Of a DNA stretch of 64,000 bases, positions 1 through 64,000 are shown in pieces. Positions within the stretch are counted from its first letter, which is position 1. Each line of letters begins with the position of its first letter. The notes under the pieces were generated by a model, which saw only the letters and a list, made by a program, of their open reading frames with translations, was not told the origin of the DNA and searched no databases. The stretch is from a virus (lineage: Duplodnaviria > Heunggongvirae > Uroviricota > Caudoviricetes). The stretch is taken from positions 1-64,000 of IMG/VR virus record IMGVR_UViG_3300046002_005803; one strand, written 5' to 3'. A program made the position numbers and the translations under genes.

Positions 1-158
1 GGGCTTTAACATAAGCGGTAGTACTACCAAAATGCGGTGCACCAAAACTGTCACGACCTTTGCGTTGAGCATATTCTATTTTACCTTGTAACCAATCCTC
101 ATTGGGAACATCTATCCTCAGGGTACCTTCAGTGATGAATTCATTTGATCTCATTATA
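1..158 (-). CDS. Partial CDS (N-terminal 52 codons; the rest lies beyond the window start). N-terminus MRSNEFITEG matches the capsid-targeting-sequence pattern seen on other proteins here. Hypothetical packaged protein.
   Basis: Reverse complement of 1..158 reads ATGAGATCAAATGAATTCATCACTGAAGGT... = MRSNEFITEGTLRIDVPNEDW..., open to the window edge. The N-terminal motif M-R-x-x-E-F-I-x-E is shared with ORFs at 44448, 60514 and 41606. Confidence 0.4.
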
Positions 159-716
159 CTATTTATAGGGTTTGGCCCACCTGGTATTGATCACATTCCA
201 GTTTATGATCTTCCACTGTTCGGTTAAATACTTTTTCTTGTCTGAACCGTAGTCCAATATCCAGGCGTGTTCCCATCGGTCAACTAATAACAATATATCA
301 TCGCGTACTTCATGGTTCTTGATCGTTTTAATCTTACCATCAGTCGCTAAGTATACCCAACCCGATCCTTCTAACTTCATAAATTCAGTTTCAAATTCAG
401 ACTTCATGTTATCATAATCACCATAGTGCTTATTGATGAATCCAAACATAGGGCCGTTGGGTTTGTTATTGTTTCTTACTTCACGGAATTGAGGGAATAA
501 GGTGTTATGCAAAAAAGCACCTGCATAGTTGAAATCTCTGTCACCCTCTTTTTTGTTGTAGCGTTCAGCGTAACCGTGGGCTAGTTTCCCGTAGTGTAGA
601 TCCAATGTATCTTTGGATAGAACGGGACTAACTTCAGCCGGAGTGAAGTTTAGTGGTATAATTTCTATGTCTTGCGGTTTACTCTTTTCCTCAAGTAACT
701 GGATTAAATGTCGCAT
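159..716 (-). CDS. sod: Fe/Mn-type superoxide dismutase with an extra ~18-aa N-terminal extension
   Basis: C-terminal DRWEHAWILDYG matches the Fe/Mn SOD signature D-x-W-E-H-A-Y-Y; GSGWVYL resembles FGSGWAWL; N-terminal region has LHYGKLAHGY (SOD H..KHH-like) and LNFTPAEVSP (resembles FELPALPY..LEP). Residues 1-18 (MRHLIQLLEEKSKPQDIE) precede the normal SOD start. Confidence 0.75.
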   Translation of the reverse strand: MRHLIQLLEEKSKPQDIEIIPLNFTPAEVSPVLSKDTLDLHYGKLAHGYAERYNKKEGDRDFNYAGAFLHNTLFPQFREVRNNNKPNGPMFGFINKHYGDYDNMKSEFETEFMKLEGSGWVYLATDGKIKTIKNHEVRDDILLLVDRWEHAWILDYGSDKKKYLTEQWKIINWNVINTRWAKPYK

Positions 717-740
717 AATATGTATTTATGCGTTGTCGTC

Positions 741-953
741 TTAAAGACGCCTAATTATTCTTCCCTTAGACAAATCATAAGGTGAAAATTCTACTGAAAC
801 TGTATCACCTAGTAATATTTTAATATCGTTCTTACGCATACGACCACTGATGTAACCAGTAACTACATTACTTAGATTCATCTGTACTTTGAACATGGCA
901 TTGGGTAATACATCAATTACCTTGCCATCCATCTTAATTCCTTCTTCTTTCAT
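741..953 (-). CDS. infA: Translation initiation factor IF-1 (S1-like OB fold)
   Basis: 70 aa, [24 protein letters not shown]...[36 protein letters not shown]. Near-colinear with bacterial IF-1 ([64 protein letters not shown]). Confidence 0.8.
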   Translation of the reverse strand: [70 protein letters not shown]

Positions 954-976
954 TTAGTTTATTAAACTCCTTTTAA

Positions 977-1372
977 TTATCTACGCATCCGTGCAATATC
1001 AATTGCATCTTGGTCACAGAACACCGGTACTGCGTTGCTCTTGTGAAGTTGACCAACCCCTAACATCTTCGTTCCTGTATATTTTGGTGATGGTTTGCTA
1101 GATACAGGACCAGAATGCCCGGTATCTAAACTCTTAATGTGATGTGTGTTTGTACGACCTACTGGGGTACTAAGTGAATAGATCAATGGTTCTGCTGCCA
1201 TTGCTCGTTTTTGTTTCTTTAGCCCCTGCTCAACACCCCATTTTTTCTGTAGGGTGTGCCAGTCAGATGCTAGTTCACGATGTTTTTGTGCTTCCTCAGC
1301 ATTGCGAAACTTGACTTTACCTTTGCTTTTGCCGCCCATTGATAATGCGGGGTGCATCATGTGCATAGTCAT
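977..1372 (-). CDS. Hypothetical protein (131 aa, basic)
   Basis: Long ORF preceded by a consensus promoter. No motif recognised. Confidence 0.35.
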   Translation of the reverse strand: MTMHMMHPALSMGGKSKGKVKFRNAEEAQKHRELASDWHTLQKKWGVEQGLKKQKRAMAAEPLIYSLSTPVGRTNTHHIKSLDTGHSGPVSSKPSPKYTGTKMLGVGQLHKSNAVPVFCDQDAIDIARMRR

Positions 1373-1401
1373 ATAGATAGAAACATAGTTAATGTGACTG
1401 T

Positions 1402-1430
1402 AGTATAGCAGAAAGAGGATTTATCGTCAA
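1402..1430 (-). promoter_or_regulatory. Sigma70-like promoter (TTGACG -17 bp- TATACT) reading into 977..1372
   Basis: Reverse complement of 1402..1430 = TTGACGataaatcctctttctgcTATACT; consensus -35, 17-nt spacer, near-consensus -10. Confidence 0.5.
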
Positions 1431-1433
1431 TCA

Positions 1434-1811
1434 TTATCGTTTTAGGGTTGCCCAAATCTGTTCTTTTTCAATGATTTCAGCTTCTAATTCCATATACGCT
1501 TTACGCAATCCACGCAAGTTTTCCCATTTTTCTTCTAGTCTTTCATTGGGATGTAGTATCGCTAATCGTTCTTCAATCTTAGTCAATGACTCATTTAGAC
1601 TTTTACCTTTAATTTTAATATCACCTTCAAACTCAGCATCACCTTTAACTTGCATTACTCCCGTGCCGATCGTACCGGGTTTAATAGTAAGTGAATCCAT
1701 CCAATAAGGTGAGGCAGTTGTGTTAGTAGTAAAAACTAAGGCAGTACTATTAGGTGAAGTGTAAGTACCTAAAGTATCGGTGGCAGTTGATTGTTGAATG
1801 TTGTAGGTCAT
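1434..1811 (-). CDS. Hypothetical protein (125 aa; Thr/Ser-rich N-terminus, coiled-coil C-terminus)
   Basis: ORF only. Confidence 0.35.
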   Translation of the reverse strand: MTYNIQQSTATDTLGTYTSPNSTALVFTTNTTASPYWMDSLTIKPGTIGTGVMQVKGDAEFEGDIKIKGKSLNESLTKIEERLAILHPNERLEEKWENLRGLRKAYMELEAEIIEKEQIWATLKR

Positions 1812-1996
1812 GTTTTCTTTAATATGTAACGGCCCGCCTCATCAAAACCAATTTCAATGTTGTCTCCCTCTTTCCAACCCATTTTATCTAATAATGCCTG
1901 TGGAATAGGTAATAGTAAATCATCTTCACTATCAGGGCTTGGTTGCGTTATTACTTCATAACGCATTTTTTCTTGTCCGGGATTAGGTTTAGCCAT
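1808..1996 (-). CDS. Small protein with a possible AbrB/MazE-type swapped-hairpin DNA-binding fold
   Basis: LLLPIPQALLDKMGWKEGDNIEIGFD resembles the SpoVT/AbrB motif (vvIPkeiReklglkeGDklei). Stop-start overlap with the upstream ORF. Confidence 0.3.
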   Translation of the reverse strand: MAKPNPGQEKMRYEVITQPSPDSEDDLLLPIPQALLDKMGWKEGDNIEIGFDEAGRYILKKT

Positions 1997-2027
1997 ACAT
2001 TAGTATACTATATTAGTATAAGGATAC

Positions 2028-2594
2028 TCAAGTTTTATGGATATACGGTCCATAAATCTTTTCCAGTTCATGGATAGTTTGTGCAGTATTAGCATCTTCA
2101 TGCTTAACCGCGATACCACCTGCGTTGCTCCATGCTTCTAAATACTTACCAAAATCATCTACCAAAACATTTGGTTCACCATCTTGTGTGGCGTATTTGA
2201 ACTTTCCACTGGTGAAAATAGCTTCACCACTTGTACCCGGATTATATTGATCTAACCAGTGTTTTTTACCGTCAATGCTGCTTTGCTTAAACGGGCCTCG
2301 TAACGGAGCAGACAACACAGTATAGGGAATCTTGTTATCTTTCAGCCACATGATAATACGCATTCCACCGGTCAATGGTTTCAAGTCTTTGAAAAATTGA
2401 TAAATTTGTTCTGGACTAGAATTTGCTAATTCGTTGATAGCTTCTTCCGGATTTGGGATTGCTTTATAAGTTGAAACATTGTGTTTTTGTGCCCATGCTC
2501 CAAAAAAATCCGCTTGTACACCGTCCATATCTAGATACAAATGTGGCATTTTCGCTTCAGCCGTATCTTCTAATAATTCTCTTATTTGCATCAT
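2028..2594 (-). CDS. HAD-superfamily 5'(3')-deoxyribonucleotidase
   Basis: N-terminal HLYLDMDGVQADF is the DxDGV(L)aDF motif I of 5'(3')-deoxyribonucleotidases; size of 188 aa is typical. Confidence 0.65.
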   Translation of the reverse strand: MMQIRELLEDTAEAKMPHLYLDMDGVQADFFGAWAQKHNVSTYKAIPNPEEAINELANSSPEQIYQFFKDLKPLTGGMRIIMWLKDNKIPYTVLSAPLRGPFKQSSIDGKKHWLDQYNPGTSGEAIFTSGKFKYATQDGEPNVLVDDFGKYLEAWSNAGGIAVKHEDANTAQTIHELEKIYGPYIHKT

Positions 2595-2714
2595 AATATT
2601 TATCTGTAATTGAGTTTAGACTATTTTAACACTAAATACATGATATGTAACATAATAAGGAAAAATGCATGGTATTAAGGTGAGTAAACCATAATATTTA
2701 ACATAAATACAACT

Positions 2715-3545
2715 ATGAAACAATTACTCACACTCCTAATATTGCTGTTCTCGGCACTTGTCTATGCACAATCTCCAACTTCAACAGTACCACTTTCCCC
2801 GGATATAGCCGCAATTAAGAAGAAAAATGTCTTGGTTGTAGCAATGACCAAAAAAGATAACCCTCCCTTCTTTAGTGGGGATGAAAAAAACATACGCGGG
2901 CTAGATGTTGAAATTGCTCAACGCATAGGGGTATTACTTGGGGTGCCTGTGGAATTTCGCAGAGATGCAGAAAGTTTTGCCGATGTAGTTGAACAAGTTA
3001 GGTCTGGTGCCGCAGATGTTGCAGTAAGTAAACTGTCAATCACAGGTCCAAGACTACTTACAGTTCGCTTTAGTGATCCGTACATCAAACTCAAGCAAGC
3101 AATGATTATTAATCGCTTATGGCTAAGTCAACACGGTCAAGGCCGAGAAGTGTATGAAGTGATTAGAACATTTAACGGCAAGATATCTTTCATCCGTAAC
3201 AGTAGTTATGATACATTTGCCCGTGCAAATTTCCCCAAAGCAATATATACTCCCGAAGATAGTTGGGATACGATTGTCAATAATGTAACTAGCGGTGCAA
3301 TTGCTGCTGGATATAGAGATGAGTTTGAAATTAAGAAAATCTCATTTGAAAAGCCTAATGCAGCAATTACTACAAAAACTGTAACTATTTCTGACTCTAT
3401 TGATAATATTGCAGTTGCAGTAAATATTAACTCACCCCAACTACTAAGCATAGTAAACTATGTAATTAAAAATGATTACAGTAATATTGACACTAAAAAG
3501 TTAATGGACCGATACAAGGCTGAAAAGTCTCCTGTAAAGAAATAA
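2715..3545 (+). CDS. Periplasmic solute-binding protein (SBP_bac_3 / amino-acid ABC-type binding fold) with signal peptide
   Basis: N-terminal MKQLLTLLILLFSALVYAQS signal peptide. NVLVVAMTKKDNPPFF..GLDVEIAQRIGVLLGVPVEF...GAADVAVSKLSITGPRLLTVRFSDPY matches the family-3 SBP core. Plus strand, divergent from flanking minus-strand genes. Confidence 0.7.
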   Translation: MKQLLTLLILLFSALVYAQSPTSTVPLSPDIAAIKKKNVLVVAMTKKDNPPFFSGDEKNIRGLDVEIAQRIGVLLGVPVEFRRDAESFADVVEQVRSGAADVAVSKLSITGPRLLTVRFSDPYIKLKQAMIINRLWLSQHGQGREVYEVIRTFNGKISFIRNSSYDTFARANFPKAIYTPEDSWDTIVNNVTSGAIAAGYRDEFEIKKISFEKPNAAITTKTVTISDSIDNIAVAVNINSPQLLSIVNYVIKNDYSNIDTKKLMDRYKAEKSPVKK

Positions 3546-3557
3546 TTAGGAAATAAA

Positions 3558-4844
3558 ATGAAATTTAATTTAAAAAACTTCTTATCTAGTCCGTGGACTA
3601 TTTTAGGATCAATCATAATCGGAGTGTTGGCAGGAGTACATGCACCTGCATTAAGTATGAACTTTGAAAGTGTTGGTGGAATTTACATTAGCTTGCTTAA
3701 AGTTGTTGTAGTACCTTTCTTGCTTGCAACAATTTTAGTTGGGGTTGTTAGTCTTTTACAGAAAGAAGGCAGCGCCGCAATGATACGAAAGATTATCATA
3801 GGCTTCATTGCAAGTATGTTCATTGCCGCAGTGATAGGAGTTGGTACTGTTGCTGTTACCGGCAGTGAAATGACACCTGCAAAACAATCTCAACTTGGTG
3901 CAATTGTCAACGATAAAGATTCTGGTAGTGATCTAAACATCACTCTAACAGAACCCATGCCCAAGGCTCCACATATTGATCCAATACTGATGGCACAAAA
4001 GTTTATTCCGGAAAACATCTTTAACACCCTGGCTGCAGGTGAAAGTTTAAAGATTGTTATCTTTTGTTTGATATTTGGTATTGCACTGGGCAATATTAAA
4101 AGTTCTGGACAAGAAATGCTAGTAGATGTATTGAAAAGTGTACAACAGGCCAGCATCAGTATCTTTAAGTTTTTAAACTACTTTCTACCGTTTGCTTTAT
4201 TAGCAATGATCAGCAGTCAAGTTGGTAAAGTTGGAGTTGGCATATTCTTGACCATGGTTGAGTTTATCATGCAACAAGCAATTGGTGGATTCTTAATTAT
4301 TGCACTAGGTACTGTTGTCATCTGGAAGCGTTCAGGTCTTAGCTTGATGACTGTTATTCGTGAAACCAAAGAAACACTAATTGTTGCGGTTAGCTCACGC
4401 AGTAGTTTAGCATGTATCCCATACGCACAAGAAGCATTGCATAAGTTGAAATTTGACAAAACAGGTGTTGAGTTAACTGTTCCGCTGAGTTTTACAGTTA
4501 ATCGTATTGGTAGTATTGCGTATTATGCAATTGCCACAGTGTTTATTGCCAACATTTATGGGGCTCCAATGGGAGTAACCGGGTTGTTAGTTGTATTGTT
4601 TGGTAGTATTCTTGCTGGGCTAGCCAGTGCAGGTACAACAGGTATTCTTACAGTTGCTACCGTAGCAGTTGTTTGTGATTTATTAAAACTTCCAAGTGAA
4701 GCAGTATTGGTATTGTTGATTGCAGTTGATCCATTAATGGACATGATTCGTACAGCAAGCCATGTACACGGTAATGTGGCTGTGACCGCTTTCGTGTGTG
4801 ATAAAGAGCCAGAATATGGACAAGATCAAAGAGTTACTGCTTAG
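3558..4844 (+). CDS. Dicarboxylate/amino-acid:cation symporter (DAACS / GltP-like) integral membrane protein
   Basis: 428 aa, multiple TM segments. C-terminal IAVDPLMDMIRTASHVHGNVAVTAFV matches the conserved DAACS motif (aiDR..DM.RTavNV.GD). Confidence 0.7.
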   Translation: MKFNLKNFLSSPWTILGSIIIGVLAGVHAPALSMNFESVGGIYISLLKVVVVPFLLATILVGVVSLLQKEGSAAMIRKIIIGFIASMFIAAVIGVGTVAVTGSEMTPAKQSQLGAIVNDKDSGSDLNITLTEPMPKAPHIDPILMAQKFIPENIFNTLAAGESLKIVIFCLIFGIALGNIKSSGQEMLVDVLKSVQQASISIFKFLNYFLPFALLAMISSQVGKVGVGIFLTMVEFIMQQAIGGFLIIALGTVVIWKRSGLSLMTVIRETKETLIVAVSSRSSLACIPYAQEALHKLKFDKTGVELTVPLSFTVNRIGSIAYYAIATVFIANIYGAPMGVTGLLVVLFGSILAGLASAGTTGILTVATVAVVCDLLKLPSEAVLVLLIAVDPLMDMIRTASHVHGNVAVTAFVCDKEPEYGQDQRVTA

Positions 4845-5421
4845 TTTATTAAACTACATAGGTGAAAGTCCATTTCGCTTATTCACGGTTATTCTATTAT
4901 GTGTACTGGGATTTGGCGGATGGATCATATACTCAGAAAAAGATGCGTTTATTGCTAGTTATCGGGCTCAACAGGCCATGCCAAAGATGAATGGCCGATA
5001 TGAGGATGCACATAACTTTTTGCTGAAAAACACCACTGCTGAAATGGTGGCTATATTAGAAGTAAATACACTTTCAAATACAAGAAAAATAGCATTTTTA
5101 TCTACCCGCGGCGCCGGTAGAGATAAAAATCACGATGGTGTTAATGTTGGGTTGTTCTCAAAAAATTATGATAACAACACCGATGTGATCAGTTTAATGT
5201 CGGGTAAAATTCCCTGTAGTTCATATCTCAAACCGCAAAGTTTGATTGGATTTGTATATCGTGATTATGGGGTGAATTTCATGTGCAGAATCAGTGTACC
5301 GGCTGAACCCGGTGTTTTCATTGGACAAATAAGTGTGGGTTGGAAAGAACCCCCAGACAACATAGAAGAAATTCAAACCGCTATGATGATTGCTTCTTCA
5401 ATACTGTATAGTAAGAAATGA
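4816..5421 (+). CDS. Hypothetical membrane-anchored protein
   Basis: ORF track starts at 4798, but the in-frame ATG at 4816 (MDKIKELL...) avoids most overlap with the transporter gene. One N-terminal TM helix. Confidence 0.35.
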   Translation: MDKIKELLLSLLNYIGESPFRLFTVILLCVLGFGGWIIYSEKDAFIASYRAQQAMPKMNGRYEDAHNFLLKNTTAEMVAILEVNTLSNTRKIAFLSTRGAGRDKNHDGVNVGLFSKNYDNNTDVISLMSGKIPCSSYLKPQSLIGFVYRDYGVNFMCRISVPAEPGVFIGQISVGWKEPPDNIEEIQTAMMIASSILYSKK

Positions 5422-5476
5422 TACTTCCTTCTATTATCAGTGTTGTGTTACTAGTGATACTAATATTGGTGTTAAT

Positions 5477-6190
5477 ATGAGCAAGCGGCTTGGTGTATTG
5501 GGTGGTATGGGGCCTGCTGCTTCAGCCGAATTTATGGTAAGACTGATTGCTCAAACTCCGGCAAAGCGTGACCAAGACCATATCCCTGCAATTCTTTGGA
5601 GCGACACCACAGTTCCAGACCGTAGCACTAGTATGCGAAATGGTGATGACAAACCGTTACCCTACCTGTTAGCGGGAATACAAGGATTAATATCAACCGG
5701 TTGTAATATAATTGTTATACCATGCAATACTGCACATTTTTGGTTTAACGAAATGGAAAAACAAGCATCGTGGCATGCTAAAATTGCTCATATTGTAGAT
5801 AGTGTTGCAGATGCATTAAGAGACATAAAAGTTACTAATGCTAAAATAGGCGTCATGGGTACACAAGCAACTATTGAGTTGGGTATGTATCAGTACCGTC
5901 TAAATAAGTTAGGTTGGGATTGTATTGCACCGACTAAAGAAGAAATGGATACACTAGTACAGCCTGCCATTGATTTAATTAAAGCCAATCAGATTGCAGA
6001 AGCATATCCAATGTTAATGACTGTAATTCATAGTCTTATTGACAAAGGAGCAAAAGCAGTGGTATTAGGCTGCACTGAAATACCACTGTCTATTAAAGAA
6101 GATACAGTACAGGATACACCAATAATTAACAGCATTGACAGTTTAGTAAAGTCTGTTATTAAAGAATTCAAAAAGGGGAAACTAACATGA
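5477..6190 (+). CDS. Aspartate racemase (Asp/Glu racemase superfamily)
   Basis: MSKRLGVLGGMGPAASAEFMVRLIAQTPAKRDQDHIPAIL...IIVIPCNTAHFWF has a near-identical motif order to archaeal/bacterial aspartate racemase (IGILGGMGPLAT...TPAKRDQEH...IMPCNTAH). The track ORF starts at 5390, but the ATG at 5477 begins the conserved N-terminus. Confidence 0.8.
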   Translation: MSKRLGVLGGMGPAASAEFMVRLIAQTPAKRDQDHIPAILWSDTTVPDRSTSMRNGDDKPLPYLLAGIQGLISTGCNIIVIPCNTAHFWFNEMEKQASWHAKIAHIVDSVADALRDIKVTNAKIGVMGTQATIELGMYQYRLNKLGWDCIAPTKEEMDTLVQPAIDLIKANQIAEAYPMLMTVIHSLIDKGAKAVVLGCTEIPLSIKEDTVQDTPIINSIDSLVKSVIKEFKKGKLT

Positions 6191-6513
6191 ACTTATCATC
6201 GGTTATATTTGTAATCGCAGTATTTGCCTCAGGTGGTGTTTTCGCACAAGCAAAAAGTCCCGAAGAACTTGTGAATGTGAAAATAGCATGTTATGATACT
6301 GATATACTAATTAAAACATTACTTGATACACATAAAGAGTATCCCATACTTATGGGGATAACCGACGATAACGCAAATTCCACTATGGCAGTTTGGATAA
6401 ACTTTAGAACTAAAACATGGACTATAGTTGCTACTAAGGAAAAGGTAAGCTGTGTTATTGTATCAGGTAAGGGAATAGAATTAGTTCCATATAAAAAGGA
6501 ACCAATGATTTGA
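6187..6513 (+). CDS. Small secreted protein (signal peptide), function unknown
   Basis: MNLSSVIFVIAVFASGGVFAQA signal peptide; stop-start overlaps with both neighbours. Confidence 0.4.
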   Translation: MNLSSVIFVIAVFASGGVFAQAKSPEELVNVKIACYDTDILIKTLLDTHKEYPILMGITDDNANSTMAVWINFRTKTWTIVATKEKVSCVIVSGKGIELVPYKKEPMI

Positions 6514-7247
6514 AGAAAACTGTACTATTTTTGCTATTAGCCGCATCCCAATGTGTAACTTATGCACAATCCAATTTAACGGCTCAAGCATGGTTGATTG
6601 CAGATGCTAATGGTGCAATACTTGAGGGTGTGCATACCACTGAGGTTAGGGCTATTGCTAGTATAACTAAATTAATGACAAGTATGGTTGTATTAGATAG
6701 TGGGCAATCATTAACTGAAACAATTCCCAAGAAACTTTACAATAGAAAATTCACCAGACAAGAATTATTCAATTTAGCAATTGTTAAATCAGACAACAAT
6801 GCTGCTAGAATGTTATGCGAATACTATCCTGGTGGAGTTAAAAAATGTGTTGAAGCAATGAATACAAAAGCTAGTTCATTAGCTATGAATAATAGCCGGT
6901 TTACTGACCCAACTGGGTTGTTTAACACCAATGTAAGTACCGCAGAAGATTTAGTTAAATTAGTAATGGCTGCAAAGAATTACCCAATCATCACTAATGC
7001 AAGTAATACATCAATCATTAAATGGAAAATCAATAAGAAGAAATCTGCGGTCTTTCACAATACTAACAGGCTAGTGGGCAAAGGTGTTGATTTTATAGTA
7101 AGTAAAACAGGATGGATAACTGCCAGTGGCGGATGTATTGTTATGATGTTACAGGGTGAGCAGGGTATTAGGACTGTAATCCTATTAGGTAGCAAGAATA
7201 CACAGACACGCATCCCAGAAGCGTATATGTTATCTAAGCTACATTAA
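6510..7247 (+). CDS. Serine-type D-Ala-D-Ala endopeptidase/carboxypeptidase (peptidase S11, PbpG/PBP7-like), secreted
   Basis: Signal peptide, SxxK (ASITKLMTSMVVLD), SxN (VKSDNNAARML) and KTG (VSKTGWITASG) motifs in the canonical order. Strong resemblance to the E. coli PbpG core. Apparent TTG start at 6510. Confidence 0.75.
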   Translation: MKKTVLFLLLAASQCVTYAQSNLTAQAWLIADANGAILEGVHTTEVRAIASITKLMTSMVVLDSGQSLTETIPKKLYNRKFTRQELFNLAIVKSDNNAARMLCEYYPGGVKKCVEAMNTKASSLAMNNSRFTDPTGLFNTNVSTAEDLVKLVMAAKNYPIITNASNTSIIKWKINKKKSAVFHNTNRLVGKGVDFIVSKTGWITASGGCIVMMLQGEQGIRTVILLGSKNTQTRIPEAYMLSKLH

Positions 7248-7498
7248 TTCCGCTTGGGGGTATAATCTACTCCTGCTACGGGAGTAAAGTCTTTGGTTAG
7301 ATTGTTTACCATATCTTCACCGTACTTCAATGTAAGCATACTGAAGTTTTGATCATTGCCGTCTTTTTTCAGACCAATCATAAAATATTGATACCAGCGT
7401 ATTTTAGGATTGGCAAACTTCTTAACAATATTGTCTTTTTCAATATCATCAAAATTATTATTTTCACGGTAAAAAGTATAATATTTCATTGTTTCCAC
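7244..7498 (-). CDS. Hypothetical protein
   Basis: ORF only. Confidence 0.3.
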   Translation of the reverse strand: METMKYYTFYRENNNFDDIEKDNIVKKFANPKIRWYQYFMIGLKKDGNDQNFSMLTLKYGEDMVNNLTKDFTPVAGVDYTPKRN

Positions 7499-7686
7499 AA
7501 CACAAAAGCTGTGTAGTCTCGTTCTTTTTCAAAGTAAAATTCATACATGCCACCATCACGCCCTGCAGGTATCAAGCAAGTATAACCCCATTCACCAATA
7601 CAGTTTCTCTCTAACCAACTAGTCATTGGTCTTAATTTGCCATAATCAATAATGATTTCAGACTTAAGATTTGTGTTTAGTAACAA
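7486..7686 (-). CDS. Hypothetical protein
   Basis: ORF only. Confidence 0.3.
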   Translation of the reverse strand: MLLNTNLKSEIIIDYGKLRPMTSWLERNCIGEWGYTCLIPAGRDGGMYEFYFEKERDYTAFVLWKQ

Positions 7687-8185
7687 CTACACCACTCTTT
7701 TCTAGGAATTCAATTCCAGCTGGATCTCTATAAGTATTGCGATAGTAAAGACTATTGATACCACTTTGATAAATCAACTTAGCGCAATTGATACATGGTG
7801 CATGAGTACAAAACATTGTTGCACCCTCGCTAGATTCTGTGCTTGCGGACACTTTCATTAGGGCGTTACTTTCTGAATGGAGGACCTCTGGTTTAGTTTT
7901 CAACCGATAGCGCCTGGCATATCCCAAGTCAGGCTCTATATCATCTTCAACAAAAGGCCATTGTTCATTAATTTCTTCAGGGGCTAGCCATCCACCAGCA
8001 TCACCACTCATGTATTCAACACTTTCACAATTGTTATCCCATCCACTTGGCATGCCATTAAATCCACTTGCAAGGATTTTGTTACCCTTGACAATTACTG
8101 ATCCAACTTGTAGGCGTTTAGCATAACTCAATGTACTAGTGAGTTCTGCTATCTGCATGTAATAATTTACAAATTTTTGCTTCAT
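7664..8185 (-). CDS. dCMP deaminase (cytidine/deoxycytidylate deaminase zinc-binding fold)
   Basis: HSESNAL (H-x-E) and CTHAPCINCAKLI (PCxxC) zinc-binding motifs with canonical spacing. Confidence 0.8.
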   Translation of the reverse strand: MKQKFVNYYMQIAELTSTLSYAKRLQVGSVIVKGNKILASGFNGMPSGWDNNCESVEYMSGDAGGWLAPEEINEQWPFVEDDIEPDLGYARRYRLKTKPEVLHSESNALMKVSASTESSEGATMFCTHAPCINCAKLIYQSGINSLYYRNTYRDPAGIEFLEKSGVVVTKHKS

Positions 8186-8421
8186 TTTAGGTAGAATGTT
8201 TTAATATGTGCTCTTGCTGAATTGTTTCCTAATATACTTAGTATATAATTCGTCTGCCCATATTTTTCACAAAATGCTGGTCCTAATTTAGTATCACCCT
8301 TAATTTCTTCAAACAGAAACTCTTTGCAAAAATCTTCAAATTCTTGTTTGGTAATAGTAAAACTTTTCTTACTTTTACCCGGTGTCCACATCTGTAATTG
8401 TTTGGCCATGTTACTAAACAT
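8182..8421 (-). CDS. Hypothetical protein
   Basis: ORF only. Confidence 0.3.
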   Translation of the reverse strand: MFSNMAKQLQMWTPGKSKKSFTITKQEFEDFCKEFLFEEIKGDTKLGPAFCEKYGQTNYILSILGNNSARAHIKTFYLK

Positions 8422-8422
8422 A

Positions 8423-8971
8423 CTAATTCCACAAACTACGAAAATACTTGCCGAACAACTCTAATCCTTCTTGGATGCGTTCGTCATGTTTCAAATGCCC
8501 AACACCATCGTACCAATGCTCTGCGGGATTCCTATCTACCATTTGATATGTAGCTTCTACTTTACCTGTAATTGGAGATTGTTTATTAAGATATATTTTG
8601 TCACTTTTGATCCAGTTGTACTCGGCATCACCATGATGATATTGATCAGTATAATCATCCTTGAGTATTTGCTCAAACGACCAAATCATTTTTTCTAAGA
8701 TTTCATCCCATCGTTCTGTGCCAACTTTCCATGATTCGTCATGGGTTTCTTGGTAGAAATCAAAACTACCTTGCACCCCAAATGCTTCGCCACCAACCTC
8801 ACCAAACTCAACGGGTACACCGTTCTTAGTTGCTTTAAGTTGAAGCAATGCTGGATAGATGATTAGTGCTAGTGTACAGTCTAAATTCCAAGTGTCGTAG
8901 TTATCAATCTGTACTTTGATCTTTCTAGTACCACTAGAGTTCTTTGGGAATTTACCAATATTTATTTTCAT
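8423..8971 (-). CDS. Hypothetical protein (182 aa)
   Basis: ORF only. Confidence 0.35.
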   Translation of the reverse strand: MKINIGKFPKNSSGTRKIKVQIDNYDTWNLDCTLALIIYPALLQLKATKNGVPVEFGEVGGEAFGVQGSFDFYQETHDESWKVGTERWDEILEKMIWSFEQILKDDYTDQYHHGDAEYNWIKSDKIYLNKQSPITGKVEATYQMVDRNPAEHWYDGVGHLKHDERIQEGLELFGKYFRSLWN

Positions 8972-8974
8972 GTG

Positions 8975-9184
8975 TTAACACTCTATATCTACATTTTGTC
9001 CCTTACTCCTACCTAAACGCCGATTTGCTTCAGTCCTTAGTTCTTGATTTCTAGTATCTATGCCCTTGATTATTTTTTTAGTATCTTCAACTATTTTTCT
9101 ATACCGTTCTTCCTCGTGCGTTCTTATTACTGCTGCTCGTTGTAACTCAACCAGTTGTTGATGATTAATCCCTTGTACTTTCAT
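8975..9184 (-). CDS. Hypothetical protein
   Basis: ORF only. Confidence 0.3.
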   Translation of the reverse strand: MKVQGINHQQLVELQRAAVIRTHEEERYRKIVEDTKKIIKGIDTRNQELRTEANRRLGRSKGQNVDIEC

Positions 9185-9525
9185 ATTGAAGTTTTAACCT
9201 TTCCATCGTCAAACCATACTACTTCTTTATTGTAACTGACCACTGCAACTTTGCTGTTTTCTTTCGCAAGTTGTGCAAGTTCATCTAGTGTTTTACCTTG
9301 GGCTATAAAGCTATTGGTTTCATGTTCGTAAAGATATAGAACCTCATTGCTATTCTCCACAAAATATTTCTTTACTGCAATTACTCCTGCGTTTTCCTCT
9401 GCTTCAATATCTATGCCTGCTTCTTTTAGTTTGATACGCAGGTGATAATAGATAATTTTAGCCATTATAAACATTCCCAATATGAATGCCAAGACGAGGG
9501 CCAGAAAAGATGAAATATAATCCAT
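9181..9525 (-). CDS. Hypothetical membrane-anchored protein (N-terminal TM helix)
   Basis: MDYISSFLALVLAFILGMFIMAKIIYY hydrophobic N-terminus. Confidence 0.35.
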   Translation of the reverse strand: MDYISSFLALVLAFILGMFIMAKIIYYHLRIKLKEAGIDIEAEENAGVIAVKKYFVENSNEVLYLYEHETNSFIAQGKTLDELAQLAKENSKVAVVSYNKEVVWFDDGKVKTSI

Positions 9526-9529
9526 ACTA

Positions 9530-9811
9530 TTATTTATTAATAGTTAAGTTAGACCATTTTTTCAGCTTCTCAAATTTTTGTTTCTTTGCTAAACTGATCC
9601 CAGTTTGAGTAACTCCGATCTTCATATCAACTAGCAATTCAACCATGGCAAACAGGTCACCAATTTCTTCTTCAAGCATATTAAGATTGGTTTTATCTTT
9701 ACCTGGCTTCATTTGGTCAGGTCCAAACCGCATACACTTACTAACAGCTTGTGTTACTTCTGCACATTCTTCTTGCAGGATTAACATGATTTCTTTTAAT
9801 TCATTATTCAT
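9530..9811 (-). CDS. MazG-like all-alpha nucleoside triphosphate pyrophosphohydrolase (small)
   Basis: Two EExxE/D helices: LILQEECAEVTQAV and LEEEIGDLFAMVELLVD, as in the MazG/HisE-like NTP-PPase fold; 93 aa. Confidence 0.5.
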   Translation of the reverse strand: MNNELKEIMLILQEECAEVTQAVSKCMRFGPDQMKPGKDKTNLNMLEEEIGDLFAMVELLVDMKIGVTQTGISLAKKQKFEKLKKWSNLTINK

Positions 9812-10038
9812 TCTTCAACTCCGAAATGATTTTTAACACTATCTCTAATCCGGTGCATAGTATCTATCTCCATATAATCAACTGGAGTTTCAAGTATAAC
9901 CTTGGCACATTCTGCCACAATCAACTGAGCGAACTTTTCATCCCTGGTGTCATACCAATCTGCATTGGCATCGGTATCGCAAATATCATTGGCATATTTG
10001 TCAGCCTGTATAACAAGTTCTTTAATTTGTTTGTTCAT
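9808..10038 (-). CDS. HFGVEE-family small protein (paralog 1)
   Basis: Ends ...KFAQLIVAECAKV...NHFGVEE*. Shares the KFAQLIV(Q)ECA core and C-terminus with 7 other ORFs; ATGA stop-start overlap with the next gene. Confidence 0.55.
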   Translation of the reverse strand: MNKQIKELVIQADKYANDICDTDANADWYDTRDEKFAQLIVAECAKVILETPVDYMEIDTMHRIRDSVKNHFGVEE

Positions 10039-10244
10039 TCTTCAACTCCGAAATGATGTTTAATTTGATGTCCTGGGTCTGCCCATCCACCATCGGCAAC
10101 CTTAGCACATTCCTGAACAATCAACTGGGCGAACTTTTCTTTATTAAACTTATAGTGTTGAACTACTGTTTGATTGTAGGAATCAAAAGTTTGGTAATCA
10201 AGTTCATCAGCCTGCTGGGCAAGTTGATTAATTCGTTCGTTCAT
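10035..10244 (-). CDS. HFGVEE-family small protein (paralog 2)
   Basis: MNERINQLAQQA...KFAQLIVQECAKV...HHFGVEE*. Confidence 0.55.
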   Translation of the reverse strand: MNERINQLAQQADELDYQTFDSYNQTVVQHYKFNKEKFAQLIVQECAKVADGGWADPGHQIKHHFGVEE

Positions 10245-10402
10245 CGTATTTCCTCTAATGCTCGTTTAACGTGTTTCTTTTTGTAGTGTGAAAAGTATTT
10301 GATAATTTCTTCATCAAACAAATAGTGCGGGTTACTCAAATTATGAGCACCGATAAACTCCTCAACCTCGTCCAACAATTCTTGGAACTTTTCTGGTTTC
10401 AT
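10241..10402 (-). CDS. Small ORF (53 aa), translationally coupled by ATGA overlaps on both sides
   Basis: Not in the ORF track (<60 aa). Reverse complement gives MKPEKFQELLDEVEEFIGAHNLSNPHY...ALEEIR*. It fills the gap between two family members. Confidence 0.3.
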   Translation of the reverse strand: MKPEKFQELLDEVEEFIGAHNLSNPHYLFDEEIIKYFSHYKKKHVKRALEEIR

Positions 10403-10593
10403 TCTTCAACTCCGAAAAGTTCTGTACCTGCCGCAACATGTCCGCTAGTAACTGCTTTACCGTTGCGTATAACCATTTCATTCCACATGCCTAATTCAAA
10501 GTTCCAACGAATGTATTGTTGATTAGGCAACTCGTACCATTTTCCGTCTCGGGGAGTATCGGCAAATTTTACTCTAGTTTCAACTTCGTTCAT
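10399..10593 (-). CDS. Small protein with HFGVEE-family C-terminus (LFGVEE) but a divergent body
   Basis: Ends TELFGVEE*; the terminal DNA (cattcttcaactccgaaa) is shared with the family. Confidence 0.45.
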   Translation of the reverse strand: MNEVETRVKFADTPRDGKWYELPNQQYIRWNFELGMWNEMVIRNGKAVTSGHVAAGTELFGVEE

Positions 10594-10844
10594 TCTTCAA
10601 CTCCGAAATGTTGTTTGATCTTGCCGACATAGGTTGAAGCAGGTTCACGATGATTTACTGCATTCTCTACAACACCTGCACATTCCTGCACAATCAACGC
10701 AGCGAACTTTTCTATTTGCTCTAATCCGTCTTGTTCAGAGTCAGCCAGGGCGTCAACCGTACCCCAGTAGTGTAGCAAGAGTGCTGGACCTAGTCTAGCC
10801 TGTAGAGCAAGTTGATTAATTCGTTCGTTCATTTTATACTCCAA
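10590..10844 (-). CDS. HFGVEE-family small protein (paralog 3)
   Basis: MNERINQLALQA...KFAALIVQECAGV...QHFGVEE*. Confidence 0.55.
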   Translation of the reverse strand: MEYKMNERINQLALQARLGPALLLHYWGTVDALADSEQDGLEQIEKFAALIVQECAGVVENAVNHREPASTYVGKIKQHFGVEE

Positions 10845-11064
10845 ACCGTTTGATAATTGTATTAAGTGCAGTGATGGCTACACTGTCACCTACAACATCA
10901 TCAGGGTGCAGCCAAATACCGTCTGGGTTATCTTCCGTTAGTGGGTTCTTACGCCAAGCGGCGAGTTCTTTTGTAAGATAGCTCTTGTACTCTTTTAATG
11001 TCAGCAGTGTAATACGATCTGCTGTTTCACCGTCTAGGGTGATTGGTCCGATTCGTTTGGTCAT
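10834..11064 (-). CDS. Hypothetical protein
   Basis: ORF only. Confidence 0.3.
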   Translation of the reverse strand: MTKRIGPITLDGETADRITLLTLKEYKSYLTKELAAWRKNPLTEDNPDGIWLHPDDVVGDSVAITALNTIIKRFGV

Positions 11065-11321
11065 AGTGAATCCCTCAATTTTTGAATCTTACGCAACACT
11101 AGGAGACATTCATTAAAACTCTTGCCTTCTTTTTCCATTCTAGTCAGCAAAATCTCTAATCGCATAATCTCTTCCGACTTTTGATCACGGGTTAACATTG
11201 TCATTCTTCAACCCATGTTATCTTGTGGATGATCATCTTTTGGCTGTGTATCTAAATATTGAAAGAATTTAACAAGACAATATACACTAACAATTAACTG
11301 AACCAATTCAACAATCATGCG

Positions 11322-11555
11322 TTACTCCTTGAAATGTTCTATCACTGCGTCAGCAACATCAAGGTAAGTGTTCTGCGGGAAATTATTGGCCACAACCTGC
11401 ATTGTTTCTTTGACAATCAGTTCGGCGAACTTTTCTAAATCACGATTAGCTGATTCAGGAAAATCAATTGGGTTATCAGTGTTGGTATAGTGCGGCTGCT
11501 GTGTCTTCCACTCTAATCCAGCTTGCCGCGCAAGTTGTTTAATTCGTTCGTTCAT
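11322..11555 (-). CDS. HFGVEE-family-related small protein (ends HFKE)
   Basis: MNERIKQLARQA...KFAELIVKETMQV...EHFKE*. Same N-terminus and core as the family. Confidence 0.5.
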   Translation of the reverse strand: MNERIKQLARQAGLEWKTQQPHYTNTDNPIDFPESANRDLEKFAELIVKETMQVVANNFPQNTYLDVADAVIEHFKE

Positions 11556-11875
11556 TCTTTATGAAAGTCTGGTTTAGTAATAATCTCAATCGTAGTATTT
11601 TCTATTTTAGAAATATCTTGTTGAAACTTAGCTAGGACACTGGCACCATATCCGCTAGTTCCTTCATTTCCTTTATAACAGATGTAAAGACTTCCCGATA
11701 TATTCGTATACTCAAATCTATCATCAAATTCTACTGTTTCGGTGATACCTGAACTAAGTTTCCAACTGTCACCACCTGTATATCCGCCATACCAATTACC
11801 AAATACTTTTTGTATTTTATCACCTTGGTGATTTATTTCAACAACAATCCATTTGTCTGGTTTATATGTACTCAT
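11552..11875 (-). CDS. Hypothetical protein
   Basis: ORF only. Confidence 0.35.
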   Translation of the reverse strand: MSTYKPDKWIVVEINHQGDKIQKVFGNWYGGYTGGDSWKLSSGITETVEFDDRFEYTNISGSLYICYKGNEGTSGYGASVLAKFQQDISKIENTTIEIITKPDFHKE

Positions 11876-12324
11876 GCTAATTCCTTCAAATACTTTTCAT
11901 GTTGAACCCAATCCCCATTACACAAGAAACCCCAATCGCGTGATTGCGGTCCCATAAAGAATAATGTAGTAGCAGTACCGCCCGCTTTCAATTCAAGCCA
12001 ATGATACTCGTTTGCTTTGCGATAGATCACGCTGCCTGGTCCGCGCCATTCTTGAAATTCAGTAATCACTTTACCTTCATAATTGAAAACAGGGGTATGC
12101 TCATAGTAGCCGCCTCTAAGAATGATGGTCATGTAATCCCAAGGATGATCATGCAAAATTGGGTCGTCACTCCGAACAATCTTGTGCAAGGTGACATTAA
12201 AGGGGAACCATTTGCGATCTTTGAGAAAGATATAATAACGATGTATATAATCTGCTCCAGTCCTACGATCTGGAATCAATCTATAGCGACCTAACTTATT
12301 CATTACATTATGAAAGAAACTCAT
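11872..12324 (-). CDS. Hypothetical protein (possible cupin-like fold)
   Basis: HDHPWDYMTIILRGGYYEH...YHWLE is loosely cupin-like. Confidence 0.35.
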   Translation of the reverse strand: MSFFHNVMNKLGRYRLIPDRRTGADYIHRYYIFLKDRKWFPFNVTLHKIVRSDDPILHDHPWDYMTIILRGGYYEHTPVFNYEGKVITEFQEWRGPGSVIYRKANEYHWLELKAGGTATTLFFMGPQSRDWGFLCNGDWVQHEKYLKELA

Positions 12325-12374
12325 TCAATACTCCCTTCGCTTATTATAGCACATAAATGATTTTAGTGCAAGTG

Positions 12375-12400
12375 AAAAAGGGTGCATAAAGCACCCTTTT
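12375..12400. terminator. Bidirectional rho-independent terminator hairpin
   Basis: AAAAA-GGGTGC-ATAAA-GCACCC-TTTT: perfect 6-bp GC-rich stem flanked by an A-run and a T-run. Confidence 0.6.
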
Positions 12401-12423
12401 CTTGCTTATCTCAAGTCTTGAGA

Positions 12424-12681
12424 TTAGACTTGGCTCATTGCCAAAGCACGATATCCAGCAGCTACCACACGACGGCTAGGACGACCTAGTTCGTACTTGG
12501 TAGTAACACGGCCTTTGCTATCTTTATGCTTATTTGCATATACAGCAAAACCAGCGAAACGCAAATCGCTAACTGTTGCGGTTGGGTTCTTTACGCCAAA
12601 ACGTGCAGAAATTTGCTTTGCAGTCAATTTTTGACCGTCTTTGAGAGCCTCCAATACACGGGCTTGTTTAGTTAAAGTCAT
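12424..12681 (-). CDS. Small helix-turn-helix DNA-binding protein (putative regulator)
   Basis: 85 aa. LTAKQISARFGVKNPTATVSDLR is HTH-like, with a basic C-terminus. Isolated between a terminator and a ~120-bp noncoding region. Confidence 0.4.
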   Translation of the reverse strand: MTLTKQARVLEALKDGQKLTAKQISARFGVKNPTATVSDLRFAGFAVYANKHKDSKGRVTTKYELGRPSRRVVAAGYRALAMSQV

Positions 12682-12802
12682 TTTATTTTCCTTATTAAAT
12701 GATTCATTGTTCGTACAATGTGTAGCAATTATACGATATTTCTAACTAGGGTACAATATATATTGGGCAACGAATTGTAATTAGATTCCCAATATAATTT
12801 AC

Positions 12803-13696
12803 TCATTCCCTGGTCCAAATAACTCCGTCAAATTTAGGCGGTAGATTGTCTAAGTCAAAATAAGCCAACTCAAATAAATCAGCAGCGGGATCATGTCCAG
12901 CATAGCCCCTAGGATTTGCAGCAACCAAAGTATCACCCATGTAATACATATGAGGATCATGTACATGGCCACATGTCCAGAGGACAATCTGAGGATGATC
13001 CAAAATGAATTCACTCAAATCACTGTGATAACCACCGTTCATCAAGTCTTGCCCAACATAACGAGGATGCGTACTCATTGAAGTAGGAGTATGATGTCCT
13101 ACAATAACAACCTTGCTATCTTTTGTATCAGCCAATACTGTTTTGAAATAGCCAACTGTTTGGAGATGCCTAATCGCAGTATGTGCAGGCCGCAACTTAG
13201 TATAGCCAAGTTCATCATTACGAATGACTCTAAAATCATTCAGCATTCCACTCAATGCATGAAGCGTAAGTGGATCGCCCTTATTGCAGTCAGTCCATAG
13301 AGTTGCACCAATGAAGGTAACATCACCAATCACCTTAGTGTCTTGCTCAAGAAAATAGACATTTGGAAACTTACTATATTCATCACGCAGATATTGGATA
13401 CTTGCTTTCCAGTTGCCATGATAGAATTCGTGATTGCCTGCAACTACCACAACATGTGGGAATTGAAAACTAACTCGTTTAATAAACTCACGGAAACGCA
13501 ATGCGGTTGCTTGTCTGCGACCCAAGTCAGCGAGATTTACATTACTATAAGGACCATAAGTCATTTCAGGATGATTGTGAAGGTCCTCGGCGATAAGGAT
13601 ATCACCGGACAGGATTAGTACATCTGCATTCTCTGTATTTTGAAGATTGATATCTTGGAACTCCAAGTGGATGTCCGACGCCAGGGCTATTTTCAT
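12803..13696 (-). CDS. Calcineurin-like metallophosphoesterase
   Basis: Motifs in order: ASDIHLE (DxH), ILSGDIL (GDxxD), VVVAGNHEF (GNHE), VIVGHHTP, CGHVHDPH (GHxH). Confidence 0.65.
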   Translation of the reverse strand: MKIALASDIHLEFQDINLQNTENADVLILSGDILIAEDLHNHPEMTYGPYSNVNLADLGRRQATALRFREFIKRVSFQFPHVVVVAGNHEFYHGNWKASIQYLRDEYSKFPNVYFLEQDTKVIGDVTFIGATLWTDCNKGDPLTLHALSGMLNDFRVIRNDELGYTKLRPAHTAIRHLQTVGYFKTVLADTKDSKVVIVGHHTPTSMSTHPRYVGQDLMNGGYHSDLSEFILDHPQIVLWTCGHVHDPHMYYMGDTLVAANPRGYAGHDPAADLFELAYFDLDNLPPKFDGVIWTRE

Positions 13697-13959
13697 TTTG
13701 TTAACAATTCTATTAATTTCTTTTGGGTGATCACCTCGTGAACACTTTTTACTTCTTTGATTACCATTTCAATTTCAACGACTTCCCATTCCGATATTTT
13801 ATGATTAAGAAGTTGGTCATTCATAACCAGTGTCAAGAATGTACGCAACTGACCAATCTTCTGAAAGATTCTTCCAGAGAAGGTATATGAATTATAACGC
13901 GGTGTTCCAGTCACATACCATTCTGGATTGTCTTTACTTCTAATCTTGTAATAAATCAT
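13693..13959 (-). CDS. Hypothetical protein
   Basis: ORF only. Confidence 0.3.
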   Translation of the reverse strand: MIYYKIRSKDNPEWYVTGTPRYNSYTFSGRIFQKIGQLRTFLTLVMNDQLLNHKISEWEVVEIEMVIKEVKSVHEVITQKKLIELLTK

Positions 13960-14285
13960 GCTATCGCCACCAGATGTTTACACATGCCGCGAAAAACATA
14001 CCCCGGGCAGCTACAGGTTTTTTCTTCAGTGTCAAGTGAATAGACCTGACCTTTGCTACCGGACACTTTGACTATTGTACTCTTTTCTTTGACCTTCTTA
14101 AAAGGATTTGGGTTAAGTGCTGCAAACTTACGACCACGCTTGTCAATTGTCAATGGAGTTTTGAGATAGAGTGGGGTAGTAGAACCCTGTCTAATATACG
14201 CAAGCACCTTGGTGCCATCAAGCAAGTATTTATGATTGGGCTGAACATCGCCCGACCATTCAGTTGTTTCTACTACTGCTTCCAT
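13956..14285 (-). CDS. SWIM-type zinc-finger protein
   Basis: C-terminal TCSCPGYVFRGMCKHLVAI fits the CxCx(n)CxH SWIM pattern. Confidence 0.4.
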   Translation of the reverse strand: MEAVVETTEWSGDVQPNHKYLLDGTKVLAYIRQGSTTPLYLKTPLTIDKRGRKFAALNPNPFKKVKEKSTIVKVSGSKGQVYSLDTEEKTCSCPGYVFRGMCKHLVAIA

Positions 14286-14287
14286 TG

Positions 14288-14497
14288 TTAAACCCCAAAA
14301 TGTTTTTTAATCGTTTTATCAATTCTCCGCTGATACCGTTCGTCGGTAAATGTTTGCGGAAACAGTTCAGCACATTCCCGCACAATCAACTGAGCAAACT
14401 TTTCAACAAAATCTTTACTGTACGGAATAGTCACAGGATATCCATCCGGACTTTGGTGTGATGCCTGTTCAGCAAGTGATAGAATTCGTTCGTTCAT
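14288..14497 (-). CDS. HFGVEE-family small protein (paralog 4; ends HFGV)
   Basis: MNERILSLAEQA...KFAQLIVRECAEL...KHFGV*. Confidence 0.5.
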   Translation of the reverse strand: MNERILSLAEQASHQSPDGYPVTIPYSKDFVEKFAQLIVRECAELFPQTFTDERYQRRIDKTIKKHFGV

Positions 14498-14922
14498 TCT
14501 GCTTCAACCTTAGTCAATTGCTCACTCAATACATACAGTTGACCGGGCACCATGTTATCTTCGGCTTCATATGCAACACCAACATACCAAACACCATCCC
14601 GCATAATGTAGTAGTATTCGCAATCATACTCCTTGTCTAAGAATTCTGCATAAGATTGGTCCACAGTAAAGTCAACATCAGAATCACCACGATCACGACC
14701 GTAGAAAGTACAGCTATCAGTGAGAGCATCAAAATCGTGCTTCTCACCAATTTCTTCTTTGAGGGAACTCAAGGAACCAAGAGATACCAGACGATTTGCC
14801 TTAGCACTATCATAGTGTTCTTGCAGGATACGACCATTGTACGACAGATAACCGTCCCAATGACAGTAAACGCTTTTCAGCTTGTCACCATGCATAACAC
14901 CGATTCGTGAACGAGTACTCAT
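14494..14922 (-). CDS. Hypothetical protein
   Basis: ORF only. Confidence 0.35.
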   Translation of the reverse strand: MSTRSRIGVMHGDKLKSVYCHWDGYLSYNGRILQEHYDSAKANRLVSLGSLSSLKEEIGEKHDFDALTDSCTFYGRDRGDSDVDFTVDQSYAEFLDKEYDCEYYYIMRDGVWYVGVAYEAEDNMVPGQLYVLSEQLTKVEAE

Positions 14923-14937
14923 TTCTAATTCCTTTAA

Positions 14938-15255
14938 TTAAATTTTACCAGTTGCAAACGCAAACTCTGCTTGATACCCATTAGGGAACCAGCCAAGGCA
15001 CGCTGTGCCGTTTTCAGTTACAAAAACAGAGTCACCGCGCTGATTGATTCGCAATTTTAATACGCGGCCGTTGAACTTCATCGTGGCGCTTCTTTTGCCT
15101 TTCGCATATGTAGAATCAACTTGATTGCGAATCTCTTTACGAGCGTTAGCAAGTGTAGTGTCGAGAGTTGTATACTGCACCTTGAGGTCAGTAATCTGTT
15201 GACACAGGGCTTCTTGTGCAGCAAGCAATTTGTTGTAGTCTTTGAGATTTGTCAT
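14938..15255 (-). CDS. Hypothetical protein
   Basis: ORF; preceded by a promoter/leader cassette copy. Confidence 0.4.
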   Translation of the reverse strand: MTNLKDYNKLLAAQEALCQQITDLKVQYTTLDTTLANARKEIRNQVDSTYAKGKRSATMKFNGRVLKLRINQRGDSVFVTENGTACLGWFPNGYQAEFAFATGKI

Positions 15256-15289
15256 TTTTCAAGTCCTTTAATTAACTGTCTAAGAGTAT

Positions 15290-15318
15290 ATTATATCACC
15301 AAAACCATTTGTTGTCAA
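15290..15318 (-). promoter_or_regulatory. Consensus sigma70 promoter (TTGACA-17-TATAAT) within the reiterated ~60-bp promoter/leader cassette, copy A
   Basis: Reverse complement = TTGACAacaaatggttttggtgaTATAAT, followed by the conserved leader atactcttagacagttaattaaaggac and an ATG about 8 nt after AAAGGA. Confidence 0.6.
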
Positions 15319-15322
15319 CCTT

Positions 15323-15562
15323 TTACAGTGCTTCCAACTTAGCGATTTCAGCCTTCAATGCCTGAATTCGTTCAGCAACAACTTTAGCTTTGACAAGTGG
15401 AATCTGTTTCATTACATCATCAAAAAACTTGTTAAAAGTAACCCCTAGATTCTCGGCAGCAGGGCGCCATTCCCTTTGAGAAACCATACCTTGTGTCAGT
15501 TTGTCTTTAACTGCTTTTTCAGCATATTGATTGATTGCGTTTGTGTATTTTATTGTTGCCAT
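15323..15562 (-). CDS. Hypothetical protein
   Basis: ORF downstream of cassette copy B. Confidence 0.35.
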   Translation of the reverse strand: MATIKYTNAINQYAEKAVKDKLTQGMVSQREWRPAAENLGVTFNKFFDDVMKQIPLVKAKVVAERIQALKAEIAKLEAL

Positions 15563-15594
15563 TTTTAGTCCTTTAATTAACTGTCTAAGAGTAT

Positions 15595-15623
15595 ATTATA
15601 TACCCAAAACCATTTATTGTCAA
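15595..15623 (-). promoter_or_regulatory. Consensus sigma70 promoter, cassette copy B
   Basis: Reverse complement = TTGACAataaatggttttgggtaTATAAT plus the conserved leader. Confidence 0.6.
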
Positions 15624-15628
15624 CCTTT

Positions 15629-15907
15629 TTACACTAGATCCACTTGAATTTGTTTACCGCGGATAGTAGTTCCGAGACCAGTTGGGATTCCAAACCGATT
15701 TGCTTTAGCTAGCAGCCGATCTTGGGCCAGTATTTCTAGTGCATCCCAGCACAATGAACGAGCATTAGTCGTAGCAAATTGTTCGGACATTTGCTTGACA
15801 GTCAAGTATATGCCAATATCATTTTCACTACCATCACCCTTGAAAATCACACGAATTTTTTGAGAATTTTTCAAACCTTGGATAATAGCTTTTGTACGCA
15901 TTTTCAT
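15629..15907 (-). CDS. Hypothetical protein
   Basis: ORF downstream of cassette copy C. Confidence 0.35.
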   Translation of the reverse strand: MKMRTKAIIQGLKNSQKIRVIFKGDGSENDIGIYLTVKQMSEQFATTNARSLCWDALEILAQDRLLAKANRFGIPTGLGTTIRGKQIQVDLV

Positions 15908-15934
15908 GTCCTTTAATTAACTGTCTAAGTATGT

Positions 15935-15963
15935 ATTATATACCCAAAATCATTTAATGTCAA
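15935..15963 (-). promoter_or_regulatory. Consensus sigma70 promoter, cassette copy C (-35 overlaps the stop codon of the upstream HD-hydrolase gene)
   Basis: Reverse complement = TTGACAttaaatgattttgggtaTATAAT plus the conserved leader. Confidence 0.6.
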
Positions 15964-16403
15964 CCTAGTCGTGCTTTGATTTCCATGAAGAAAGTATGAT
16001 ATTTTGCCATCCTGGCAATATCCTTTTCTGTAACTCCCTTCAGTCGGCGAATATCGGTGTTGTGTCGCAAATCAGCCATCTTGACCCGCATCGCATCCTC
16101 GCTAGCAAAAACACCTTCCTTGTACTCATCATATGTCTGACCAGGAACTTTAGTCAATGCACGAATGCCAGAGATGACTCGCTCACTGATACCAGCATCA
16201 CGAAGGTCTTTGTAAGTAACCGAAGTATCTTCAATAACATCATGCCCCAGAGCAATGCACATCAATTCCTCGTCATCACTTTTCAGGTAGTGCATAACTT
16301 TCAGTGGATGTAGAATGTACGGGGCACCACCGCGATCAAATGCACCAGCATGGGCGTTAGTAGCAATGACTAGCATTGTTCCAAGCATTTCACCCCTTTT
16401 CAT
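15960..16403 (-). CDS. SpoT/RelA-type HD-domain (p)ppGpp hydrolase (small, Mesh1-like)
   Basis: AHAGAFDRGGAPYILHPLKVMHYL...MCIALGHDVIEDTSVTYKDL...RALTKV aligns with the SpoT hydrolase HD core (AHagQfRksGePYItHPleVA...aaLLHDViEDT.aT...l...V.elVeGVTKl). Confidence 0.7.
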   Translation of the reverse strand: MKRGEMLGTMLVIATNAHAGAFDRGGAPYILHPLKVMHYLKSDDEELMCIALGHDVIEDTSVTYKDLRDAGISERVISGIRALTKVPGQTYDEYKEGVFASEDAMRVKMADLRHNTDIRRLKGVTEKDIARMAKYHTFFMEIKARLG

Positions 16404-16433
16404 AATGTGTACCCTTTCTTTATCTGTACTTAC

Positions 16434-16462
16434 AGTATAGCATATTGCCTATTTAATGCCAA
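16434..16462 (-). promoter_or_regulatory. Sigma70-like promoter (TTGGCA-17-TATACT) for the HD-hydrolase gene
   Basis: Reverse complement = TTGGCAttaaataggcaatatgcTATACT, about 30 nt upstream of the ATG. Confidence 0.45.
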
Positions 16463-16466
16463 CCTT

Positions 16467-16562
16467 TTACGGCTTCATCATAAACGCAAAGTAATAGAAA
16501 AAAGGGCCAAACATTGTTACTGCAATGATGGCTGCTTGAAGTAGTTCAATTAAGTATTTCAT
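16467..16562 (-). CDS. Very small hydrophobic peptide (31 aa)
   Basis: MKYLIELLQAAIIAVTMFGPFFYYFAFMMKP*, immediately downstream of a promoter. Below ORF-track size. Confidence 0.25.
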   Translation of the reverse strand: MKYLIELLQAAIIAVTMFGPFFYYFAFMMKP

Positions 16563-16568
16563 GCTGTA

Positions 16569-16597
16569 AGTATATCACCGAAATCACTTATTGTCAA
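16569..16597 (-). promoter_or_regulatory. Sigma70-like promoter (TTGACA-17-TATACT)
   Basis: Reverse complement = TTGACAataagtgatttcggtgaTATACT; a related but diverged copy of the cassette promoter. Confidence 0.5.
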
Positions 16598-16602
16598 CCG
16601 TT

Positions 16603-17190
16603 TTATGGACGCTTTTTCAGTACAGAATCAGACAAACCATATGCTACTGATTCGGCAGCACTCAGAAAATAGTCTCTTTCCATATCCTTAGCTAGTTCTT
16701 CATAAGTTTTACCTACACTATTGTGGTCAACATAGATTTGTGTAAGACTCTTTTTCATAGCTAAAATTTCTTTAACTTGAATTTCCATATCAGTAGCTTG
16801 TCCACGTGCGCCGCCTGAGGGCTGATGAACCATGTGCCGAGCATTTGGTAACATATAACGCTTGCCCTTAGCACCTGCTTGTGCAAGTAAACTTCCCATT
16901 GAGCAGGCCTGACCCATAACAATAGTCATAATATCGGGTTTAATGAATTGCATACAATCATATATGGCCATGCCCGCCGTTACACTTCCACCGGGACTAT
17001 TGATGTAGATAGAAATATCTTTATCTGCTTCACTTTCTAGGTAAAGCAATTGGGCAACAACTAGATTGGCCATTTGATCATGTACTTCACCTTCAAGCAA
17101 AATAACACGGTCACGCAACATGCGGCTGTATATATCATACGACCTTTCACCTTTACTTGTTTGTTCTAAAACCATTGGGACTAGTGACAT
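16603..17190 (-). CDS. clpP: ATP-dependent Clp protease proteolytic subunit ClpP
   Basis: Near-colinear with bacterial ClpP: [28 protein letters not shown]..., catalytic-Ser region [14 protein letters not shown], His region MVHQPSGG, Asp region. Confidence 0.9.
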
Positions 17191-17212
17191 AAGATTCCTT
17201 AAATAAAGTCTT

Positions 17213-17241
17213 ATTGTACTGCAATCTCAAGCAGAAGTCAA
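17213..17241 (-). promoter_or_regulatory. Sigma70-like promoter (TTGACT-17-TACAAT) for clpP
   Basis: Reverse complement = TTGACTtctgcttgagattgcagTACAAT; AAGGA RBS 5 nt before the clpP ATG. Confidence 0.5.
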
Positions 17242-17251
17242 CTGATTGTGG

Positions 17252-17980
17252 TTAGTTACTTATCCAATCTCTGTTACGATACGGTTTACCATACATTGCA
17301 TTTGGTAAATATCGTACAACTTTTTGTTTTACTCGTTTTATGATTGGATGTTCATGGTCATGATTAAATGCTTTTAGATACATTCTCCAACTATTATAAT
17401 TTCTTTTCTTACCGTACTGATCCTCGTCAAGATATTTGATTACATGGTCAGTGCTGTTTCTAAAATTCCATAACAACTCACAAGCAATATTATATCCATA
17501 TGCGTCAATCTCATCACTAGAACCCAAATATTCTTGTTCTTTACGCTGGCGAGTTCTTGGTGCAGTGCTATTATATGAGGGTAATCCGTTGAATTCTCTC
17601 CGGCGATATTGACGCATATGAATTATCTCATGCATTATGGTGTTTGATATAGTGCGACAAGTTCTAATAAAAATTTTATCAGTGATAGATATCAAATCAG
17701 TTTTGTTCTTGTACACCACTATTAATTCAATTGAGTTTTTGTTTTCTTTATCTAGCTGACTGTAGTAGGTGCCGCCAATCCAAGCACGGTTTCTGCCAAC
17801 TTTACTATCTATCAATTTTTTTAATTTGACAGGTATCATCTGTTTTATATGATTACCTAGCAGTCTATGAAACTTTTCCATAGACATTGGGATGTTAATT
17901 ATCTTAGGATGCAATTTCCAAATATATTCAATTAATTCGTAGCGATTGATTGAAGACCAGTCAAAATTGCAAGTTGCCAC
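17252..17980 (-). CDS. Hypothetical protein with HExxH zinc-metallopeptidase motif
   Basis: IMHEIIHMRQ; otherwise unrecognised. Confidence 0.35.
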   Translation of the reverse strand: MATCNFDWSSINRYELIEYIWKLHPKIINIPMSMEKFHRLLGNHIKQMIPVKLKKLIDSKVGRNRAWIGGTYYSQLDKENKNSIELIVVYKNKTDLISITDKIFIRTCRTISNTIMHEIIHMRQYRRREFNGLPSYNSTAPRTRQRKEQEYLGSSDEIDAYGYNIACELLWNFRNSTDHVIKYLDEDQYGKKRNYNSWRMYLKAFNHDHEHPIIKRVKQKVVRYLPNAMYGKPYRNRDWISN

Positions 17981-17993
17981 GCTATATTCCTAA

Positions 17994-19523
17994 TTATTTT
18001 CTCTTAGTGCGGGATCCAGTTTCTCTTGGCTTATTGACAGGATTAACAATATCTTTTGCAGATGTTGTTAATTCGTCTTTGCCTGCATTCTTTTCTCGTT
18101 TTGATCTGATAGTTGGGGTGCTAACTTCTTCATCATCCTTAGGCTTACCTGAACCCTTATCAATTTTGAATGTATAGTTACCTTTTATACCAGTGCTATA
18201 ATATGTTTTACCTGAAGATAGATAAACGCCCTTAATACTTTCACCAGGGTAAACAGTATTGAATTCTTGTAAGGTCCATTTACCTTTGCCTTCACTTGCT
18301 TTAGTATAAACTTGTACCAACGCCCCGTTGTTTAATATATCAGCAGCGGCTGCACTAAATTTTGTCTTGTCGTTCACTTCTTTGGCTGCTTGGTGTGCAA
18401 CCACTGCCATTAAATGATAGTATAAGTTTACATTCTCTGGATCATCGGTTCTGCGTTTTTGTGCTAATTTTAATAGATTTTCACTAAGACCCAATTGCTC
18501 TATATTGTCCATACTAACTGGACCAATTTTCTTAAATGCTCTAATCATTTCAGCATCATCAGGACTGATGACACCATACTGCATACCTAACATTAGTGGT
18601 GAACTTGCTTGTCCGGCAGATCGTATAAGTTTTATCAATGAAACTACTTCACTGTGTTTTTCTAAGAATTTTTTACCATCAGATGTTTCTTCTAGTTGAT
18701 TGATTTGATCAACCAGATTCTTTATGCTGGCAGTAGCACCATTGCCACCTTTTGTGCTAATTAATACACTGTGACCATCACTCGTAGACAAAATGCTATC
18801 ACTTAACCCTGCTGTCTTGCTATCATCAAAACTGATTAATGTTTTCTGAAATGTCCCGCCCAAAAACTTAGCCGCTGCTTCACCTGCGTTACCCGTGTAT
18901 TGACCTTTTTGCAATGCAATTGGCTGTAGTATTTCACAGAAGTAATCACGGAATGCAGTAAAGCTAACTCCTTCAGGAGCATCAAATGTCATGGGTAATG
19001 GTTGACCCATTGCAATATTGTGTGCTACTTTATATAATGGATTGTTAGTTCCCAAACTACTAGCCAGTTGATTCATTAAGCTAGCGATAGTTAAATCAAG
19101 TTTATTAACTAACAAATCTTGTGGACTTAAGCCTGCTTCTGATTTAGCGGCAGCTTTGCTACTGAGCTTATAAGTTGACCCGTCTACAGTAAATGTATTT
19201 GATACTTTGTTGTCAGTTCTGGATGGTTTAATTTCTTGTAGATATTGTCCTATGGTAAAATTACCAAATGAGATTAGTGCGAATCCACCTGTTCGTCCCG
19301 AACGACTGTTTTGCCAAACAATTCCAGGAACTTGTTTTTCAATTTCTGCTAAGGATTGATCTAGTTCTTCGGGTTTGTATTTTCCACCACTTTCTGGGAA
19401 GAATTTAATATCGTTGAATATTGCTTCTTCCCCGTTTTCATTTTTAAAAATCTCGCCGGGTTTACGACCGGCTAAGCCAGTACTTTCAGTTAGTTGTTTA
19501 ATTATATTAATAAATTCACGCAT
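17994..19523 (-). CDS. Hypothetical protein (509 aa); N-terminus MREFINIIKQLTE weakly resembles the capsid-targeting pattern
   Basis: Large ORF with a Lys-rich C-terminus. Confidence 0.35.
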   Translation of the reverse strand: MREFINIIKQLTESTGLAGRKPGEIFKNENGEEAIFNDIKFFPESGGKYKPEELDQSLAEIEKQVPGIVWQNSRSGRTGGFALISFGNFTIGQYLQEIKPSRTDNKVSNTFTVDGSTYKLSSKAAAKSEAGLSPQDLLVNKLDLTIASLMNQLASSLGTNNPLYKVAHNIAMGQPLPMTFDAPEGVSFTAFRDYFCEILQPIALQKGQYTGNAGEAAAKFLGGTFQKTLISFDDSKTAGLSDSILSTSDGHSVLISTKGGNGATASIKNLVDQINQLEETSDGKKFLEKHSEVVSLIKLIRSAGQASSPLMLGMQYGVISPDDAEMIRAFKKIGPVSMDNIEQLGLSENLLKLAQKRRTDDPENVNLYYHLMAVVAHQAAKEVNDKTKFSAAAADILNNGALVQVYTKASEGKGKWTLQEFNTVYPGESIKGVYLSSGKTYYSTGIKGNYTFKIDKGSGKPKDDEEVSTPTIRSKREKNAGKDELTTSAKDIVNPVNKPRETGSRTKRK

Positions 19524-19595
19524 AGTTTAGTATTTATCTATAGAAAAAAATATAAAATTCTTAACCGATAGTAAATAGATGTGAAGGAGAAAATT

Positions 19596-19886
19596 ATGAT
19601 CAAATTTCTAAAAAGTCTATTCGGGATTGAAACCACAGCCCCAGTAGCAACACCCGCACCTATGGTAACAGCCCCTTATAAGATTCCGGAACCAGTAACA
19701 GCAACACCAATTCCATTAGTAGTTGAAGCTGCACCGGTCGTAGTAGCTAAAAAAGCACCTGTCAAAGCTAAAGCACCTGCTAAGCCAAAGGTAGCAAAGC
19801 CTGCCGCGGTTAAAGCACCTGCTAAAGCACCTGCTAAAGCACCTGCTAAAGTACCAAAAAAGCCTAAGATTAGCATCGCCAAGTAA
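19596..19886 (+). CDS. Lys/Ala/Pro-rich histone-H1-like low-complexity protein with AKAP tandem repeats
   Basis: AGGAG RBS 7 nt before the ATG at 19596. C-terminal KKAPVKAKAPAKPKVAKPAAVKAPAKAPAKAPAKVPKKPK, encoded by 3x 12-bp tandem repeats (gcacctgctaaa). Confidence 0.45.
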   Translation: MIKFLKSLFGIETTAPVATPAPMVTAPYKIPEPVTATPIPLVVEAAPVVVAKKAPVKAKAPAKPKVAKPAAVKAPAKAPAKAPAKVPKKPKISIAK

Positions 19887-20584
19887 TGAATACGATAGGG
19901 TTTGACCTAATTAGTGATTTGAATCTATACCCCGAGGATAGTTTCAATTGGGAAGGTAAAGCAACTAGTTTATACTGCATAATAGCAGGAAATATTAGTG
20001 AAGATTTACGCACTATAAAACAAACTCTGTCGCATTTATCTAAATTTTATCAAGGTATATTTTATACTCTGGGTTCGTTGGAATATCATAATACAAGTGA
20101 TATAGTAAAAAGAACGAACGAAATTTATAAGGCTTGTCTTTCAATTAGTAATTTAGCAATAATGCACCACAATGTGGTTGTTGTTGATGGGATAGCAGTT
20201 GTGGGAGCAAATGGATGGTATGGAAATACTATACACGATGAAGAAGCTGAAAGCATACTTGAAGTGCATCGTAATGCAGATATATTATACCTCAGAAATA
20301 CAATAGAACGACTGCAAAAACACCTAGATGTTAAAAAGATTATAGTGGTCACTAACTCAGTTCCCAGTATAGAGTTATACTTTGGAGAACATCCCAGCAC
20401 TATAGATAAGCAACTTAATTTAAATATCGCTTTAGTTGCTGACACCGAAAGCAAAATTTCACATTGGTTATATGGTACATATGAAAAAGTAGTTGACACC
20501 AATATAAACGATATCAACTACATTAACAATAGCAGTTTCAAAAGAAACCCCTATTGGTCTAGGCGAATAGAAATTTCTATTTAA
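19886..20584 (+). CDS. Hypothetical protein (possibly a degenerate metallophosphoesterase-like fold)
   Basis: Weak DxH/GD/GNH-like spacing (ISDLNLY, IIAGNISED, LEYHN); not convincing. Confidence 0.3.
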   Translation: MNTIGFDLISDLNLYPEDSFNWEGKATSLYCIIAGNISEDLRTIKQTLSHLSKFYQGIFYTLGSLEYHNTSDIVKRTNEIYKACLSISNLAIMHHNVVVVDGIAVVGANGWYGNTIHDEEAESILEVHRNADILYLRNTIERLQKHLDVKKIIVVTNSVPSIELYFGEHPSTIDKQLNLNIALVADTESKISHWLYGTYEKVVDTNINDINYINNSSFKRNPYWSRRIEISI

Positions 20585-20886
20585 GCATCAGCCTCTACTT
20601 TAATCTGCAACGGAAAACCTTGACTTCGCGCATCAAGTGTAACTTCAATACCTCGTTGTTCAGCAATCTCGTAGGGTAAAACAGCAACTACCGCACTACC
20701 CTCTTCATGGATATTATGAGTAATTGTTTTCGCTGTATCTTGGTTATAATTAAAGTAATCAATCAAACTACTCACTACAAATTCCATACTAGTAACATTG
20801 TCATTAATATAAATGATTTTGAACAACGGTGGTTCAACTAATGCGAGGTTAGGTTTAATCTTGATTTTTGTTTCTGTTTTAGACAT
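20581..20886 (-). CDS. clpS: ATP-dependent Clp protease adaptor ClpS
   Basis: PPLFKIIYINDNVTSMEFVVSSLIDYF...TITHNIHEEGSAVVAVLPYEIAE is colinear with E. coli ClpS ([28 protein letters not shown]...[22 protein letters not shown]). Confidence 0.8.
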   Translation of the reverse strand: MSKTETKIKIKPNLALVEPPLFKIIYINDNVTSMEFVVSSLIDYFNYNQDTAKTITHNIHEEGSAVVAVLPYEIAEQRGIEVTLDARSQGFPLQIKVEADA

Positions 20887-20901
20887 ATTAGTTACCGGTT
20901 A

Positions 20902-20935
20902 TAATTTATAAAAATGTGCAGCTTTTCAACTGCAC
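20902..20935 (-). terminator. Rho-independent terminator after hsp20
   Basis: GTGCAG-cttttcaa-CTGCAC hairpin followed, in the minus-strand sense, by AUUUUUAU. Confidence 0.45.
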
Positions 20936-20947
20936 ACTGCTATTATA

Positions 20948-21400
20948 CTATTTAGTATGGGATATTACAATTGATCTGGGCTTTTGTTCTTCAGGTACTT
21001 CACGCTTTAGATGAACACTAAGAATACCCAATTCAAGATGTGCATTTACTATCTCAACATGATCAGCAAGTTTGAATTCTCTGCGAAAATCTCTATTACT
21101 GATACCCTTGTGTAGATAGTTAATCTCAGGTAAGTCTTCTTCATTGATAGTATTTTTACCTTCAATAATCAAAAAGTTTTTATCTTTTGTTACTGAAAGG
21201 TTATCAAAACCAAATCCAGCTACTGCTATACTAATCATATATTCGTCCTCAGTAATTTGGACGACATTGTATGGGGGATAGTTTGTGTTAGATTGTTGGG
21301 AATGCATCCTATGTAAATCATCAAAAATAGTATCAAAACCGATACCAAATTTGTGAAGTTGCGGAATGTCAAGGGAACGAAGGGTTAATGTTTTTGTCAT
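20948..21400 (-). CDS. Small heat-shock protein (Hsp20/alpha-crystallin family)
   Basis: Alpha-crystallin-domain pattern PPYNVVQITEDEYMISIAVAGFGFDNLSVTKDKNFLIIEGK. Start moved to the ATG at 21400 (MTKTLTL), which has an AGGAG RBS. Confidence 0.75.
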   Translation of the reverse strand: MTKTLTLRSLDIPQLHKFGIGFDTIFDDLHRMHSQQSNTNYPPYNVVQITEDEYMISIAVAGFGFDNLSVTKDKNFLIIEGKNTINEEDLPEINYLHKGISNRDFRREFKLADHVEIVNAHLELGILSVHLKREVPEEQKPRSIVISHTK

Positions 21401-21500
21401 GTTATTTCTCCTATAAGCAAATATGACTGTGTGAGCCCGACTATCGGCACTCACATATATTTAGTGTATCAGCAATACGCAAAAAATTATACTATTTAGA

Positions 21501-22703
21501 TTAAATCATTGATTTTGGTTCTAAAACTTGCTCTCTTGATATATCTATCTTGGTAATGTTATTTTCTCTGTATTTCTTCGTATTAAACATTGCCGGCATC
21601 AAAACTTTTTCTATTTCAGTGTGTAATCCACGTGCCCCTGTCTTGAGCTTTAAGCAGTTTTCAACTATTTGATCCAATGCACTTGGAGAAAATGTCAACT
21701 TAATATTATCAATACTCAACAGATATTTGTACTGTTCAATATAGTTGTTTTTAACTTCAGTAAGAACTTTGAGTAATTCCTCTTTGTTTAATTCACCAAT
21801 ACTAACTGTAGTAGTGAAACGACCGATAAATTCGGGAATCATTCCATATTTGGTCAAATCATCTGGGGTAACTTCTTTAAGATCACCCTCTGCCTTTTTA
21901 TCTTTGATATCTGCACTAAATCCAATATTAGAACCATTTTTACGATCACTGATCAAGTCTTTCAACCCGACAAATGCACCTCCTGCTATGAATAGGATGT
22001 TTTTTGTATCAATTTCTAACATATCACCACCAGGATGCTTTCTACCACCTGCTGCTGGGATACGACAAATTGTACCTTCTACTAATTTAAGCAATGCTTG
22101 TTGAACACCCTCACCCGACACATCACGGGTAATACTTGCACTTTCACTCTTGCGGGCAATCTTGTCAATTTCATCAACAAACACAATGCCGCGTTCCGCC
22201 AGTCTAGGATCTCCACCAGCAGCATTAACTAACATACTAATCATTGATTCAACATCATCACCCACATAACCAGCTTCTGTCAAACTAGTAGCATCAGTTA
22301 CAACAAAAGGAACTTTAAGATATTTTGCCACTGTCTTTGCCAGCAAAGTTTTACCTGATCCCGTGGGCCCGATCAGTAACACATTGCCCTTTTGAATTTC
22401 TAAGTCTTTTGGCGGATAGGTAATGCGTTTGTAATGATTAGCAATAGCAACACTCAATACCATTTTAGCATTATCTTGACCGATAACATGCTCATCTAAG
22501 TATTCCTTGATATCAGAAGGATCGTATTTAACTTCTTCTTTGGATTGAGTATCAACTACTAAACTATCATCTTCAACCAAGTTATTACATAATACAATAC
22601 AATCGCTGCAAATTGCAACATCTTCACTTACGATAAGTTTTTTAACTTTATCTTTGTGGGTGTTACAAAAAGAACAATGTATTAGTTTATTTTCTGAAGT
22701 CAT
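21501..22703 (-). CDS. clpX: ATP-dependent Clp protease ATP-binding subunit ClpX
   Basis: N-terminal C4 zinc finger ([16 protein letters not shown]...CSDC), Walker [17 protein letters not shown], Walker [11 protein letters not shown], ClpX-specific GYVG pore loop, sensor-2 region. Confidence 0.9.
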
Positions 22704-22758
22704 ATAGTAATTTTACCTTTTTGCAATTTGTCTTTGAGTCCTCTTACTTTGCTAAAGA

Positions 22759-23841
22759 TCATGTAATGTTTTCCAGTAAGTTTGTTGCACTAAAAAAGTT
22801 ATGATGCATAAGTTCTCGGGTTTGAATTATTTTCTCAAAATGCAATGAACCATCCATCTCTGTCATTATAGTACGTATATGCTCAACTAACCTATCTTTA
22901 AATTGTAAGTAACTATTAAAGCTATCTGACCATCTAGAATCATATTTAAATGCACTTGGATACATTTCTGTATAACTTAGTCTATTAGGAACTAATGGAA
23001 ATGCATTAACACATAATGCTTCAAAGCAACTGATACCTAATGTTTCTTGTAAGTTTGCACTAAACACAATTTTACTTTTACCTAACAATGTATGATATTC
23101 ATGTTTAGATAGGTGTTGATCCTGTGCAATAACAAATTTATATTCTGGTAATGCTTCTGCCAAGTCCCTAAAGATATCAAGTTGCTTTTCAGGAGCAATA
23201 CGATGTGGAAACAAAATGATGTTTTCTTTTTCTAAATTGCTATATGTCACTAGCGTATCTTTAAGATACTCCATTGGCCAGCCAGTCTTTACAATTTTCT
23301 TAGACATTATCAATGATTTCTTTGCTTCCGGAAGCAAAAAGCAATCACTCCATAATTGTATATGAAAGTCTGTTGCAAAGTAATTATGATTAATAGCTTC
23401 AAAGAAACTACATTCTGCATGTCTGACCCATTTAGCATCACCGATAATTCGTCCCAAGAAGTCTTGAGGGTCATAACTGCCAGCATGCCATAATCCGTGT
23501 ATAGTCCAGTTGAAGCCTAATAGGTCTGACATATATTTCAGTTGGATCACTGTGGGGTTCCACGCATCTGTAAAGATAAAGTGATCGTCGGGGCCAGTCT
23601 TGCCTTGATTGTGCTGTTCTAAGAACGCACACATTTGAGCACTCTTCCAATAGTTAGTATCGGAGAAGTTTAAGAACGCACCCGGAGTCAGTTGGCTGTT
23701 CTTCTGAACACCATCTACTTGAACCACATTAAAACGGTCGCCTAACTTGTTCTTGAGTAGAGCGGGCACATGACTGTGCCACTGTGCTGTATAGCGAGTC
23801 TCAATAGGCTCCAGCGAGAATATCCATATTGTTGATTTCAA
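22759..23841 (-). CDS. Hypothetical protein, possible GT-B-fold glycosyltransferase
   Basis: C-terminal ILFPHRIAPEKQ and ETLGISCFEALCVNAFPLVPN resemble GT-B donor-binding motifs (E-x7-E). Weak. Confidence 0.3.
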   Translation of the reverse strand: MKSTIWIFSLEPIETRYTAQWHSHVPALLKNKLGDRFNVVQVDGVQKNSQLTPGAFLNFSDTNYWKSAQMCAFLEQHNQGKTGPDDHFIFTDAWNPTVIQLKYMSDLLGFNWTIHGLWHAGSYDPQDFLGRIIGDAKWVRHAECSFFEAINHNYFATDFHIQLWSDCFLLPEAKKSLIMSKKIVKTGWPMEYLKDTLVTYSNLEKENIILFPHRIAPEKQLDIFRDLAEALPEYKFVIAQDQHLSKHEYHTLLGKSKIVFSANLQETLGISCFEALCVNAFPLVPNRLSYTEMYPSAFKYDSRWSDSFNSYLQFKDRLVEHIRTIMTEMDGSLHFEKIIQTRELMHHNFFSATNLLENIT

Positions 23842-23902
23842 AGTTGTCTCCTATACGAGTTAGTTAAAGATAATAGTATTATAGACTATATTGGATTAAA
23901 GA

Positions 23903-25591
23903 TCAATCGCGTTTGGTCAAATATTCTTCAATTTGCTGTCTTTCAATATCAGACAACAATTCAATATCATACTCGCCCGCTTCAATCTTTTTGATCAAAT
24001 ACTTGATATATTCTTGGTCATGCAAGTAGCTAGTTGATTGGTCTTTATTAATAATGATCCATCTGTTTCCGTCAAATTTGTAAACCTTATTTGGTAAGGC
24101 ATCTACTCGTACAAAGGTATCACCTTTTGTGGATACAGATGGAAATGTAGTGCCAAAACTAGTTTTGCTCTCTCTTCCTGTATCAGTGAATAATTTCAAC
24201 ATATCTGGATGCTTACCCAATAACACATCTTTATGCATGTGCTTACCGTCAAACATTACATATCCGCCTTCTAAATTTTCAAAAGAAATAGTATTGGCTA
24301 CGATTTTATCAGCTAATTCAGTTTTAGGTATTTCTTTAAAAGCAGGACCTGTTTGTATCCATTCACCATCAACTTTTATACCTTCAAAGTTTGGATCTTG
24401 ATCAACAATTTTCTCAGTAGAATCTCTAGTCATTTCTTTTTCATCTACAGATTCTATTGATAACGATCCAAACGGAATATAAGTAATTTCAATTGGTTCT
24501 TTATCTTTTAAATAAGGTCCATCAAATACATCACACTTTTTATTTGGGCAGAACGGACCAATTCCAGGAGCATCAACTAATGGTGTACCGCACTTATAAC
24601 AAGGCTCTAATGTATCATAGCTTGGTTCTGGGTTGTATACTTGAATCGGAGCAGGTTCTATTCCAGGTGGGGTATGACTGCCTGCAGGTTTAAACAAATA
24701 TGGATGATCTTTAATATCAAATTCTTTTACAGGTTCTTCTTCAATTTTGGATTTAGGTTCATCAACTGTTTCTAGTAGATCATCTGTGCGCTCTTGGTGA
24801 TCAATCTCTGATTCAAGTTCTTCATTGTCCCAGTCTTTGCTTGCATTAGCAGCTAGAACAAGTGCAATAGCAAGTGGATCAAATACGATAACAAGTAATA
24901 TAATAACCCATCGTACTGCTTTTTCTAAAAGATTTTGATCAGGATCATCGCCGTATAGCAATGCTGCTATGTATTTGATCGGACCAACCTCTGCTTCTAC
25001 TTTTCTAACCTCAGCAGCAATAGGCGCGCGGGCATCGTTAAGTACCGCGATAGACTTCTGCGACTGTAGTATTTCATTTTGAAGTCTGATCCGTTCTTTC
25101 TGCTGAGACTTACGCATAACCACAGCTTTCTCGGCACCTTTTTCATCGGTTGATCGGCCTAAAACTTGATCCACTCCCTCATCCATTTGTTTTAGTGCCT
25201 TACGATTTGCTTCAATATTCTCTTTTTCTGTTTTAATCTTCTCATCATAAATTGCTATCTTGGCTTGCACATCACCTGAGGTAACACCTTGATCCATGTG
25301 TGCTTTACTTAAAAAGCCAAAAATACCCATACTGGTAATCAATGCAATAGCTATTACAGCAGGCACTAAGTACAGTTTAATTAACCAACCGGCACGATTC
25401 CAATACTTACGCAGCCAAACTGTTGTGGTTATCTTTGCAAGTTCAAGTACTGAACCCATGATGATTACTGGAATCACTGCCCCGGCAAAAATAGTAGTTA
25501 ACCCAATAATACTATACCATGCGGCGATAGTACTAAGGATTAATGCTACTAATAGTGTGAAATTGGAAAAACTGAATATTCTTTTGAGCAT
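23903..25591 (-). CDS. Integral membrane protein (about 4 TM helices, a long coiled-coil segment, and a Cys-containing C-terminal domain)
   Basis: Hydrophobic N-terminal segments, then a Lys/Glu/Gln-rich heptad region, then CYKCGTPL...CPNKKC. Confidence 0.4.
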   Translation of the reverse strand: MLKRIFSFSNFTLLVALILSTIAAWYSIIGLTTIFAGAVIPVIIMGSVLELAKITTTVWLRKYWNRAGWLIKLYLVPAVIAIALITSMGIFGFLSKAHMDQGVTSGDVQAKIAIYDEKIKTEKENIEANRKALKQMDEGVDQVLGRSTDEKGAEKAVVMRKSQQKERIRLQNEILQSQKSIAVLNDARAPIAAEVRKVEAEVGPIKYIAALLYGDDPDQNLLEKAVRWVIILLVIVFDPLAIALVLAANASKDWDNEELESEIDHQERTDDLLETVDEPKSKIEEEPVKEFDIKDHPYLFKPAGSHTPPGIEPAPIQVYNPEPSYDTLEPCYKCGTPLVDAPGIGPFCPNKKCDVFDGPYLKDKEPIEITYIPFGSLSIESVDEKEMTRDSTEKIVDQDPNFEGIKVDGEWIQTGPAFKEIPKTELADKIVANTISFENLEGGYVMFDGKHMHKDVLLGKHPDMLKLFTDTGRESKTSFGTTFPSVSTKGDTFVRVDALPNKVYKFDGNRWIIINKDQSTSYLHDQEYIKYLIKKIEAGEYDIELLSDIERQQIEEYLTKRD

Positions 25592-25625
25592 TGTTTATTT
25601 AGTCTGTAATAGACTACCTAAATAG

Positions 25626-25823
25626 TCATTCAAATAACTGTCCGTAGATTTCAATGAATTGATCTAAATTTAATATTAATTTCTGTGGAATACCAGGACC
25701 TTGATAAGCCAAATAAGTAACACTAGCACCGCCGCGCAGTTCATCTTGTTCTCTTACTTGGATTATCTCCATCCTATTGCCATCCTCAAAGGTATATGAT
25801 TTACCTACTAAAGGATGTGTCAT
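25626..25823 (-). CDS. Hypothetical protein
   Basis: ORF only. Confidence 0.3.
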   Translation of the reverse strand: MTHPLVGKSYTFEDGNRMEIIQVREQDELRGGASVTYLAYQGPGIPQKLILNLDQFIEIYGQLFE

Positions 25824-26044
25824 ACAACGTGGCCAAGCATCTGATAAATCAACTGATCCAATTCTTCTTGATAGTTGTCATTTTTAATCCTACGCTTTAA
25901 CCAGATCGCTTCTAGCAATTCTTTAGCAGTATCATCTTCTCCTGCTGATCCACGACTTGCTAATTCTTCAACTAGCTCCTTGGTCTCAAACTCGCTCAAG
26001 TCAACTTCAATTTCAACTTCAACTTCTTTGTAAAATAATGCCAT
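25820..26044 (-). CDS. Hypothetical acidic protein
   Basis: ORF only. Confidence 0.3.
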   Translation of the reverse strand: MALFYKEVEVEIEVDLSEFETKELVEELASRGSAGEDDTAKELLEAIWLKRRIKNDNYQEELDQLIYQMLGHVV

Positions 26045-26061
26045 GATTTATTCATTCAATG

Positions 26062-26856
26062 TCATTTGGTCATCATCAATGCGTTAAAGTTTGAAGGAAC
26101 AACAATTGTCTGCACTTTGCCATTCTTGATACCTTCACTAATGTTCAACATGGCCTGTGCCTGCATGAATGCAATTGAACTACCGCTGTTGTTAGCCAAT
26201 GCTGCCATACGACGGCTTTCAGCCTCAGCAGTCTTAACTTCAACTTCTTTCTGCTTGAGTTCGTTCTTGGCTTTGACTAATTCATTAGCACTTGCCACAA
26301 CTGAATCTGCTGGTACTACATTACGAATCAACACTTGACTGATCATAATGCTACCATCCAGCTTTTCTTCAGTAAGATTGCGAACAATTTCTTCCTTGAT
26401 GAAGTTTTCCATATCGCTACGAGCATCTGCCATGTCCAGGGCCTCGTACTTACGGGCTGCCTTGTAGATGGCATTACGAGCATTTTGCACAATGTAATTG
26501 TACATCACATAAGTATCACCCTTGAATTCAGTGTGGAAGCTCTTGTTCTTAGTAGAATATAGCTCTGCTACTTGTGCAGGGTTGATGTTATAGACAACCA
26601 CAGCATCAAAGTCTTTCATTGTTGAGTTGTCTTTGGCAACGGGAGTCATATCATTCAACGGGACATTGACATCTTTAATCGGGAATGTAAGTACATCTCC
26701 GATCAATACTTGATTGAACGAGCCGGGCAAGAGTTCACCACTTTGTACCTGCTTGTCAAATCCCACACGCACACCCACCTCACCGGTTTCAATACGAGTG
26801 CAACCTGTTGCCAATACTGCCGCAGCAAGAACGGAGAGAGTTAAAATACGCTTCAT
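26062..26856 (-). CDS. SPFH/band-7 (stomatin/HflKC-like) lipoprotein
   Basis: Signal peptide plus lipobox LATGC. ETGEVGVRVGF...PGSFNQVLIGDVLTFPIKDVNV...DFDAVVVYNINP follows the SPFH-domain pattern. Confidence 0.65.
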   Translation of the reverse strand: MKRILTLSVLAAAVLATGCTRIETGEVGVRVGFDKQVQSGELLPGSFNQVLIGDVLTFPIKDVNVPLNDMTPVAKDNSTMKDFDAVVVYNINPAQVAELYSTKNKSFHTEFKGDTYVMYNYIVQNARNAIYKAARKYEALDMADARSDMENFIKEEIVRNLTEEKLDGSIMISQVLIRNVVPADSVVASANELVKAKNELKQKEVEVKTAEAESRRMAALANNSGSSIAFMQAQAMLNISEGIKNGKVQTIVVPSNFNALMMTK

Positions 26857-26865
26857 GTTTTTTCC

Positions 26866-27045
26866 TTAAAATAAAATTACAATTACAGTTATTACTAGAA
26901 CAGCTAGCAATGAGACAAGTATACTATAGACAGCAGTTTTTGTCAATGACCAACGCTCTTTTCTTTCCATCTTTCGCCAGACAGTAATACCAAAATGAAT
27001 CAATGCTGCAAAGATAATAAATGCCAACCAAAGTTTAATCATCAT
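26866..27045 (-). CDS. Small two-TM membrane protein (59 aa)
   Basis: MMIKLWLAFIIFAALIHFGITVWRKMERKERWSLTKTAVYSILVSLLAVLVITVIVILF*. Start overlaps (ATGA) the stop of an HFGVE* remnant. Confidence 0.3.
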   Translation of the reverse strand: MMIKLWLAFIIFAALIHFGITVWRKMERKERWSLTKTAVYSILVSLLAVLVITVIVILF

Positions 27046-27093
27046 TCAACTCCAAAATGTTCAAGCAGTAATAAAAGGTCAACTGTTATTTGT
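27043..27093 (-). pseudogene. Start-less C-terminal remnant of an HFGVEE-family gene (...LLLLLEHFGVE*)
   Basis: In-frame stop upstream and no ATG, yet the terminal 18 nt (cattttggagttgaatga) match the family gene ends. Confidence 0.4.
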
Positions 27094-28432
27094 CAGTGCG
27101 GAATGTCTTGAATCTGGGAAACCGGAGACTGTATGATCCATCCTGATTCTGAGTAATAGCATCAGCCATTACTACAATAGTTTGACCAATAACTGAATAT
27201 CCATCATTCCAGTATGCTTGTCGTTCTTCATCGGTGTACCCACTACCCACATTAACTACAATGTGCTTACCATCATCAATTCCTTCGCAAACAAGAGCGC
27301 CCATACGACCTACATTCTTACCAGTACCTTCTTCAATCGCAATAACGGTTAAATCATAGTCATACACCGGTTTATATTTCATCCAACTAGTTGACCTCTT
27401 GCATTCGTAAGGTGCATCTACTGATTTTATCATAACGCCCTCAAAGCCAGCGTTTACCATATCTGTACAATATCTACTAAACTGATCCTTACCTGCTGCG
27501 GTGTCAAGATCAACCATAATATGGGGTAGCAATTCCATATTGGTCATTGCTTCAATTACAGGACGCATTGCATCAAGCAATTCAATACGCTTACTCAAAG
27601 GAGCATTCCACTGTCCTTTACGGAAATCTTGTAGTGGGATAATATCAAACACATTGAACACACTATCTGCTGCTTGTACATTATCCTTACGCCGTGCTTG
27701 TCGCATAAGTTCTTGGAATGAGTTGCCAATCACTTCACCGTCAAGTACAAAACCATTAACCAGACTACGACCTTGATCTACACCTGCACATGCACGAACC
27801 ATTAGGGTCCAATTAGCATGAATCTGTTCTTCAATATGACCAAAGTTCTCAAACACTTTACCATTGCGGCTATAGCAAACTACAGTGATGCCAAAGTCGC
27901 TAGGGATAACCGTGAACAATGCCCGAACCCCATCTAGTTTGGGTTCAAGCCGTTTTGTACCCTTCATTTCAGGACGACCTTCACCATTGGCTGCTAGTTG
28001 ACAGCTAAAGATTGGGATTTCGTATTCAGTCTTTTTACAGATTTTGTTGATAGTAGTTGATGAGATACCCACACGAAGGTCTCTGCGTAACACTGGTGCT
28101 AAGAAAGTATTCCATTCATTACTATCAAACCGTTCAGCTAAACTGTGTACCGCATCTCGTGCAGCATGACCGGTCAATTTTCGTTGACTAAGATCGGTCA
28201 GTAGTTGATTAAAATCATCCCAGGGATTTTCTGCGTCAACGATTCCCGCAGTATCGGGAATCTGTTTAACACCAAAAACCAAGTACGGGTTATAGCAGGC
28301 TTTTGCAAATTTCAAAAAATTTTGAGCATTTGTACTACCCAGGACACTCGCCTCTAATGCTTGCAATACTACATCTTCTTTGTGAAGGCGACTATTTGAT
28401 AGATTTAATTTTGTTATCCATGAAGCTGACAT
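27086..28432 (-). CDS. ATP-dependent DNA ligase
   Basis: Adenylation motif I KxDG (LEPKLDGVRALF); size of 448 aa and motif spacing are consistent with phage/T4-type ATP ligases. Confidence 0.75.
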   Translation of the reverse strand: MSASWITKLNLSNSRLHKEDVVLQALEASVLGSTNAQNFLKFAKACYNPYLVFGVKQIPDTAGIVDAENPWDDFNQLLTDLSQRKLTGHAARDAVHSLAERFDSNEWNTFLAPVLRRDLRVGISSTTINKICKKTEYEIPIFSCQLAANGEGRPEMKGTKRLEPKLDGVRALFTVIPSDFGITVVCYSRNGKVFENFGHIEEQIHANWTLMVRACAGVDQGRSLVNGFVLDGEVIGNSFQELMRQARRKDNVQAADSVFNVFDIIPLQDFRKGQWNAPLSKRIELLDAMRPVIEAMTNMELLPHIMVDLDTAAGKDQFSRYCTDMVNAGFEGVMIKSVDAPYECKRSTSWMKYKPVYDYDLTVIAIEEGTGKNVGRMGALVCEGIDDGKHIVVNVGSGYTDEERQAYWNDGYSVIGQTIVVMADAITQNQDGSYSLRFPRFKTFRTDK

Positions 28433-28444
28433 TGTTTTTCCTAT

Positions 28445-28663
28445 TTAAATTTTTGTTTTGTTACGGGTAGTAGCCGCTACTGCACGGGCACGACATTCAG
28501 CAGTTACTTCTGGGGGTACATTTTCATAATCAGCTAGATTGTTACACTCATATTCAATGACAACAGTGTTGGGATCATCTGTACACAAATTCTCAGGATC
28601 CGGTCGTAGCGCAAGCATCAGTGTTATGAGGAGAAGTCCCCCAATTGTAATATTTTTTGTCAT
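28445..28663 (-). CDS. Small secreted Cys-containing protein
   Basis: Signal-peptide-like ITIGGLLLITLMLAL. Confidence 0.3.
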   Translation of the reverse strand: MTKNITIGGLLLITLMLALRPDPENLCTDDPNTVVIEYECNNLADYENVPPEVTAECRARAVAATTRNKTKI

Positions 28664-29007
28664 GTTATCACTAAACTATTCTTTTCATTTTTCAAGATGT
28701 TGACCAACTGACGATTGCGTTCATCTTGTTCTTTGCGTTCACGCTTTTTGACATCGCTAATCTTTAGCATTTGATCATAATCACGCGCCCACACTACACC
28801 TTGCATAAACTTGCCAGCCTCTTCCAATGATCCAACAAATAAGACAGCATCACGACAATAGATAGGCAATGAATCTTTATCTTTGGGAACCAATGCTATA
28901 GTTTCACCATAAGTATTATCGTATTTATTTGAGGCAAACTTCATTCCGATCTGATCGGTCATTTCTTCTAACTTGCGAATTTTTTGAATTGTAACCCAGC
29001 CTAACAT
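28660..29007 (-). CDS. Hypothetical protein
   Basis: ORF only. Confidence 0.3.
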   Translation of the reverse strand: MLGWVTIQKIRKLEEMTDQIGMKFASNKYDNTYGETIALVPKDKDSLPIYCRDAVLFVGSLEEAGKFMQGVVWARDYDQMLKISDVKKRERKEQDERNRQLVNILKNEKNSLVIT

Positions 29008-29008
29008 A

Positions 29009-29371
29009 TTATGCTTTCAATGTTTCCCAAATATATTCTTTTTCCATCTTTTCAACCCACTTGGTTCTGATACCACCTTCATCATGCAACCAAGCTATTA
29101 CATTTTCATTACATCCCCAGCTAGTTGGCGGGAGTCTTGATTCAGTAGTTAACCATTTGACAATCTCAAAGATAACATGCTTGTTGGCATTGTCTGCGCT
29201 TGATACGGCTCCATACAAATTATTAGTAAGTATGCTTGTGAGAAAACCACCAGGCGGGTAACCTTTAAGGAAATAATTGTCCAATGCTTCCATTGTATGC
29301 TCAGGAAAAGCTAACTCACCCAATCGACGACTTTCTTTCTGTTTTGAAACCAGTGATAATTTTTTAGTCAT
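29009..29371 (-). CDS. Hypothetical protein
   Basis: ORF only. Confidence 0.3.
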   Translation of the reverse strand: MTKKLSLVSKQKESRRLGELAFPEHTMEALDNYFLKGYPPGGFLTSILTNNLYGAVSSADNANKHVIFEIVKWLTTESRLPPTSWGCNENVIAWLHDEGGIRTKWVEKMEKEYIWETLKA

Positions 29372-29489
29372 GCTAATTCAAAAATAACATTAGTCCCGTG
29401 TTTTACATCTTCACCGACTCCCTTGACTGCTCCCGCTATTGTACTGCATCCTGAGATAAAAGTCAATAGCAATATACCCAATATCGTTT

Positions 29490-30131
29490 TCATGCGATTA
29501 CCTTTACCCGATTCAATTGAGTAACATTGTCACGGTGTGCTTTGACAGTGCCCTGCAGGTCAACCATCATACCCACTTCTAGTTGATGTTTGAATGCAAA
29601 GAACAACACTTGGTCATCACTGGTGATGCCAGTGACATAGTTGGTGTCCCATTGTTGCGAATAGAAAGTTTTGAGAACTTCAATCCTGACCGAGACTTTA
29701 TCAGTCAGTTGGCCAATGAATCCACCGGTAGCAAACGCAACTCGCTGGTCCACAGTTTGTCGTTTCATGCCACGCTCGTAGCATGAAGGCAAACTAGTGA
29801 GTACTGCGATATCATAATTAGTTTCAATAGTTTCACGATTGGCAAGTAGCATTGCAGTGTTGTCAAACTCCGACAACTTGATACCTTTAAGGATTTTGAA
29901 TGTGAATGCTTGATAGAACTGTCGAACCAATTTACCTTGCTCAACATCTTCTGCGGTAATCATACTGGGTTCAGCAAGCAAATTCAGTACCAATCGGCGA
30001 TTAGTTTGACCAGCGGGAGCATCTGCATCAACCTTGATATAACCTTGATTGAGGCGTTGTGCTTGACAGGCCGCAGCCCATGCGTCATCAGCGTTGATAT
30101 TCAGGAGAGCAGGTTTGTGATAGTTAGCCAT
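29490..30131 (-). CDS. Hypothetical protein (213 aa)
   Basis: ORF downstream of cassette copy D. Confidence 0.35.
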   Translation of the reverse strand: MANYHKPALLNINADDAWAAACQAQRLNQGYIKVDADAPAGQTNRRLVLNLLAEPSMITAEDVEQGKLVRQFYQAFTFKILKGIKLSEFDNTAMLLANRETIETNYDIAVLTSLPSCYERGMKRQTVDQRVAFATGGFIGQLTDKVSVRIEVLKTFYSQQWDTNYVTGITSDDQVLFFAFKHQLEVGMMVDLQGTVKAHRDNVTQLNRVKVIA

Positions 30132-30153
30132 TTTGAGTCCTTTAATTAACTGT

Positions 30154-30182
30154 CTAAGATTGTATTATATACCCAAATTCAT
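30154..30182 (-). promoter_or_regulatory. Consensus sigma70 promoter, cassette copy D
   Basis: Reverse complement = TTGACAttaaatgaatttgggtaTATAAT plus the conserved leader. Confidence 0.6.
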
Positions 30183-30188
30183 TTAATG

Positions 30189-30518
30189 TCAAATTTGGTT
30201 AATTGCGGACACCCGAATCTCAGCACTATCAACTTTGATACTGCGACTATAAACAGTGTTTTTGAACTTTTCACGCAGGTTGTATTTGCGATATTTGTCC
30301 AATGTCAGTGTCTTACCTTTAGTGCCAATTCCACCGCGACCCATAGAAATCAATGTATTCAATTGCTTGGAAAAGTAATAGTTACTATGTGTCAAATCAA
30401 CGCCAATACCATTAGAGACAATGCGTTTGAGTTTATATACACTAGTAGGTCCTACAACACCTTCAACAAGTTTGTATTCAGCATTTTTAGAGAATTCAGC
30501 ATAGTCAGATAAAATCAT
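30189..30518 (-). CDS. Hypothetical protein
   Basis: ORF downstream of cassette copy E. Confidence 0.35.
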   Translation of the reverse strand: MILSDYAEFSKNAEYKLVEGVVGPTSVYKLKRIVSNGIGVDLTHSNYYFSKQLNTLISMGRGGIGTKGKTLTLDKYRKYNLREKFKNTVYSRSIKVDSAEIRVSAINQI

Positions 30519-30550
30519 TTTGAGTCCTTTAATTAACTGTCTAAGATTGT

Positions 30551-30579
30551 ATTATATACCCAAATTCATTTAATGTCAA
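30551..30579 (-). promoter_or_regulatory. Consensus sigma70 promoter, cassette copy E
   Basis: Reverse complement = TTGACAttaaatgaatttgggtaTATAAT; the leader is identical to copy D. Confidence 0.6.
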
Positions 30580-30584
30580 GGCAG

Positions 30585-30608
30585 AAACGCCCCAATTAAG
30601 GGGCATTA
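30585..30608. terminator. Hairpin terminator (GCCCC-aattaa-GGGGC) immediately upstream of cassette copy E
   Basis: Perfect 5-bp GC stem with T-rich flank. Confidence 0.4.
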
Positions 30609-30620
30609 TTTGGGTAAGAA

Positions 30621-30890
30621 TTACTTCTTAGGTGTGTTTTGGTTTACGAAAGCATACATCTTTTCAGCAGTTTCCAATACTTTGTCAAGTCCCGGGAACT
30701 CTGGCATACCAAATTTGGTTAAGATGCTACCGTCTTGGGCTTTTGATTGAGCCATTTCCCAGCCTTGCCATTTGTATGAAAACTCTTGGCTAGTAAGGTG
30801 CTGTGCTTGTTTAAGAATCTCGGTACGAATCTCGTAACCGTTTTTTGATACCCGAATTTCGGGCATCTTGGGAAAAGTATTTTCTGACAT
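30621..30890 (-). CDS. Hypothetical protein
   Basis: ORF only. Confidence 0.3.
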   Translation of the reverse strand: MSENTFPKMPEIRVSKNGYEIRTEILKQAQHLTSQEFSYKWQGWEMAQSKAQDGSILTKFGMPEFPGLDKVLETAEKMYAFVNQNTPKK

Positions 30891-30967
30891 ATTAATCTCC
30901 TTATGTGTTAATGTCGGTGTGTGAATGGCTTATTTTATCAGTCTTTGCCTTGACTATTTCACCCTCA

Positions 30968-31216
30968 TTATGAGGATAACTTGTTTTTACTGATACTGTC
31001 AGCAGCATAAGACAACATCTCTATTGTATTCTTTGCTAGCATCTTTGCAAAGACTGTTTGGGCATCTATAAAGTCATTGGCAACTTTATTTAATCTCTCG
31101 TCTTTGTAAATTTGATTAGTTGCCATCCTTTTTGAGGATTGAATCAGATCAATATAAAATTCAGGTGTAAACATAATATTTCCTTTGTGTGTGTAATGAG
31201 TTTTTACAGAACTCAT
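30968..31216 (-). CDS. Hypothetical protein
   Basis: ORF only. Confidence 0.3.
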   Translation of the reverse strand: MSSVKTHYTHKGNIMFTPEFYIDLIQSSKRMATNQIYKDERLNKVANDFIDAQTVFAKMLAKNTIEMLSYAADSISKNKLSS

Positions 31217-31224
31217 AACTGTAT

Positions 31225-31533
31225 TTATACTTCAATATAGGTTTCTCTATACTTCTGCATAGCTTTTGCTCTGGCAACTGCTAATCTTACGATTACATAA
31301 TCAGATAATGGTTCATCATCTAAATCTATAACCTTTATGTCTACTTCGTAGACTTTAGGACGACTGTATGCACGATGACAGTCCAAATCTTCTGGGCCAT
31401 CATCGTCCCTATTATTGTCGTCTATTGTTAGATTACTTAGAAGCAGGAGTTGCTGGCTTGACTGCCGGTGCTGCTGGAGCAGCTTTATCTGTAGCTTTTT
31501 TGTCCTTGACAGGTTTATCACTTTTAGTGGCAT
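31225..31533 (-). CDS. Hypothetical protein (5' end uncertain; N-terminal third overlaps the next gene out of frame)
   Basis: ORF only. Confidence 0.25.
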   Translation of the reverse strand: MPLKVINLSRTKKLQIKLLQQHRQSSQQLLLLSNLTIDDNNRDDDGPEDLDCHRAYSRPKVYEVDIKVIDLDDEPLSDYVIVRLAVARAKAMQKYRETYIEV

Positions 31534-31792
31534 CCACTTTTTTGTCTTCCTTTTTCTTAGCCAATTTAAGTTCTTCTTTGGCTGGTGCTGTAGCCTTAGC
31601 AGGTGCTGCTACTGGTTTAGCCGCGGCTGGTGCCGCGGCTTCAACTTTGTCAGCTGGAGTCTTTTTAGCTTCTTCTTTCTTGGACGGGGCCGCAGCGGGT
31701 GCAGCAACAGCGGGTGCTGTAGTCTTGGCTGGCTCAGCAGCCAAGGCGGCAGTGGCCAATAAAGTAGCGATAACAGTGACGATTTTCTTCAT
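31433..31792 (-). CDS. Secreted Ala/Pro/Lys-rich low-complexity (histone-H1-like) protein
   Basis: Signal peptide MKKIVTVIATLLATAALAA, then AP/K-rich repeats; AAAGGAAAC RBS. Confidence 0.45.
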   Translation of the reverse strand: MKKIVTVIATLLATAALAAEPAKTTAPAVAAPAAAPSKKEEAKKTPADKVEAAAPAAAKPVAAPAKATAPAKEELKLAKKKEDKKVDATKSDKPVKDKKATDKAAPAAPAVKPATPASK

Positions 31793-31894
31793 TTGTGGTT
31801 TCCTTTTAAAGTATGAAAGTTGGTAGCAACATTATTGTGTCTACATATATATAACGTGGCAGCCCACGGAACCGTTGACAAGACTAAATACTAA

Positions 31895-32389
31895 ATGCAA
31901 TTACAATACATTTCTTATCAGGGCATCTACGATGGAACTAATTTTGAGGATGCTGCCTTACCTAAACAAATAACCAAATCCATGAATCATGGATTTAGTA
32001 CCATGGTGAATGTCTGGCGCGATAGTGGGAAACTTTATTTGGGTGTTAATCAACCAATTACTGAAGTGACTGAGAAATATCTGCAAGGACCTAGATTTTG
32101 GCTAAATGCCATGAATAGTGATATGCAGAATTGGATTGTAACTCAACCAAGCAATCTTTACCCAAACTACTTCTGGTTCCCCACTGCTACCGAAAGTACA
32201 CCGGTAACCGCAAGTAATGGAAAAATTATTACTCCCGGTACTGTTCCTGTAAACAATACCAGTGTTATATTTCTTCCTGAGATACAGGATAGAGGAATGT
32301 TCAGTACAGTACACCTACGATGTTTCGGTGTATGTAGTAATTATTTGTCTTTTATTAAACGAATGCGTAATGAAGGTGTGTGGTATTAA
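31895..32389 (+). CDS. Hypothetical protein (only plus-strand gene in this region)
   Basis: 164-aa ORF, divergent from its neighbours. Confidence 0.35.
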   Translation: MQLQYISYQGIYDGTNFEDAALPKQITKSMNHGFSTMVNVWRDSGKLYLGVNQPITEVTEKYLQGPRFWLNAMNSDMQNWIVTQPSNLYPNYFWFPTATESTPVTASNGKIITPGTVPVNNTSVIFLPEIQDRGMFSTVHLRCFGVCSNYLSFIKRMRNEGVWY

Positions 32390-32405
32390 CTGGATTTTCC
32401 TTCAG

Positions 32406-32795
32406 TTATTGTCGCACCCTAACTGATTCTAAATAACTTTCTATATCACCATATAGTGCTAGCATCATTGCTATCTTACTATCATATAGTCTTATAAACG
32501 GTTCTTTTGCTTCTATGGTTTTATTTACGCTAAAGTAATATGGACATTTAATTTTCTTATTACATTCAGTTAGAAACTTATACCAATGGTTAAGTTTAAT
32601 CTTAACCGGTAAGTCAAAATATTCAATTTCTGCTTGTCTAAACATTAGATCACCTTGTGGGGTGAGGCGTAGACTATCACCTGATTTGGTGAACCACCAA
32701 TCACTTATAACTGTTTCAATTGGGATGTTATTACTAGGCAGTTGATCCATAACTGCTCTAGTGATTGTGTATTTTACTTTTCGTCTATCATTCAT
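32406..32795 (-). CDS. Hypothetical protein
   Basis: ORF only. Confidence 0.3.
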   Translation of the reverse strand: MNDRRKVKYTITRAVMDQLPSNNIPIETVISDWWFTKSGDSLRLTPQGDLMFRQAEIEYFDLPVKIKLNHWYKFLTECNKKIKCPYYFSVNKTIEAKEPFIRLYDSKIAMMLALYGDIESYLESVRVRQ

Positions 32796-33081
32796 CTGGG
32801 TACACTGTGGTACCGGTATTCATAAACACCACAGTGAACAAAGCTGTTTTAAATTGTATGTTTAGTTTGCGACAAAGATTCCGTGCATGTCCAGGATTAC
32901 TGAAACTTGTTTTCTTATACTTGGGAGTAGCATCCGGATCTTGATAGTGCTGTGACTTTAAATTGATAGGTTGACCATCATAGAATACAGCCCATATACC
33001 TGCAGCTTCTACGATTTGATCAGACTTGTATGTTACTTTATCTACAAATTCTAATAATACTTTTGGTTGCATTCTTGCCAT
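32788..33081 (-). CDS. Hypothetical protein
   Basis: ORF only. Confidence 0.3.
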   Translation of the reverse strand: MARMQPKVLLEFVDKVTYKSDQIVEAAGIWAVFYDGQPINLKSQHYQDPDATPKYKKTSFSNPGHARNLCRKLNIQFKTALFTVVFMNTGTTVYPDE

Positions 33082-33278
33082 TAAAATTTACCTCCGACTA
33101 TTTCAAGTTGAATAACTTCGGAAGTGTTTTTCTTTCCCTCAGTAACCTCATAGTGATCTACCAACAATTTAGCTAATTCATCACGCAGACCACGCGCATC
33201 GGATAATGGGATAACCACATCCTTACCCTGTCTACTTTCAATATTAGTTACTCTATCAATAAATCGTTTAATATGCAT
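33081..33278 (-). CDS. Hypothetical protein
   Basis: ORF only. Confidence 0.3.
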   Translation of the reverse strand: MHIKRFIDRVTNIESRQGKDVVIPLSDARGLRDELAKLLVDHYEVTEGKKNTSEVIQLEIVGGKF

Positions 33279-33736
33279 TAGATATTTATCTGAGTTTTTG
33301 CTTCGTCCTCAGTTTTATAAGGACCCATATACTCATAACGCTGGATAAAGATGTATTTAGGACAAAAAATGATATTTGGTTCTTCACCTTGATACAAAAC
33401 ATACCAACCCGCGGCATGAAAGCACTTGCTTTTCAGTGTTTTTGTAAAAACATGTATCTTGCGCTTGATATCAAGTATAGAGTTATATGCCTTCTTGGTA
33501 GTGGGATAATCGTTGAAAGGAACTTCTTTTTTTGTTTTATCTAGCTTAATGGTTTGAAACTCTATATTGGTTTGCTTTTGAATACTATTAGTATTTTTAA
33601 AATGAGTTTTACTGCCGTTAAGTTTTACCTCAAAGCCGGACCCATCAGCAATAACATTTCCTACCTTTTCAGTACCATCAGTAACAATCCAAAATTGATT
33701 CTTAACGACGGGTTTTGCGATTAGTGGTTTTGTCAT
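33278..33736 (-). CDS. Hypothetical protein
   Basis: ORF only. Confidence 0.3.
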   Translation of the reverse strand: MTKPLIAKPVVKNQFWIVTDGTEKVGNVIADGSGFEVKLNGSKTHFKNTNSIQKQTNIEFQTIKLDKTKKEVPFNDYPTTKKAYNSILDIKRKIHVFTKTLKSKCFHAAGWYVLYQGEEPNIIFCPKYIFIQRYEYMGPYKTEDEAKTQINI

Positions 33737-34022
33737 CTTCTTTCATTTCTATTAATTTTGTAATCTTTTTAAAATTACTTTGTTTGTCTACTATAACATT
33801 ATAGGTTACATCTGCAAAGCGAATTGGCAAATCTAAATGAATGACAAACTGCGGACCAATTGTATCATTGATTACAGTATCAAGTCCAATCGCACCCACA
33901 AACGGAATTTTGTTCCAATATCCAAAGACTCGTTGACCAAATGCATATTTAGCCTTGTGCCTATTCTTAGCAAAATAATCAGCTAGACTTACCATACTAT
34001 TCCCATTGATGTGTTTTGTCAT
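33702..34022 (-). CDS. Hypothetical protein (start moved to an internal ATG to limit overlap)
   Basis: ORF only. Confidence 0.25.
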   Translation of the reverse strand: MTKHINGNSMVSLADYFAKNRHKAKYAFGQRVFGYWNKIPFVGAIGLDTVINDTIGPQFVIHLDLPIRFADVTYNVIVDKQSNFKKITKLIEMKEDDKTTNRKTRR

Positions 34023-34260
34023 TCCAGTGACGAGTATCGTACAGGTACAATTCACATTCGTAACCAAACAGTCCAAATTCCATGCGTAGTCCAGCATGAT
34101 CTTGTCTAATTGAATATGCTAATGCTAATTTAACAATATTTGCTGTACAGTAAATATTGGCTTCAACTGCTTTATTCTTAGTGAGTAGCTTGCTAGTACC
34201 TGTTAATATTTCAAAGCGGGTGCTGAAGGGATAGTCAATAGAAAAATTTATATTGATCAT
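33997..34260 (-). CDS. Hypothetical protein
   Basis: ORF only. Confidence 0.3.
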   Translation of the reverse strand: MININFSIDYPFSTRFEILTGTSKLLTKNKAVEANIYCTANIVKLALAYSIRQDHAGLRMEFGLFGYECELYLYDTRHWNDKTHQWE

Positions 34261-34466
34261 TCTTCAACTCCGAAATATTCTTCTATCTCTTTCATCGCAG
34301 CGACTCCTACCATGCCTGATACTTTTTTATCAACAATGTCGAGGCATTTAATAACAATCAACCGGGCGAACACCTCTAAGTCTGGTTGTGGAAACGGGAT
34401 TTCATTACCTAGCCTGTCGTATTTTCTAGTTGCTTCTTCAGCAAGCAGTTTAATTTGTTCGTTCAT
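34257..34466 (-). CDS. HFGVEE-family small protein (paralog 5; ends YFGVEE)
   Basis: MNEQIKLLAEEA...VFARLIVIKC...EEYFGVEE*. Confidence 0.5.
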   Translation of the reverse strand: MNEQIKLLAEEATRKYDRLGNEIPFPQPDLEVFARLIVIKCLDIVDKKVSGMVGVAAMKEIEEYFGVEE

Positions 34467-34498
34467 GTTATATCTGCTAGGATGTTTAGTAAAGTCGT

Positions 34499-35053
34499 TT
34501 ATTCATTTTCTTTTTCGTTACTATGGGCTGCACATACTGTTTTAATCCAACCGCCACTAGTTTGCTCACCGGGAGCTCCGCATTCTTCACAAGTAACCCC
34601 ACTCATGCTTTCTGCCATACGGACCATTCCGTCAATAATATCATCGCCACCTGTGTAGTAGAAGCGTAGTGTGCCAAACTTTTCTTTAACTTGATCTAGT
34701 GTAACTTGTGGAATCGGTTCAGGCACTTGTCTACTGTCTCCGGCAATAATTTCCGCAAGCCGTTTTTCTTTGTACTCTGGATTGATAACACTTTTCATTT
34801 CTTCTTCAAACAGATCAAAATTGCCCCCTCTGGCTTGTGTAGCCATATTGTTATAATCTATGGCCCACTTACGCTGTTTCTCTTGCCAATCAAGATGATG
34901 TTGGATATTGCCCATAAGTTGATCCAATATATTGAACCATCCTTCACCGCATGAAAAACCCCAACACATGCAAGTCTCCATTGGAGATTTATTGCGGTTG
35001 ACCATCATCTTTGGATACTTCTCGCATAATAGCGTATCTAATTCTTGTTTCAT
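34499..35053 (-). CDS. Hypothetical Cys-rich protein
   Basis: ORF only. Confidence 0.35.
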   Translation of the reverse strand: MKQELDTLLCEKYPKMMVNRNKSPMETCMCWGFSCGEGWFNILDQLMGNIQHHLDWQEKQRKWAIDYNNMATQARGGNFDLFEEEMKSVINPEYKEKRLAEIIAGDSRQVPEPIPQVTLDQVKEKFGTLRFYYTGGDDIIDGMVRMAESMSGVTCEECGAPGEQTSGGWIKTVCAAHSNEKENE

Positions 35054-35298
35054 TCTTCAACTCCAAAATGTTCTTTAATTTGATCAATACCTTGATCTAC
35101 AGCATCATGCCAAGTACTTGAGTATTCTTGATTATTCATAGTCTGCCACGAGTGCATTTCATTCAGAATGGCACAACATTCACCTACAATCAACTTGGTG
35201 AACTCTCTCATTTGATCAAAAGTATACCCGTGCATATCTCCTTGTTCAGGATCATACCCTAACCATTCTTGCGCTGGTAATTTAATTTGGTTGTTCAT
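35050..35298 (-). CDS. HFGVEE-family small protein (paralog 6)
   Basis: Start at the ATG at 35298 (MNNQIKLPAQEW...), which has a GGAGGTGG RBS; ...FTKLIVGECCAI...EHFGVEE*. Confidence 0.5.
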   Translation of the reverse strand: MNNQIKLPAQEWLGYDPEQGDMHGYTFDQMREFTKLIVGECCAILNEMHSWQTMNNQEYSSTWHDAVDQGIDQIKEHFGVEE

Positions 35299-35416
35299 AC
35301 CACCTCCACTACACGATATTGACTGTGCGGGTAATTCTTCATAAGCCATTCAATCATACCTTCTTCATAAGGAAGAAATACACTATTGAATTTGTTGGTT
35401 ATACACTTTTGCATGA

Positions 35417-35881
35417 TCAATCCTTTGTTAATTCAGCAACTAATAAGAAATGATCGTATGCTTTCTTAACTGCTGGATTAGAGTATAACACATCTGCTTC
35501 CTTTTGTAAAGCCTTTATAGCTACTTGGGCAATATCATGTGCGCTTGAATGGCTCAATGAGCAAAGTTCATCACCAAACTCTTTGGCCAATTTCTTCCAT
35601 GCTCGTTGTTGTCCTTTGGTAACAGGAGTTTGTTGTGGACGCATTTCACTGGCCACACGTATAGCATGAGTAATCGCATCCTCTGCTACGCGGCCTGCTG
35701 CAATCATTGCTGCATAGTTAGGATCGATGTTGTACCTGCGACTCTGCCCTCCCGGATAGCACATCACAAGATGATTACCTTTTGGAAAACTATCAATGTA
35801 TTCACTGTCATATTCTGCAACAGGTTTATAAATTACCCTACCTGCATTAGATAGTAGTTTTTCGTAGTAAATCTTTTTCAT
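35417..35881 (-). CDS. Hypothetical protein
   Basis: ORF only. Confidence 0.3.
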   Translation of the reverse strand: MKKIYYEKLLSNAGRVIYKPVAEYDSEYIDSFPKGNHLVMCYPGGQSRRYNIDPNYAAMIAAGRVAEDAITHAIRVASEMRPQQTPVTKGQQRAWKKLAKEFGDELCSLSHSSAHDIAQVAIKALQKEADVLYSNPAVKKAYDHFLLVAELTKD

Positions 35882-35882
35882 A

Positions 35883-36722
35883 TCATGTCCACAAACTCTG
35901 CCTGATCTTAATTAAACGAATCAGCATTTCTGTATCTTCTTTTTCGTAGGCTTTTTCAATCTTGGATAACAGTTTCATGGCCTTGTTGCTTGCTTTTTTA
36001 CTAGCAGTATCTTTTGAATTCATCCCAATCCAGTGATCACCATGTTCATTCCGCAAACTATCGCAGTAAGCACTCCACCCACTTGCATCATGTGGATCGG
36101 GACGATTGCGATAGGTAACTGTCCACCAAGTATAAAGTTCTTTGAGTTCCTTGGCCCTAATTGCTTGACTAGTAAGTACTGCCTCACCTTTCTTATCTTC
36201 ATCCAAGAATTCTTCATTGGTAAGTGTCATTTCCCAATCAAGATGATCTAGCCCAGCCTGTGGACAGCGCCACACCCTCCAACGCCACCAACCACTGGCC
36301 CAGAATGGAGGATTGTACTTAGCGCGGGCTGTTTTATCACCCCAGGCAATGTGTGACCATGCTTGTTCAATTTCAACAAAGTCTACCAGTTCGTTAAACA
36401 AGCAAGGAAGAAACCGATTACCAACATCGCACCAATCACCAGGCTTAATATCACGCGCATGGGCAGTAAGACTGTGAGTACGACTAACCCAGCGATTATT
36501 GATGTAATACTTGATGCTGTATAAACTTCTAATAGGCCAAGTGACAAAATCTTGGATATCACCAAGGGCTTCTTCAGCTACCCAATAGCGGAAGTTATGT
36601 TTCATTTGAGCCCGAGTTGTCCATTCATTCCATTCTTCGGCTGTGCCTGCTTTAAGTTTGTTAGTGCCTCGAATCCAATCAGCGAGTGGACCGCAAGACC
36701 AATAGTGTGTGTGCTGTGCCAT
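35883..36722 (-). CDS. Hypothetical Trp-rich protein (279 aa)
   Basis: ORF only. Confidence 0.35.
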   Translation of the reverse strand: MAQHTHYWSCGPLADWIRGTNKLKAGTAEEWNEWTTRAQMKHNFRYWVAEEALGDIQDFVTWPIRSLYSIKYYINNRWVSRTHSLTAHARDIKPGDWCDVGNRFLPCLFNELVDFVEIEQAWSHIAWGDKTARAKYNPPFWASGWWRWRVWRCPQAGLDHLDWEMTLTNEEFLDEDKKGEAVLTSQAIRAKELKELYTWWTVTYRNRPDPHDASGWSAYCDSLRNEHGDHWIGMNSKDTASKKASNKAMKLLSKIEKAYEKEDTEMLIRLIKIRQSLWT

Positions 36723-36956
36723 TTATTCTCCTAGTTTTTCCCATACCCATTCAGACTCTTTCATGTGTGCTACTGGTTTCAACCATCCATTACTAATGCA
36801 GTCAGATATAATTTGCTTATAATTTTCAGGACATTCTCTGTTAATTTCAAAACTAGCCCTAGGAATATTAACAAAACCCTTTTTATCAATCATAGTAAAC
36901 TCTGGATCACCGCATCGTATTGTCTTAATGCGAAAAGATGATTCAGTTACCTTCAT
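36723..36956 (-). CDS. Hypothetical protein
   Basis: ORF only. Confidence 0.3.
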   Translation of the reverse strand: MKVTESSFRIKTIRCGDPEFTMIDKKGFVNIPRASFEINRECPENYKQIISDCISNGWLKPVAHMKESEWVWEKLGE

Positions 36957-37948
36957 TTCAAAATACCCTCATAAGGACTGTTAAGCCATTTTGCATAAGT
37001 CTCAGCATTTGTACTAATTTTAGCCAAATCGTATTTACCACAAAACTTCAGAAAGTGAATACCAACTTGCGGAATAGTAGTTGTACGAACACCCTCACGA
37101 ATATGTGTGTCTACTGACAGTTTAACATCATCGGGCTGGGCTGTCAAGTCTATGAGTACCCGATTGCGTTCATAATCATCACGCACACGATGTTCCACAC
37201 CATTGTGGTCCTGCCAATGTTGCAACATCAGATTGTTCCACGCATAGCCTTGCTTAGTTCTATCAGCGTATGCCTCAATCAATCCAGCTTTCTTTTGTGT
37301 ACCTTTTTCTCTTACACCCGGATAAGCCGAAAACACATTGTCAGTGGCATCACCCCTCATGGTCTTCTTGAACAGCAGATATTGTGGATCCTCTAGTAGT
37401 TTAATATTCTTTTCTTTGTCCTTTACAGGTTTACCCTTGTCATCAAAATATCCTTCAAGTGTGATTAGATGCCCAGCGACACCGTTATACTGTTTTACCT
37501 TGGGAGTGATAAGTTGCAAATAATCAGTATCGCTACTGATAATAAAATGTTCATCATCGGGATGCAAGTGAATGAATCGTGCAATCAAGTCATCAGCCTC
37601 AGCTTTTGGATCACGCAGGACACTACAGTTTGTGCGGTCTTTAAGATATGTGCAAAATGTCTCATACGTGGTCCAAAACAGGGTGTTCTCATCGGCCTCA
37701 GCTACTGTTTGAGACAAGGTATCTACTACGCGGTTCTTCTTGTACGGAGCATAGAAGTTTTTGCGCCAGCTTTTCCCCTCCAAGCAGAAGACCACATGAT
37801 CCACCCCAAACTTACGCACAATTTGATTTGTGCTAGCCAAGGTAAGATGTAGGGCCATTCCTATTTTCTCCTCAACTGTACTACTGCGTGATGCAATGTG
37901 CCGGGCACGAAAAAATGTATTTGCGGTATCGATCAGGGCGTATTTCAT
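36953..37948 (-). CDS. rnh: T4-type RNase H / 5'-3' flap endonuclease (FEN family)
   Basis: MKYALIDTANTFF (compare T4 ICLIDFSQIA), YAPYKKNR (T4 YYYKKNRG), EADDLIARF (T4 EADDHIAVL), SSDTDYLQL (T4 SSDGDFTQL). Confidence 0.7.
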   Translation of the reverse strand: MKYALIDTANTFFRARHIASRSSTVEEKIGMALHLTLASTNQIVRKFGVDHVVFCLEGKSWRKNFYAPYKKNRVVDTLSQTVAEADENTLFWTTYETFCTYLKDRTNCSVLRDPKAEADDLIARFIHLHPDDEHFIISSDTDYLQLITPKVKQYNGVAGHLITLEGYFDDKGKPVKDKEKNIKLLEDPQYLLFKKTMRGDATDNVFSAYPGVREKGTQKKAGLIEAYADRTKQGYAWNNLMLQHWQDHNGVEHRVRDDYERNRVLIDLTAQPDDVKLSVDTHIREGVRTTTIPQVGIHFLKFCGKYDLAKISTNAETYAKWLNSPYEGILK

Positions 37949-37991
37949 ATGTGTGTATTATATATTACTATGTAGATATTGTCAAACTATA

Positions 37992-39968
37992 TTAATCACC
38001 GTTTACCCGCTTACCATTTTGATCATATTTATTTAGGTAATCCTCATTGATTGAGGTTTTCAACGCATCGCTGCTTGCACACCGGGTATATAAATTTTCT
38101 GGTCTATTGTCAGTTCGGTCACCGTTAAGATGATCACATTTCAACTGTCTTTTCCAATGCATATTGAATTCATCATCAGTCAATTTACGCTTCAATTTAT
38201 GCAGCGCCAGATCATCTGCTTGTACGCTCCCAGTACGTTTACAGAAGGTAACTCCCTTAGCATCAACTAATCCCAAGTCGGTGCAATGTTGGCAATAGTC
38301 TTTCTTGTTCATTTGATTTTGTGAACCCGGATCGTAACCCTGATCAAAGTGAGGCTTAATCACTTTAGTTACATTATTCTTTTCAACGGGCACATGAGTG
38401 CGAATGATGTTCAGATACAAGTCTAACCCTTCATTAGGGGTGTGCATGTTTTGCCGGAACTGATCAAACGCAACATCTAGCAATGATGAATCATTGGGAA
38501 TGACAATTTTAACAGTATTAACAAACACTACATACTTTGCCAACAGAATTTTTTGTTCAAGTGACACCTCCAATTCAGCAATTTGTCGTGCTTTGTCGGT
38601 GTGATCATATACTCCGCACAATAAACGCTTTGCTCTTGCCATTGTTTGCAATTGCATCAAGCAAACATTCTTTGCGCTAGGATAACCCAAGAATGAAATT
38701 TGTTTCAGTCTAGGTATATCCCAACCCATATTACCTTGCATAACCACACCTAGCAAAAACGGATCTATAATATTAGATTTGTTATTAGCCAAATCAATAA
38801 TGTCATACGCATCATTGCAGTTATTATATTGATTATGGCTTGTTTTAAAATACACTTTTTCGTCTGATGTAACAATACCAATATCTGCTTGCAATGATTT
38901 AGCAAAATTTATGAAATTATTCTTCCGACCACGAGTTTTATACAATGGAATAGACTTACCGGCATCATAACGCCCAAATTTAAAAAACGCACCGGGAATA
39001 ATTTGAACAATGTCAATTTCCATTGCCTTTTTCCAAGTTTCTACATCAATGTCATTGAAAAATTTATCACACTTTTCAACAGTCACTTCATAAGTCAACT
39101 TTGACAATTCATATGTATTCAACAATTCACTCCGGTAAGTAGATGAATTGACATATGGTTTAATAGGTGTCATTTCTGCAAACACACTAGTATTTTTATA
39201 CTCAGGCATAGGGGACAACGATTTAAACACCTTAGCACCCAATGTAGTTCCGCCTTGCTGACTTACAGTAGCAGTACCGGTATAACCTAAGACACGCGAT
39301 CCGGCAACTGCCATACCATTTATAGTAGGCAACCACTTGGGGTCAAAGTTTTTGTTATTACGACCTTGATCATAAAAGATTGTAGTAGCATCAATTGTAC
39401 CCATACCAAAGTGAATTTCATCAACAAAAATATATTGAGGGACTCCTATATTTTTAGGAATAGCCGGATCACGATAGCTTCCCCAGATACGGCCGAGCCA
39501 CTGAGTAGACACAAACCAAACATCAACTACATTTTCCGGTGTTAGTTCATGTAGTTCCCATGACTTTTTAATTTCATCCTTGCAGCGGGCACGAATCGTT
39601 TTGATTTTACCATCATCACACTGAATACGCCTTTCATTCCACTCTGCGTGAAACTTATGGTAAGGACCAGATACACACCCACTATCAGGTGATGTGAACA
39701 CGATAGTTTTCACTGACGAATCACGCTGGATCACAGATGGGATTGTGATTTTAGTAATCACAGTAGATTTGCCTGCGTTAGTCCCTGCAGGTATGATTGT
39801 AATACGATTGTCGTTAGCTAGTTCAGAATCGGCAATAGAAGTAAAAAGATTGTCGTGCAAATATTTCTTTTGCAGCGGCCGCATAAAATCTAAATCAATC
39901 TTCTTTGTTGCAGTTGACAATTTGATTATGTTTGTATTTGTGTTTGTGTTTGGAAACAAATGGCTCAT
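37992..39968 (-). CDS. SF2-type ATPase/helicase with C-terminal zinc-binding HNH endonuclease domain
   Basis: Walker A PAGTNAGKST, DExH-like Walker B IFVDEIHF, C-terminal CQHC...KCDHLNGDRTDNRPENLYTRC (HNH core). Confidence 0.5.
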   Translation of the reverse strand: MSHLFPNTNTNTNIIKLSTATKKIDLDFMRPLQKKYLHDNLFTSIADSELANDNRITIIPAGTNAGKSTVITKITIPSVIQRDSSVKTIVFTSPDSGCVSGPYHKFHAEWNERRIQCDDGKIKTIRARCKDEIKKSWELHELTPENVVDVWFVSTQWLGRIWGSYRDPAIPKNIGVPQYIFVDEIHFGMGTIDATTIFYDQGRNNKNFDPKWLPTINGMAVAGSRVLGYTGTATVSQQGGTTLGAKVFKSLSPMPEYKNTSVFAEMTPIKPYVNSSTYRSELLNTYELSKLTYEVTVEKCDKFFNDIDVETWKKAMEIDIVQIIPGAFFKFGRYDAGKSIPLYKTRGRKNNFINFAKSLQADIGIVTSDEKVYFKTSHNQYNNCNDAYDIIDLANNKSNIIDPFLLGVVMQGNMGWDIPRLKQISFLGYPSAKNVCLMQLQTMARAKRLLCGVYDHTDKARQIAELEVSLEQKILLAKYVVFVNTVKIVIPNDSSLLDVAFDQFRQNMHTPNEGLDLYLNIIRTHVPVEKNNVTKVIKPHFDQGYDPGSQNQMNKKDYCQHCTDLGLVDAKGVTFCKRTGSVQADDLALHKLKRKLTDDEFNMHWKRQLKCDHLNGDRTDNRPENLYTRCASSDALKTSINEDYLNKYDQNGKRVNGD

Positions 39969-40026
39969 ATAATTTTCCTACAGTTTAAAAATAAAGTATA
40001 AACACTGCTATTCATATTCAATATGC

Positions 40027-40055
40027 ATTATAGCATAGAATTCATTTATCGTCAA
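40027..40055 (-). promoter_or_regulatory. Sigma70-like promoter (TTGACG-17-TATAAT) upstream of the helicase gene
   Basis: Reverse complement = TTGACGataaatgaattctatgcTATAAT. Confidence 0.5.
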
Positions 40056-40058
40056 CCT

Positions 40059-40529
40059 TTAGCTGACTTCTGTACGCCCGTCACCCAAATCCTTAGCACG
40101 GACCACTCTCATATCAGTAGCTTGTGCCCGATTCTCGGGATCGGCTTGCTGCTGTTCATATAGCTCTAATGCCACATTGCGGCAAACCGTCTGAAACCAC
40201 CGATCGACTATGATAGTATCACTATCATCATCACGCATCTTATACCCTGCACGAATTAAATTTAATACAAATTTGTCATTAAAATCAAGTTCAAACGCAC
40301 CGCTGTTAATATCGTACGGATCAATTTCCATCTTTAAAATATTAACATAGGGAAGACCCTCACTATCTGCTTTTGCCTTGTCAGATATAATAGGTGCTTC
40401 TTTCTTTTCCTTAGGTTTGCGTGGTTTCTTTTCCTTAGTAGTCTTTGGCACCTCTGCTACTGGTTCTGGCTCTGGCTCTGGCTTTTTGCCAAATAGTTTA
40501 TCAAATAATCCCATTTTTATATCTTTCAA
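40059..40529 (-). CDS. Hypothetical protein with an N-terminal PEPEPEP / Lys-rich linker
   Basis: ORF; short GAGCCAGAACCAG tandem repeats. Confidence 0.3.
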   Translation of the reverse strand: MKDIKMGLFDKLFGKKPEPEPEPVAEVPKTTKEKKPRKPKEKKEAPIISDKAKADSEGLPYVNILKMEIDPYDINSGAFELDFNDKFVLNLIRAGYKMRDDDSDTIIVDRWFQTVCRNVALELYEQQQADPENRAQATDMRVVRAKDLGDGRTEVS

Positions 40530-41568
40530 ATAATTTAAAACTAGCTAGGTTTTTTCCTTTACTCTCGGTCATTATATCAAAATTGTCAAGAAATGTCAAT
40601 GCCCAATCGTTAACCGCAGTATTCCAATAGTGGTCGCTATGTGCCCGAAGTTTCTGTTTATTATACCCTGCATTAATCAACGCACCATGATCGGGTAATT
40701 GTGTAGTGGAATGATCTGTGAGTACATTTTCGCGGCTAACACTGTAATGCATAGTAGGGCGAACACCACGCCAACTATCAATAACCCGTTGTACAAGCGT
40801 ATCAGTAGATTGAATATATTCACCTTCACGAATCCAGTTGTGATGGATATCGAGTACCGTAGGCACGAGGTCAGATAACGATAAGCAGTCAGATAGTCCA
40901 TGTGTGTATTCCTCATTTTCTAGTGTAAGTGTGTTTCGGGCTTCTGGGGACAAACGACCATAAACATCTCTGATACCCTGAGGCCCTTTTCTACCAGAAA
41001 TGTGTACATTAACTTTGAAGTCTTGAAATGATTTGCCATAGCCCATCCAACGAACCATGTCACAATGATATTCAAATTCTTCTATACTCTTATTTACTAC
41101 TTCTTCACGGTCACTCGCTAAAACTGTAAATTGTCCGGGGTGCATACTAAGACGAACATCATTGGCTCTAGCTGTTTCACCAATTGGTGCCATCCAGTGT
41201 GCTAGTTTGTTTTGAATATCACTATCTTGCCAGAAGTCTTTCCAGTCATCATGGGTGTAAAAACTCAGCATGTCACTAGTCAGACGAACCATGCGTAGTT
41301 CGGGTTGTAGTGTTGCTACCTTTTTGACTAGATTATGAGTATGTAGAATGTTGCGTTTGGCAACTTCAATTACCTTTTCTTCTGCTACACTACGCTTTTG
41401 CCTTGCGGCCCAAGCCAGAGTAGTACCGCCTGTATTCAATTCAGGTATGCTGGTAATCTCACCCTTCTTGTTTAGTTCTGAAAATTTGCAAGCAAATCCA
41501 ATCCGTTTGATATTATTATTTGTCAAGATAAAAGCCCAAAGCGATAAATAAGATATGTATTGTCGCAT
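40501..41568 (-). CDS. Putative UV-damage endonuclease (UvdE-like TIM-barrel) or other xylose-isomerase-like fold enzyme
   Basis: Motif flow LHPGQF ... HISG ... TLENEEYTH ... LDIHHNWI resembles UvdE; tentative. Confidence 0.35.
   Translation of the reverse strand: MRQYISYLSLWAFILTNNNIKRIGFACKFSELNKKGEITSIPELNTGGTTLAWAARQKRSVAEEKVIEVAKRNILHTHNLVKKVATLQPELRMVRLTSDMLSFYTHDDWKDFWQDSDIQNKLAHWMAPIGETARANDVRLSMHPGQFTVLASDREEVVNKSIEEFEYHCDMVRWMGYGKSFQDFKVNVHISGRKGPQGIRDVYGRLSPEARNTLTLENEEYTHGLSDCLSLSDLVPTVLDIHHNWIREGEYIQSTDTLVQRVIDSWRGVRPTMHYSVSRENVLTDHSTTQLPDHGALINAGYNKQKLRAHSDHYWNTAVNDWALTFLDNFDIMTESKGKNLASFKLFERYKNGII
41543..41550 (+). promoter_or_regulatory. Possible T4-type late promoter element (GATAAATA, compare T4 TATAAATA) upstream of the plus-strand operon
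   Basis: ATAAATA about 55 nt upstream of the ATG at 41606. Confidence 0.25.
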
Positions 41569-41605
41569 AATTGCACAATAAAGTCAACTATTTACGGGCA
41601 ACAAC

Positions 41606-42796
41606 ATGAGATTTAATGAAATTATATCCGAAGCAGGTAGTCCTGCCCAACAAGCAGCAATTGCAATTGCCATGAAAAAAGCTGGAAAGAAGCCAAAGCA
41701 AGGTGTGGCGGAAGGCAACCTAGAAGAAATTGACCGCAGAGGATTCTTAAGAGGCTTGGGTGCGGCCACTGTGGCAGGTGCGACTAATAATGCAATGGCT
41801 GCTCTAGGGTCACCTACTGCTCCAAGGGCACAGGTTAAAGTGCCGCCTGTGCCACAGTTACCCGCACGAGACGGTGATCTAGGTAATGGCAATAGAGTAA
41901 CAACAAACAAAGATGGTACTAGAACTTATTCTGGCGGGTTTGGTTCATTTACATACAATGCTCAGGGTAAGGCTATAACATATAGTAGTCCTAACTTTAA
42001 TGGATCTGGCCAAACCATCGACTTAACTACTAATCAAATTACGCAAAATTACAATGCAGGACCATTGAAGATTAAACAAACTACCGATGCTACCGGTAAG
42101 CAAGTAGCGGCTGATAAATCATATGATCTTGGTGCAGCAACTGTCAGACAGCAAACCGACGCAACGGGGAAAAATACTAACACAGCTTATGTTCCAATGG
42201 ATGATACAACTCATGTTGTAGATAAACCAACCCTTAGAAAAGCCTTTGCGAAATGGCTGCCGGAAGGCTCTGAGGCAAGTGATAATCTAGTATCCACACT
42301 GAATTCTTTCGGATATTACTCTGACAACAGTAGTGTTTATGCAAATGATGACGGTGATAAGATTGTTCGTCAAGGTTCTAATTGGAAACATCAAGATGGT
42401 CAACGTGGTACTGGTGCTGAAGAATTAGGTAATTTCCTCAGTTCACAAGAAGTTGATGAAGGCGAAACTTGGTCAAAGCATAACAACCCAAGAGCAGGTG
42501 GGATGAGTAAAAAGTCTGTTAGTAGCTATCGCCGCAGTCATCCTGGTAGCAAGATTCAAACAGCGGTAACAACTAAGCCAAGCAAACTTAAAAAAGGTAG
42601 CAAGGCAGCAAAGCGTAGAGCTAGCTTTTGTGCCAGAATGCGTGGAATGAAGAAACATCGTACTGGTGCAAAAACAGCAAGAGATCCAAATAGCAATATA
42701 AATAAAAGTTTGCGTAGATGGCATTGCGAAAGCATTGAAGAACTACATGAATTAGTAATGCTTGCTGAACAATTTATTAGGAATAACAAGAAATGA
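41606..42796 (+). CDS. Capsid-targeted (CTS-bearing) protein with internal Tat-like twin-arginine signal and highly basic C-terminus
   Basis: N-terminal MRFNEIISEAG (CTS-like), then DRRGFLRGLGAATVAGATNNAMAALGSP (S/T-RRxFLK-like motif plus hydrophobic h-region), a Gly/Thr/Asn-rich middle and a KR-rich tail. Confidence 0.5.
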   Translation: MRFNEIISEAGSPAQQAAIAIAMKKAGKKPKQGVAEGNLEEIDRRGFLRGLGAATVAGATNNAMAALGSPTAPRAQVKVPPVPQLPARDGDLGNGNRVTTNKDGTRTYSGGFGSFTYNAQGKAITYSSPNFNGSGQTIDLTTNQITQNYNAGPLKIKQTTDATGKQVAADKSYDLGAATVRQQTDATGKNTNTAYVPMDDTTHVVDKPTLRKAFAKWLPEGSEASDNLVSTLNSFGYYSDNSSVYANDDGDKIVRQGSNWKHQDGQRGTGAEELGNFLSSQEVDEGETWSKHNNPRAGGMSKKSVSSYRRSHPGSKIQTAVTTKPSKLKKGSKAAKRRASFCARMRGMKKHRTGAKTARDPNSNINKSLRRWHCESIEELHELVMLAEQFIRNNKK

Positions 42797-44448
42797 ACTT
42801 CAAAGAATTATTAGAAGGCGCAGAGCCAAAGTTGCCGGGCGCCCCAAAGGGTATCTCAATTATGACACCTCAGCAATTTGTTGCTAGTGCTGGTGATATG
42901 CCAGATGAAGAAGTAGATGAAGGCAGATTTACACATGGTCCAGGTGGCGTTCCACTTGATCGCCAGGGTAATCCCAAGGTAGCAAAGCCAGCTATGCCTA
43001 AATTATCAAGAATGTCTGCACCAGAACCTAAATTAGATTTAGATAAGATTTGGTTTGATGTTACTCAGATCATCAGCAACATTTTCCCAGATGGTGATCC
43101 AGCTGACTACTTGCCAAAGTATGCCCGCAAACATGGGATAACATATGATGATATTCGCGCAGCAGCTAAAAAGAATGGTTATGAAGATGAGTATGCTTAC
43201 ATTGATGATATGAAAACCGGTGACTATGGTTATGATGAGCAAAGTTTAGCGGAAGGTGAAGAACATCTAGCAAGAATTCGTAGTCTATCTGGACTAGATG
43301 AAGCAACTAAACTACCAGCACAAACTCGTGACTTAAAGGGTCAAGAGTTTCAAGATTACATGAAACGAATCGTTGGTACTCCCGATGTAGATAAAGCAGG
43401 CAATGTTAAAGTAGATAAAAAGGGCAATGAAAAATATACAACTGGTAAAACTAAAGGTGACAAGTACAAGATGCCTTACATCCATCGTAGTAGTGTAGTT
43501 ACATACTTAAGTCCAGATGGTAAAACATACGATGAAGATGCTGTTAAACAAACATTAGCAATTCGTCCCAAAGCATTACTTAAACAAAACGAAAAGATGA
43601 AGCACAGCAATGGTGAGTTTGAACAATTCTTTAATGTTGGGTTCGCGGCATTGGTAGGTATTGCATTAGATGAACAAACAAATAATCTAATTGTTGTTAA
43701 CACATGTCCAGGCGCCGGCTCTTGTAAAGTTGATTGTTTCGCCATGAAGGGCGGCAAGATTCAATTTAAGGCTGCATGGCAAAGTGACGGCAGAATACTT
43801 ACATATCTGTTGAATGATCCAGATGGTTTCTTTAATCAACTAAGCAATGAAATCTCTGCTGAATCACAAGAGGGTGCTGCAGGCGATAAGAAATTCCCCA
43901 ATGGATGGAAAGTAACGGTTCGTTGGCATGATGCCGGCGACTTCTTCAGTCCAGAATACTTGGATATGGCATTAAAAATGGCTGCTAAACATCCTGATGT
44001 TAGATTCTATGCGTACACTAAGATGGCAGGAGCAGCATTAGCTAAGAAGCCAGATAACTTCATCATCAATTGGAGTGAAGGTGCTAACACCGAGCAAGAG
44101 AAACAAGTAAAGGCTCAGGATCCTAAATTAGATAAGACAAAGAACAGTCGTATTGTTCCAGAGAAACTATTCTATGACTTATTGGCCAAGGATGAGAAGG
44201 GTAACTTGAAAAAGACGGATGACGGAGCATGGCAACCTGCTGATGACGCAGCACTTAAACAAATGAAACAACGAATTGCTAACGAATACGGCATTAGTTC
44301 TTCAAGTATTTTAAGTTATAATGAATATATGTCTAAGAGAAATTCAATTCCAGCTGGAATGAAGTACAATGTTATCGTTGCACCGGGTGAAGGTGATGTT
44401 AGTGCGAATGATCCTGGTGTATTGAGTACCCTATTGTTAAGACATTAA
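42793..44448 (+). CDS. Capsid-targeted (CTS-bearing) large protein, function unknown
   Basis: N-terminal MNFKELLEGAE; ATGA overlap with the upstream gene; 551 aa. Confidence 0.45.
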   Translation: MNFKELLEGAEPKLPGAPKGISIMTPQQFVASAGDMPDEEVDEGRFTHGPGGVPLDRQGNPKVAKPAMPKLSRMSAPEPKLDLDKIWFDVTQIISNIFPDGDPADYLPKYARKHGITYDDIRAAAKKNGYEDEYAYIDDMKTGDYGYDEQSLAEGEEHLARIRSLSGLDEATKLPAQTRDLKGQEFQDYMKRIVGTPDVDKAGNVKVDKKGNEKYTTGKTKGDKYKMPYIHRSSVVTYLSPDGKTYDEDAVKQTLAIRPKALLKQNEKMKHSNGEFEQFFNVGFAALVGIALDEQTNNLIVVNTCPGAGSCKVDCFAMKGGKIQFKAAWQSDGRILTYLLNDPDGFFNQLSNEISAESQEGAAGDKKFPNGWKVTVRWHDAGDFFSPEYLDMALKMAAKHPDVRFYAYTKMAGAALAKKPDNFIINWSEGANTEQEKQVKAQDPKLDKTKNSRIVPEKLFYDLLAKDEKGNLKKTDDGAWQPADDAALKQMKQRIANEYGISSSSILSYNEYMSKRNSIPAGMKYNVIVAPGEGDVSANDPGVLSTLLLRH

Positions 44449-45344
44449 TGAGAGCAACTGAATTTATCGCAGAAGCAATACTAGATGAAGCAGCTACTGC
44501 TATTGTCTACCATTATGCCGGTGTATCTGCTGCTGCAAAAATTCTAACTACTGGAGTTTTTCAATTAAGTAGTGTCACAGGTAACTCTAGTGAAGAACAA
44601 TATGCACCGCCGGGATATCTTTACTTTCTAAGCACAACTCGCAGCAAAGTGGGAGACTATCACCGATATACTGGTAGCAGCGCCGCTATGTTTGTAATTG
44701 ATGGGAACTGGTTAAATCGGCATTACAAAACAAAAGCAATTGATTATTGGGAAAGGTCTTGGCAACATAGTAACGGTACTCGTACCAGTGAAAGCGAAGA
44801 TAGAGTATTTTCAAAGACACCTGAAATTCCAATTAACGGAGTAATTGCTGTTCATGTTTTGCTCAAAGAACAGAGCGAAAATCGTAGCCCCGAAGTTAGA
44901 ACAATTTTAATCACTGCCAAGAAGCAAGGTATATCAGCTTACTTATACACAGATGAGAAGGCATGGCGTTTACAAGATACCCGCAAAGCAGTTACTCCCG
45001 GTGACGCTGCTAAATTGCTTAAAGGACAACAACCAAAAGGTTACACACCAAGTCGTCCGCCGACAATGTACCTTGAACCGTGGGTAGAACTAATATATAA
45101 AAACAAAAAATCAGATTTAACTAGCCGTGCTGAAAAGTTGCGATATGAATTAGTCTACTATGGCAGTAGACGTCCAGATTCCGATAGTAATCTTGGTGTA
45201 GATATGAGCAATGCTCGTAAACCTAATTCTACTGATTATCCAACTGCTGTTAAATTAAATGATTTTATGCGTAAGAATAAGTTACCAGATACAGTAGCAC
45301 TTAAAAATATGCTAGTTGATAAATGGGTTAAAATTAAATCTTAA
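44448..45344 (+). CDS. Capsid-targeted (CTS-bearing) protein, function unknown
   Basis: N-terminal MRATEFIAEAI is almost identical to the T4 IPI/II/III CTS core (EFIAEA); TAATG coupling. Confidence 0.5.
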   Translation: MRATEFIAEAILDEAATAIVYHYAGVSAAAKILTTGVFQLSSVTGNSSEEQYAPPGYLYFLSTTRSKVGDYHRYTGSSAAMFVIDGNWLNRHYKTKAIDYWERSWQHSNGTRTSESEDRVFSKTPEIPINGVIAVHVLLKEQSENRSPEVRTILITAKKQGISAYLYTDEKAWRLQDTRKAVTPGDAAKLLKGQQPKGYTPSRPPTMYLEPWVELIYKNKKSDLTSRAEKLRYELVYYGSRRPDSDSNLGVDMSNARKPNSTDYPTAVKLNDFMRKNKLPDTVALKNMLVDKWVKIKS

Positions 45345-46167
45345 GCAAATCTTCCAAAGAGTATACCTCTTTCATATAGGGTGACACATTATCTAATACA
45401 GATATTGCTAAGTCACCCTTTCTTCTTGGGCCTATCTTTGTAAGCAAATTAATATTAGGTATATTATTTACTTCTTTGAACTTATTAACTATCTCGGCAA
45501 CAGTATAACCTACCCCATGCCCTAAACATTCTATTTGATTACTTGGCTTCTCAATAGCAGTACATAATGCGTCACATATCTCGTTAACATGAACATAATC
45601 ACGAATGCAGGTTCCATCTCGTGTATCATAATCATTGCCAAAGATGGTAAACTCGCCTCTTTCCTTAGCCTTCATTAGATTATACATTAATCCATCAGGA
45701 TTGGTTGGATCAAACCCATCACTACCAATAACATTGTAGAATCTAAATATTGTATAAGGTTTAGGATTATGCTGAGTAAAATACTCACGCACCACATCCT
45801 CTGCTGCTCGTTTACTAATGCCATACGCACTAGCACATCCCACTGCTGCTCCAGTGCTGGCAAATATAAAGTTCTTTGTCCGTACCTTATTGATAACATT
45901 CATTGTACCATTCAAATTAGTGATGTAATAACTTAGTGGGATACGCTCACTTTCACCCACATTGACTAGTGCTGCCAAGTGAATCGTTGCATCAAACTCG
46001 GTTGGTAATTCAAATAGTCTACGAATATCAACTTGATAGAATTCTTGTAATCCGTCAGCTTGCGGAACATTGATATCTAGGCCGTGTACCTCGTAGTCAT
46101 TTGCTAGCATCTTAACTAGATGACTACCAATGTAACCCGAACAACCTGTAATTAATATTTTTTTCAT
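45334..46167 (-). CDS. NAD-dependent epimerase/dehydratase (extended SDR)
   Basis: N-terminal Rossmann ILITGCSGYIGSHL; catalytic YxxxK (YGISKRAAE). Confidence 0.65.
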   Translation of the reverse strand: MKKILITGCSGYIGSHLVKMLANDYEVHGLDINVPQADGLQEFYQVDIRRLFELPTEFDATIHLAALVNVGESERIPLSYYITNLNGTMNVINKVRTKNFIFASTGAAVGCASAYGISKRAAEDVVREYFTQHNPKPYTIFRFYNVIGSDGFDPTNPDGLMYNLMKAKERGEFTIFGNDYDTRDGTCIRDYVHVNEICDALCTAIEKPSNQIECLGHGVGYTVAEIVNKFKEVNNIPNINLLTKIGPRRKGDLAISVLDNVSPYMKEVYSLEDLLKI

Positions 46168-47507
46168 TCAAAACTAAAAAGACTCTCGCCTTCTTCCTCT
46201 GGTTCAAACGACGGGTCCTTACTCAAGTAAGTATCATCGTCCGTGTATAGTATACGAAACTTATGCTTGTTTGTCAATACTGATTTGATATCATCAATGC
46301 ATAACAAGCTACGACCTAACTGTGTATTAAAATCACTCAATTTAATTGTGGGTTCTTCGCATATCTTTGCAGTGTTGCTATTAGACTTCTTGCCTTCAAA
46401 TTCATTGAAGCAGGTATTCCACTTGTGAAATACAGTGGCTTCCACTTGTCGTGCATGTGTTAATGAATCTAAGTTGTACCAAGTTGCGGCGTGTTCAAAC
46501 GAATCATACAACTGTTTTGCTCGTTCAGCCATATTTTTCTTAGTACATTTATAGAAAAAATTCTCGTTGAAATTATTAGTCCAGCGTTGATTCTCTAATA
46601 CTAGTGTAGGCAACTGAATATGTTGCTCATAAAAAGCCATACCATAACTCTCTACATTACTTGGGTTAAAAGCAACTCTGCAACTGGTGATGAAGTCTAC
46701 TTTCGTTTGCCCAATGATACTAACACCAATCTTATAGTCAGTTATTCCCATCTTCTTAAATCGTTCTTCAAACTTCTTAGCACCGTTTGTATTAGTCATA
46801 ACTCGTGCAGGTAATTTAGTTTGTTCAATTAGTTCCAAGTAAAGTTCCGGGTTCTTACCTTCTTCCCATCTGCCAACAAACAATACACCATCACGCGGAT
46901 GGTGATGTTCTTCTAACAAACCTTGTTCGGTGATTGGAATTGGTAAATGATATGAATCATCAATCTCTAATTGATTGAATTTACTCTGTGTACCAATAAA
47001 TATACCAGTAGTAGTAAGCTGTTGACGCATCAACTCATTTGTGTTATGCAAAAAAGGATTACTGGTATCTCTGAAGATTTGACTTTCTAAATGAGTATAA
47101 GCAATTATCTGTATAACATCCTCTAGACCCATTGTACTTGCAACTTGTACAGTTTCATATGTATTGCATACTAATGCATCGTATATATTATGCTCTAATG
47201 CTTCAATGATACTATTGCGAAAGTTAGCCATGCGTTCATAACAAAATGTATCCCCGAACATAAAGATATTACTGTGGTCAGTGTACTTTAATGATTCATT
47301 TGGACAAACAATATTAGCTTTGAGAGATTTAACAAACTCACTATCTTGTGGTTTTTTATCTGTGATAATATCAACTTTAATATTATGAATATCCATCAAT
47401 TCACAAAAACTCTTAGCAAACTGTCCTATTCCACCATGCGGAATAAGATACTGGTAGCTAATTAGAAATCCAATTCGTTTGTTATATGTTCGCATTCTTA
47501 ACCTCAT
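46164..47507 (-). CDS. Glycosyltransferase, GT-B fold (GT4-like)
   Basis: N-terminal IGFLISYQYLIPHGGIGQFAKSF (GT4 N-terminal GG motif); C-terminal GVLFVGRWEEGKNPELYLE and ESYGMAFYEQ (E-x7-E). Confidence 0.5.
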   Translation of the reverse strand: MRLRMRTYNKRIGFLISYQYLIPHGGIGQFAKSFCELMDIHNIKVDIITDKKPQDSEFVKSLKANIVCPNESLKYTDHSNIFMFGDTFCYERMANFRNSIIEALEHNIYDALVCNTYETVQVASTMGLEDVIQIIAYTHLESQIFRDTSNPFLHNTNELMRQQLTTTGIFIGTQSKFNQLEIDDSYHLPIPITEQGLLEEHHHPRDGVLFVGRWEEGKNPELYLELIEQTKLPARVMTNTNGAKKFEERFKKMGITDYKIGVSIIGQTKVDFITSCRVAFNPSNVESYGMAFYEQHIQLPTLVLENQRWTNNFNENFFYKCTKKNMAERAKQLYDSFEHAATWYNLDSLTHARQVEATVFHKWNTCFNEFEGKKSNSNTAKICEEPTIKLSDFNTQLGRSLLCIDDIKSVLTNKHKFRILYTDDDTYLSKDPSFEPEEEGESLFSFE

Positions 47508-47676
47508 CTACCGTTGGAACAGTAATCCAATCAGTTAACTCATTTTGTTTTGTAATTTCACCTGTTTTTGGATTTAGTATACAGTAATCCGGTGTTTCTC
47601 TTTCAAAGCGATATTGTAGTATTTTTTCAGGGCCGTCCCAACCAGCTGTTATAAGCCAGCGCATTTCTAAATTCAT
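47482..47676 (-). CDS. Hypothetical small protein
   Basis: ORF only. Confidence 0.25.
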   Translation of the reverse strand: MNLEMRWLITAGWDGPEKILQYRFERETPDYCILNPKTGEITKQNELTDWITVPTVDEVKNANI

Positions 47677-47897
47677 ATTAAATCCTTTAATCTTGCTATT
47701 AAATATTCATTTTTATCATACCAGCGATATTCAAATATAGGCTCACCGGGACCTGTATACATTGCGGTAATACAATATGCGTACTCTAACCATAGTAGAC
47801 GATTTGTTATATGGCAATGTCTAGGCATAAGTGCAACCTTCAATTGTCTGCCCACAACATGGTCCATGAAGTAGTCATTAGGTATAGGACTGTACAC
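47673..47897 (-). CDS. Hypothetical small protein
   Basis: ORF only. Confidence 0.25.
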   Translation of the reverse strand: MYSPIPNDYFMDHVVGRQLKVALMPRHCHITNRLLWLEYAYCITAMYTGPGEPIFEYRWYDKNEYLIARLKDLI

Positions 47898-47997
47898 TAT
47901 TTAATTCCAGTATAGTCTCTGTCATTTTCATTTGAACGATAGCACATATAGAAAACCCCTACTATATACCCAAGTAAAAATCCCCAAAAGAAATCCA

Positions 47998-48846
47998 TTA
48001 GGTATTCCATGCGTTTTTAAAGAGTGGCACCTGAAGTCTATCACTATAACGCCAGCCTAACCGCATTGCTTCAAGTGCAACTGTTTTGGCATTCATGTTA
48101 TATACACTTTCAACTCCGCCACATGGCATCAAGTAAGCATTACCCCTAAATCCGTGAGTACGATATTGATTAACTGCTTCTTGTGCTTCTTCTACATCTT
48201 GTCTATTGGCCACAACAAACTTCAGATATGTATGACCTACTTGACTATATTCATCAATAATTTCAGGACATATTGCTTCTTCCCACTTCTCGCCACTGAT
48301 ACCAAGTTTAGGACTAACACTAAATGTTATTGCACCTCTAGAACGATTGATGGCCCATTGATGCAAGTAGGTTTTCAATTGATGTTGCAACGGTTGAGTG
48401 CCATTTGTTTCAAATGTTAGTTCTTGTAAACCCGTCATGTTTTCATGTGAAAGTAAATCAATATAACTGCGTTGCCAACCTAGCAAAGGTTCACCCCCTG
48501 TAATAACAAGATGTTCTTCCATCCAACGCTTGTGCGGAAGCATTGTCATAATACTTTCAACAATACTATCAGTAGTACGTATTGGACTGAAATCTTTGAA
48601 ACGAGGATCCCAACTTGCATAACTATCGCAACCTGTACTAACTAATGGTAGTTGGGTGTAAGCCGTGTAGTAATGCACACGGGCTGCGATATCTTCTACT
48701 TCACTACTTATTTCGCCCCTTGGCATACCAAACCCTGCACATTTGAAGTTGCAACCAAATGTTCGTAGGAAAATACTTGGTACTCCGATATATCGGCCTT
48801 CTCCTTGAATACTATAAAATAGTTCACTAATTTTTAATTTGCTCAT
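47998..48846 (-). CDS. queE: 7-carboxy-7-deazaguanine synthase QueE (radical SAM)
   Basis: N-terminal ELFYSIQGEGRYIGVPSIFLRTFGCNFKCAGFG matches the QueE signature (F.S.QGEG...G.P..F.R..GCN..C). Confidence 0.7.
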   Translation of the reverse strand: MSKLKISELFYSIQGEGRYIGVPSIFLRTFGCNFKCAGFGMPRGEISSEVEDIAARVHYYTAYTQLPLVSTGCDSYASWDPRFKDFSPIRTTDSIVESIMTMLPHKRWMEEHLVITGGEPLLGWQRSYIDLLSHENMTGLQELTFETNGTQPLQHQLKTYLHQWAINRSRGAITFSVSPKLGISGEKWEEAICPEIIDEYSQVGHTYLKFVVANRQDVEEAQEAVNQYRTHGFRGNAYLMPCGGVESVYNMNAKTVALEAMRLGWRYSDRLQVPLFKNAWNT

Positions 48847-49013
48847 TTTTTGATCCTTAATCTAACTAATTGCACCTGCTATGATAAACAAGTTTGTAAT
48901 GACATAGCATAACACAATACAAGTTCTAATACACGCAATACGGTCAGATTCTGTATCGGTTGTGCCCGCTTTCTCACCTAGGGATTTTGCCCATATTCTC
49001 CAAAATATCTTCA

Positions 49014-49232
49014 TTATTTCTTTAATGGCTTTAGAGGCATATCAGGAAATGAACCCCATGCTTGTTTCAATTCGGCTGAAACTCCTTCTGGTCCTCCACT
49101 ATTTACCCACGCACGATTGATAACAACAGTTGGATTACCATTGACTATAACATATCGTGTAAGAAAGTCACTGTAATCATAAGTACCATCAGGTACCCAT
49201 TTAAACATTTTAAAGTCTGAATCAGAACTCAT
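49014..49232 (-). CDS. Hypothetical small protein
   Basis: ORF only. Confidence 0.25.
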   Translation of the reverse strand: MSSDSDFKMFKWVPDGTYDYSDFLTRYVIVNGNPTVVINRAWVNSGGPEGVSAELKQAWGSFPDMPLKPLKK

Positions 49233-49732
49233 TCAAACAAATCCTCATTCCATTCACGATGCCCCTCTCTAAAAGCCATATTTGCCTGTGTTTCACGTAC
49301 TTCAACCCGATAGCACCACAAACGCTTTGCTTCACTTTCACCCCACATATCAGGAATGTAAACCCCGTTAACATACTTGTATAGCATATCTGCAAGACTT
49401 TCACATCCTAAGTTGGGGAGAATAGTTAATTTCATAATGCCACGATGTTCCGCCTGCACATACCAGTCTAGATGTGGATCTGATTCAGCCACTAATGTTG
49501 TATGGTCAAATTGACTCTCTAATGTTTGCTTTAGTTCTTTCAAGCCGCCATAATCCGCAGCCCATCGGCGCGCATCTAAGTCGTTTGTTCCAAAATAGAA
49601 CTTCATTGAGAAGCTATAACCATGTAAAAACTGGCAATGGCTGTCGGCTTTGTACTGTCTATAAGCACAGGGGAACGCATCGTGATACTCTTTTGTGGAA
49701 GTCCACTTATATGTTACTGGTAGTTGTGTCAT
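49229..49732 (-). CDS. queD: 6-carboxy-5,6,7,8-tetrahydropterin synthase QueD-like (PTPS family)
   Basis: FPCAYRQYKADSHCQFLHGYSF compares with QueD FEAAHRL...KCGRLHGHSF (CxxxHG(H/Y) zinc motif). Start moved to the ATG at 49732 (MTQLPVTY) to abut the upstream gene. Confidence 0.6.
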   Translation of the reverse strand: MTQLPVTYKWTSTKEYHDAFPCAYRQYKADSHCQFLHGYSFSMKFYFGTNDLDARRWAADYGGLKELKQTLESQFDHTTLVAESDPHLDWYVQAEHRGIMKLTILPNLGCESLADMLYKYVNGVYIPDMWGESEAKRLWCYRVEVRETQANMAFREGHREWNEDLFE

Positions 49733-49733
49733 T

Positions 49734-50213
49734 TTACTTATCTTTTTGATGTGCGTCCGCAACTCGTTTACGTAGACTTGAACTACTGAAACTGTGATCA
49801 CGCTCATTAAATACTATTTCAATTCTGCGAGTTTGACAAATATCGCTACCCGTAAAATCCTTATCTTTGTATTCTACACCCAAGATACGAACATCAATAG
49901 GTAGTATGAGTAGAATATCTTCCAAGTCCTTCTCAGTATTGTAAACAACAATTTCATCTACAAAACGGACAGCACTTAAACTAATCTGCCTCTCAACAAT
50001 ACTTTGAATAGGAGCATTCTTCTCCGCTCTATCCCATTGTGCGTTATTCTGCAAACCAGCAATAAGATAGTCGCAATGATTTTTAGCTTCACTAAGCATT
50101 GCAATATGCCCGGCATGTAGAATATCAAATTGGGAGAATACGATACCTATCTTAAGCCCTTGTTGTTTTAGTTCTTTGATTCTGTTGAATATCATTTTTT
50201 TAATGTTCTCCAC
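49734..50213 (-). CDS. Cytidylyltransferase-like nucleotidyltransferase (HxGH family)
   Basis: GIVFSQFDILHAGHIAML has the (T/H)xGH motif; about 160 aa as in TagD/RfaE-domain-II-type enzymes. Confidence 0.55.
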   Translation of the reverse strand: MENIKKMIFNRIKELKQQGLKIGIVFSQFDILHAGHIAMLSEAKNHCDYLIAGLQNNAQWDRAEKNAPIQSIVERQISLSAVRFVDEIVVYNTEKDLEDILLILPIDVRILGVEYKDKDFTGSDICQTRRIEIVFNERDHSFSSSSLRKRVADAHQKDK

Positions 50214-50503
50214 ATCTTTATTTTAGAATGTTCATCAAGAAATTCTTCTTCGCCGGCGAATGTAGGTGAATCAGCCATAATCTCATCAAGCAACCACTTG
50301 ATACGATGTAAGTCTTTTTTGATTTCAAACTGATTGAAACCATCGTTGTAGTTGCTATGCAATTCTATTCCAGCTGTGTAAATTTGATGATGAACACCGG
50401 TATAGTCCATTGGTTTACGAAATCCCATTTTTTCCTCTGCATGTACAGTTACGACCTTGATTACAATTTCCGGTACATACCGAGTTTGTACTTTTCCAAG
50501 CAT
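50192..50503 (-). CDS. Hypothetical protein
   Basis: ORF only. Confidence 0.3.
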   Translation of the reverse strand: MLGKVQTRYVPEIVIKVVTVHAEEKMGFRKPMDYTGVHHQIYTAGIELHSNYNDGFNQFEIKKDLHRIKWLLDEIMADSPTFAGEEEFLDEHSKIKMWRTLKK

Positions 50504-50596
50504 TAGTAAATATTGATATAAATGCTGCTAGCAGTGGATTTAGTATATATCCAATTATAATTCCCATCATCAAATTGTCTATATTGATCCAGTTCA

Positions 50597-51271
50597 TTAT
50601 CGTCCCCTTGCTAATTGATAGAATTCTGCTCTAGCTGCTGGATCAGTTTTAAACCCACCACCTAATCTACTTGTTACAGTACTACTACCCGTATCCTCAA
50701 CTCCCCTGCTTTTCACACAGTAATGTTGTGCGTCAACCATAACCGCAACATCTTCTGTTTCAAGTATGTATTGTAATGCGTGAAAGACTTGTTCTGTTAA
50801 TCGTTCTTGGATTTGTGGTCGCTTGCTAAAGTATTCTACGATACGATTGATTTTACTCAATCCAAGTACCTTTTGTTTAGGCACATATGCGACAGTTGCT
50901 AGACCGGAGATAATCACTAAATGATGTTCACAATTACTTTGTACATTAATATTGCGTTCACATACCATTTCATTGTACTTCATTTTGTTATCAACTGCGG
51001 TACATTTAGGGAATGCTTCGTAATCAAGACCCCAAAAGATTTCGTTGACATACATTTTTGCTACACGCTTTGGGGTATCCATTAAACTATCGTCTGATAA
51101 GTCAAGACCTAAGATACGCATAATATGTGCAAAGTGCGCTTCAATATGGTCTATCTTTTCTTTACGGTCGTAGTTGTTTGGGATAGTAGGAGTTTCAACT
51201 CCCATCTTAACTAAATGTTCGTGTACTCGTTGACCCAACTCTGGGTCTGTTTTTTGCTTATTATACGCCAT
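50597..51271 (-). CDS. folE: GTP cyclohydrolase I (FolE)
   Basis: DTPKRVAKMY, NVQSNCEHHLV (CEHH), QERLT motifs in canonical order. Confidence 0.85.
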   Translation of the reverse strand: MAYNKQKTDPELGQRVHEHLVKMGVETPTIPNNYDRKEKIDHIEAHFAHIMRILGLDLSDDSLMDTPKRVAKMYVNEIFWGLDYEAFPKCTAVDNKMKYNEMVCERNINVQSNCEHHLVIISGLATVAYVPKQKVLGLSKINRIVEYFSKRPQIQERLTEQVFHALQYILETEDVAVMVDAQHYCVKSRGVEDTGSSTVTSRLGGGFKTDPAARAEFYQLARGR

Positions 51272-51437
51272 AGATAACCTTCCTTTGTGATGGTTTTTGT
51301 TTTGAAATGTAAACTACCGTTGTGTATCTTACATTTTATTTATCACAGATTAAGCCTTAGCTTCTTTTCTTGCTGCTTTTTCAGCGGTAATTTCGTTACG
51401 GCGATCCTTAACCGCTTTAGCTAGTTCACCCAATACC

Positions 51438-51644
51438 TCATGGACGAACCGTTTCCTGCCACTGATCTCTTGCAACTTTACCAGATGCAAGTTTTGTATA
51501 CTGACGATACACATAACTACGTTGGTCGTAGAGTTCTGCTTCGTTGTACTTATAACCAAAATCCACACAGAATGTTAGATATTTCTCTAGGTCCTCAAAG
51601 ATTTGAGTAACACGTGGGTTTGATTGAAAAGTTTGTTTTGCCAT
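51438..51644 (-). CDS. Hypothetical small protein (region of three mutually overlapping small ORFs)
   Basis: ORF only. Confidence 0.25.
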   Translation of the reverse strand: MAKQTFQSNPRVTQIFEDLEKYLTFCVDFGYKYNEAELYDQRSYVYRQYTKLASGKVARDQWQETVRP

Positions 51645-51656
51645 GTTATATTCCTT

Positions 51657-52109
51657 TTAAATAGCGAGTGATTGATACGGGTGAGTTTTACTATAAAAAA
51701 TCGTAGCACCATTCTCATTGTCCTCTGAGACTGTGATAGTGATATTACGATTTGGATACCGAGTTGCAATAACCTCATAAAGATCATCACTAATCATTTC
51801 ACAACTTTTATGGTTCAATTCAAGAATATTACCGGCATAGAGATTTTCTAACCAGCGTTTTACTTGAATAAATTCCAAATCACGGTCGTTGTGAAATACT
51901 TCCATAGTCACTTCAAAATGAAAGATGTGACGATGCAAAGTTCCTAAAAAGCTAACATCATACTCATCACCTGTAGCAAGTGCTGGGTCTGTTGCTGCTG
52001 CCGGGTAACAATGAATACCCTCTTTCTGAAAACGTACAAAAATTGTACGAATTGCTTTTTCTTTAATGCGCTGCCGCTTTTCTGCTTGTGCTTGTATCAT
52101 CTGTTCCAT
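51657..52109 (-). CDS. Hypothetical protein within the deazapurine cluster
   Basis: HCYPAAATDPA loosely recalls the QueF CP.TGQPD segment; not convincing. Confidence 0.3.
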   Translation of the reverse strand: MEQMIQAQAEKRQRIKEKAIRTIFVRFQKEGIHCYPAAATDPALATGDEYDVSFLGTLHRHIFHFEVTMEVFHNDRDLEFIQVKRWLENLYAGNILELNHKSCEMISDDLYEVIATRYPNRNITITVSEDNENGATIFYSKTHPYQSLAI

Positions 52110-52277
52110 TATCTATCCCTTTTGTAATCATATGTATCACGTATACTTGCCCACTGCAACTTATTAAGTCGCTGTATGTTATAGTATATCATACTATGTT
52201 GTGATTGCATAGCTTTACGGGAATCTTTGTCAAAGTTATCAACCTTTTTTTCTATTGCAATTTGTTGGCTATACATA

Positions 52278-53864
52278 TTACTCCAAAACTAATGCGATAG
52301 CATCATCACTATCTTCTAGTTCTTCTAACGGTTCTTCATCTACTGAAAACAATTCATCAAACATACTCATAGCATTAACAGTTTTCTTACCACTAATACC
52401 CTGACTACCTGATTGGAATTGTTTCCAATAACTATTATGAAAATCAATCAAATCTAGTGATTCTTGTTTAGTTTTCTTTGCAAAGATTTCATCAACTAAT
52501 TGAGTAAAGAACCTATCACCTTCAAACTTATGTACTAACATCTTTGGAACTACACCTTGTTCATACTGACGATTAGCCTCTTGAACTGCATTCATATGCA
52601 TCCAAACATTGTGACTTTGTAACAGTGTATAACTTAATGTATCCCAACTTGTTTTAGTTTCTTTACCGTGCTGTCCCAAGAAACCTACACCACGATAACA
52701 TAAATCTTTCATAACTAATGCATCAGTTACTGGACTATCTGTAAATAATTTATGTATACCATCAGCTAATACAGCATCACGATACTTGCGATTATCATTG
52801 GCATAACTTTTCTTTTCAGCAGTCTTTTCCATGCTGTAAGACCATTTTTTATTATGCTGGATATTAGTATTGAAATATGCCAATCCTTTAGCAGCACTAA
52901 AGAATGGGCTGGCACAGTCAAATGTAATTTGTAGTTTTGGATTATGATACTTTCGTATTGCCTTCTGTATATCAGTAAACAACACAGCATATTCCAAGAT
53001 ACTTGTTCCCAAGCAATGAATCAAATCATGCTTACCTTCAACTAACAATCCATCATGGATAATACCAACTAATCTACGTAGCATTAAATGTATATCAATC
53101 TTGTTCTGTCCACCGAATGCCCAGCCATTGAAATGATTATCTGGAAAGATGTTAGTATCGCAATACTTTTTCATTTCTTCATACCAATCATCTGATTGAG
53201 TATGATTGCGACCCTGTAATACATTTAATAACTTGCATTTCCCTGAGCGATTATTTATAAAGTATTCGTTATTAATATGTGTAGCTGCAATGGCTTCTTC
53301 AATAGTACTGATACCGTGTAAACTGTTGCCGTTCTTATCTTTCATTCCAAATGTAGTCAATGATTGACTTGGAATATCTAAACACATACCATAATCCATG
53401 TATGTGTCCATCCAATTCAATACTGCTTTACGCTTTACCATAGCCCGTGGACAGTTGGGATCCTTCCAATCAGCTGGCCATTGACCTTTTAAAATCTGAA
53501 AGCCACCACTATCGCCCAATATGAATGTACCTTCTTCACGTTCACGGATGATTGATTCACTTGAATCATCTTTGGTAGTATCCAAATTAGCGTGACCAGC
53601 ACTGTATAGTCCCCACTTGTAGTAGTAAAGACCTTCTTTGCTGTTAAGAAAGTTTAGTTTCTCTACATCACCTTTGAAACTGGCAGGGATACGTGCTTGG
53701 TCAAAATAGTTTTCACCCTTACGTTGCTTACCCAAGCCAGCAATATAAAAACTACTGACTGCGGGTAAGAACAATGCCCAATCTGGGTTATGCTTCGCTG
53801 ATAGATTATCTTGTTTCAATTGATACTCTTGATCATTTCTTATTAGCTGGCAACAAGTAAACAT
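52278..53864 (-). CDS. tRNA-guanine-transglycosylase-superfamily protein, DpdA-like (candidate DNA 7-deazaguanine transglycosylase)
   Basis: ILGDSGGFQIL matches the TGT substrate-pocket motif (DSGGFQ); 528 aa; sits among FolE/QueD/QueE. Confidence 0.5.
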   Translation of the reverse strand: MFTCCQLIRNDQEYQLKQDNLSAKHNPDWALFLPAVSSFYIAGLGKQRKGENYFDQARIPASFKGDVEKLNFLNSKEGLYYYKWGLYSAGHANLDTTKDDSSESIIREREEGTFILGDSGGFQILKGQWPADWKDPNCPRAMVKRKAVLNWMDTYMDYGMCLDIPSQSLTTFGMKDKNGNSLHGISTIEEAIAATHINNEYFINNRSGKCKLLNVLQGRNHTQSDDWYEEMKKYCDTNIFPDNHFNGWAFGGQNKIDIHLMLRRLVGIIHDGLLVEGKHDLIHCLGTSILEYAVLFTDIQKAIRKYHNPKLQITFDCASPFFSAAKGLAYFNTNIQHNKKWSYSMEKTAEKKSYANDNRKYRDAVLADGIHKLFTDSPVTDALVMKDLCYRGVGFLGQHGKETKTSWDTLSYTLLQSHNVWMHMNAVQEANRQYEQGVVPKMLVHKFEGDRFFTQLVDEIFAKKTKQESLDLIDFHNSYWKQFQSGSQGISGKKTVNAMSMFDELFSVDEEPLEELEDSDDAIALVLE

Positions 53865-54564
53865 AAATTGCTATACCACTATCAACTGTGATTTCCGTTG
53901 CACCTTGTTCACTAATCTTAACTGTCTTGTCCCCGACTAAATCCATGATACTCAAGAATTCTTTAACGGGCCACTTATGTGTACCAGCTAGTGTTCCGGT
54001 AACTGGAGTATTGAATACAAAGTTACCGCTATGTGTTGATGCGTCACCAAAGTATACTTTCAAATCACTTCCATCAGTTTTGAATACAAAATGATCTTCT
54101 TCGCTATTTGCTTGTGATTGCTTCTTAAGTCGTTGAATACCAGCAATTGTAGGTTCAAATTCAACATTCCACTTAGCACCCTTAAAGGATACACTTTTAA
54201 CTTTCTCGTCAACTACACTTTTAAGCATAAGACGATAATCATTAACAAAGTCACCACTCTTTGTTTCAAAGTGAATAGTAGAAGGTACATCTACCCCGTC
54301 ACGTTGAGTACGAACAACATTAATTTTAGATGTTCCGTCATATTCATCAAACCCAATAATTGTCTTGAGTTTATTCAAGTTGGGCATTCCGAATACACCA
54401 ATAAAGTCGGCAATCGGATCTTTGAATGTACCACTAATAATTACGCTTTTGTTTTCTGCTACCGCATTGATTACTGTTTCAGTATCAGTACCTGTAACTT
54501 TAATCAGTTCAATTGTACCAAGACCAAGAGTATGATCAATTAAGTCTTTTAAAAAATCTTTCAT
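53833..54564 (-). CDS. Sliding clamp (T4 gp45-like)
   Basis: Start at the ATG at 54564 (MKDFLKD), which has an AAAGGAAAC RBS; 243 aa; C-terminal YFGDASTHSGNF compares with T4 gp45 VALEADSTHDF; lies close to the polymerase gene (separated by the 2OG-Fe(II) oxygenase gene). Confidence 0.5.
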   Translation of the reverse strand: MKDFLKDLIDHTLGLGTIELIKVTGTDTETVINAVAENKSVIISGTFKDPIADFIGVFGMPNLNKLKTIIGFDEYDGTSKINVVRTQRDGVDVPSTIHFETKSGDFVNDYRLMLKSVVDEKVKSVSFKGAKWNVEFEPTIAGIQRLKKQSQANSEEDHFVFKTDGSDLKVYFGDASTHSGNFVFNTPVTGTLAGTHKWPVKEFLSIMDLVGDKTVKISEQGATEITVDSGIAIYVYLLPANKK

Positions 54565-54623
54565 TTTGTTTCCTTTGTATGTTAAATTGTACACGTTTTT
54601 AATAAAATATGCATTTAATATGT

Positions 54624-55190
54624 TCACTTCCAATATGGGCCCCATGCCCAACAATTCAGTGACCATCGTTCACCTGCTGTTATTGGTTTTACTTCATGTA
54701 AATAGAATGCAGGTAAAATGGTCAATGATCCTATTGTTTTACTTACCGCATTCCTAATTACATGAAGATTGCCTCCCTGATATTCTGATCCATCAGTTAA
54801 TTGCAATAGCATTGTTAATTTTCGTTCAGTACCTGCTGTGCCATAATATTGGTCAACATGTTCTGTGACGTAATCTCCTTCGCTATATCTTTTTATCTCA
54901 TATTGTTCTACATGAGTTACATGAAAACCATAATAGTTAAACGCTTCTTCCCAAATAGGAGACAATATTTCGTGTAATTTATTGTCATTCCAATTTAAAG
55001 GTACTCTACAAGTATGGCATTCAATGTCCCAATGTTTGGGAGTACGATTAACAGAACGATGCCAGCCTGATTCACTGCTTAATGCAAACTCTCGTAGTGA
55101 ATGGCAAATATCAAAACTTAATGCTTTTTCTTTTTTAAATAATTTTATTGGGAAACTATTATTTCTAGTAAATTCAATTTGTTGTATCAT
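54624..55190 (-). CDS. 2OG-Fe(II) oxygenase (prolyl-4-hydroxylase-like)
   Basis: HVDQYYG...LHVIRN...HEVKPI form an HxD...H triad plus an Arg in the jelly-roll region; common in T4-like phages. Confidence 0.6.
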   Translation of the reverse strand: MIQQIEFTRNNSFPIKLFKKEKALSFDICHSLREFALSSESGWHRSVNRTPKHWDIECHTCRVPLNWNDNKLHEILSPIWEEAFNYYGFHVTHVEQYEIKRYSEGDYVTEHVDQYYGTAGTERKLTMLLQLTDGSEYQGGNLHVIRNAVSKTIGSLTILPAFYLHEVKPITAGERWSLNCWAWGPYWK

Positions 55191-55255
55191 AATAATATAT
55201 TTAAATGTCCCTGTTGCGTATTATAACGGAATATTTTACTAAAAGCAATAGCAGT

Positions 55256-57961
55256 TTACCCGAAGCTGAACAAATCATCAAATGTTGAGTTAACATCAGT
55301 ATTACTTCTGATATCCCAATCCAATACACCAAGTAAGTTGTCTATCTTCTCATCTACTAGTGTTGATTCCATTAGTAAATCATCAAATGGCAAGTCTTTG
55401 AACCATTGTGGTAATCTTAATTCATCAACCGGATATGCAATACTAGTGAATCCCAATGCATTATCTTTGAGTTTACATACAACAATCTTCATACCATCTA
55501 TAATCTTTTGACTGTAATTATCCCCGTATACTCTGCGTAGATAGTTCCAGTTAATTGCTGCTCGGGCATGACCAACACCACACTTGCCCGACTTTTCAAA
55601 CTCAATAGTATGTTTAGTTAGATTGTTAACACTCTTTGGTGATCCCTTTGTCCAGCTATCTTGTTCAGACAACTTGTTTTTGAATTCTTTAACCATTTCA
55701 ATAACTTTGTCCCGCTGCTCACCAGCAAGGACCTTTGTAAGCACCGTCATTAAGAATTCTTGTATATACTTTGGGGTATCGGCACGCTTTAAGTCAAGGC
55801 CCGTCGCTTTGATATCACCATTCTTACCATTGATATCTTTACGCTTGCCTTCTTTATCAAAGATATTGATGGCATAGCGTTTCTTTGTGATGAAGATAGC
55901 ACGATCACCAATCAATTCACGACCAGCTTTGATGATTTCACCGTTCTTTCTTGGGGCATGAAATGCCTTTTCCATGAATGCAGGGAATGATTCATTTGCT
56001 TGATCAGCTATACTATCATACAAGCCGATACAAGTTTCTTTGTTCCACTCTAGTTCACCACTTGCTATTTGTGTTTTGAGAATAGGATATGCAGTAAAAT
56101 AACATGAGTCAGTATCTCCATACACAATAGCTTGACCATCATGTGAATATTCACCTGCGATTGTTTCATTGATTGTACTCATCATATGCTTAACAATCTG
56201 ACGACCACTCAAGGTAACACTTTGACCGATGCGCTTATCATAGAATCTGCAATGCTCATTCAACAACGCACCATATGCTGAGTTCAACAAAATTTTACGA
56301 ACAAGCTGACGCTTATCAAAATATTCATATTGATCAGTGCCATAAGCTGATTTAGCTTTAGCTTGCATTTCTTTACGCTCACTATACCAGCGAGTAAGTA
56401 GTCCAGGGACTACACCCTCTTTTTCGTAAGTAAAGATAGTAGCATTAGCTGACAACATCCATGGGCGATTGCTATCAAAAATCATCTTCCAAATCTCGGC
56501 TGCACTCATCTCTACTGACCTGCCATCTTCGTAGTCTAATGTCAGTATTGTTCCGCGTTCTTGATTCATAATAGCAGTATATTCTAATACGCTAAACAAG
56601 TTTTCCCAAAGAATAGCACCAGTAACGTCCTCGTCACCCTCTTTGAATCGTTTCTTAACGCTAGCAAGTTGCTTGCCTTTGTCGTCCATATACTTGTCAG
56701 TTAATGTCTGTCGGACTTGACCGATGATGGTTTCTCCTGCCATGTTGAGGGCACGAATAACCGAGGGATAGAGCGAGTTGATGTCAACTGCTCCGACATA
56801 TTCGTGCATGCCTCTTTTCGGCGTAGCAACGAAGGCACCTGCTGCTGTCGTTGTTTCTTCTGCATTTTCAATCTTTCGTTTTTTGTCTGGCACTACCAAT
56901 CCACGTTCGTGGGCTTCATTAAAAATTGCCATCTCAACCATTGCTACTGAACCCATGACTGTTGGAAGCAGTACAGTGTTCTCGTGCGCCAATTGATTAG
57001 CAAGTTCTAAAAACTTAAGTTTGTTGTGAATCTTCACCAACAACATAGTATCTTGTCTGTTGTATTCAATAAACTTTTTAAAGTCTTTGTTATACAATTG
57101 ATCTAGCGTACCTTCGTATTGAGTTTTGTTTTCTCCTACTTCCATTTCACCAATCGCATCTAACTTGTAGCTGTGACGGGATTCATAGTTGTATTTCTTG
57201 TAGAGTTGTAAGTAGTCCAAATGAATACGACCAACTAAGTCGTATGTTTGTTCTTCTTTACCAAACCGTTCATATGTGCGTGGTTTAGGCAGTTGACCCA
57301 TCAAACAAAACTTGCGTGTATCATCTTTACTCATTACTCGGGTAACCCGATTAACCATGTAAGGTATGTCATATCCTTCTGAGTTCCAACCAGTCAATAC
57401 ATCAGCATCTTCAATGAGTTGAAAGAAAACATCAAACATATCCTTCTCATTGGCAAAAAGTAAACAGTTTTCAAACTCATTACAAATTTCCTGTGCTGTT
57501 TCTTTACTCATATGCTTGGGAGCAATGACCAATGTAACCAATTGATCCAGCCAATCTAGATAACAACTGATAGCGGTTACTGGATTGAACGGATCGGTTG
57601 TTGGACTAAACCCCTTAATCGGATCAAAATCAGTTTCAATGTCAAAGAAGCAAGTATGCAGATTGGGAACATCTGCCTTAAGATAGTTTTCACTAAGGCA
57701 ACGAAACACCACTGGTACATCACTTTCAAATAATTTCTTACCTGAATGGATGCGTCTTTCTTTTTCAAACTCTTGTCGTTTGCGTGTGCTGAAACGATTT
57801 ACGGGGTCACCGTATATACTGCGATACTTGCCCTTACGATCAGGATAATACAGTACATAGTTTGTGGAATATTCTTTGTATTGACGCTTGCCATTCTTAT
57901 CCCGTTCTACTACAAAAATTTTATCTTCATCTCTGGAATGTATTGCATCCACATATGACAT
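55256..57961 (-). CDS. Family-B DNA polymerase (T4 gp43-like)
   Basis: 901 aa; motif A AVDINSLYPSVI, motif B RKILLNSAYGAL, motif C IVYGDTDSCYF; an N-terminal exonuclease region is present. Confidence 0.9.
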   Translation of the reverse strand: MSYVDAIHSRDEDKIFVVERDKNGKRQYKEYSTNYVLYYPDRKGKYRSIYGDPVNRFSTRKRQEFEKERRIHSGKKLFESDVPVVFRCLSENYLKADVPNLHTCFFDIETDFDPIKGFSPTTDPFNPVTAISCYLDWLDQLVTLVIAPKHMSKETAQEICNEFENCLLFANEKDMFDVFFQLIEDADVLTGWNSEGYDIPYMVNRVTRVMSKDDTRKFCLMGQLPKPRTYERFGKEEQTYDLVGRIHLDYLQLYKKYNYESRHSYKLDAIGEMEVGENKTQYEGTLDQLYNKDFKKFIEYNRQDTMLLVKIHNKLKFLELANQLAHENTVLLPTVMGSVAMVEMAIFNEAHERGLVVPDKKRKIENAEETTTAAGAFVATPKRGMHEYVGAVDINSLYPSVIRALNMAGETIIGQVRQTLTDKYMDDKGKQLASVKKRFKEGDEDVTGAILWENLFSVLEYTAIMNQERGTILTLDYEDGRSVEMSAAEIWKMIFDSNRPWMLSANATIFTYEKEGVVPGLLTRWYSERKEMQAKAKSAYGTDQYEYFDKRQLVRKILLNSAYGALLNEHCRFYDKRIGQSVTLSGRQIVKHMMSTINETIAGEYSHDGQAIVYGDTDSCYFTAYPILKTQIASGELEWNKETCIGLYDSIADQANESFPAFMEKAFHAPRKNGEIIKAGRELIGDRAIFITKKRYAINIFDKEGKRKDINGKNGDIKATGLDLKRADTPKYIQEFLMTVLTKVLAGEQRDKVIEMVKEFKNKLSEQDSWTKGSPKSVNNLTKHTIEFEKSGKCGVGHARAAINWNYLRRVYGDNYSQKIIDGMKIVVCKLKDNALGFTSIAYPVDELRLPQWFKDLPFDDLLMESTLVDEKIDNLLGVLDWDIRSNTDVNSTFDDLFSFG

Positions 57962-58221
57962 TATAAAGTTTTTCCCACAGTTTCCAAAATTGTCACAAGT
58001 TCTTCGTGGTCAGCAGTGGTTTGGCCAAGACTTGCTTTGTGTGCCACAGAGATTGCTTTCTTAAGTATACTAGGCTTAACTTCTAGTTCTTCACCAATAG
58101 CCTTAATAGTATCGGATAGTCCCTCACGAAGGGTATCAATCTCATGTAGGACTACCATTCCTTCATTCACCAATTGGGTTAACTTAATTTTTTGCTCACC
58201 TGTAAACATTTTTGCTGACAT
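57961..58221 (-). CDS. Hypothetical small protein
   Basis: ORF; ATG overlaps the polymerase stop. Confidence 0.3.
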   Translation of the reverse strand: MSAKMFTGEQKIKLTQLVNEGMVVLHEIDTLREGLSDTIKAIGEELEVKPSILKKAISVAHKASLGQTTADHEELVTILETVGKTL

Positions 58222-58267
58222 AAAAACTCCTTATAAAAATATAGTATACAGGCTTTGTGTAGAAAAG

Positions 58268-58876
58268 TCAAACATTTTGCTGATTTTCTACAATCTTTTT
58301 TACCACCGTTCTTAGCCCGGGGTTAATATGGAATGCGTGTGGTATAATATGTTGTCTGACATAGTTACGCATATATTTGGTGTCATCATTACTATTATCG
58401 TGACACCAATCAATAGATTTCTGTTTACACCAATTTGTGAATTCGGTTTTAGTTGTTGTTAGAAATGGGCGTACTACATTGTTTCTTTTTGCTGGGATAA
58501 CTTTTGCCTGGCCATGCATTGATGACCAAAGATATGTTTCTACGCAGTCATCTAAGTGATGACCGGTAATAATTGGACCCAATGAATCACCAAAGCTGTC
58601 CAAGAAGTCATAGCGTTCGTTGCGCCAGTGTTCTTCTGTACTAAGTACTTTAGGTTTATCATTCTTAATCAGGCCAACCATAAGTGGAAGATTTCGTTCA
58701 GTGCAGAATTTAGCAACAAATTCAAATGCCCGTTCACTATTCTCTGTTCCATGATGGAAGAAAGCGCAAGTTACTTTATGTTTACGGGAAAGGAAATCTG
58801 TAATAGCAACAGAGTCAACCCCGCCGCTTAGTGCGACAACAACTTCTTTTGGCAACGGAAAGAGTAGTTTAAGCAT
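58268..58876 (-). CDS. PP-loop ATPase, TilS (tRNA-Ile lysidine synthetase) N-terminal-domain-like; QueC-type alternative not excluded
   Basis: SGGVDS PP-loop (VVALSGGVDSVAI) and ITGHHLDDCVETYL, which matches the TilS GHHxDDQxET motif. Confidence 0.5.
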   Translation of the reverse strand: MLKLLFPLPKEVVVALSGGVDSVAITDFLSRKHKVTCAFFHHGTENSERAFEFVAKFCTERNLPLMVGLIKNDKPKVLSTEEHWRNERYDFLDSFGDSLGPIITGHHLDDCVETYLWSSMHGQAKVIPAKRNNVVRPFLTTTKTEFTNWCKQKSIDWCHDNSNDDTKYMRNYVRQHIIPHAFHINPGLRTVVKKIVENQQNV

Positions 58877-58902
58877 CTATGCATTATAGCATAGAAATGA
58901 TT

Positions 58903-59487
58903 TTATTGAAAGATTTCCGGGTGATCTTTGCCAAATACTTTCATATATTTTCCGGCACTCATATCAGCTAGCATTTCAATTGGACTACCTGGGTAACTAT
59001 CACCTGGTTTAATCATATCCAATTCACCTTGACGGACATGAGTAAGTTCATGCAGGACCGTACGCATAATATCAACCATATTACGATTAGCAACATATAC
59101 CCAAACATTATTATCATTTGTACTATGGCGACCAGTATGATGACCTTCTTGTGCTTCTTCAGTATCGTAGCTGAATTCAATTTCGGGTACTGATTGTAGA
59201 TTAAGTTTTTGTGCTGCAAATTGAATGAATTTCTGCATTATTGGGTTATCTGCTAAAAAGTCTGGTTCGTCATTTTCTTCATCTAGCTTGCCCTTAACCC
59301 AGTTATCCGGTGATCGTTTGAATTTCCGCACAAATAGGTCATGTAGTGCTTTGCTAGTAATACTATGTCTACTAGCAACTTGACGCATTAATTTGTCAAT
59401 CGTTGTGTAGTCATGTTTTTGCAATGACGGCAAGCGTTTTGCCAATTCATTTGTAGCGGATTCAATAATAATGTGTTCAGTGAGCAT
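58903..59487 (-). CDS. Hypothetical protein with HExxH motif (VLHELTHV)
   Basis: Motif only. Confidence 0.3.
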   Translation of the reverse strand: MLTEHIIIESATNELAKRLPSLQKHDYTTIDKLMRQVASRHSITSKALHDLFVRKFKRSPDNWVKGKLDEENDEPDFLADNPIMQKFIQFAAQKLNLQSVPEIEFSYDTEEAQEGHHTGRHSTNDNNVWVYVANRNMVDIMRTVLHELTHVRQGELDMIKPGDSYPGSPIEMLADMSAGKYMKVFGKDHPEIFQ

Positions 59488-59583
59488 TATGTATTTATCA
59501 AAAGGTGCTCACTTTAACGAACTAAATGGGTAGCGATTCCTATTCGTTGGCCAGCAGCCGGCCACACGGCCCTAAGGGTGTTC

Positions 59584-60036
59584 TTACCAAGAACTTTCTT
59601 TAAGTTCTAGTGTATATTTATCAAATCGTTTTAATCTGGCCAAGAATTCATTAGATTCTTCTGTTGATATTCCAGTAAGTTGTAATATAATTCTGTCACT
59701 ATTTCCTGCGTTTGCACTAGCATAAGAAGTATTATGCCAATCAATTCCATACACTTCCCCTGCTTTCCAGTTGGTATGATTAACATCATCAAAGCAATAA
59801 AAATGCCCTGGTACCCAATCTGTTAAATGAATACAGATTCTTTTAACAGTGAAAGGTTGATCCAAATTATAATGTTCTAAATTATCTTTAATAAAAGTAG
59901 AGACTTGATTTGGCTTTTGTCTATCTAAATTAATATTGCAATTTCTAAGTTTGATTAGATTGCTTAGTTGTTGAAGTAAAGTATCATTGATATTACTCCA
60001 ATCACCGATAAATGTACCTAATTTTGTGATGTTCAT
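59584..60036 (-). CDS. Hypothetical protein
   Basis: ORF only. Confidence 0.3.
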   Translation of the reverse strand: MNITKLGTFIGDWSNINDTLLQQLSNLIKLRNCNINLDRQKPNQVSTFIKDNLEHYNLDQPFTVKRICIHLTDWVPGHFYCFDDVNHTNWKAGEVYGIDWHNTSYASANAGNSDRIILQLTGISTEESNEFLARLKRFDKYTLELKESSW

Positions 60037-60076
60037 ACTGATATTTAGTGTGAACTATTAATGTTAATATTAAACC

Positions 60077-60517
60077 TTAATTACACCAACTAGTTTTAGC
60101 TTCACCATAGTATTCTCGGGCAAAACCTTGACTAATTAACATTTGTCTAAGACTTTGTCCATTTAATATTACATCACCCAACACACGCCCGCCATACTTG
60201 TCCCAATCCATGAGAACAATTTGTCTTTTAGTTGCTACTTCAATTGCATGTTTAGTGAAGGCAGTTGCTGCTTGACCTCGTTGCTCCTCACTAGGACATT
60301 TTGCCCTGAAACCTTTTTCCGGTGTATCAACACCAAACACACGAATACTTAATTCTTTCTTTAATGGATCAGGTAAGAACGGTGCGTGAAAGGCTACCGT
60401 ATCACCATCAATAACCCTAGTTATTACAGCATCATATGTTACACCTTCTTTTTGTTTTTGTGCTAATACAACACTAGATAGTATTGTCAATGCTAATAAT
60501 ATTATTATTTTTTTCAT
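60077..60517 (-). CDS. Secreted staphylococcal-nuclease-like (SNase/thermonuclease) protein
   Basis: Signal peptide MKKIIILLALTILSSVVLAQ; VIDGDTV...RVFGVDTPE...DKYGGRVLG...G.AREYY follows the SNase core pattern. Confidence 0.7.
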   Translation of the reverse strand: MKKIIILLALTILSSVVLAQKQKEGVTYDAVITRVIDGDTVAFHAPFLPDPLKKELSIRVFGVDTPEKGFRAKCPSEEQRGQAATAFTKHAIEVATKRQIVLMDWDKYGGRVLGDVILNGQSLRQMLISQGFAREYYGEAKTSWCN

Positions 60518-61890
60518 GTTGATTTAATGCGTTTCTTGTAATCTATAAAGTTTGCGTGTCTATCTTCTAATCCTGATAGTGAAGAATTAATTTTCTTAGT
60601 AACTGCGGCAGTATCATCAAAGTTATTTATCCCCGGTTTAACTCTTGTGTTCCAATACCACAGTGCTACCTTTAACGCTATGTCAGGCCTTGCTGCAAGT
60701 TCAGGTTGTTTGAGTAAGTTTATCTTCAAGGCGTCACCTGCCATACGATAGTTGTCACGACCGGTCAATTGAATATATCCTCTGCCGTGATATCTAGCAC
60801 CATCTCCCACTTGTTTATTACCAAGTATCTTAGCAGTTCTGGGTGAATGTTTAACATCGTATTTTTTAGCAAAATAATCTTTTACCTTTGGTTGTGGCTT
60901 TTCTTGTAACCTACTAAAATTCCAAGTTTCATGTTTCGTCTGAGCTAAAAATTGTGCTAATTCTGATCCCTTCATTCCTTCTTTTTTTGCAGTTTGATAT
61001 AAAACATTTTCTGCTTGTGTATCTACTGTGGGAGATGCTGCTTTAACTACGGGTGTTGCTGCTTTAACTTGTACTTCAGGAGCAGCATCGGGTTGAGTTA
61101 TTTTAGATATTTTAGCTGTTCTAACTGGTTCTACCGGAGAATTATATTGATTAGCAGCACCTAATGCTCCCAATGCCATAGCACCACCAGCGACCCAGTT
61201 CTTCCAATCTTCTTCTAAATCATCTAGTTCAACTAATTGTCTATATGGCTCATCACCGGTCCATCTTGAACCCTGATCCATTGCTTCGCCGACTGCTGGA
61301 TCCCACTTCATGCTCTTACTACCCTTGTGTATAGGAGCGAAGCCTTGCCCCTTGTAGAACTTTGTTAGTTTACTTTGACTTACTTGACCGTGTTGCCAAG
61401 GGAACAATGTTAGTGCAATTCCATCTGCTTGTGCCATGGCTTGCAATTCTTTCATTGCGCGTGAGCCGACCCCTTGACGTAGTGGATATGCTTGAAACCA
61501 TTTTACTTCTACTGCACCTCGTTTGCTGAAACTTGGGGTTAGTTCAAACATTGCAAGCTGCTGAGTGTCACCTTCGCCCCACATCATTACATGATTATTT
61601 TTAAAGATAGTTGGATACTTTTGATAGACCTTTTCAATCCAAGCCTTTGCGGCATCGTTGTTGCTTATTTTGATTGGTTCATCTTCCTTCATTAATTTAC
61701 TAATGCGAGGCTTGAATAACTGTACTTCACCTTTGTTAGTTTTTAGTACAGGTTGATTGTGCTTGTCTTTAGTAAAGCCTTTAATCTCTGCTGGACTATT
61801 CTTAAATTTACCCTTGAGGATTTTATCACCAACTGATAACTTGGGCGGTTGATATGAGGCAGTCTCATTAATAAATTCAATTGCTCTCAT
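60514..61890 (-). CDS. Capsid-targeted (CTS-bearing) fusion protein: GNAT-like acetyltransferase domain plus glycoside-hydrolase family 19 lysozyme/chitinase domain
   Basis: N-terminal MRAIEFINETA; GNAT motif A VKWFQAYPLRQGVGSRAM; GH19 catalytic/signature segments KHETWNF, YHGRGYIQLTGRDNY, VALWYWN. Confidence 0.6.
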   Translation of the reverse strand: MRAIEFINETASYQPPKLSVGDKILKGKFKNSPAEIKGFTKDKHNQPVLKTNKGEVQLFKPRISKLMKEDEPIKISNNDAAKAWIEKVYQKYPTIFKNNHVMMWGEGDTQQLAMFELTPSFSKRGAVEVKWFQAYPLRQGVGSRAMKELQAMAQADGIALTLFPWQHGQVSQSKLTKFYKGQGFAPIHKGSKSMKWDPAVGEAMDQGSRWTGDEPYRQLVELDDLEEDWKNWVAGGAMALGALGAANQYNSPVEPVRTAKISKITQPDAAPEVQVKAATPVVKAASPTVDTQAENVLYQTAKKEGMKGSELAQFLAQTKHETWNFSRLQEKPQPKVKDYFAKKYDVKHSPRTAKILGNKQVGDGARYHGRGYIQLTGRDNYRMAGDALKINLLKQPELAARPDIALKVALWYWNTRVKPGINNFDDTAAVTKKINSSLSGLEDRHANFIDYKKRIKST

Positions 61891-62330
61891 TACTCACGGG
61901 CTTTTTTAAGTGTAGCACGAATCATCCATGCTTTCTTGGCATATAAGTCTTGTAGTTCAGCTAGATAATTGGCAATTCCCTGTGCTTTTTCTTCTGTTGC
62001 AATGTCAAATAATTCAGTTACTAACTTAATCATTTTTTCACAATCAACTAGTAGTTCTTCAAGCATTAATTCAGCACGAGGAATTTTATGTTGTTCTTCA
62101 ATGATACTCAATTCAAGCATTCTGCCTAAGCTGCCTGGAGAATAACTGCCTAAAGTTCTGATATATTCGGCAATAGTATCAATAGTTCCATAGATTTCAT
62201 CATACATTTTATTTAAAAATTTATGATATTGCGGGAAATTGCTTCCTTCGATATTCCAGTGAAATCCGTGAGTTTTTGTATACAGTACAAATGTACTGCC
62301 CAATAGTGTTTTTAAGTTATCTGATAACAT
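61890..62330 (-). CDS. dps: Dps (DNA-binding ferritin-like protein)
   Basis: FVLYTKTHGFHWNIEGSNFPQYHKFLNKMYDEI is the Dps ferroxidase-centre signature (LYqKTHnFHWNvkG.nF..lHe.fee.Yde). Confidence 0.8.
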   Translation of the reverse strand: MLSDNLKTLLGSTFVLYTKTHGFHWNIEGSNFPQYHKFLNKMYDEIYGTIDTIAEYIRTLGSYSPGSLGRMLELSIIEEQHKIPRAELMLEELLVDCEKMIKLVTELFDIATEEKAQGIANYLAELQDLYAKKAWMIRATLKKARE

Positions 62331-62332
62331 TA

Positions 62333-63484
62333 TTATCCTTTAGTTTTCTTTGTGTTGACATTGATGGCTTTACCACTACGCTCTGGATTGGGATCTTCTC
62401 TGCGTTTTCTTGCTGCTGCACTTGCACGACCCTTTTTACCTAAACTGTGTGCTTTACTTTGAGGCAAACATTTTGGTTTACCTTCTCCCGGCTCTCTTGC
62501 ACATGGACCCTTGATATTACCTTTGGTATCCATGCGAACCCACTTTTCTTTATTAAACCAATCATGTAAACTTTCATCCGTTTGATTTATGCCTTCTAGT
62601 ATAGAACTTTCATTCTTACTACTATTACCCCAATTACTTGCACCTTTTTTACGACATTTGACTAATGCACCGCTAGCATAGGCACTTGGCCATACTTTAT
62701 AACGGCTTTTTACTTTATAGTAGCAAGCATCTTTCTTTTCATTCATTATCATTTCACTGAACATTGGTCCATTACAGTGTGGGCAACTATGTTGTTCCTC
62801 CGCCACACCTTGTTCTTTTTGACCTTGCTGTTGCGCCCATTGAGCAATTTTTCCAAAGAGTGTATCAGGAACACCGAGGTCTGTAGCAGCCTTTGGATCG
62901 CTAATATCAACTACGTTAATAGTTCTATCAGCAAGTGGACCGCTTGATTGAATAGGGCCACCTGATGCAATCGTTGCGGCACCTGTGTATTTTTTTTCTG
63001 GATCATTTAGTCTTTGATCTAATCCCAATTGTTTAGCAACATTAGGAGCCACTGGTTTTATGTCAATAAATGATGCTGAGTTACTTGCAGTAGATAAATT
63101 TTGGTTGCGGCGCCAACTGGCTGCAACGTATGTGCCATTGGCTAATCTAACATAAGTGGTCACTGGAGCAAAGATATCTAATTCATTTAACTTGTCCTCC
63201 GACACACCTTGTTCGGTTGTTAGTGTACCAGTGCGTCTTTGTCCGGAACCTTTGAACATATCATTTGTTTCTTCATATGTTCCTGGATAAGGTATACCAA
63301 CTGATTCTTTCTTAACATCATTTGCAAATTGTTTATTAGTTGCTTTTACAATGCCACTAAAACGCTTGTTGCCACGAGCAAAATCTTTTTCTTTATCTGC
63401 TTTACTGGCATCGGCTGCGGCAGCAGTTTTGTATTGTGCTAACTTTTCGTTAGATAGTTCTGTTAAAAAATCTGATGGTTTCAT
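62333..63484 (-). CDS. Hypothetical large basic protein with CTS-like N-terminus (MKPSDFLTEL)
   Basis: 383 aa; Cys cluster CPHCNG; KR-rich C-terminus. Confidence 0.4.
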   Translation of the reverse strand: MKPSDFLTELSNEKLAQYKTAAAADASKADKEKDFARGNKRFSGIVKATNKQFANDVKKESVGIPYPGTYEETNDMFKGSGQRRTGTLTTEQGVSEDKLNELDIFAPVTTYVRLANGTYVAASWRRNQNLSTASNSASFIDIKPVAPNVAKQLGLDQRLNDPEKKYTGAATIASGGPIQSSGPLADRTINVVDISDPKAATDLGVPDTLFGKIAQWAQQQGQKEQGVAEEQHSCPHCNGPMFSEMIMNEKKDACYYKVKSRYKVWPSAYASGALVKCRKKGASNWGNSSKNESSILEGINQTDESLHDWFNKEKWVRMDTKGNIKGPCAREPGEGKPKCLPQSKAHSLGKKGRASAAARKRREDPNPERSGKAINVNTKKTKG

Positions 63485-63485
63485 A

Positions 63486-63974
63486 TTATTTCTTATTCTT
63501 GTTATCTAACATGCCGCGTTTGTTAGCAGTTGCCCAAGCAATGTTCTTAGCGACTTTCTTTGACTTGCCTGCCTTTTCTTCACTCTTTTCAATATGACTA
63601 ACCATACGATCTACTTTGGCACCTTCACTAACTTTTTTCTTAGCAGCATCCCATGCAGCATCAGTCTTTACATTGTATTCTTTACCACCGGCGCCAATAT
63701 CAGCAATTTCGTCCTTGTCGAAATTTGGATATCTGGACCAGCGGGTGGAAGGTGTGTATCCTTTACGGCATAATTTCATCTCTGCGTTAGCTTGTTTGTC
63801 TGACATATAGGGACTTGGAGAGCTGCCTTCCGCCACATCTTTCTCTGGTTCTGTTGGTTTGGGTTTCTTTCTGGGACTATCTAACCAAGGATACTTGGAG
63901 CCTTCCGCTACATCTTGTGTTGCATACTTGGCGTACACCTTGCTATTTTCACCATAGCCATGTCTCCTAGCCAT
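63486..63974 (-). CDS. Hypothetical Lys-rich protein with internal DVAEGS repeats
   Basis: QDVAEGSKYPW / KDVAEGSSPSPY repeat. Confidence 0.35.
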   Translation of the reverse strand: MARRHGYGENSKVYAKYATQDVAEGSKYPWLDSPRKKPKPTEPEKDVAEGSSPSPYMSDKQANAEMKLCRKGYTPSTRWSRYPNFDKDEIADIGAGGKEYNVKTDAAWDAAKKKVSEGAKVDRMVSHIEKSEEKAGKSKKVAKNIAWATANKRGMLDNKNKK

Positions 63975-64000
63975 TTGTTGTAATTGCGCTTGGGTCTTGC

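Follow-up and report, generated by a model that had tools for sequence, protein, structure and literature searches.

A tagged modular protein with a GH19 muramidase domain and an internal leader, a candidate capsid-targeted pro-protein of an uncultured jumbo phage

The window analyzed here, a 64,000-nucleotide stretch of phage DNA, carries on its minus strand an ORF for a 458-aa protein with a short N-terminal tag, two cassettes, a spacer, a leader, a linker, and a C-terminal enzyme domain. This ORF, its parts, and the other genes considered below are as follows (slashes mark putative cut positions):

60514..61890, minus strand: whole ORF, a putative tagged modular pro-protein with an ATG start, 458 aa, stop codon at 60514-60516
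61864..61890, minus strand: aa 1-9, MRAIEFINE, a T4-type capsid-targeting or propeptide-like tag ending in I-N-E
61684..61863, minus strand: aa 10-69, cassette A, a small beta-barrel of SH3/Tudor/KOW type, rich in Lys (pI 10.1), with KLMKE at its end
61285..61683, minus strand: aa 70-202, cassette B, a predicted minimal GNAT fold with LRQGVGSRAM (motif A-like), ending in A-V-G-E
61210..61284, minus strand: aa 203-227, acidic spacer AMDQGSRWTGDEPYRQLVE/LDDLEE/, which adds two more (L)xE sites
61150..61209, minus strand: aa 228-247, leader DWKNWVAGGAMALGALGAAN, signal-peptide-like or SAR-like, with a 15-residue Gly/Ala-rich h-region
61027..61149, minus strand: aa 248-288, low-complexity linker rich in Pro, Ala, Val, Lys, and Gln, varying in length and sequence among homologues
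60517..61026, minus strand: aa 289-458, GH19 muramidase domain (Pfam, PHROG, and PDB sequence matches)
60077..60517, minus strand: downstream gene of the same run, a staphylococcal-type nuclease (SNase) with an N-terminal Sec signal peptide
61890..62330, minus strand: upstream gene of the same run, a Dps/ferritin-like protein lacking the tag, conserved in position
62333..63484, minus strand: upstream tagged protein (MKPSDFLTE/L), DUF5872 / phrog_727, containing a QGVAE linker
58903..59487, minus strand: tagged protein (MLTEHIIIE/S) with a zincin HExxH motif (VLHELTHV)
44448..45344, plus strand: tagged protein (MRATEFIAE/A), the closest match to the T4 capsid-targeting sequence (CTS), with cargo lacking an assignment
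41606..42796, plus strand: tagged protein (MRFNEIISE/A ... QGVAE/GNLEE/IDRRGFLRGLGAATVAGATNNAMA/A) with a Tat-type leader followed by DUF6321

The start of the ORF overlaps the stop of the Dps gene and its end overlaps the start of the SNase gene, and from this tight packing we infer that the gene run is an operon. The order of GH19 gene followed by secreted nuclease gene was kept in one related contig. The tagged zincin-motif ORF lies approximately 1 kb away and is a separate gene. A PP-loop ATPase and PolB are also among the neighbors. The locus belongs to a replication or early-type region, away from the structural genes; the analysis covered the 64-kb window and 10-kb flanks, and the head genes lie beyond both. 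No promoter lies immediately upstream of the ORF; a T4 late promoter-like ATAAATA box is found two genes upstream, before a 789-aa gene that begins the gene run. ATAAATA boxes were found 2-7 nt upstream of eight ATGs, and they showed no significant association with tagged genes (Fisher p = 0.09). The 789-aa gene also contains 10 QGVAEG-type linker sites; in the window, such linkers occurred at two sites in tagged proteins and none elsewhere, numbers too small to build on.

PolB was 42-48% identical to that of the Rak2 / Atu_ph07 / Vibrio 2.275.O group, which places the genome in the T4 superfamily as a distant jumbo relative of T4; the ligase and a weak, below-threshold DsbA-like match were also used for this placement. 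A tRNA scan of the 64-kb window found none. An identical protein is encoded on a 234,546-bp JGI metagenome contig, and at least 23 contigs carry it. Neither a megablast search with 9 kb around the gene nor a tblastn search with aa 1-228 matched anything among 50,697 phage records, and the latter result indicates that the N-terminal cassettes are absent from deposited phage genomes.

Searches with the C-terminal domain matched Pfam PF00182 (aa 299-419, E = 1.2e-14, 55.1 bits against a cut-off of 25.5), PHROG 181 'endolysin' (E = 2e-36), and the PDB sequences of phage lysins (7r6s, E = 3e-24; 4ok7 of SPN1S, E = 6e-19). An earlier sequence-only reading of this locus had recognized a C-terminal GH19 domain by HET, YHGRGYIQLTGRDNY, and ALWYW; all of these strings were found, with the Pfam match above its cut-off and PHROG and PDB in agreement. 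That reading had named spurious GH19-like motifs as its refutation, and the searches instead returned GH19. The GH19 signature [YF]xGRG[YF][IV]Q[LI]TG is present as YHGRGYIQLTG, and E321 (in KHETW) and E330 (in RLQEK, LQEK) align with HESGGFTRLQE of SPN1S 4ok7. We take these two residues to be the expected GH19 catalytic pair, in which HE(T/S) provides the general acid and a second Glu lies about 9 residues downstream. Of the 121 family proteins tested, 104 have the HE[ST] motif. Taken together, the C-terminus holds as an intact GH19 muramidase domain with predicted activity.

The accompanying statement that GH19 domains are normally endolysins was too strong, as the closest GH19 domains of cultured phages form the C-termini of very large proteins. 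Among these, S-CREM2 gp208 has a virion-protein annotation and is encoded two genes before the baseplate central spike; the 840-aa protein of S-B68 is encoded two genes after gp26, and FLC9 gp42 (2240 aa) has no annotation. These relatives favor a tail- or baseplate-associated entry lysin that would act from outside during penetration, as in T4-like cyanophages, in which the GH19 domains closest to this one terminate tape-measure or hub-like proteins. However, the protein studied here has neither a Gly-rich tape-measure or hub domain nor tail-gene neighbors (PolB is nearby), and the S-CREM2, S-B68, and FLC9 proteins have neither the tag nor a comparable leader. A tail lysin acting in the periplasm would also need no signal peptide, whereas a leader occurs in nearly every GH19 member examined, and we regard this explanation as very improbable. 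The same three phages therefore provide no link between the protein and published virion proteomes.

For cassette B, structure prediction was more informative than sequence profiles, which stayed below threshold in Pfam (Acetyltransf_1, 12.5 bits against 20.7, E = 0.18; Acetyltransf_7, 12.4 against 27). The AlphaFold (AF2) model of aa 1-206 had a mean pLDDT of 85.7, with values of at least 90 over most of aa 80-200, and a Foldseek search with it against the PDB returned GNATs for all of the top 50 matches, the best being AcrVA5, AtaT, KacT, and TacT. The best match, 6iuf (AcrVA5), had a TM score of 0.67 normalized to our protein at 20% identity, followed by 6ajm, 5zgn, and 7ak7. Foldseek E-values were modest (5e-4), and the phmmer match to 6iuf was marginal (E = 0.3). 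Compared with the motif A expectation (R/Q)-x-x-G-x-(G/A), the sequence L-R-Q-G-V-G-S keeps the G-x-G spacing, with Leu in the first position and the Arg shifted by one, and the stretch YPLRQGVGSRAM is highly conserved in the family. The acetyltransferase-like element proposed from RQGVGSRAM is supported by fold, while remaining below threshold by sequence profile, and the model supports a predicted GNAT acetyltransferase fold for cassette B.

Cassette A is a fourth module, absent from the three elements of the sequence-only reading. Its AF2 model (pLDDT 81.5) resembled SH3/Tudor/KOW proteins at the fold-class level only, with no significant Foldseek match (best PDB E = 0.13), and a PHROGs search with aa 1-206 returned no family. 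It was also found in stand-alone proteins of approximately 70 aa consisting of the tag and cassette A.

As judged from its homologues, the protein is one of a very large, uncultured jumbo-phage family of mosaics in which interchangeable cassettes follow one tag. The GNAT cassette alone was counted in 541 representative clusters; the proteins that carry it measure about 110-1850 aa, and it can lie anywhere in them. Its partners include further GNAT domains, GGACT/AIG2, DUF6934, LysM, and cassettes lacking an assignment. Both the GNAT and the GH19 cassettes are present in most of the closest homologues listed, so their fusion, which had been called unusual, is no one-off. Cassettes also occur as stand-alone proteins behind the tag, and many proteins that lack a leader and consist of unrelated cassettes begin with this same tag. 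Some homologue modules resemble ART-, ParB-, and kinase-type domains as read from sequence. The junctions and this mosaic family context had been overlooked before.

Junctions between cassettes almost always read (L/I/V/M)-x-E. Using HMM-defined boundaries in a set made non-redundant at 50% identity, we found [LIVM]xE after the GNAT cassette in 95 of 104 proteins (background approximately 0.25) and before it in 69 of 83 (approximately 0.30). Of the BLAST mosaic breakpoints, 34% lay no more than 2 residues from such a Glu, compared with 7% of random positions. By these two measures, the junctions are enriched 3- to 5-fold over background. In our protein, the breakpoints lie at aa 200, 211, and 222, within or next to the spacer, whose WTGDxxYRxLVE mini-module recurs upstream of the leader in homologues. 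The protein has eight (L/I/V/M)-x-E sites in all, five of them at junctions; that at E69 reads M-K-E rather than the canonical L/I-x-E. T4-family prohead proteases cut after Glu at x-X-E motifs, and cutting at these sites is predicted to give basic fragments and acidic excised pieces. The junctions therefore suggest a candidate polyprotein more than a fusion enzyme.

The N-terminal tag MRAIEFINE aligns at F6, I7, and E9 with F7, I8, and E10 of the T4 CTS MKTYQEFIAE, and a cut would give MRAIEFINE/T. It fits the propeptides of gp21-processed head proteins, which span about 10-20 N-terminal residues and have an (L/I)-x-E end and hydrophobic targeting positions, and it resembles the N-termini of T4 gp22, gp21, gp24, Alt, and Inh as read from NC_000866. 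The tag pattern was found in 6 of 106 ORF N-termini of the window, compared with 0.19% of internal windows, an approximately 30-fold enrichment (p = 6e-8), and among 53 T4 CDSs it matched only gp21, gp22, gp24, and Alt. A T4-like capsid-targeting N-terminus, as proposed from sequence alone, is upheld by this likeness, by the enrichment, and by the specificity of the pattern in T4. Among homologues the tag is near-invariant while the downstream cassettes change completely, and its codons differ between paralogues, which indicates conservation at the peptide level. It also varies by lineage, with MRLQELLE heading a run of neighboring genes in another jumbo-phage contig; residues and codons differ, and the shared pattern is basic, x, x, acidic, hydrophobic, hydrophobic, x, Glu.

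An alternative is that the N-terminus is a shared translation-initiation or recombination cassette (leaderless late mRNAs, or microhomology for shuffling) rather than a targeting signal. The protein would then be a plain multi-domain enzyme and its (L/I/V)xE junctions generic acidic linkers. The ATAAATA boxes 2-7 nt before ATGs would be consistent with leaderless or nearly leaderless transcripts, the AT-rich genome constrains codon choice for MRAxEFI, and the T4 IP loci are known shuffling hot-spots. Tag-like N-termini also occur on proteins where a capsid signal is not expected: that of a housekeeping-type Fe/Mn-SOD fits the tested pattern, and that of an NT5C nucleotidase is tag-like but outside it. 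Against this stand the lack of a promoter directly before the ORF, whose start overlaps the Dps stop, and the lineages that keep the physicochemical pattern with different residues and codons. The specificity of the same pattern for gp21 substrates in T4, the enrichment of the junctions, and the opposite charges of cassettes (basic) and excised pieces (acidic) are likewise hard to reconcile with it, and we consider it improbable.

The leader at aa 228-247 had been missed by the first reading of the sequence; it is Sec- or SAR-like in our protein and Tat-type in many homologues. Of 104 GH19 homologues tested, all but a few had a leader in the stretch upstream of GH19, usually 1-3 residues after (L/I/V)xE. 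A Tat-type leader, SRRGFLG, was found in 14 of the 104, and Pfam TAT_signal matched at the leader position in 8 of 8 homologues tested, each time below threshold (13-19 bits against 22.7). The leader of our protein has W-K in place of R-R and thus lacks the Tat motif (S/T)-R-R-x-F-L-K, which Tat signals combine with a moderately hydrophobic h-region and an AxA site. SAR domains are extreme N-terminal transmembrane domains; here the composition fits (WVAGGAMALGALGAA), but the position does not, as the segment starts at aa 232 of 458. A stable transmembrane anchor was ruled out, as the hydrophobicity is too weak (Hessa-scale sum of +9.5 for the best 19-mer). Because the h-region is too short for a membrane anchor, the leader would need a near-free N-terminus, and its place directly upstream of GH19 implies that the enzyme would start in the cytoplasm and have to pass through the inner membrane. 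The protein of ORF 41606 is a second one in the window with the same grammar, and its Tat-type leader reads IDRRGFLRG...AMA/A.

These features also fit an enzyme that lyses the producing cell. The GH19 domain would be a secreted or SAR-like endolysin whose leader acts as a Tat or Sec signal, signal peptidase would free it into the periplasm late in infection, and the tag and cassettes would stay behind as a cytoplasmic pro-region or separate enzymes, with no capsid packaging. The minimal family members argue for such an enzyme: they consist of tag, leader, and GH19, with the tag followed directly by the Tat motif (MRATEFITEDMSRRGFLG), and the stretch ahead of the twin arginines is only 12 residues long, as is usual for the n-region of a Tat signal. 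SRRGFLG was found in 28 minimal proteins. Homologue leaders end in AxA-like motifs (AEA, GAA), the conserved pairing with a downstream Sec-signal nuclease suggests a periplasm-directed gene pair, the late-promoter-like box upstream would suit a lysis gene equally, and the PHROG label of the domain is 'endolysin'. However, the leader starts at aa 228 here and as far in as aa 427 in some homologues, behind folded domains, and a Gly/Ala-rich h-region of only about 15 residues would be too weak to serve as a signal anchor. Lysis of the producing cell would also leave unexplained why the same tag occurs on many leaderless proteins of unrelated cassettes, why (L/I/V)xE lies just before the leader in most homologues, and why no full-length member among the family proteins examined begins directly with the leader; even minimal homologues have the 9-residue tag before it. 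A secreted muramidase without regulation would lyse the cell too early, and a related jumbo-phage contig encodes a separate, untagged M15 peptidase, plausibly a conventional endolysin, 5 kb from its tagged GH19 gene. We consider lysis of the producing cell a serious but rather unlikely explanation.

The best reading of the protein is a modular pro-protein rather than one multifunctional enzyme, and a packaged or ejected muramidase, as first proposed from the sequence, remains the best single reading. Our preferred explanation, to which we assign a probability of roughly 0.45, is a capsid-targeted pro-protein that would be processed to basic fragments; these would enter the next host by ejection, and the lysozyme would there reach the periplasm via an unmasked leader. 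The tag, like the T4 CTS, would steer the protein into the assembling prohead, where a T4-type prohead protease cutting after Glu in (L/I/V/M)-x-E would remove the tag at E9 and cleave the junctions at E69, E202, and E221/E227. Three basic fragments would then occupy the head: an SH3-like Lys-rich fragment of approximately 6.8 kDa, a minimal GNAT of approximately 15 kDa, and a fragment of approximately 25.6 kDa comprising leader, linker, and GH19. At the next infection, these would be ejected along with the DNA. The GNAT may act on a host macromolecule, its nearest structural relatives being the Cas12a-acetylating anti-CRISPR AcrVA5 and tRNA-acetylating toxins, while the GH19 fragment, its leader now N-terminal, would be carried over the inner membrane by host Sec (Tat in many homologues with the SRRGFLG leader) and would attack the peptidoglycan from within the periplasm. 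We infer packaging, proteolytic processing, ejection, and export from what the sequences show, namely which domains are present, that the family is a mosaic, that the tag is conserved, how the junctions read, and where the leader lies.

The ordinary N-terminal signal peptide of the neighboring SNase, the phage's route for direct secretion, and the untagged M15 peptidase of the related contig both favor the capsid-targeted pro-protein, as do the T4 late promoter-like box at the start of the gene run and the placement of the genome in the T4 superfamily by PolB. Several points weigh against it. The E69 junction departs from L/I-x-E, and the ATAAATA boxes are not significantly associated with tagged genes. 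The gene lies in a replication or early-type region, yet T4 alt also adjoins ligase. In minimal homologues, the nonapeptide could be the n-region of a working Tat signal, allowing export in the producing cell without packaging. Muramidase export early in a new infection offers no evident advantage and might do harm, and the tag-like N-termini on Fe/Mn-SOD and NT5C are odd for packaged cargo. A more specific proposal, which we put forward only tentatively and think doubtful, is that, in this jumbo-phage lineage, trimming of the tag by the prohead protease goes along with the unmasking, by that protease, of a buried Sec or Tat signal on packaged cargo, so that after ejection into the cytoplasm of the next host its own machinery could export the muramidase to the periplasm; the ORF 41606 protein is an example of other cargo that would be covered by this protease-unmasked export.

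Should the grammar of tag and junctions prove real, the proteins packaged and ejected by a large group of uncultured giant phages would be predictable from sequence; cassette combinations would number in the hundreds and involve GNAT, GH19, GGACT, small basic proteins, and numerous cassettes that have no function assigned. Such phages would encode a set of T4-CTS-tagged, LxE-delimited effector polyproteins with a readable cargo-loading grammar. The T4 CTS principle would then reach far past the T-even phages, where the CTS already serves as a protein-delivery tool, and would be joined to the polyvalent-protein concept by a simple polyprotein mechanism. A signal peptide right behind a capsid-protease site would give viruses a new route for an injected enzyme to another compartment of the next host. 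If the protein instead lyses the producing cell, it would represent a Tat/Sec-exported endolysin family with an unusual pro-region, of interest for lysis biology.

Among known systems, the T4 internal head proteins and Alt share with our protein a short N-terminal M-x(3-6)-hydrophobic-hydrophobic-x-E, with EFIxE common to it and MKTYQEFIAE. T4 internal proteins are basic when mature, as are the predicted fragments here, and they carry hypervariable cargo behind a constant tag, as does this family; Alt, an enzyme delivered by its tag and encoded beside replication genes, offers a precedent. Our protein differs in that one polypeptide holds several cargos with cut-site-like junctions between them, its packaging being predicted, and in that its cargo includes a peptidoglycan hydrolase behind a Sec/Tat-like leader, a feature absent from all T4 internal proteins.

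Polyvalent proteins combine disparate effector domains in extremely variable architectures, and their delivery along with the DNA is predicted; for their lysozyme domains, a role in breaching peptidoglycan during invasion was proposed (Iyer, Burroughs, Anand, de Souza, Aravind 2017, PMC5512222). That study also describes a GNAT family beside ART domains in gammaproteobacterial (pro)phages and one uncultured marine phage, which may be related to cassette B. As in polyvalent proteins, at least two disparate effector domains are recombined here in many architectures (SH3-like, GNAT, and GH19 in our protein). Polyvalent proteins are typically associated with MuF, portal, or zincin-peptidase domains and with late-gene neighborhoods, whereas our protein shows no such association beyond the late-promoter-like box upstream and the separate tagged zincin-motif ORF; the T4 CTS lies outside their definition. 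The proposed delivery by a T4-type tag and the proposed prohead-protease processing at regular LxE junctions are further differences, and members of our family are small, with 2-4 modules, every one of which also occurs alone with the tag.

The small size of cassette B is shared with the minimal GNATs AcrVA5, AtaT, KacT, and TacT, which acetylate a macromolecule in a conflict setting, although the sequence similarity is marginal and the Foldseek E-values are modest. Virion-associated peptidoglycan hydrolases such as the T7 gp16 lytic transglycosylase and T4 gp5 lysozyme place a muralytic domain in the virion for the wall of the next host, as proposed here. Those enzymes and the cyanophage and jumbo-phage GH19 domains are parts of structural, tail, or core proteins that reach the periplasm directly, whereas our protein has a small soluble module with a cleavable-looking signal peptide, pointing to a path via the cytoplasm and host export. 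Signal-peptide and SAR endolysins (P1 Lyz, phage 21 R, fOg44 Lys44) are exported independently of a canonical holin and, like our protein, have a Gly/Ala-rich, weakly hydrophobic leader before the muralytic domain. In our family, by contrast, the leader is never truly N-terminal and is always capped by the tag, with 227 residues ahead of it in our protein, and many homologues have a twin-arginine motif. In the literature searched, which did not extend to subscription journals, we found no description of a Tat-dependent endolysin and no relevant paper combining the CTS with twin-arginine or peptidoglycan. The protein would thus extend three known kinds, namely T4 internal proteins, polyvalent proteins, and virion-associated lysins.

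The minus-strand ORF at 60514-61890 starts with ATG, encodes 458 aa and coincides exactly with the gene delimited by the sequence-only reading, which had described a T4-like capsid-targeting N-terminus joined to a GNAT acetyltransferase and a GH19 lysozyme. Our analysis divided the protein as follows:

aa 1-9, N-terminal tag MRAIEFINE
aa 10-69, cassette A, a fourth module, Lys-rich (pI 10.1)
aa 70-202, cassette B, predicted GNAT
aa 203-227, acidic spacer between GNAT and GH19
aa 228-247, leader between GNAT and GH19, with a 15-residue Gly/Ala-rich hydrophobic stretch, DWKNWVAGGAMALGALGAAN
low-complexity linker between leader and GH19
aa 289-458, GH19 domain

Profile searches assigned the GH19 domain unambiguously (Pfam PF00182, 55 bits, cut-off 25.5; PHROG 181 'endolysin', E=2e-36). 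Its PDB sequence matches were the phage GH19 lysins 7r6s and 4ok7, and it contains the GRGYIQLTG signature together with both E321 and E330, which we take to be the expected GH19 glutamate pair. The acetyltransferase was recovered by fold but not by sequence, where it scored 12.5 bits against a threshold of 20.7. For aa 1-206, an AlphaFold model based on 36 aligned family sequences (mean pLDDT 85.7) had nothing but GNAT acetyltransferases among its 50 best PDB matches, so that cassette B is, according to the model, a minimal GNAT. Closest in structure was AcrVA5, an anti-CRISPR acetyltransferase (TM 0.67 on the target, 20% identity); next came AtaT, KacT, and TacT, toxins that acetylate tRNA. 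Cassette A (model pLDDT 81.5) was predicted to form a small SH3/Tudor/KOW-like barrel, and comparison of its model with the PDB gave no significant match. The spacer (window 61210-61284, minus strand) holds a conserved mini-module, W-T-G-D-(E/D)-x-Y-R-(Q/H)-L-V-E, which recurs before the leader in many family members regardless of the preceding cassette; it may be recognised for cleavage or act as an inhibitory pro-segment.

The T4 capsid-targeting sequence (CTS), MKTYQEFIAE, makes up residues 1-10 of IPIII. Targeting depends on positions 4 and 7, and the prohead protease gp21 requires positions 8 and 10 in order to cleave; T4-family prohead proteases cleave after Glu at x-X-E motifs. The N-termini of T4 prohead proteins, taken from NC_000866, are listed below (arrow, putative cut site):

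T4 gp22, MLKEQLIAE↓A
T4 gp21, MNEPQLLIE↓T
T4 gp24, MAKINELLRE↓S
T4 Alt, MELITELFDE↓D
T4 Inh, MIDKDYIAE↓L
T4 gp67, MEGLIE↓A
T4 gp23, cut at FLTE↓A

The proposed T4-like N-terminus was borne out, since MRAIEFINE↓T fits this scheme, as do the tags of the following window ORFs:

ORF 44448, MRATEFIAE↓A
ORF 41606, MRFNEIISE↓A
ORF 62333, MKPSDFLTE↓L
ORF 58903, MLTEHIIIE↓S
ORF 159, MRHLIQLLE↓E

The tag pattern occurred N-terminally in 6 of 106 window ORFs, compared with 0.19% of internal 10-residue windows (p=6e-8), and among 53 annotated T4 CDSs it selected exactly gp21, gp22, gp24, and Alt, and nothing else. Paralogues encode the tag with different codons, so conservation acts on the peptide and not on the DNA. 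In a jumbo-phage contig of 318 kb that carries a homologue (L001, JACCEB010992830.1), adjoining genes start MRLYELFE, MRLQELLE, MRLQELFE, MKITDIIVE, MRIKDIINE, and MRLQQLLE; as far as sequence tells, the tag has lineage-specific variants.

Among 5.8 billion proteins searched, we found 1356 relatives. All are metagenomic, some lie on contigs of 200-350 kb, and nearly all start MRA(x)EF(I/L/V)xE and continue with a variable string of cassettes. Partner cassettes identified by profile were further GNAT domains, GGACT/AIG2, DUF6934, and LysM, and others appeared ParB-, ART- or kinase-like by eye. Matches to the GNAT cassette profile fell into 541 clusters at 50% identity, 190 of them at E<=1e-30; the cassette can occupy any position, and the proteins that contain it range from ~110 to 1850 aa. 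Cassette A also stands alone in proteins of ~70 aa consisting of the tag and A only. GH19 is optional, being present in some relatives and absent in others; it co-occurred in 5 of the 141 newly returned representatives among the best 150 GNAT-cassette matches. The N-terminal cassettes (aa 1-228) gave no tblastn match in 50,697 deposited phage genome records.

Immediately outside the HMM-defined GNAT cassette, the sequence nearly always read (L/I/V/M)-x-E and then a small residue, both upstream (LNE↓D, ITE↓N, LMKE↓D, VWE↓D) and downstream (AVGE↓A, SIDE↓A, ELDE↓G, EVSE↓A). In a 50%-non-redundant set, this motif was present at 69 of 83 upstream junctions (background ~0.30) and 95 of 104 downstream junctions (background ~0.25). 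An alignment-free test based on BLAST breakpoints between differently built family members placed 34% of breakpoints within 2 residues of such a Glu, against 7% of random positions; those of our protein fell at aa 68, 200, 211, and 222. It has eight (L/I/V/M)-x-E sites, namely E9, E69, E202, E221, and E227, with the remaining three inside the folded GNAT or at GH19 residue E330. Cleavage would give basic mature pieces (pI 9.5-10.1), like the T4 internal proteins, and the tag and spacers are acidic (pI 4.1-4.9).

Nearly all of 104 GH19-bearing homologues have a hydrophobic Gly/Ala-rich leader before GH19, usually starting 1-3 residues past (L/I/V)xE. In 14 of them it is a twin-arginine leader, SRRGFLGALGG...AEA, and Pfam TAT_signal matched at the internal leader in all eight tested, each time below threshold (13-19 bits against 22.7). 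The leader of our protein resembles the h-region of a signal peptide or a SAR domain in its sequence; as a stable transmembrane helix it is too short and too weakly hydrophobic (Hessa-scale sum +9.5, best 19-mer).

The most economical reading, to which we give a probability of roughly 45%, is that the tag would target a pro-protein to the capsid, where cleavage at the junctions would yield separate basic cargo proteins for ejection into the next host; the leader, exposed only by cleavage, would then carry the muramidase to the periplasm. The T4-validated tag and junction grammar support this reading, as do the charge pattern and the way in which cassettes recombine freely while the tag in front stays constant, including their existence as stand-alone tagged proteins. 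In cultured phages this GH19 clade lies within very large proteins, one annotated as a virion protein, which likewise favours a packaged pro-protein. That the enzyme is instead a tail lysin seems very improbable. Furthermore, L001 encodes an untagged Peptidase_M15_3 protein (5082-5543), a candidate conventional endolysin, 5 kb upstream of its tagged GH19 homologue, suggesting a different role for the latter and again supporting the pro-protein reading.

A serious rival, though one we consider rather unlikely, is a lysis enzyme exported in the producing cell with an endolysin-like role. A search with leader and GH19 alone revealed minimal clade members consisting of tag, leader, and GH19 only: 28 clusters read MRAxEFIxE-D(M/I)SRRGFLG..., another 13 combined a short spacer with a WK-type leader, and none started directly with the leader. 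In the minimal homologues, the tag and Tat motif alone would suffice for an ordinary Tat signal, whose n-region, at 12 residues, would be of normal length. The pro-protein reading is also weakened by the E69 junction, which is M-K-E rather than L/I-x-E, and by the lack of obvious benefit from early muramidase export.

Tag-like N-terminal extensions of 10-16 residues were also found on an Fe/Mn superoxide dismutase (159-716, minus strand; MRHLIQLLEE...), which fits the pattern, and on an NT5C 5'-deoxyribonucleotidase (2028-2594, minus strand; MMQIRELLED...), which is similar but does not fit. This further weakens the packaged pro-protein: either capsid cargo extends to such housekeeping-type enzymes, or the tag means something broader. 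An explanation of the tag by something other than targeting appears improbable.

Further tagged or tag-like proteins are encoded in the window. The product of 41606-42796 (plus strand) reads MRFNEIISE↓A...QGVAE↓GNLEE↓IDRRGFLRGLGAATVAGATNNAMA↓A, followed by ~330 aa ending in DUF6321/phrog_727, with Pfam TAT_signal at aa 41-60 (E=0.002); it shares the order of tag, LxE, and Tat leader, so this layout is not specific to lysozyme. The tag of 44448-45344 (plus strand) is nearly identical to the T4 CTS, and its cargo, which starts IVYHYAG...FLSTTRS and has a homologous N-terminal region in L001 (11190-12080), could be an ADP-ribosyltransferase-like analogue of Alt. Between them, 42793-44448 (plus strand; 551 aa) has a tag-like start, MNFKELLEG, a GP88 domain (PF17338, E=2.5e-25), and a weak C-terminal LysM match, and may be another wall-binding cargo protein. 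The tagged 194-aa product of 58903-59487 (minus strand) has a zincin HExxH motif, VLHELTHV, and a weak WLM match; it may be a metallopeptidase of a kind common in polyvalent proteins and an alternative candidate polyprotein processor.

The GH19 gene belongs to a series of closely packed genes on the minus strand, with the polymerase region beyond:

789-aa gene, minus strand, running off the window end
DUF5872 protein, 383 aa, minus strand
Dps/ferritin, minus strand, just before the GH19 gene
60077-60517, minus strand, staphylococcal-type nuclease (SNase) with Sec signal peptide, directly downstream
~3 kb beyond the SNase gene, DsbA-like ORF and T4-type family-B DNA polymerase (PolB)

The SNase has an ordinary N-terminal Sec signal, unlike the internal leader of the GH19 protein. 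A secreted nuclease, Endonuclease_NS, directly follows the GH19 gene in a related contig (L014, 11389-12210), so GH19 followed by a secreted nuclease is a conserved arrangement even though the two nucleases belong to different families. The 789-aa protein (C-terminal part at 63486-64000, minus strand; continuing at 6036-8405 of L010, which extends past the window end) starts MRFNQIVEN and contains ten (Q/K)(G/D)(V/I)(A/S)EG linkers (QGVAEG type; also written (V/I/L)(A/S)E(G/A/V)) and repeated GSKYPWLDSPRKKP units, which give it the look of a multi-site polyprotein or of a repeat protein. A GATAAATAC box lies 24 nt upstream of its gene, two genes upstream of the GH19 gene. ATAAATA, which we take to be the core of the T4 late promoter TATAAATA, occurs 2-7 nt upstream of eight ATGs lacking a Shine-Dalgarno sequence (window 167, 2596-2602, 19531, 59492, and others; L010 ~6000-6036), implying leaderless or nearly leaderless late transcripts.

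The window comes from an uncultured jumbo phage within the T4 superfamily. Its PolB shares 42-48% identity with those of the jumbo myoviruses Phosso, Vibrio 2.275.O, Atu_ph07, XaC1, and Rak2/K64-1. The identical GH19 protein occurs on at least 23 contigs, one of them a JGI metagenome contig of 234,546 bp (3300044984, Ga0485158_0000001) in which the window spans roughly 86.5-150.5 kb. Window GC content is ~38%, a tRNA scan of the window found no tRNAs, and megablast of 9 kb around the gene found no nearly identical DNA among 50,697 deposited phage records.

In the literature searched, which did not extend to subscription journals, we found no description of a T4-type tag heading LxE-delimited effector-cassette strings in uncultured jumbo phages, nor of a Sec/Tat-type leader right behind a putative capsid-protease site and before a muramidase; what is new, within that scope, is this combination. 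The parts themselves are of known kinds (GH19 lysin, GNAT, T4-type CTS, multi-effector phage proteins), and a capsid-targeted, junction-cleaved pro-protein would match two published ideas, the T4 internal proteins with Alt and the 'polyvalent proteins' (PMC5512222).
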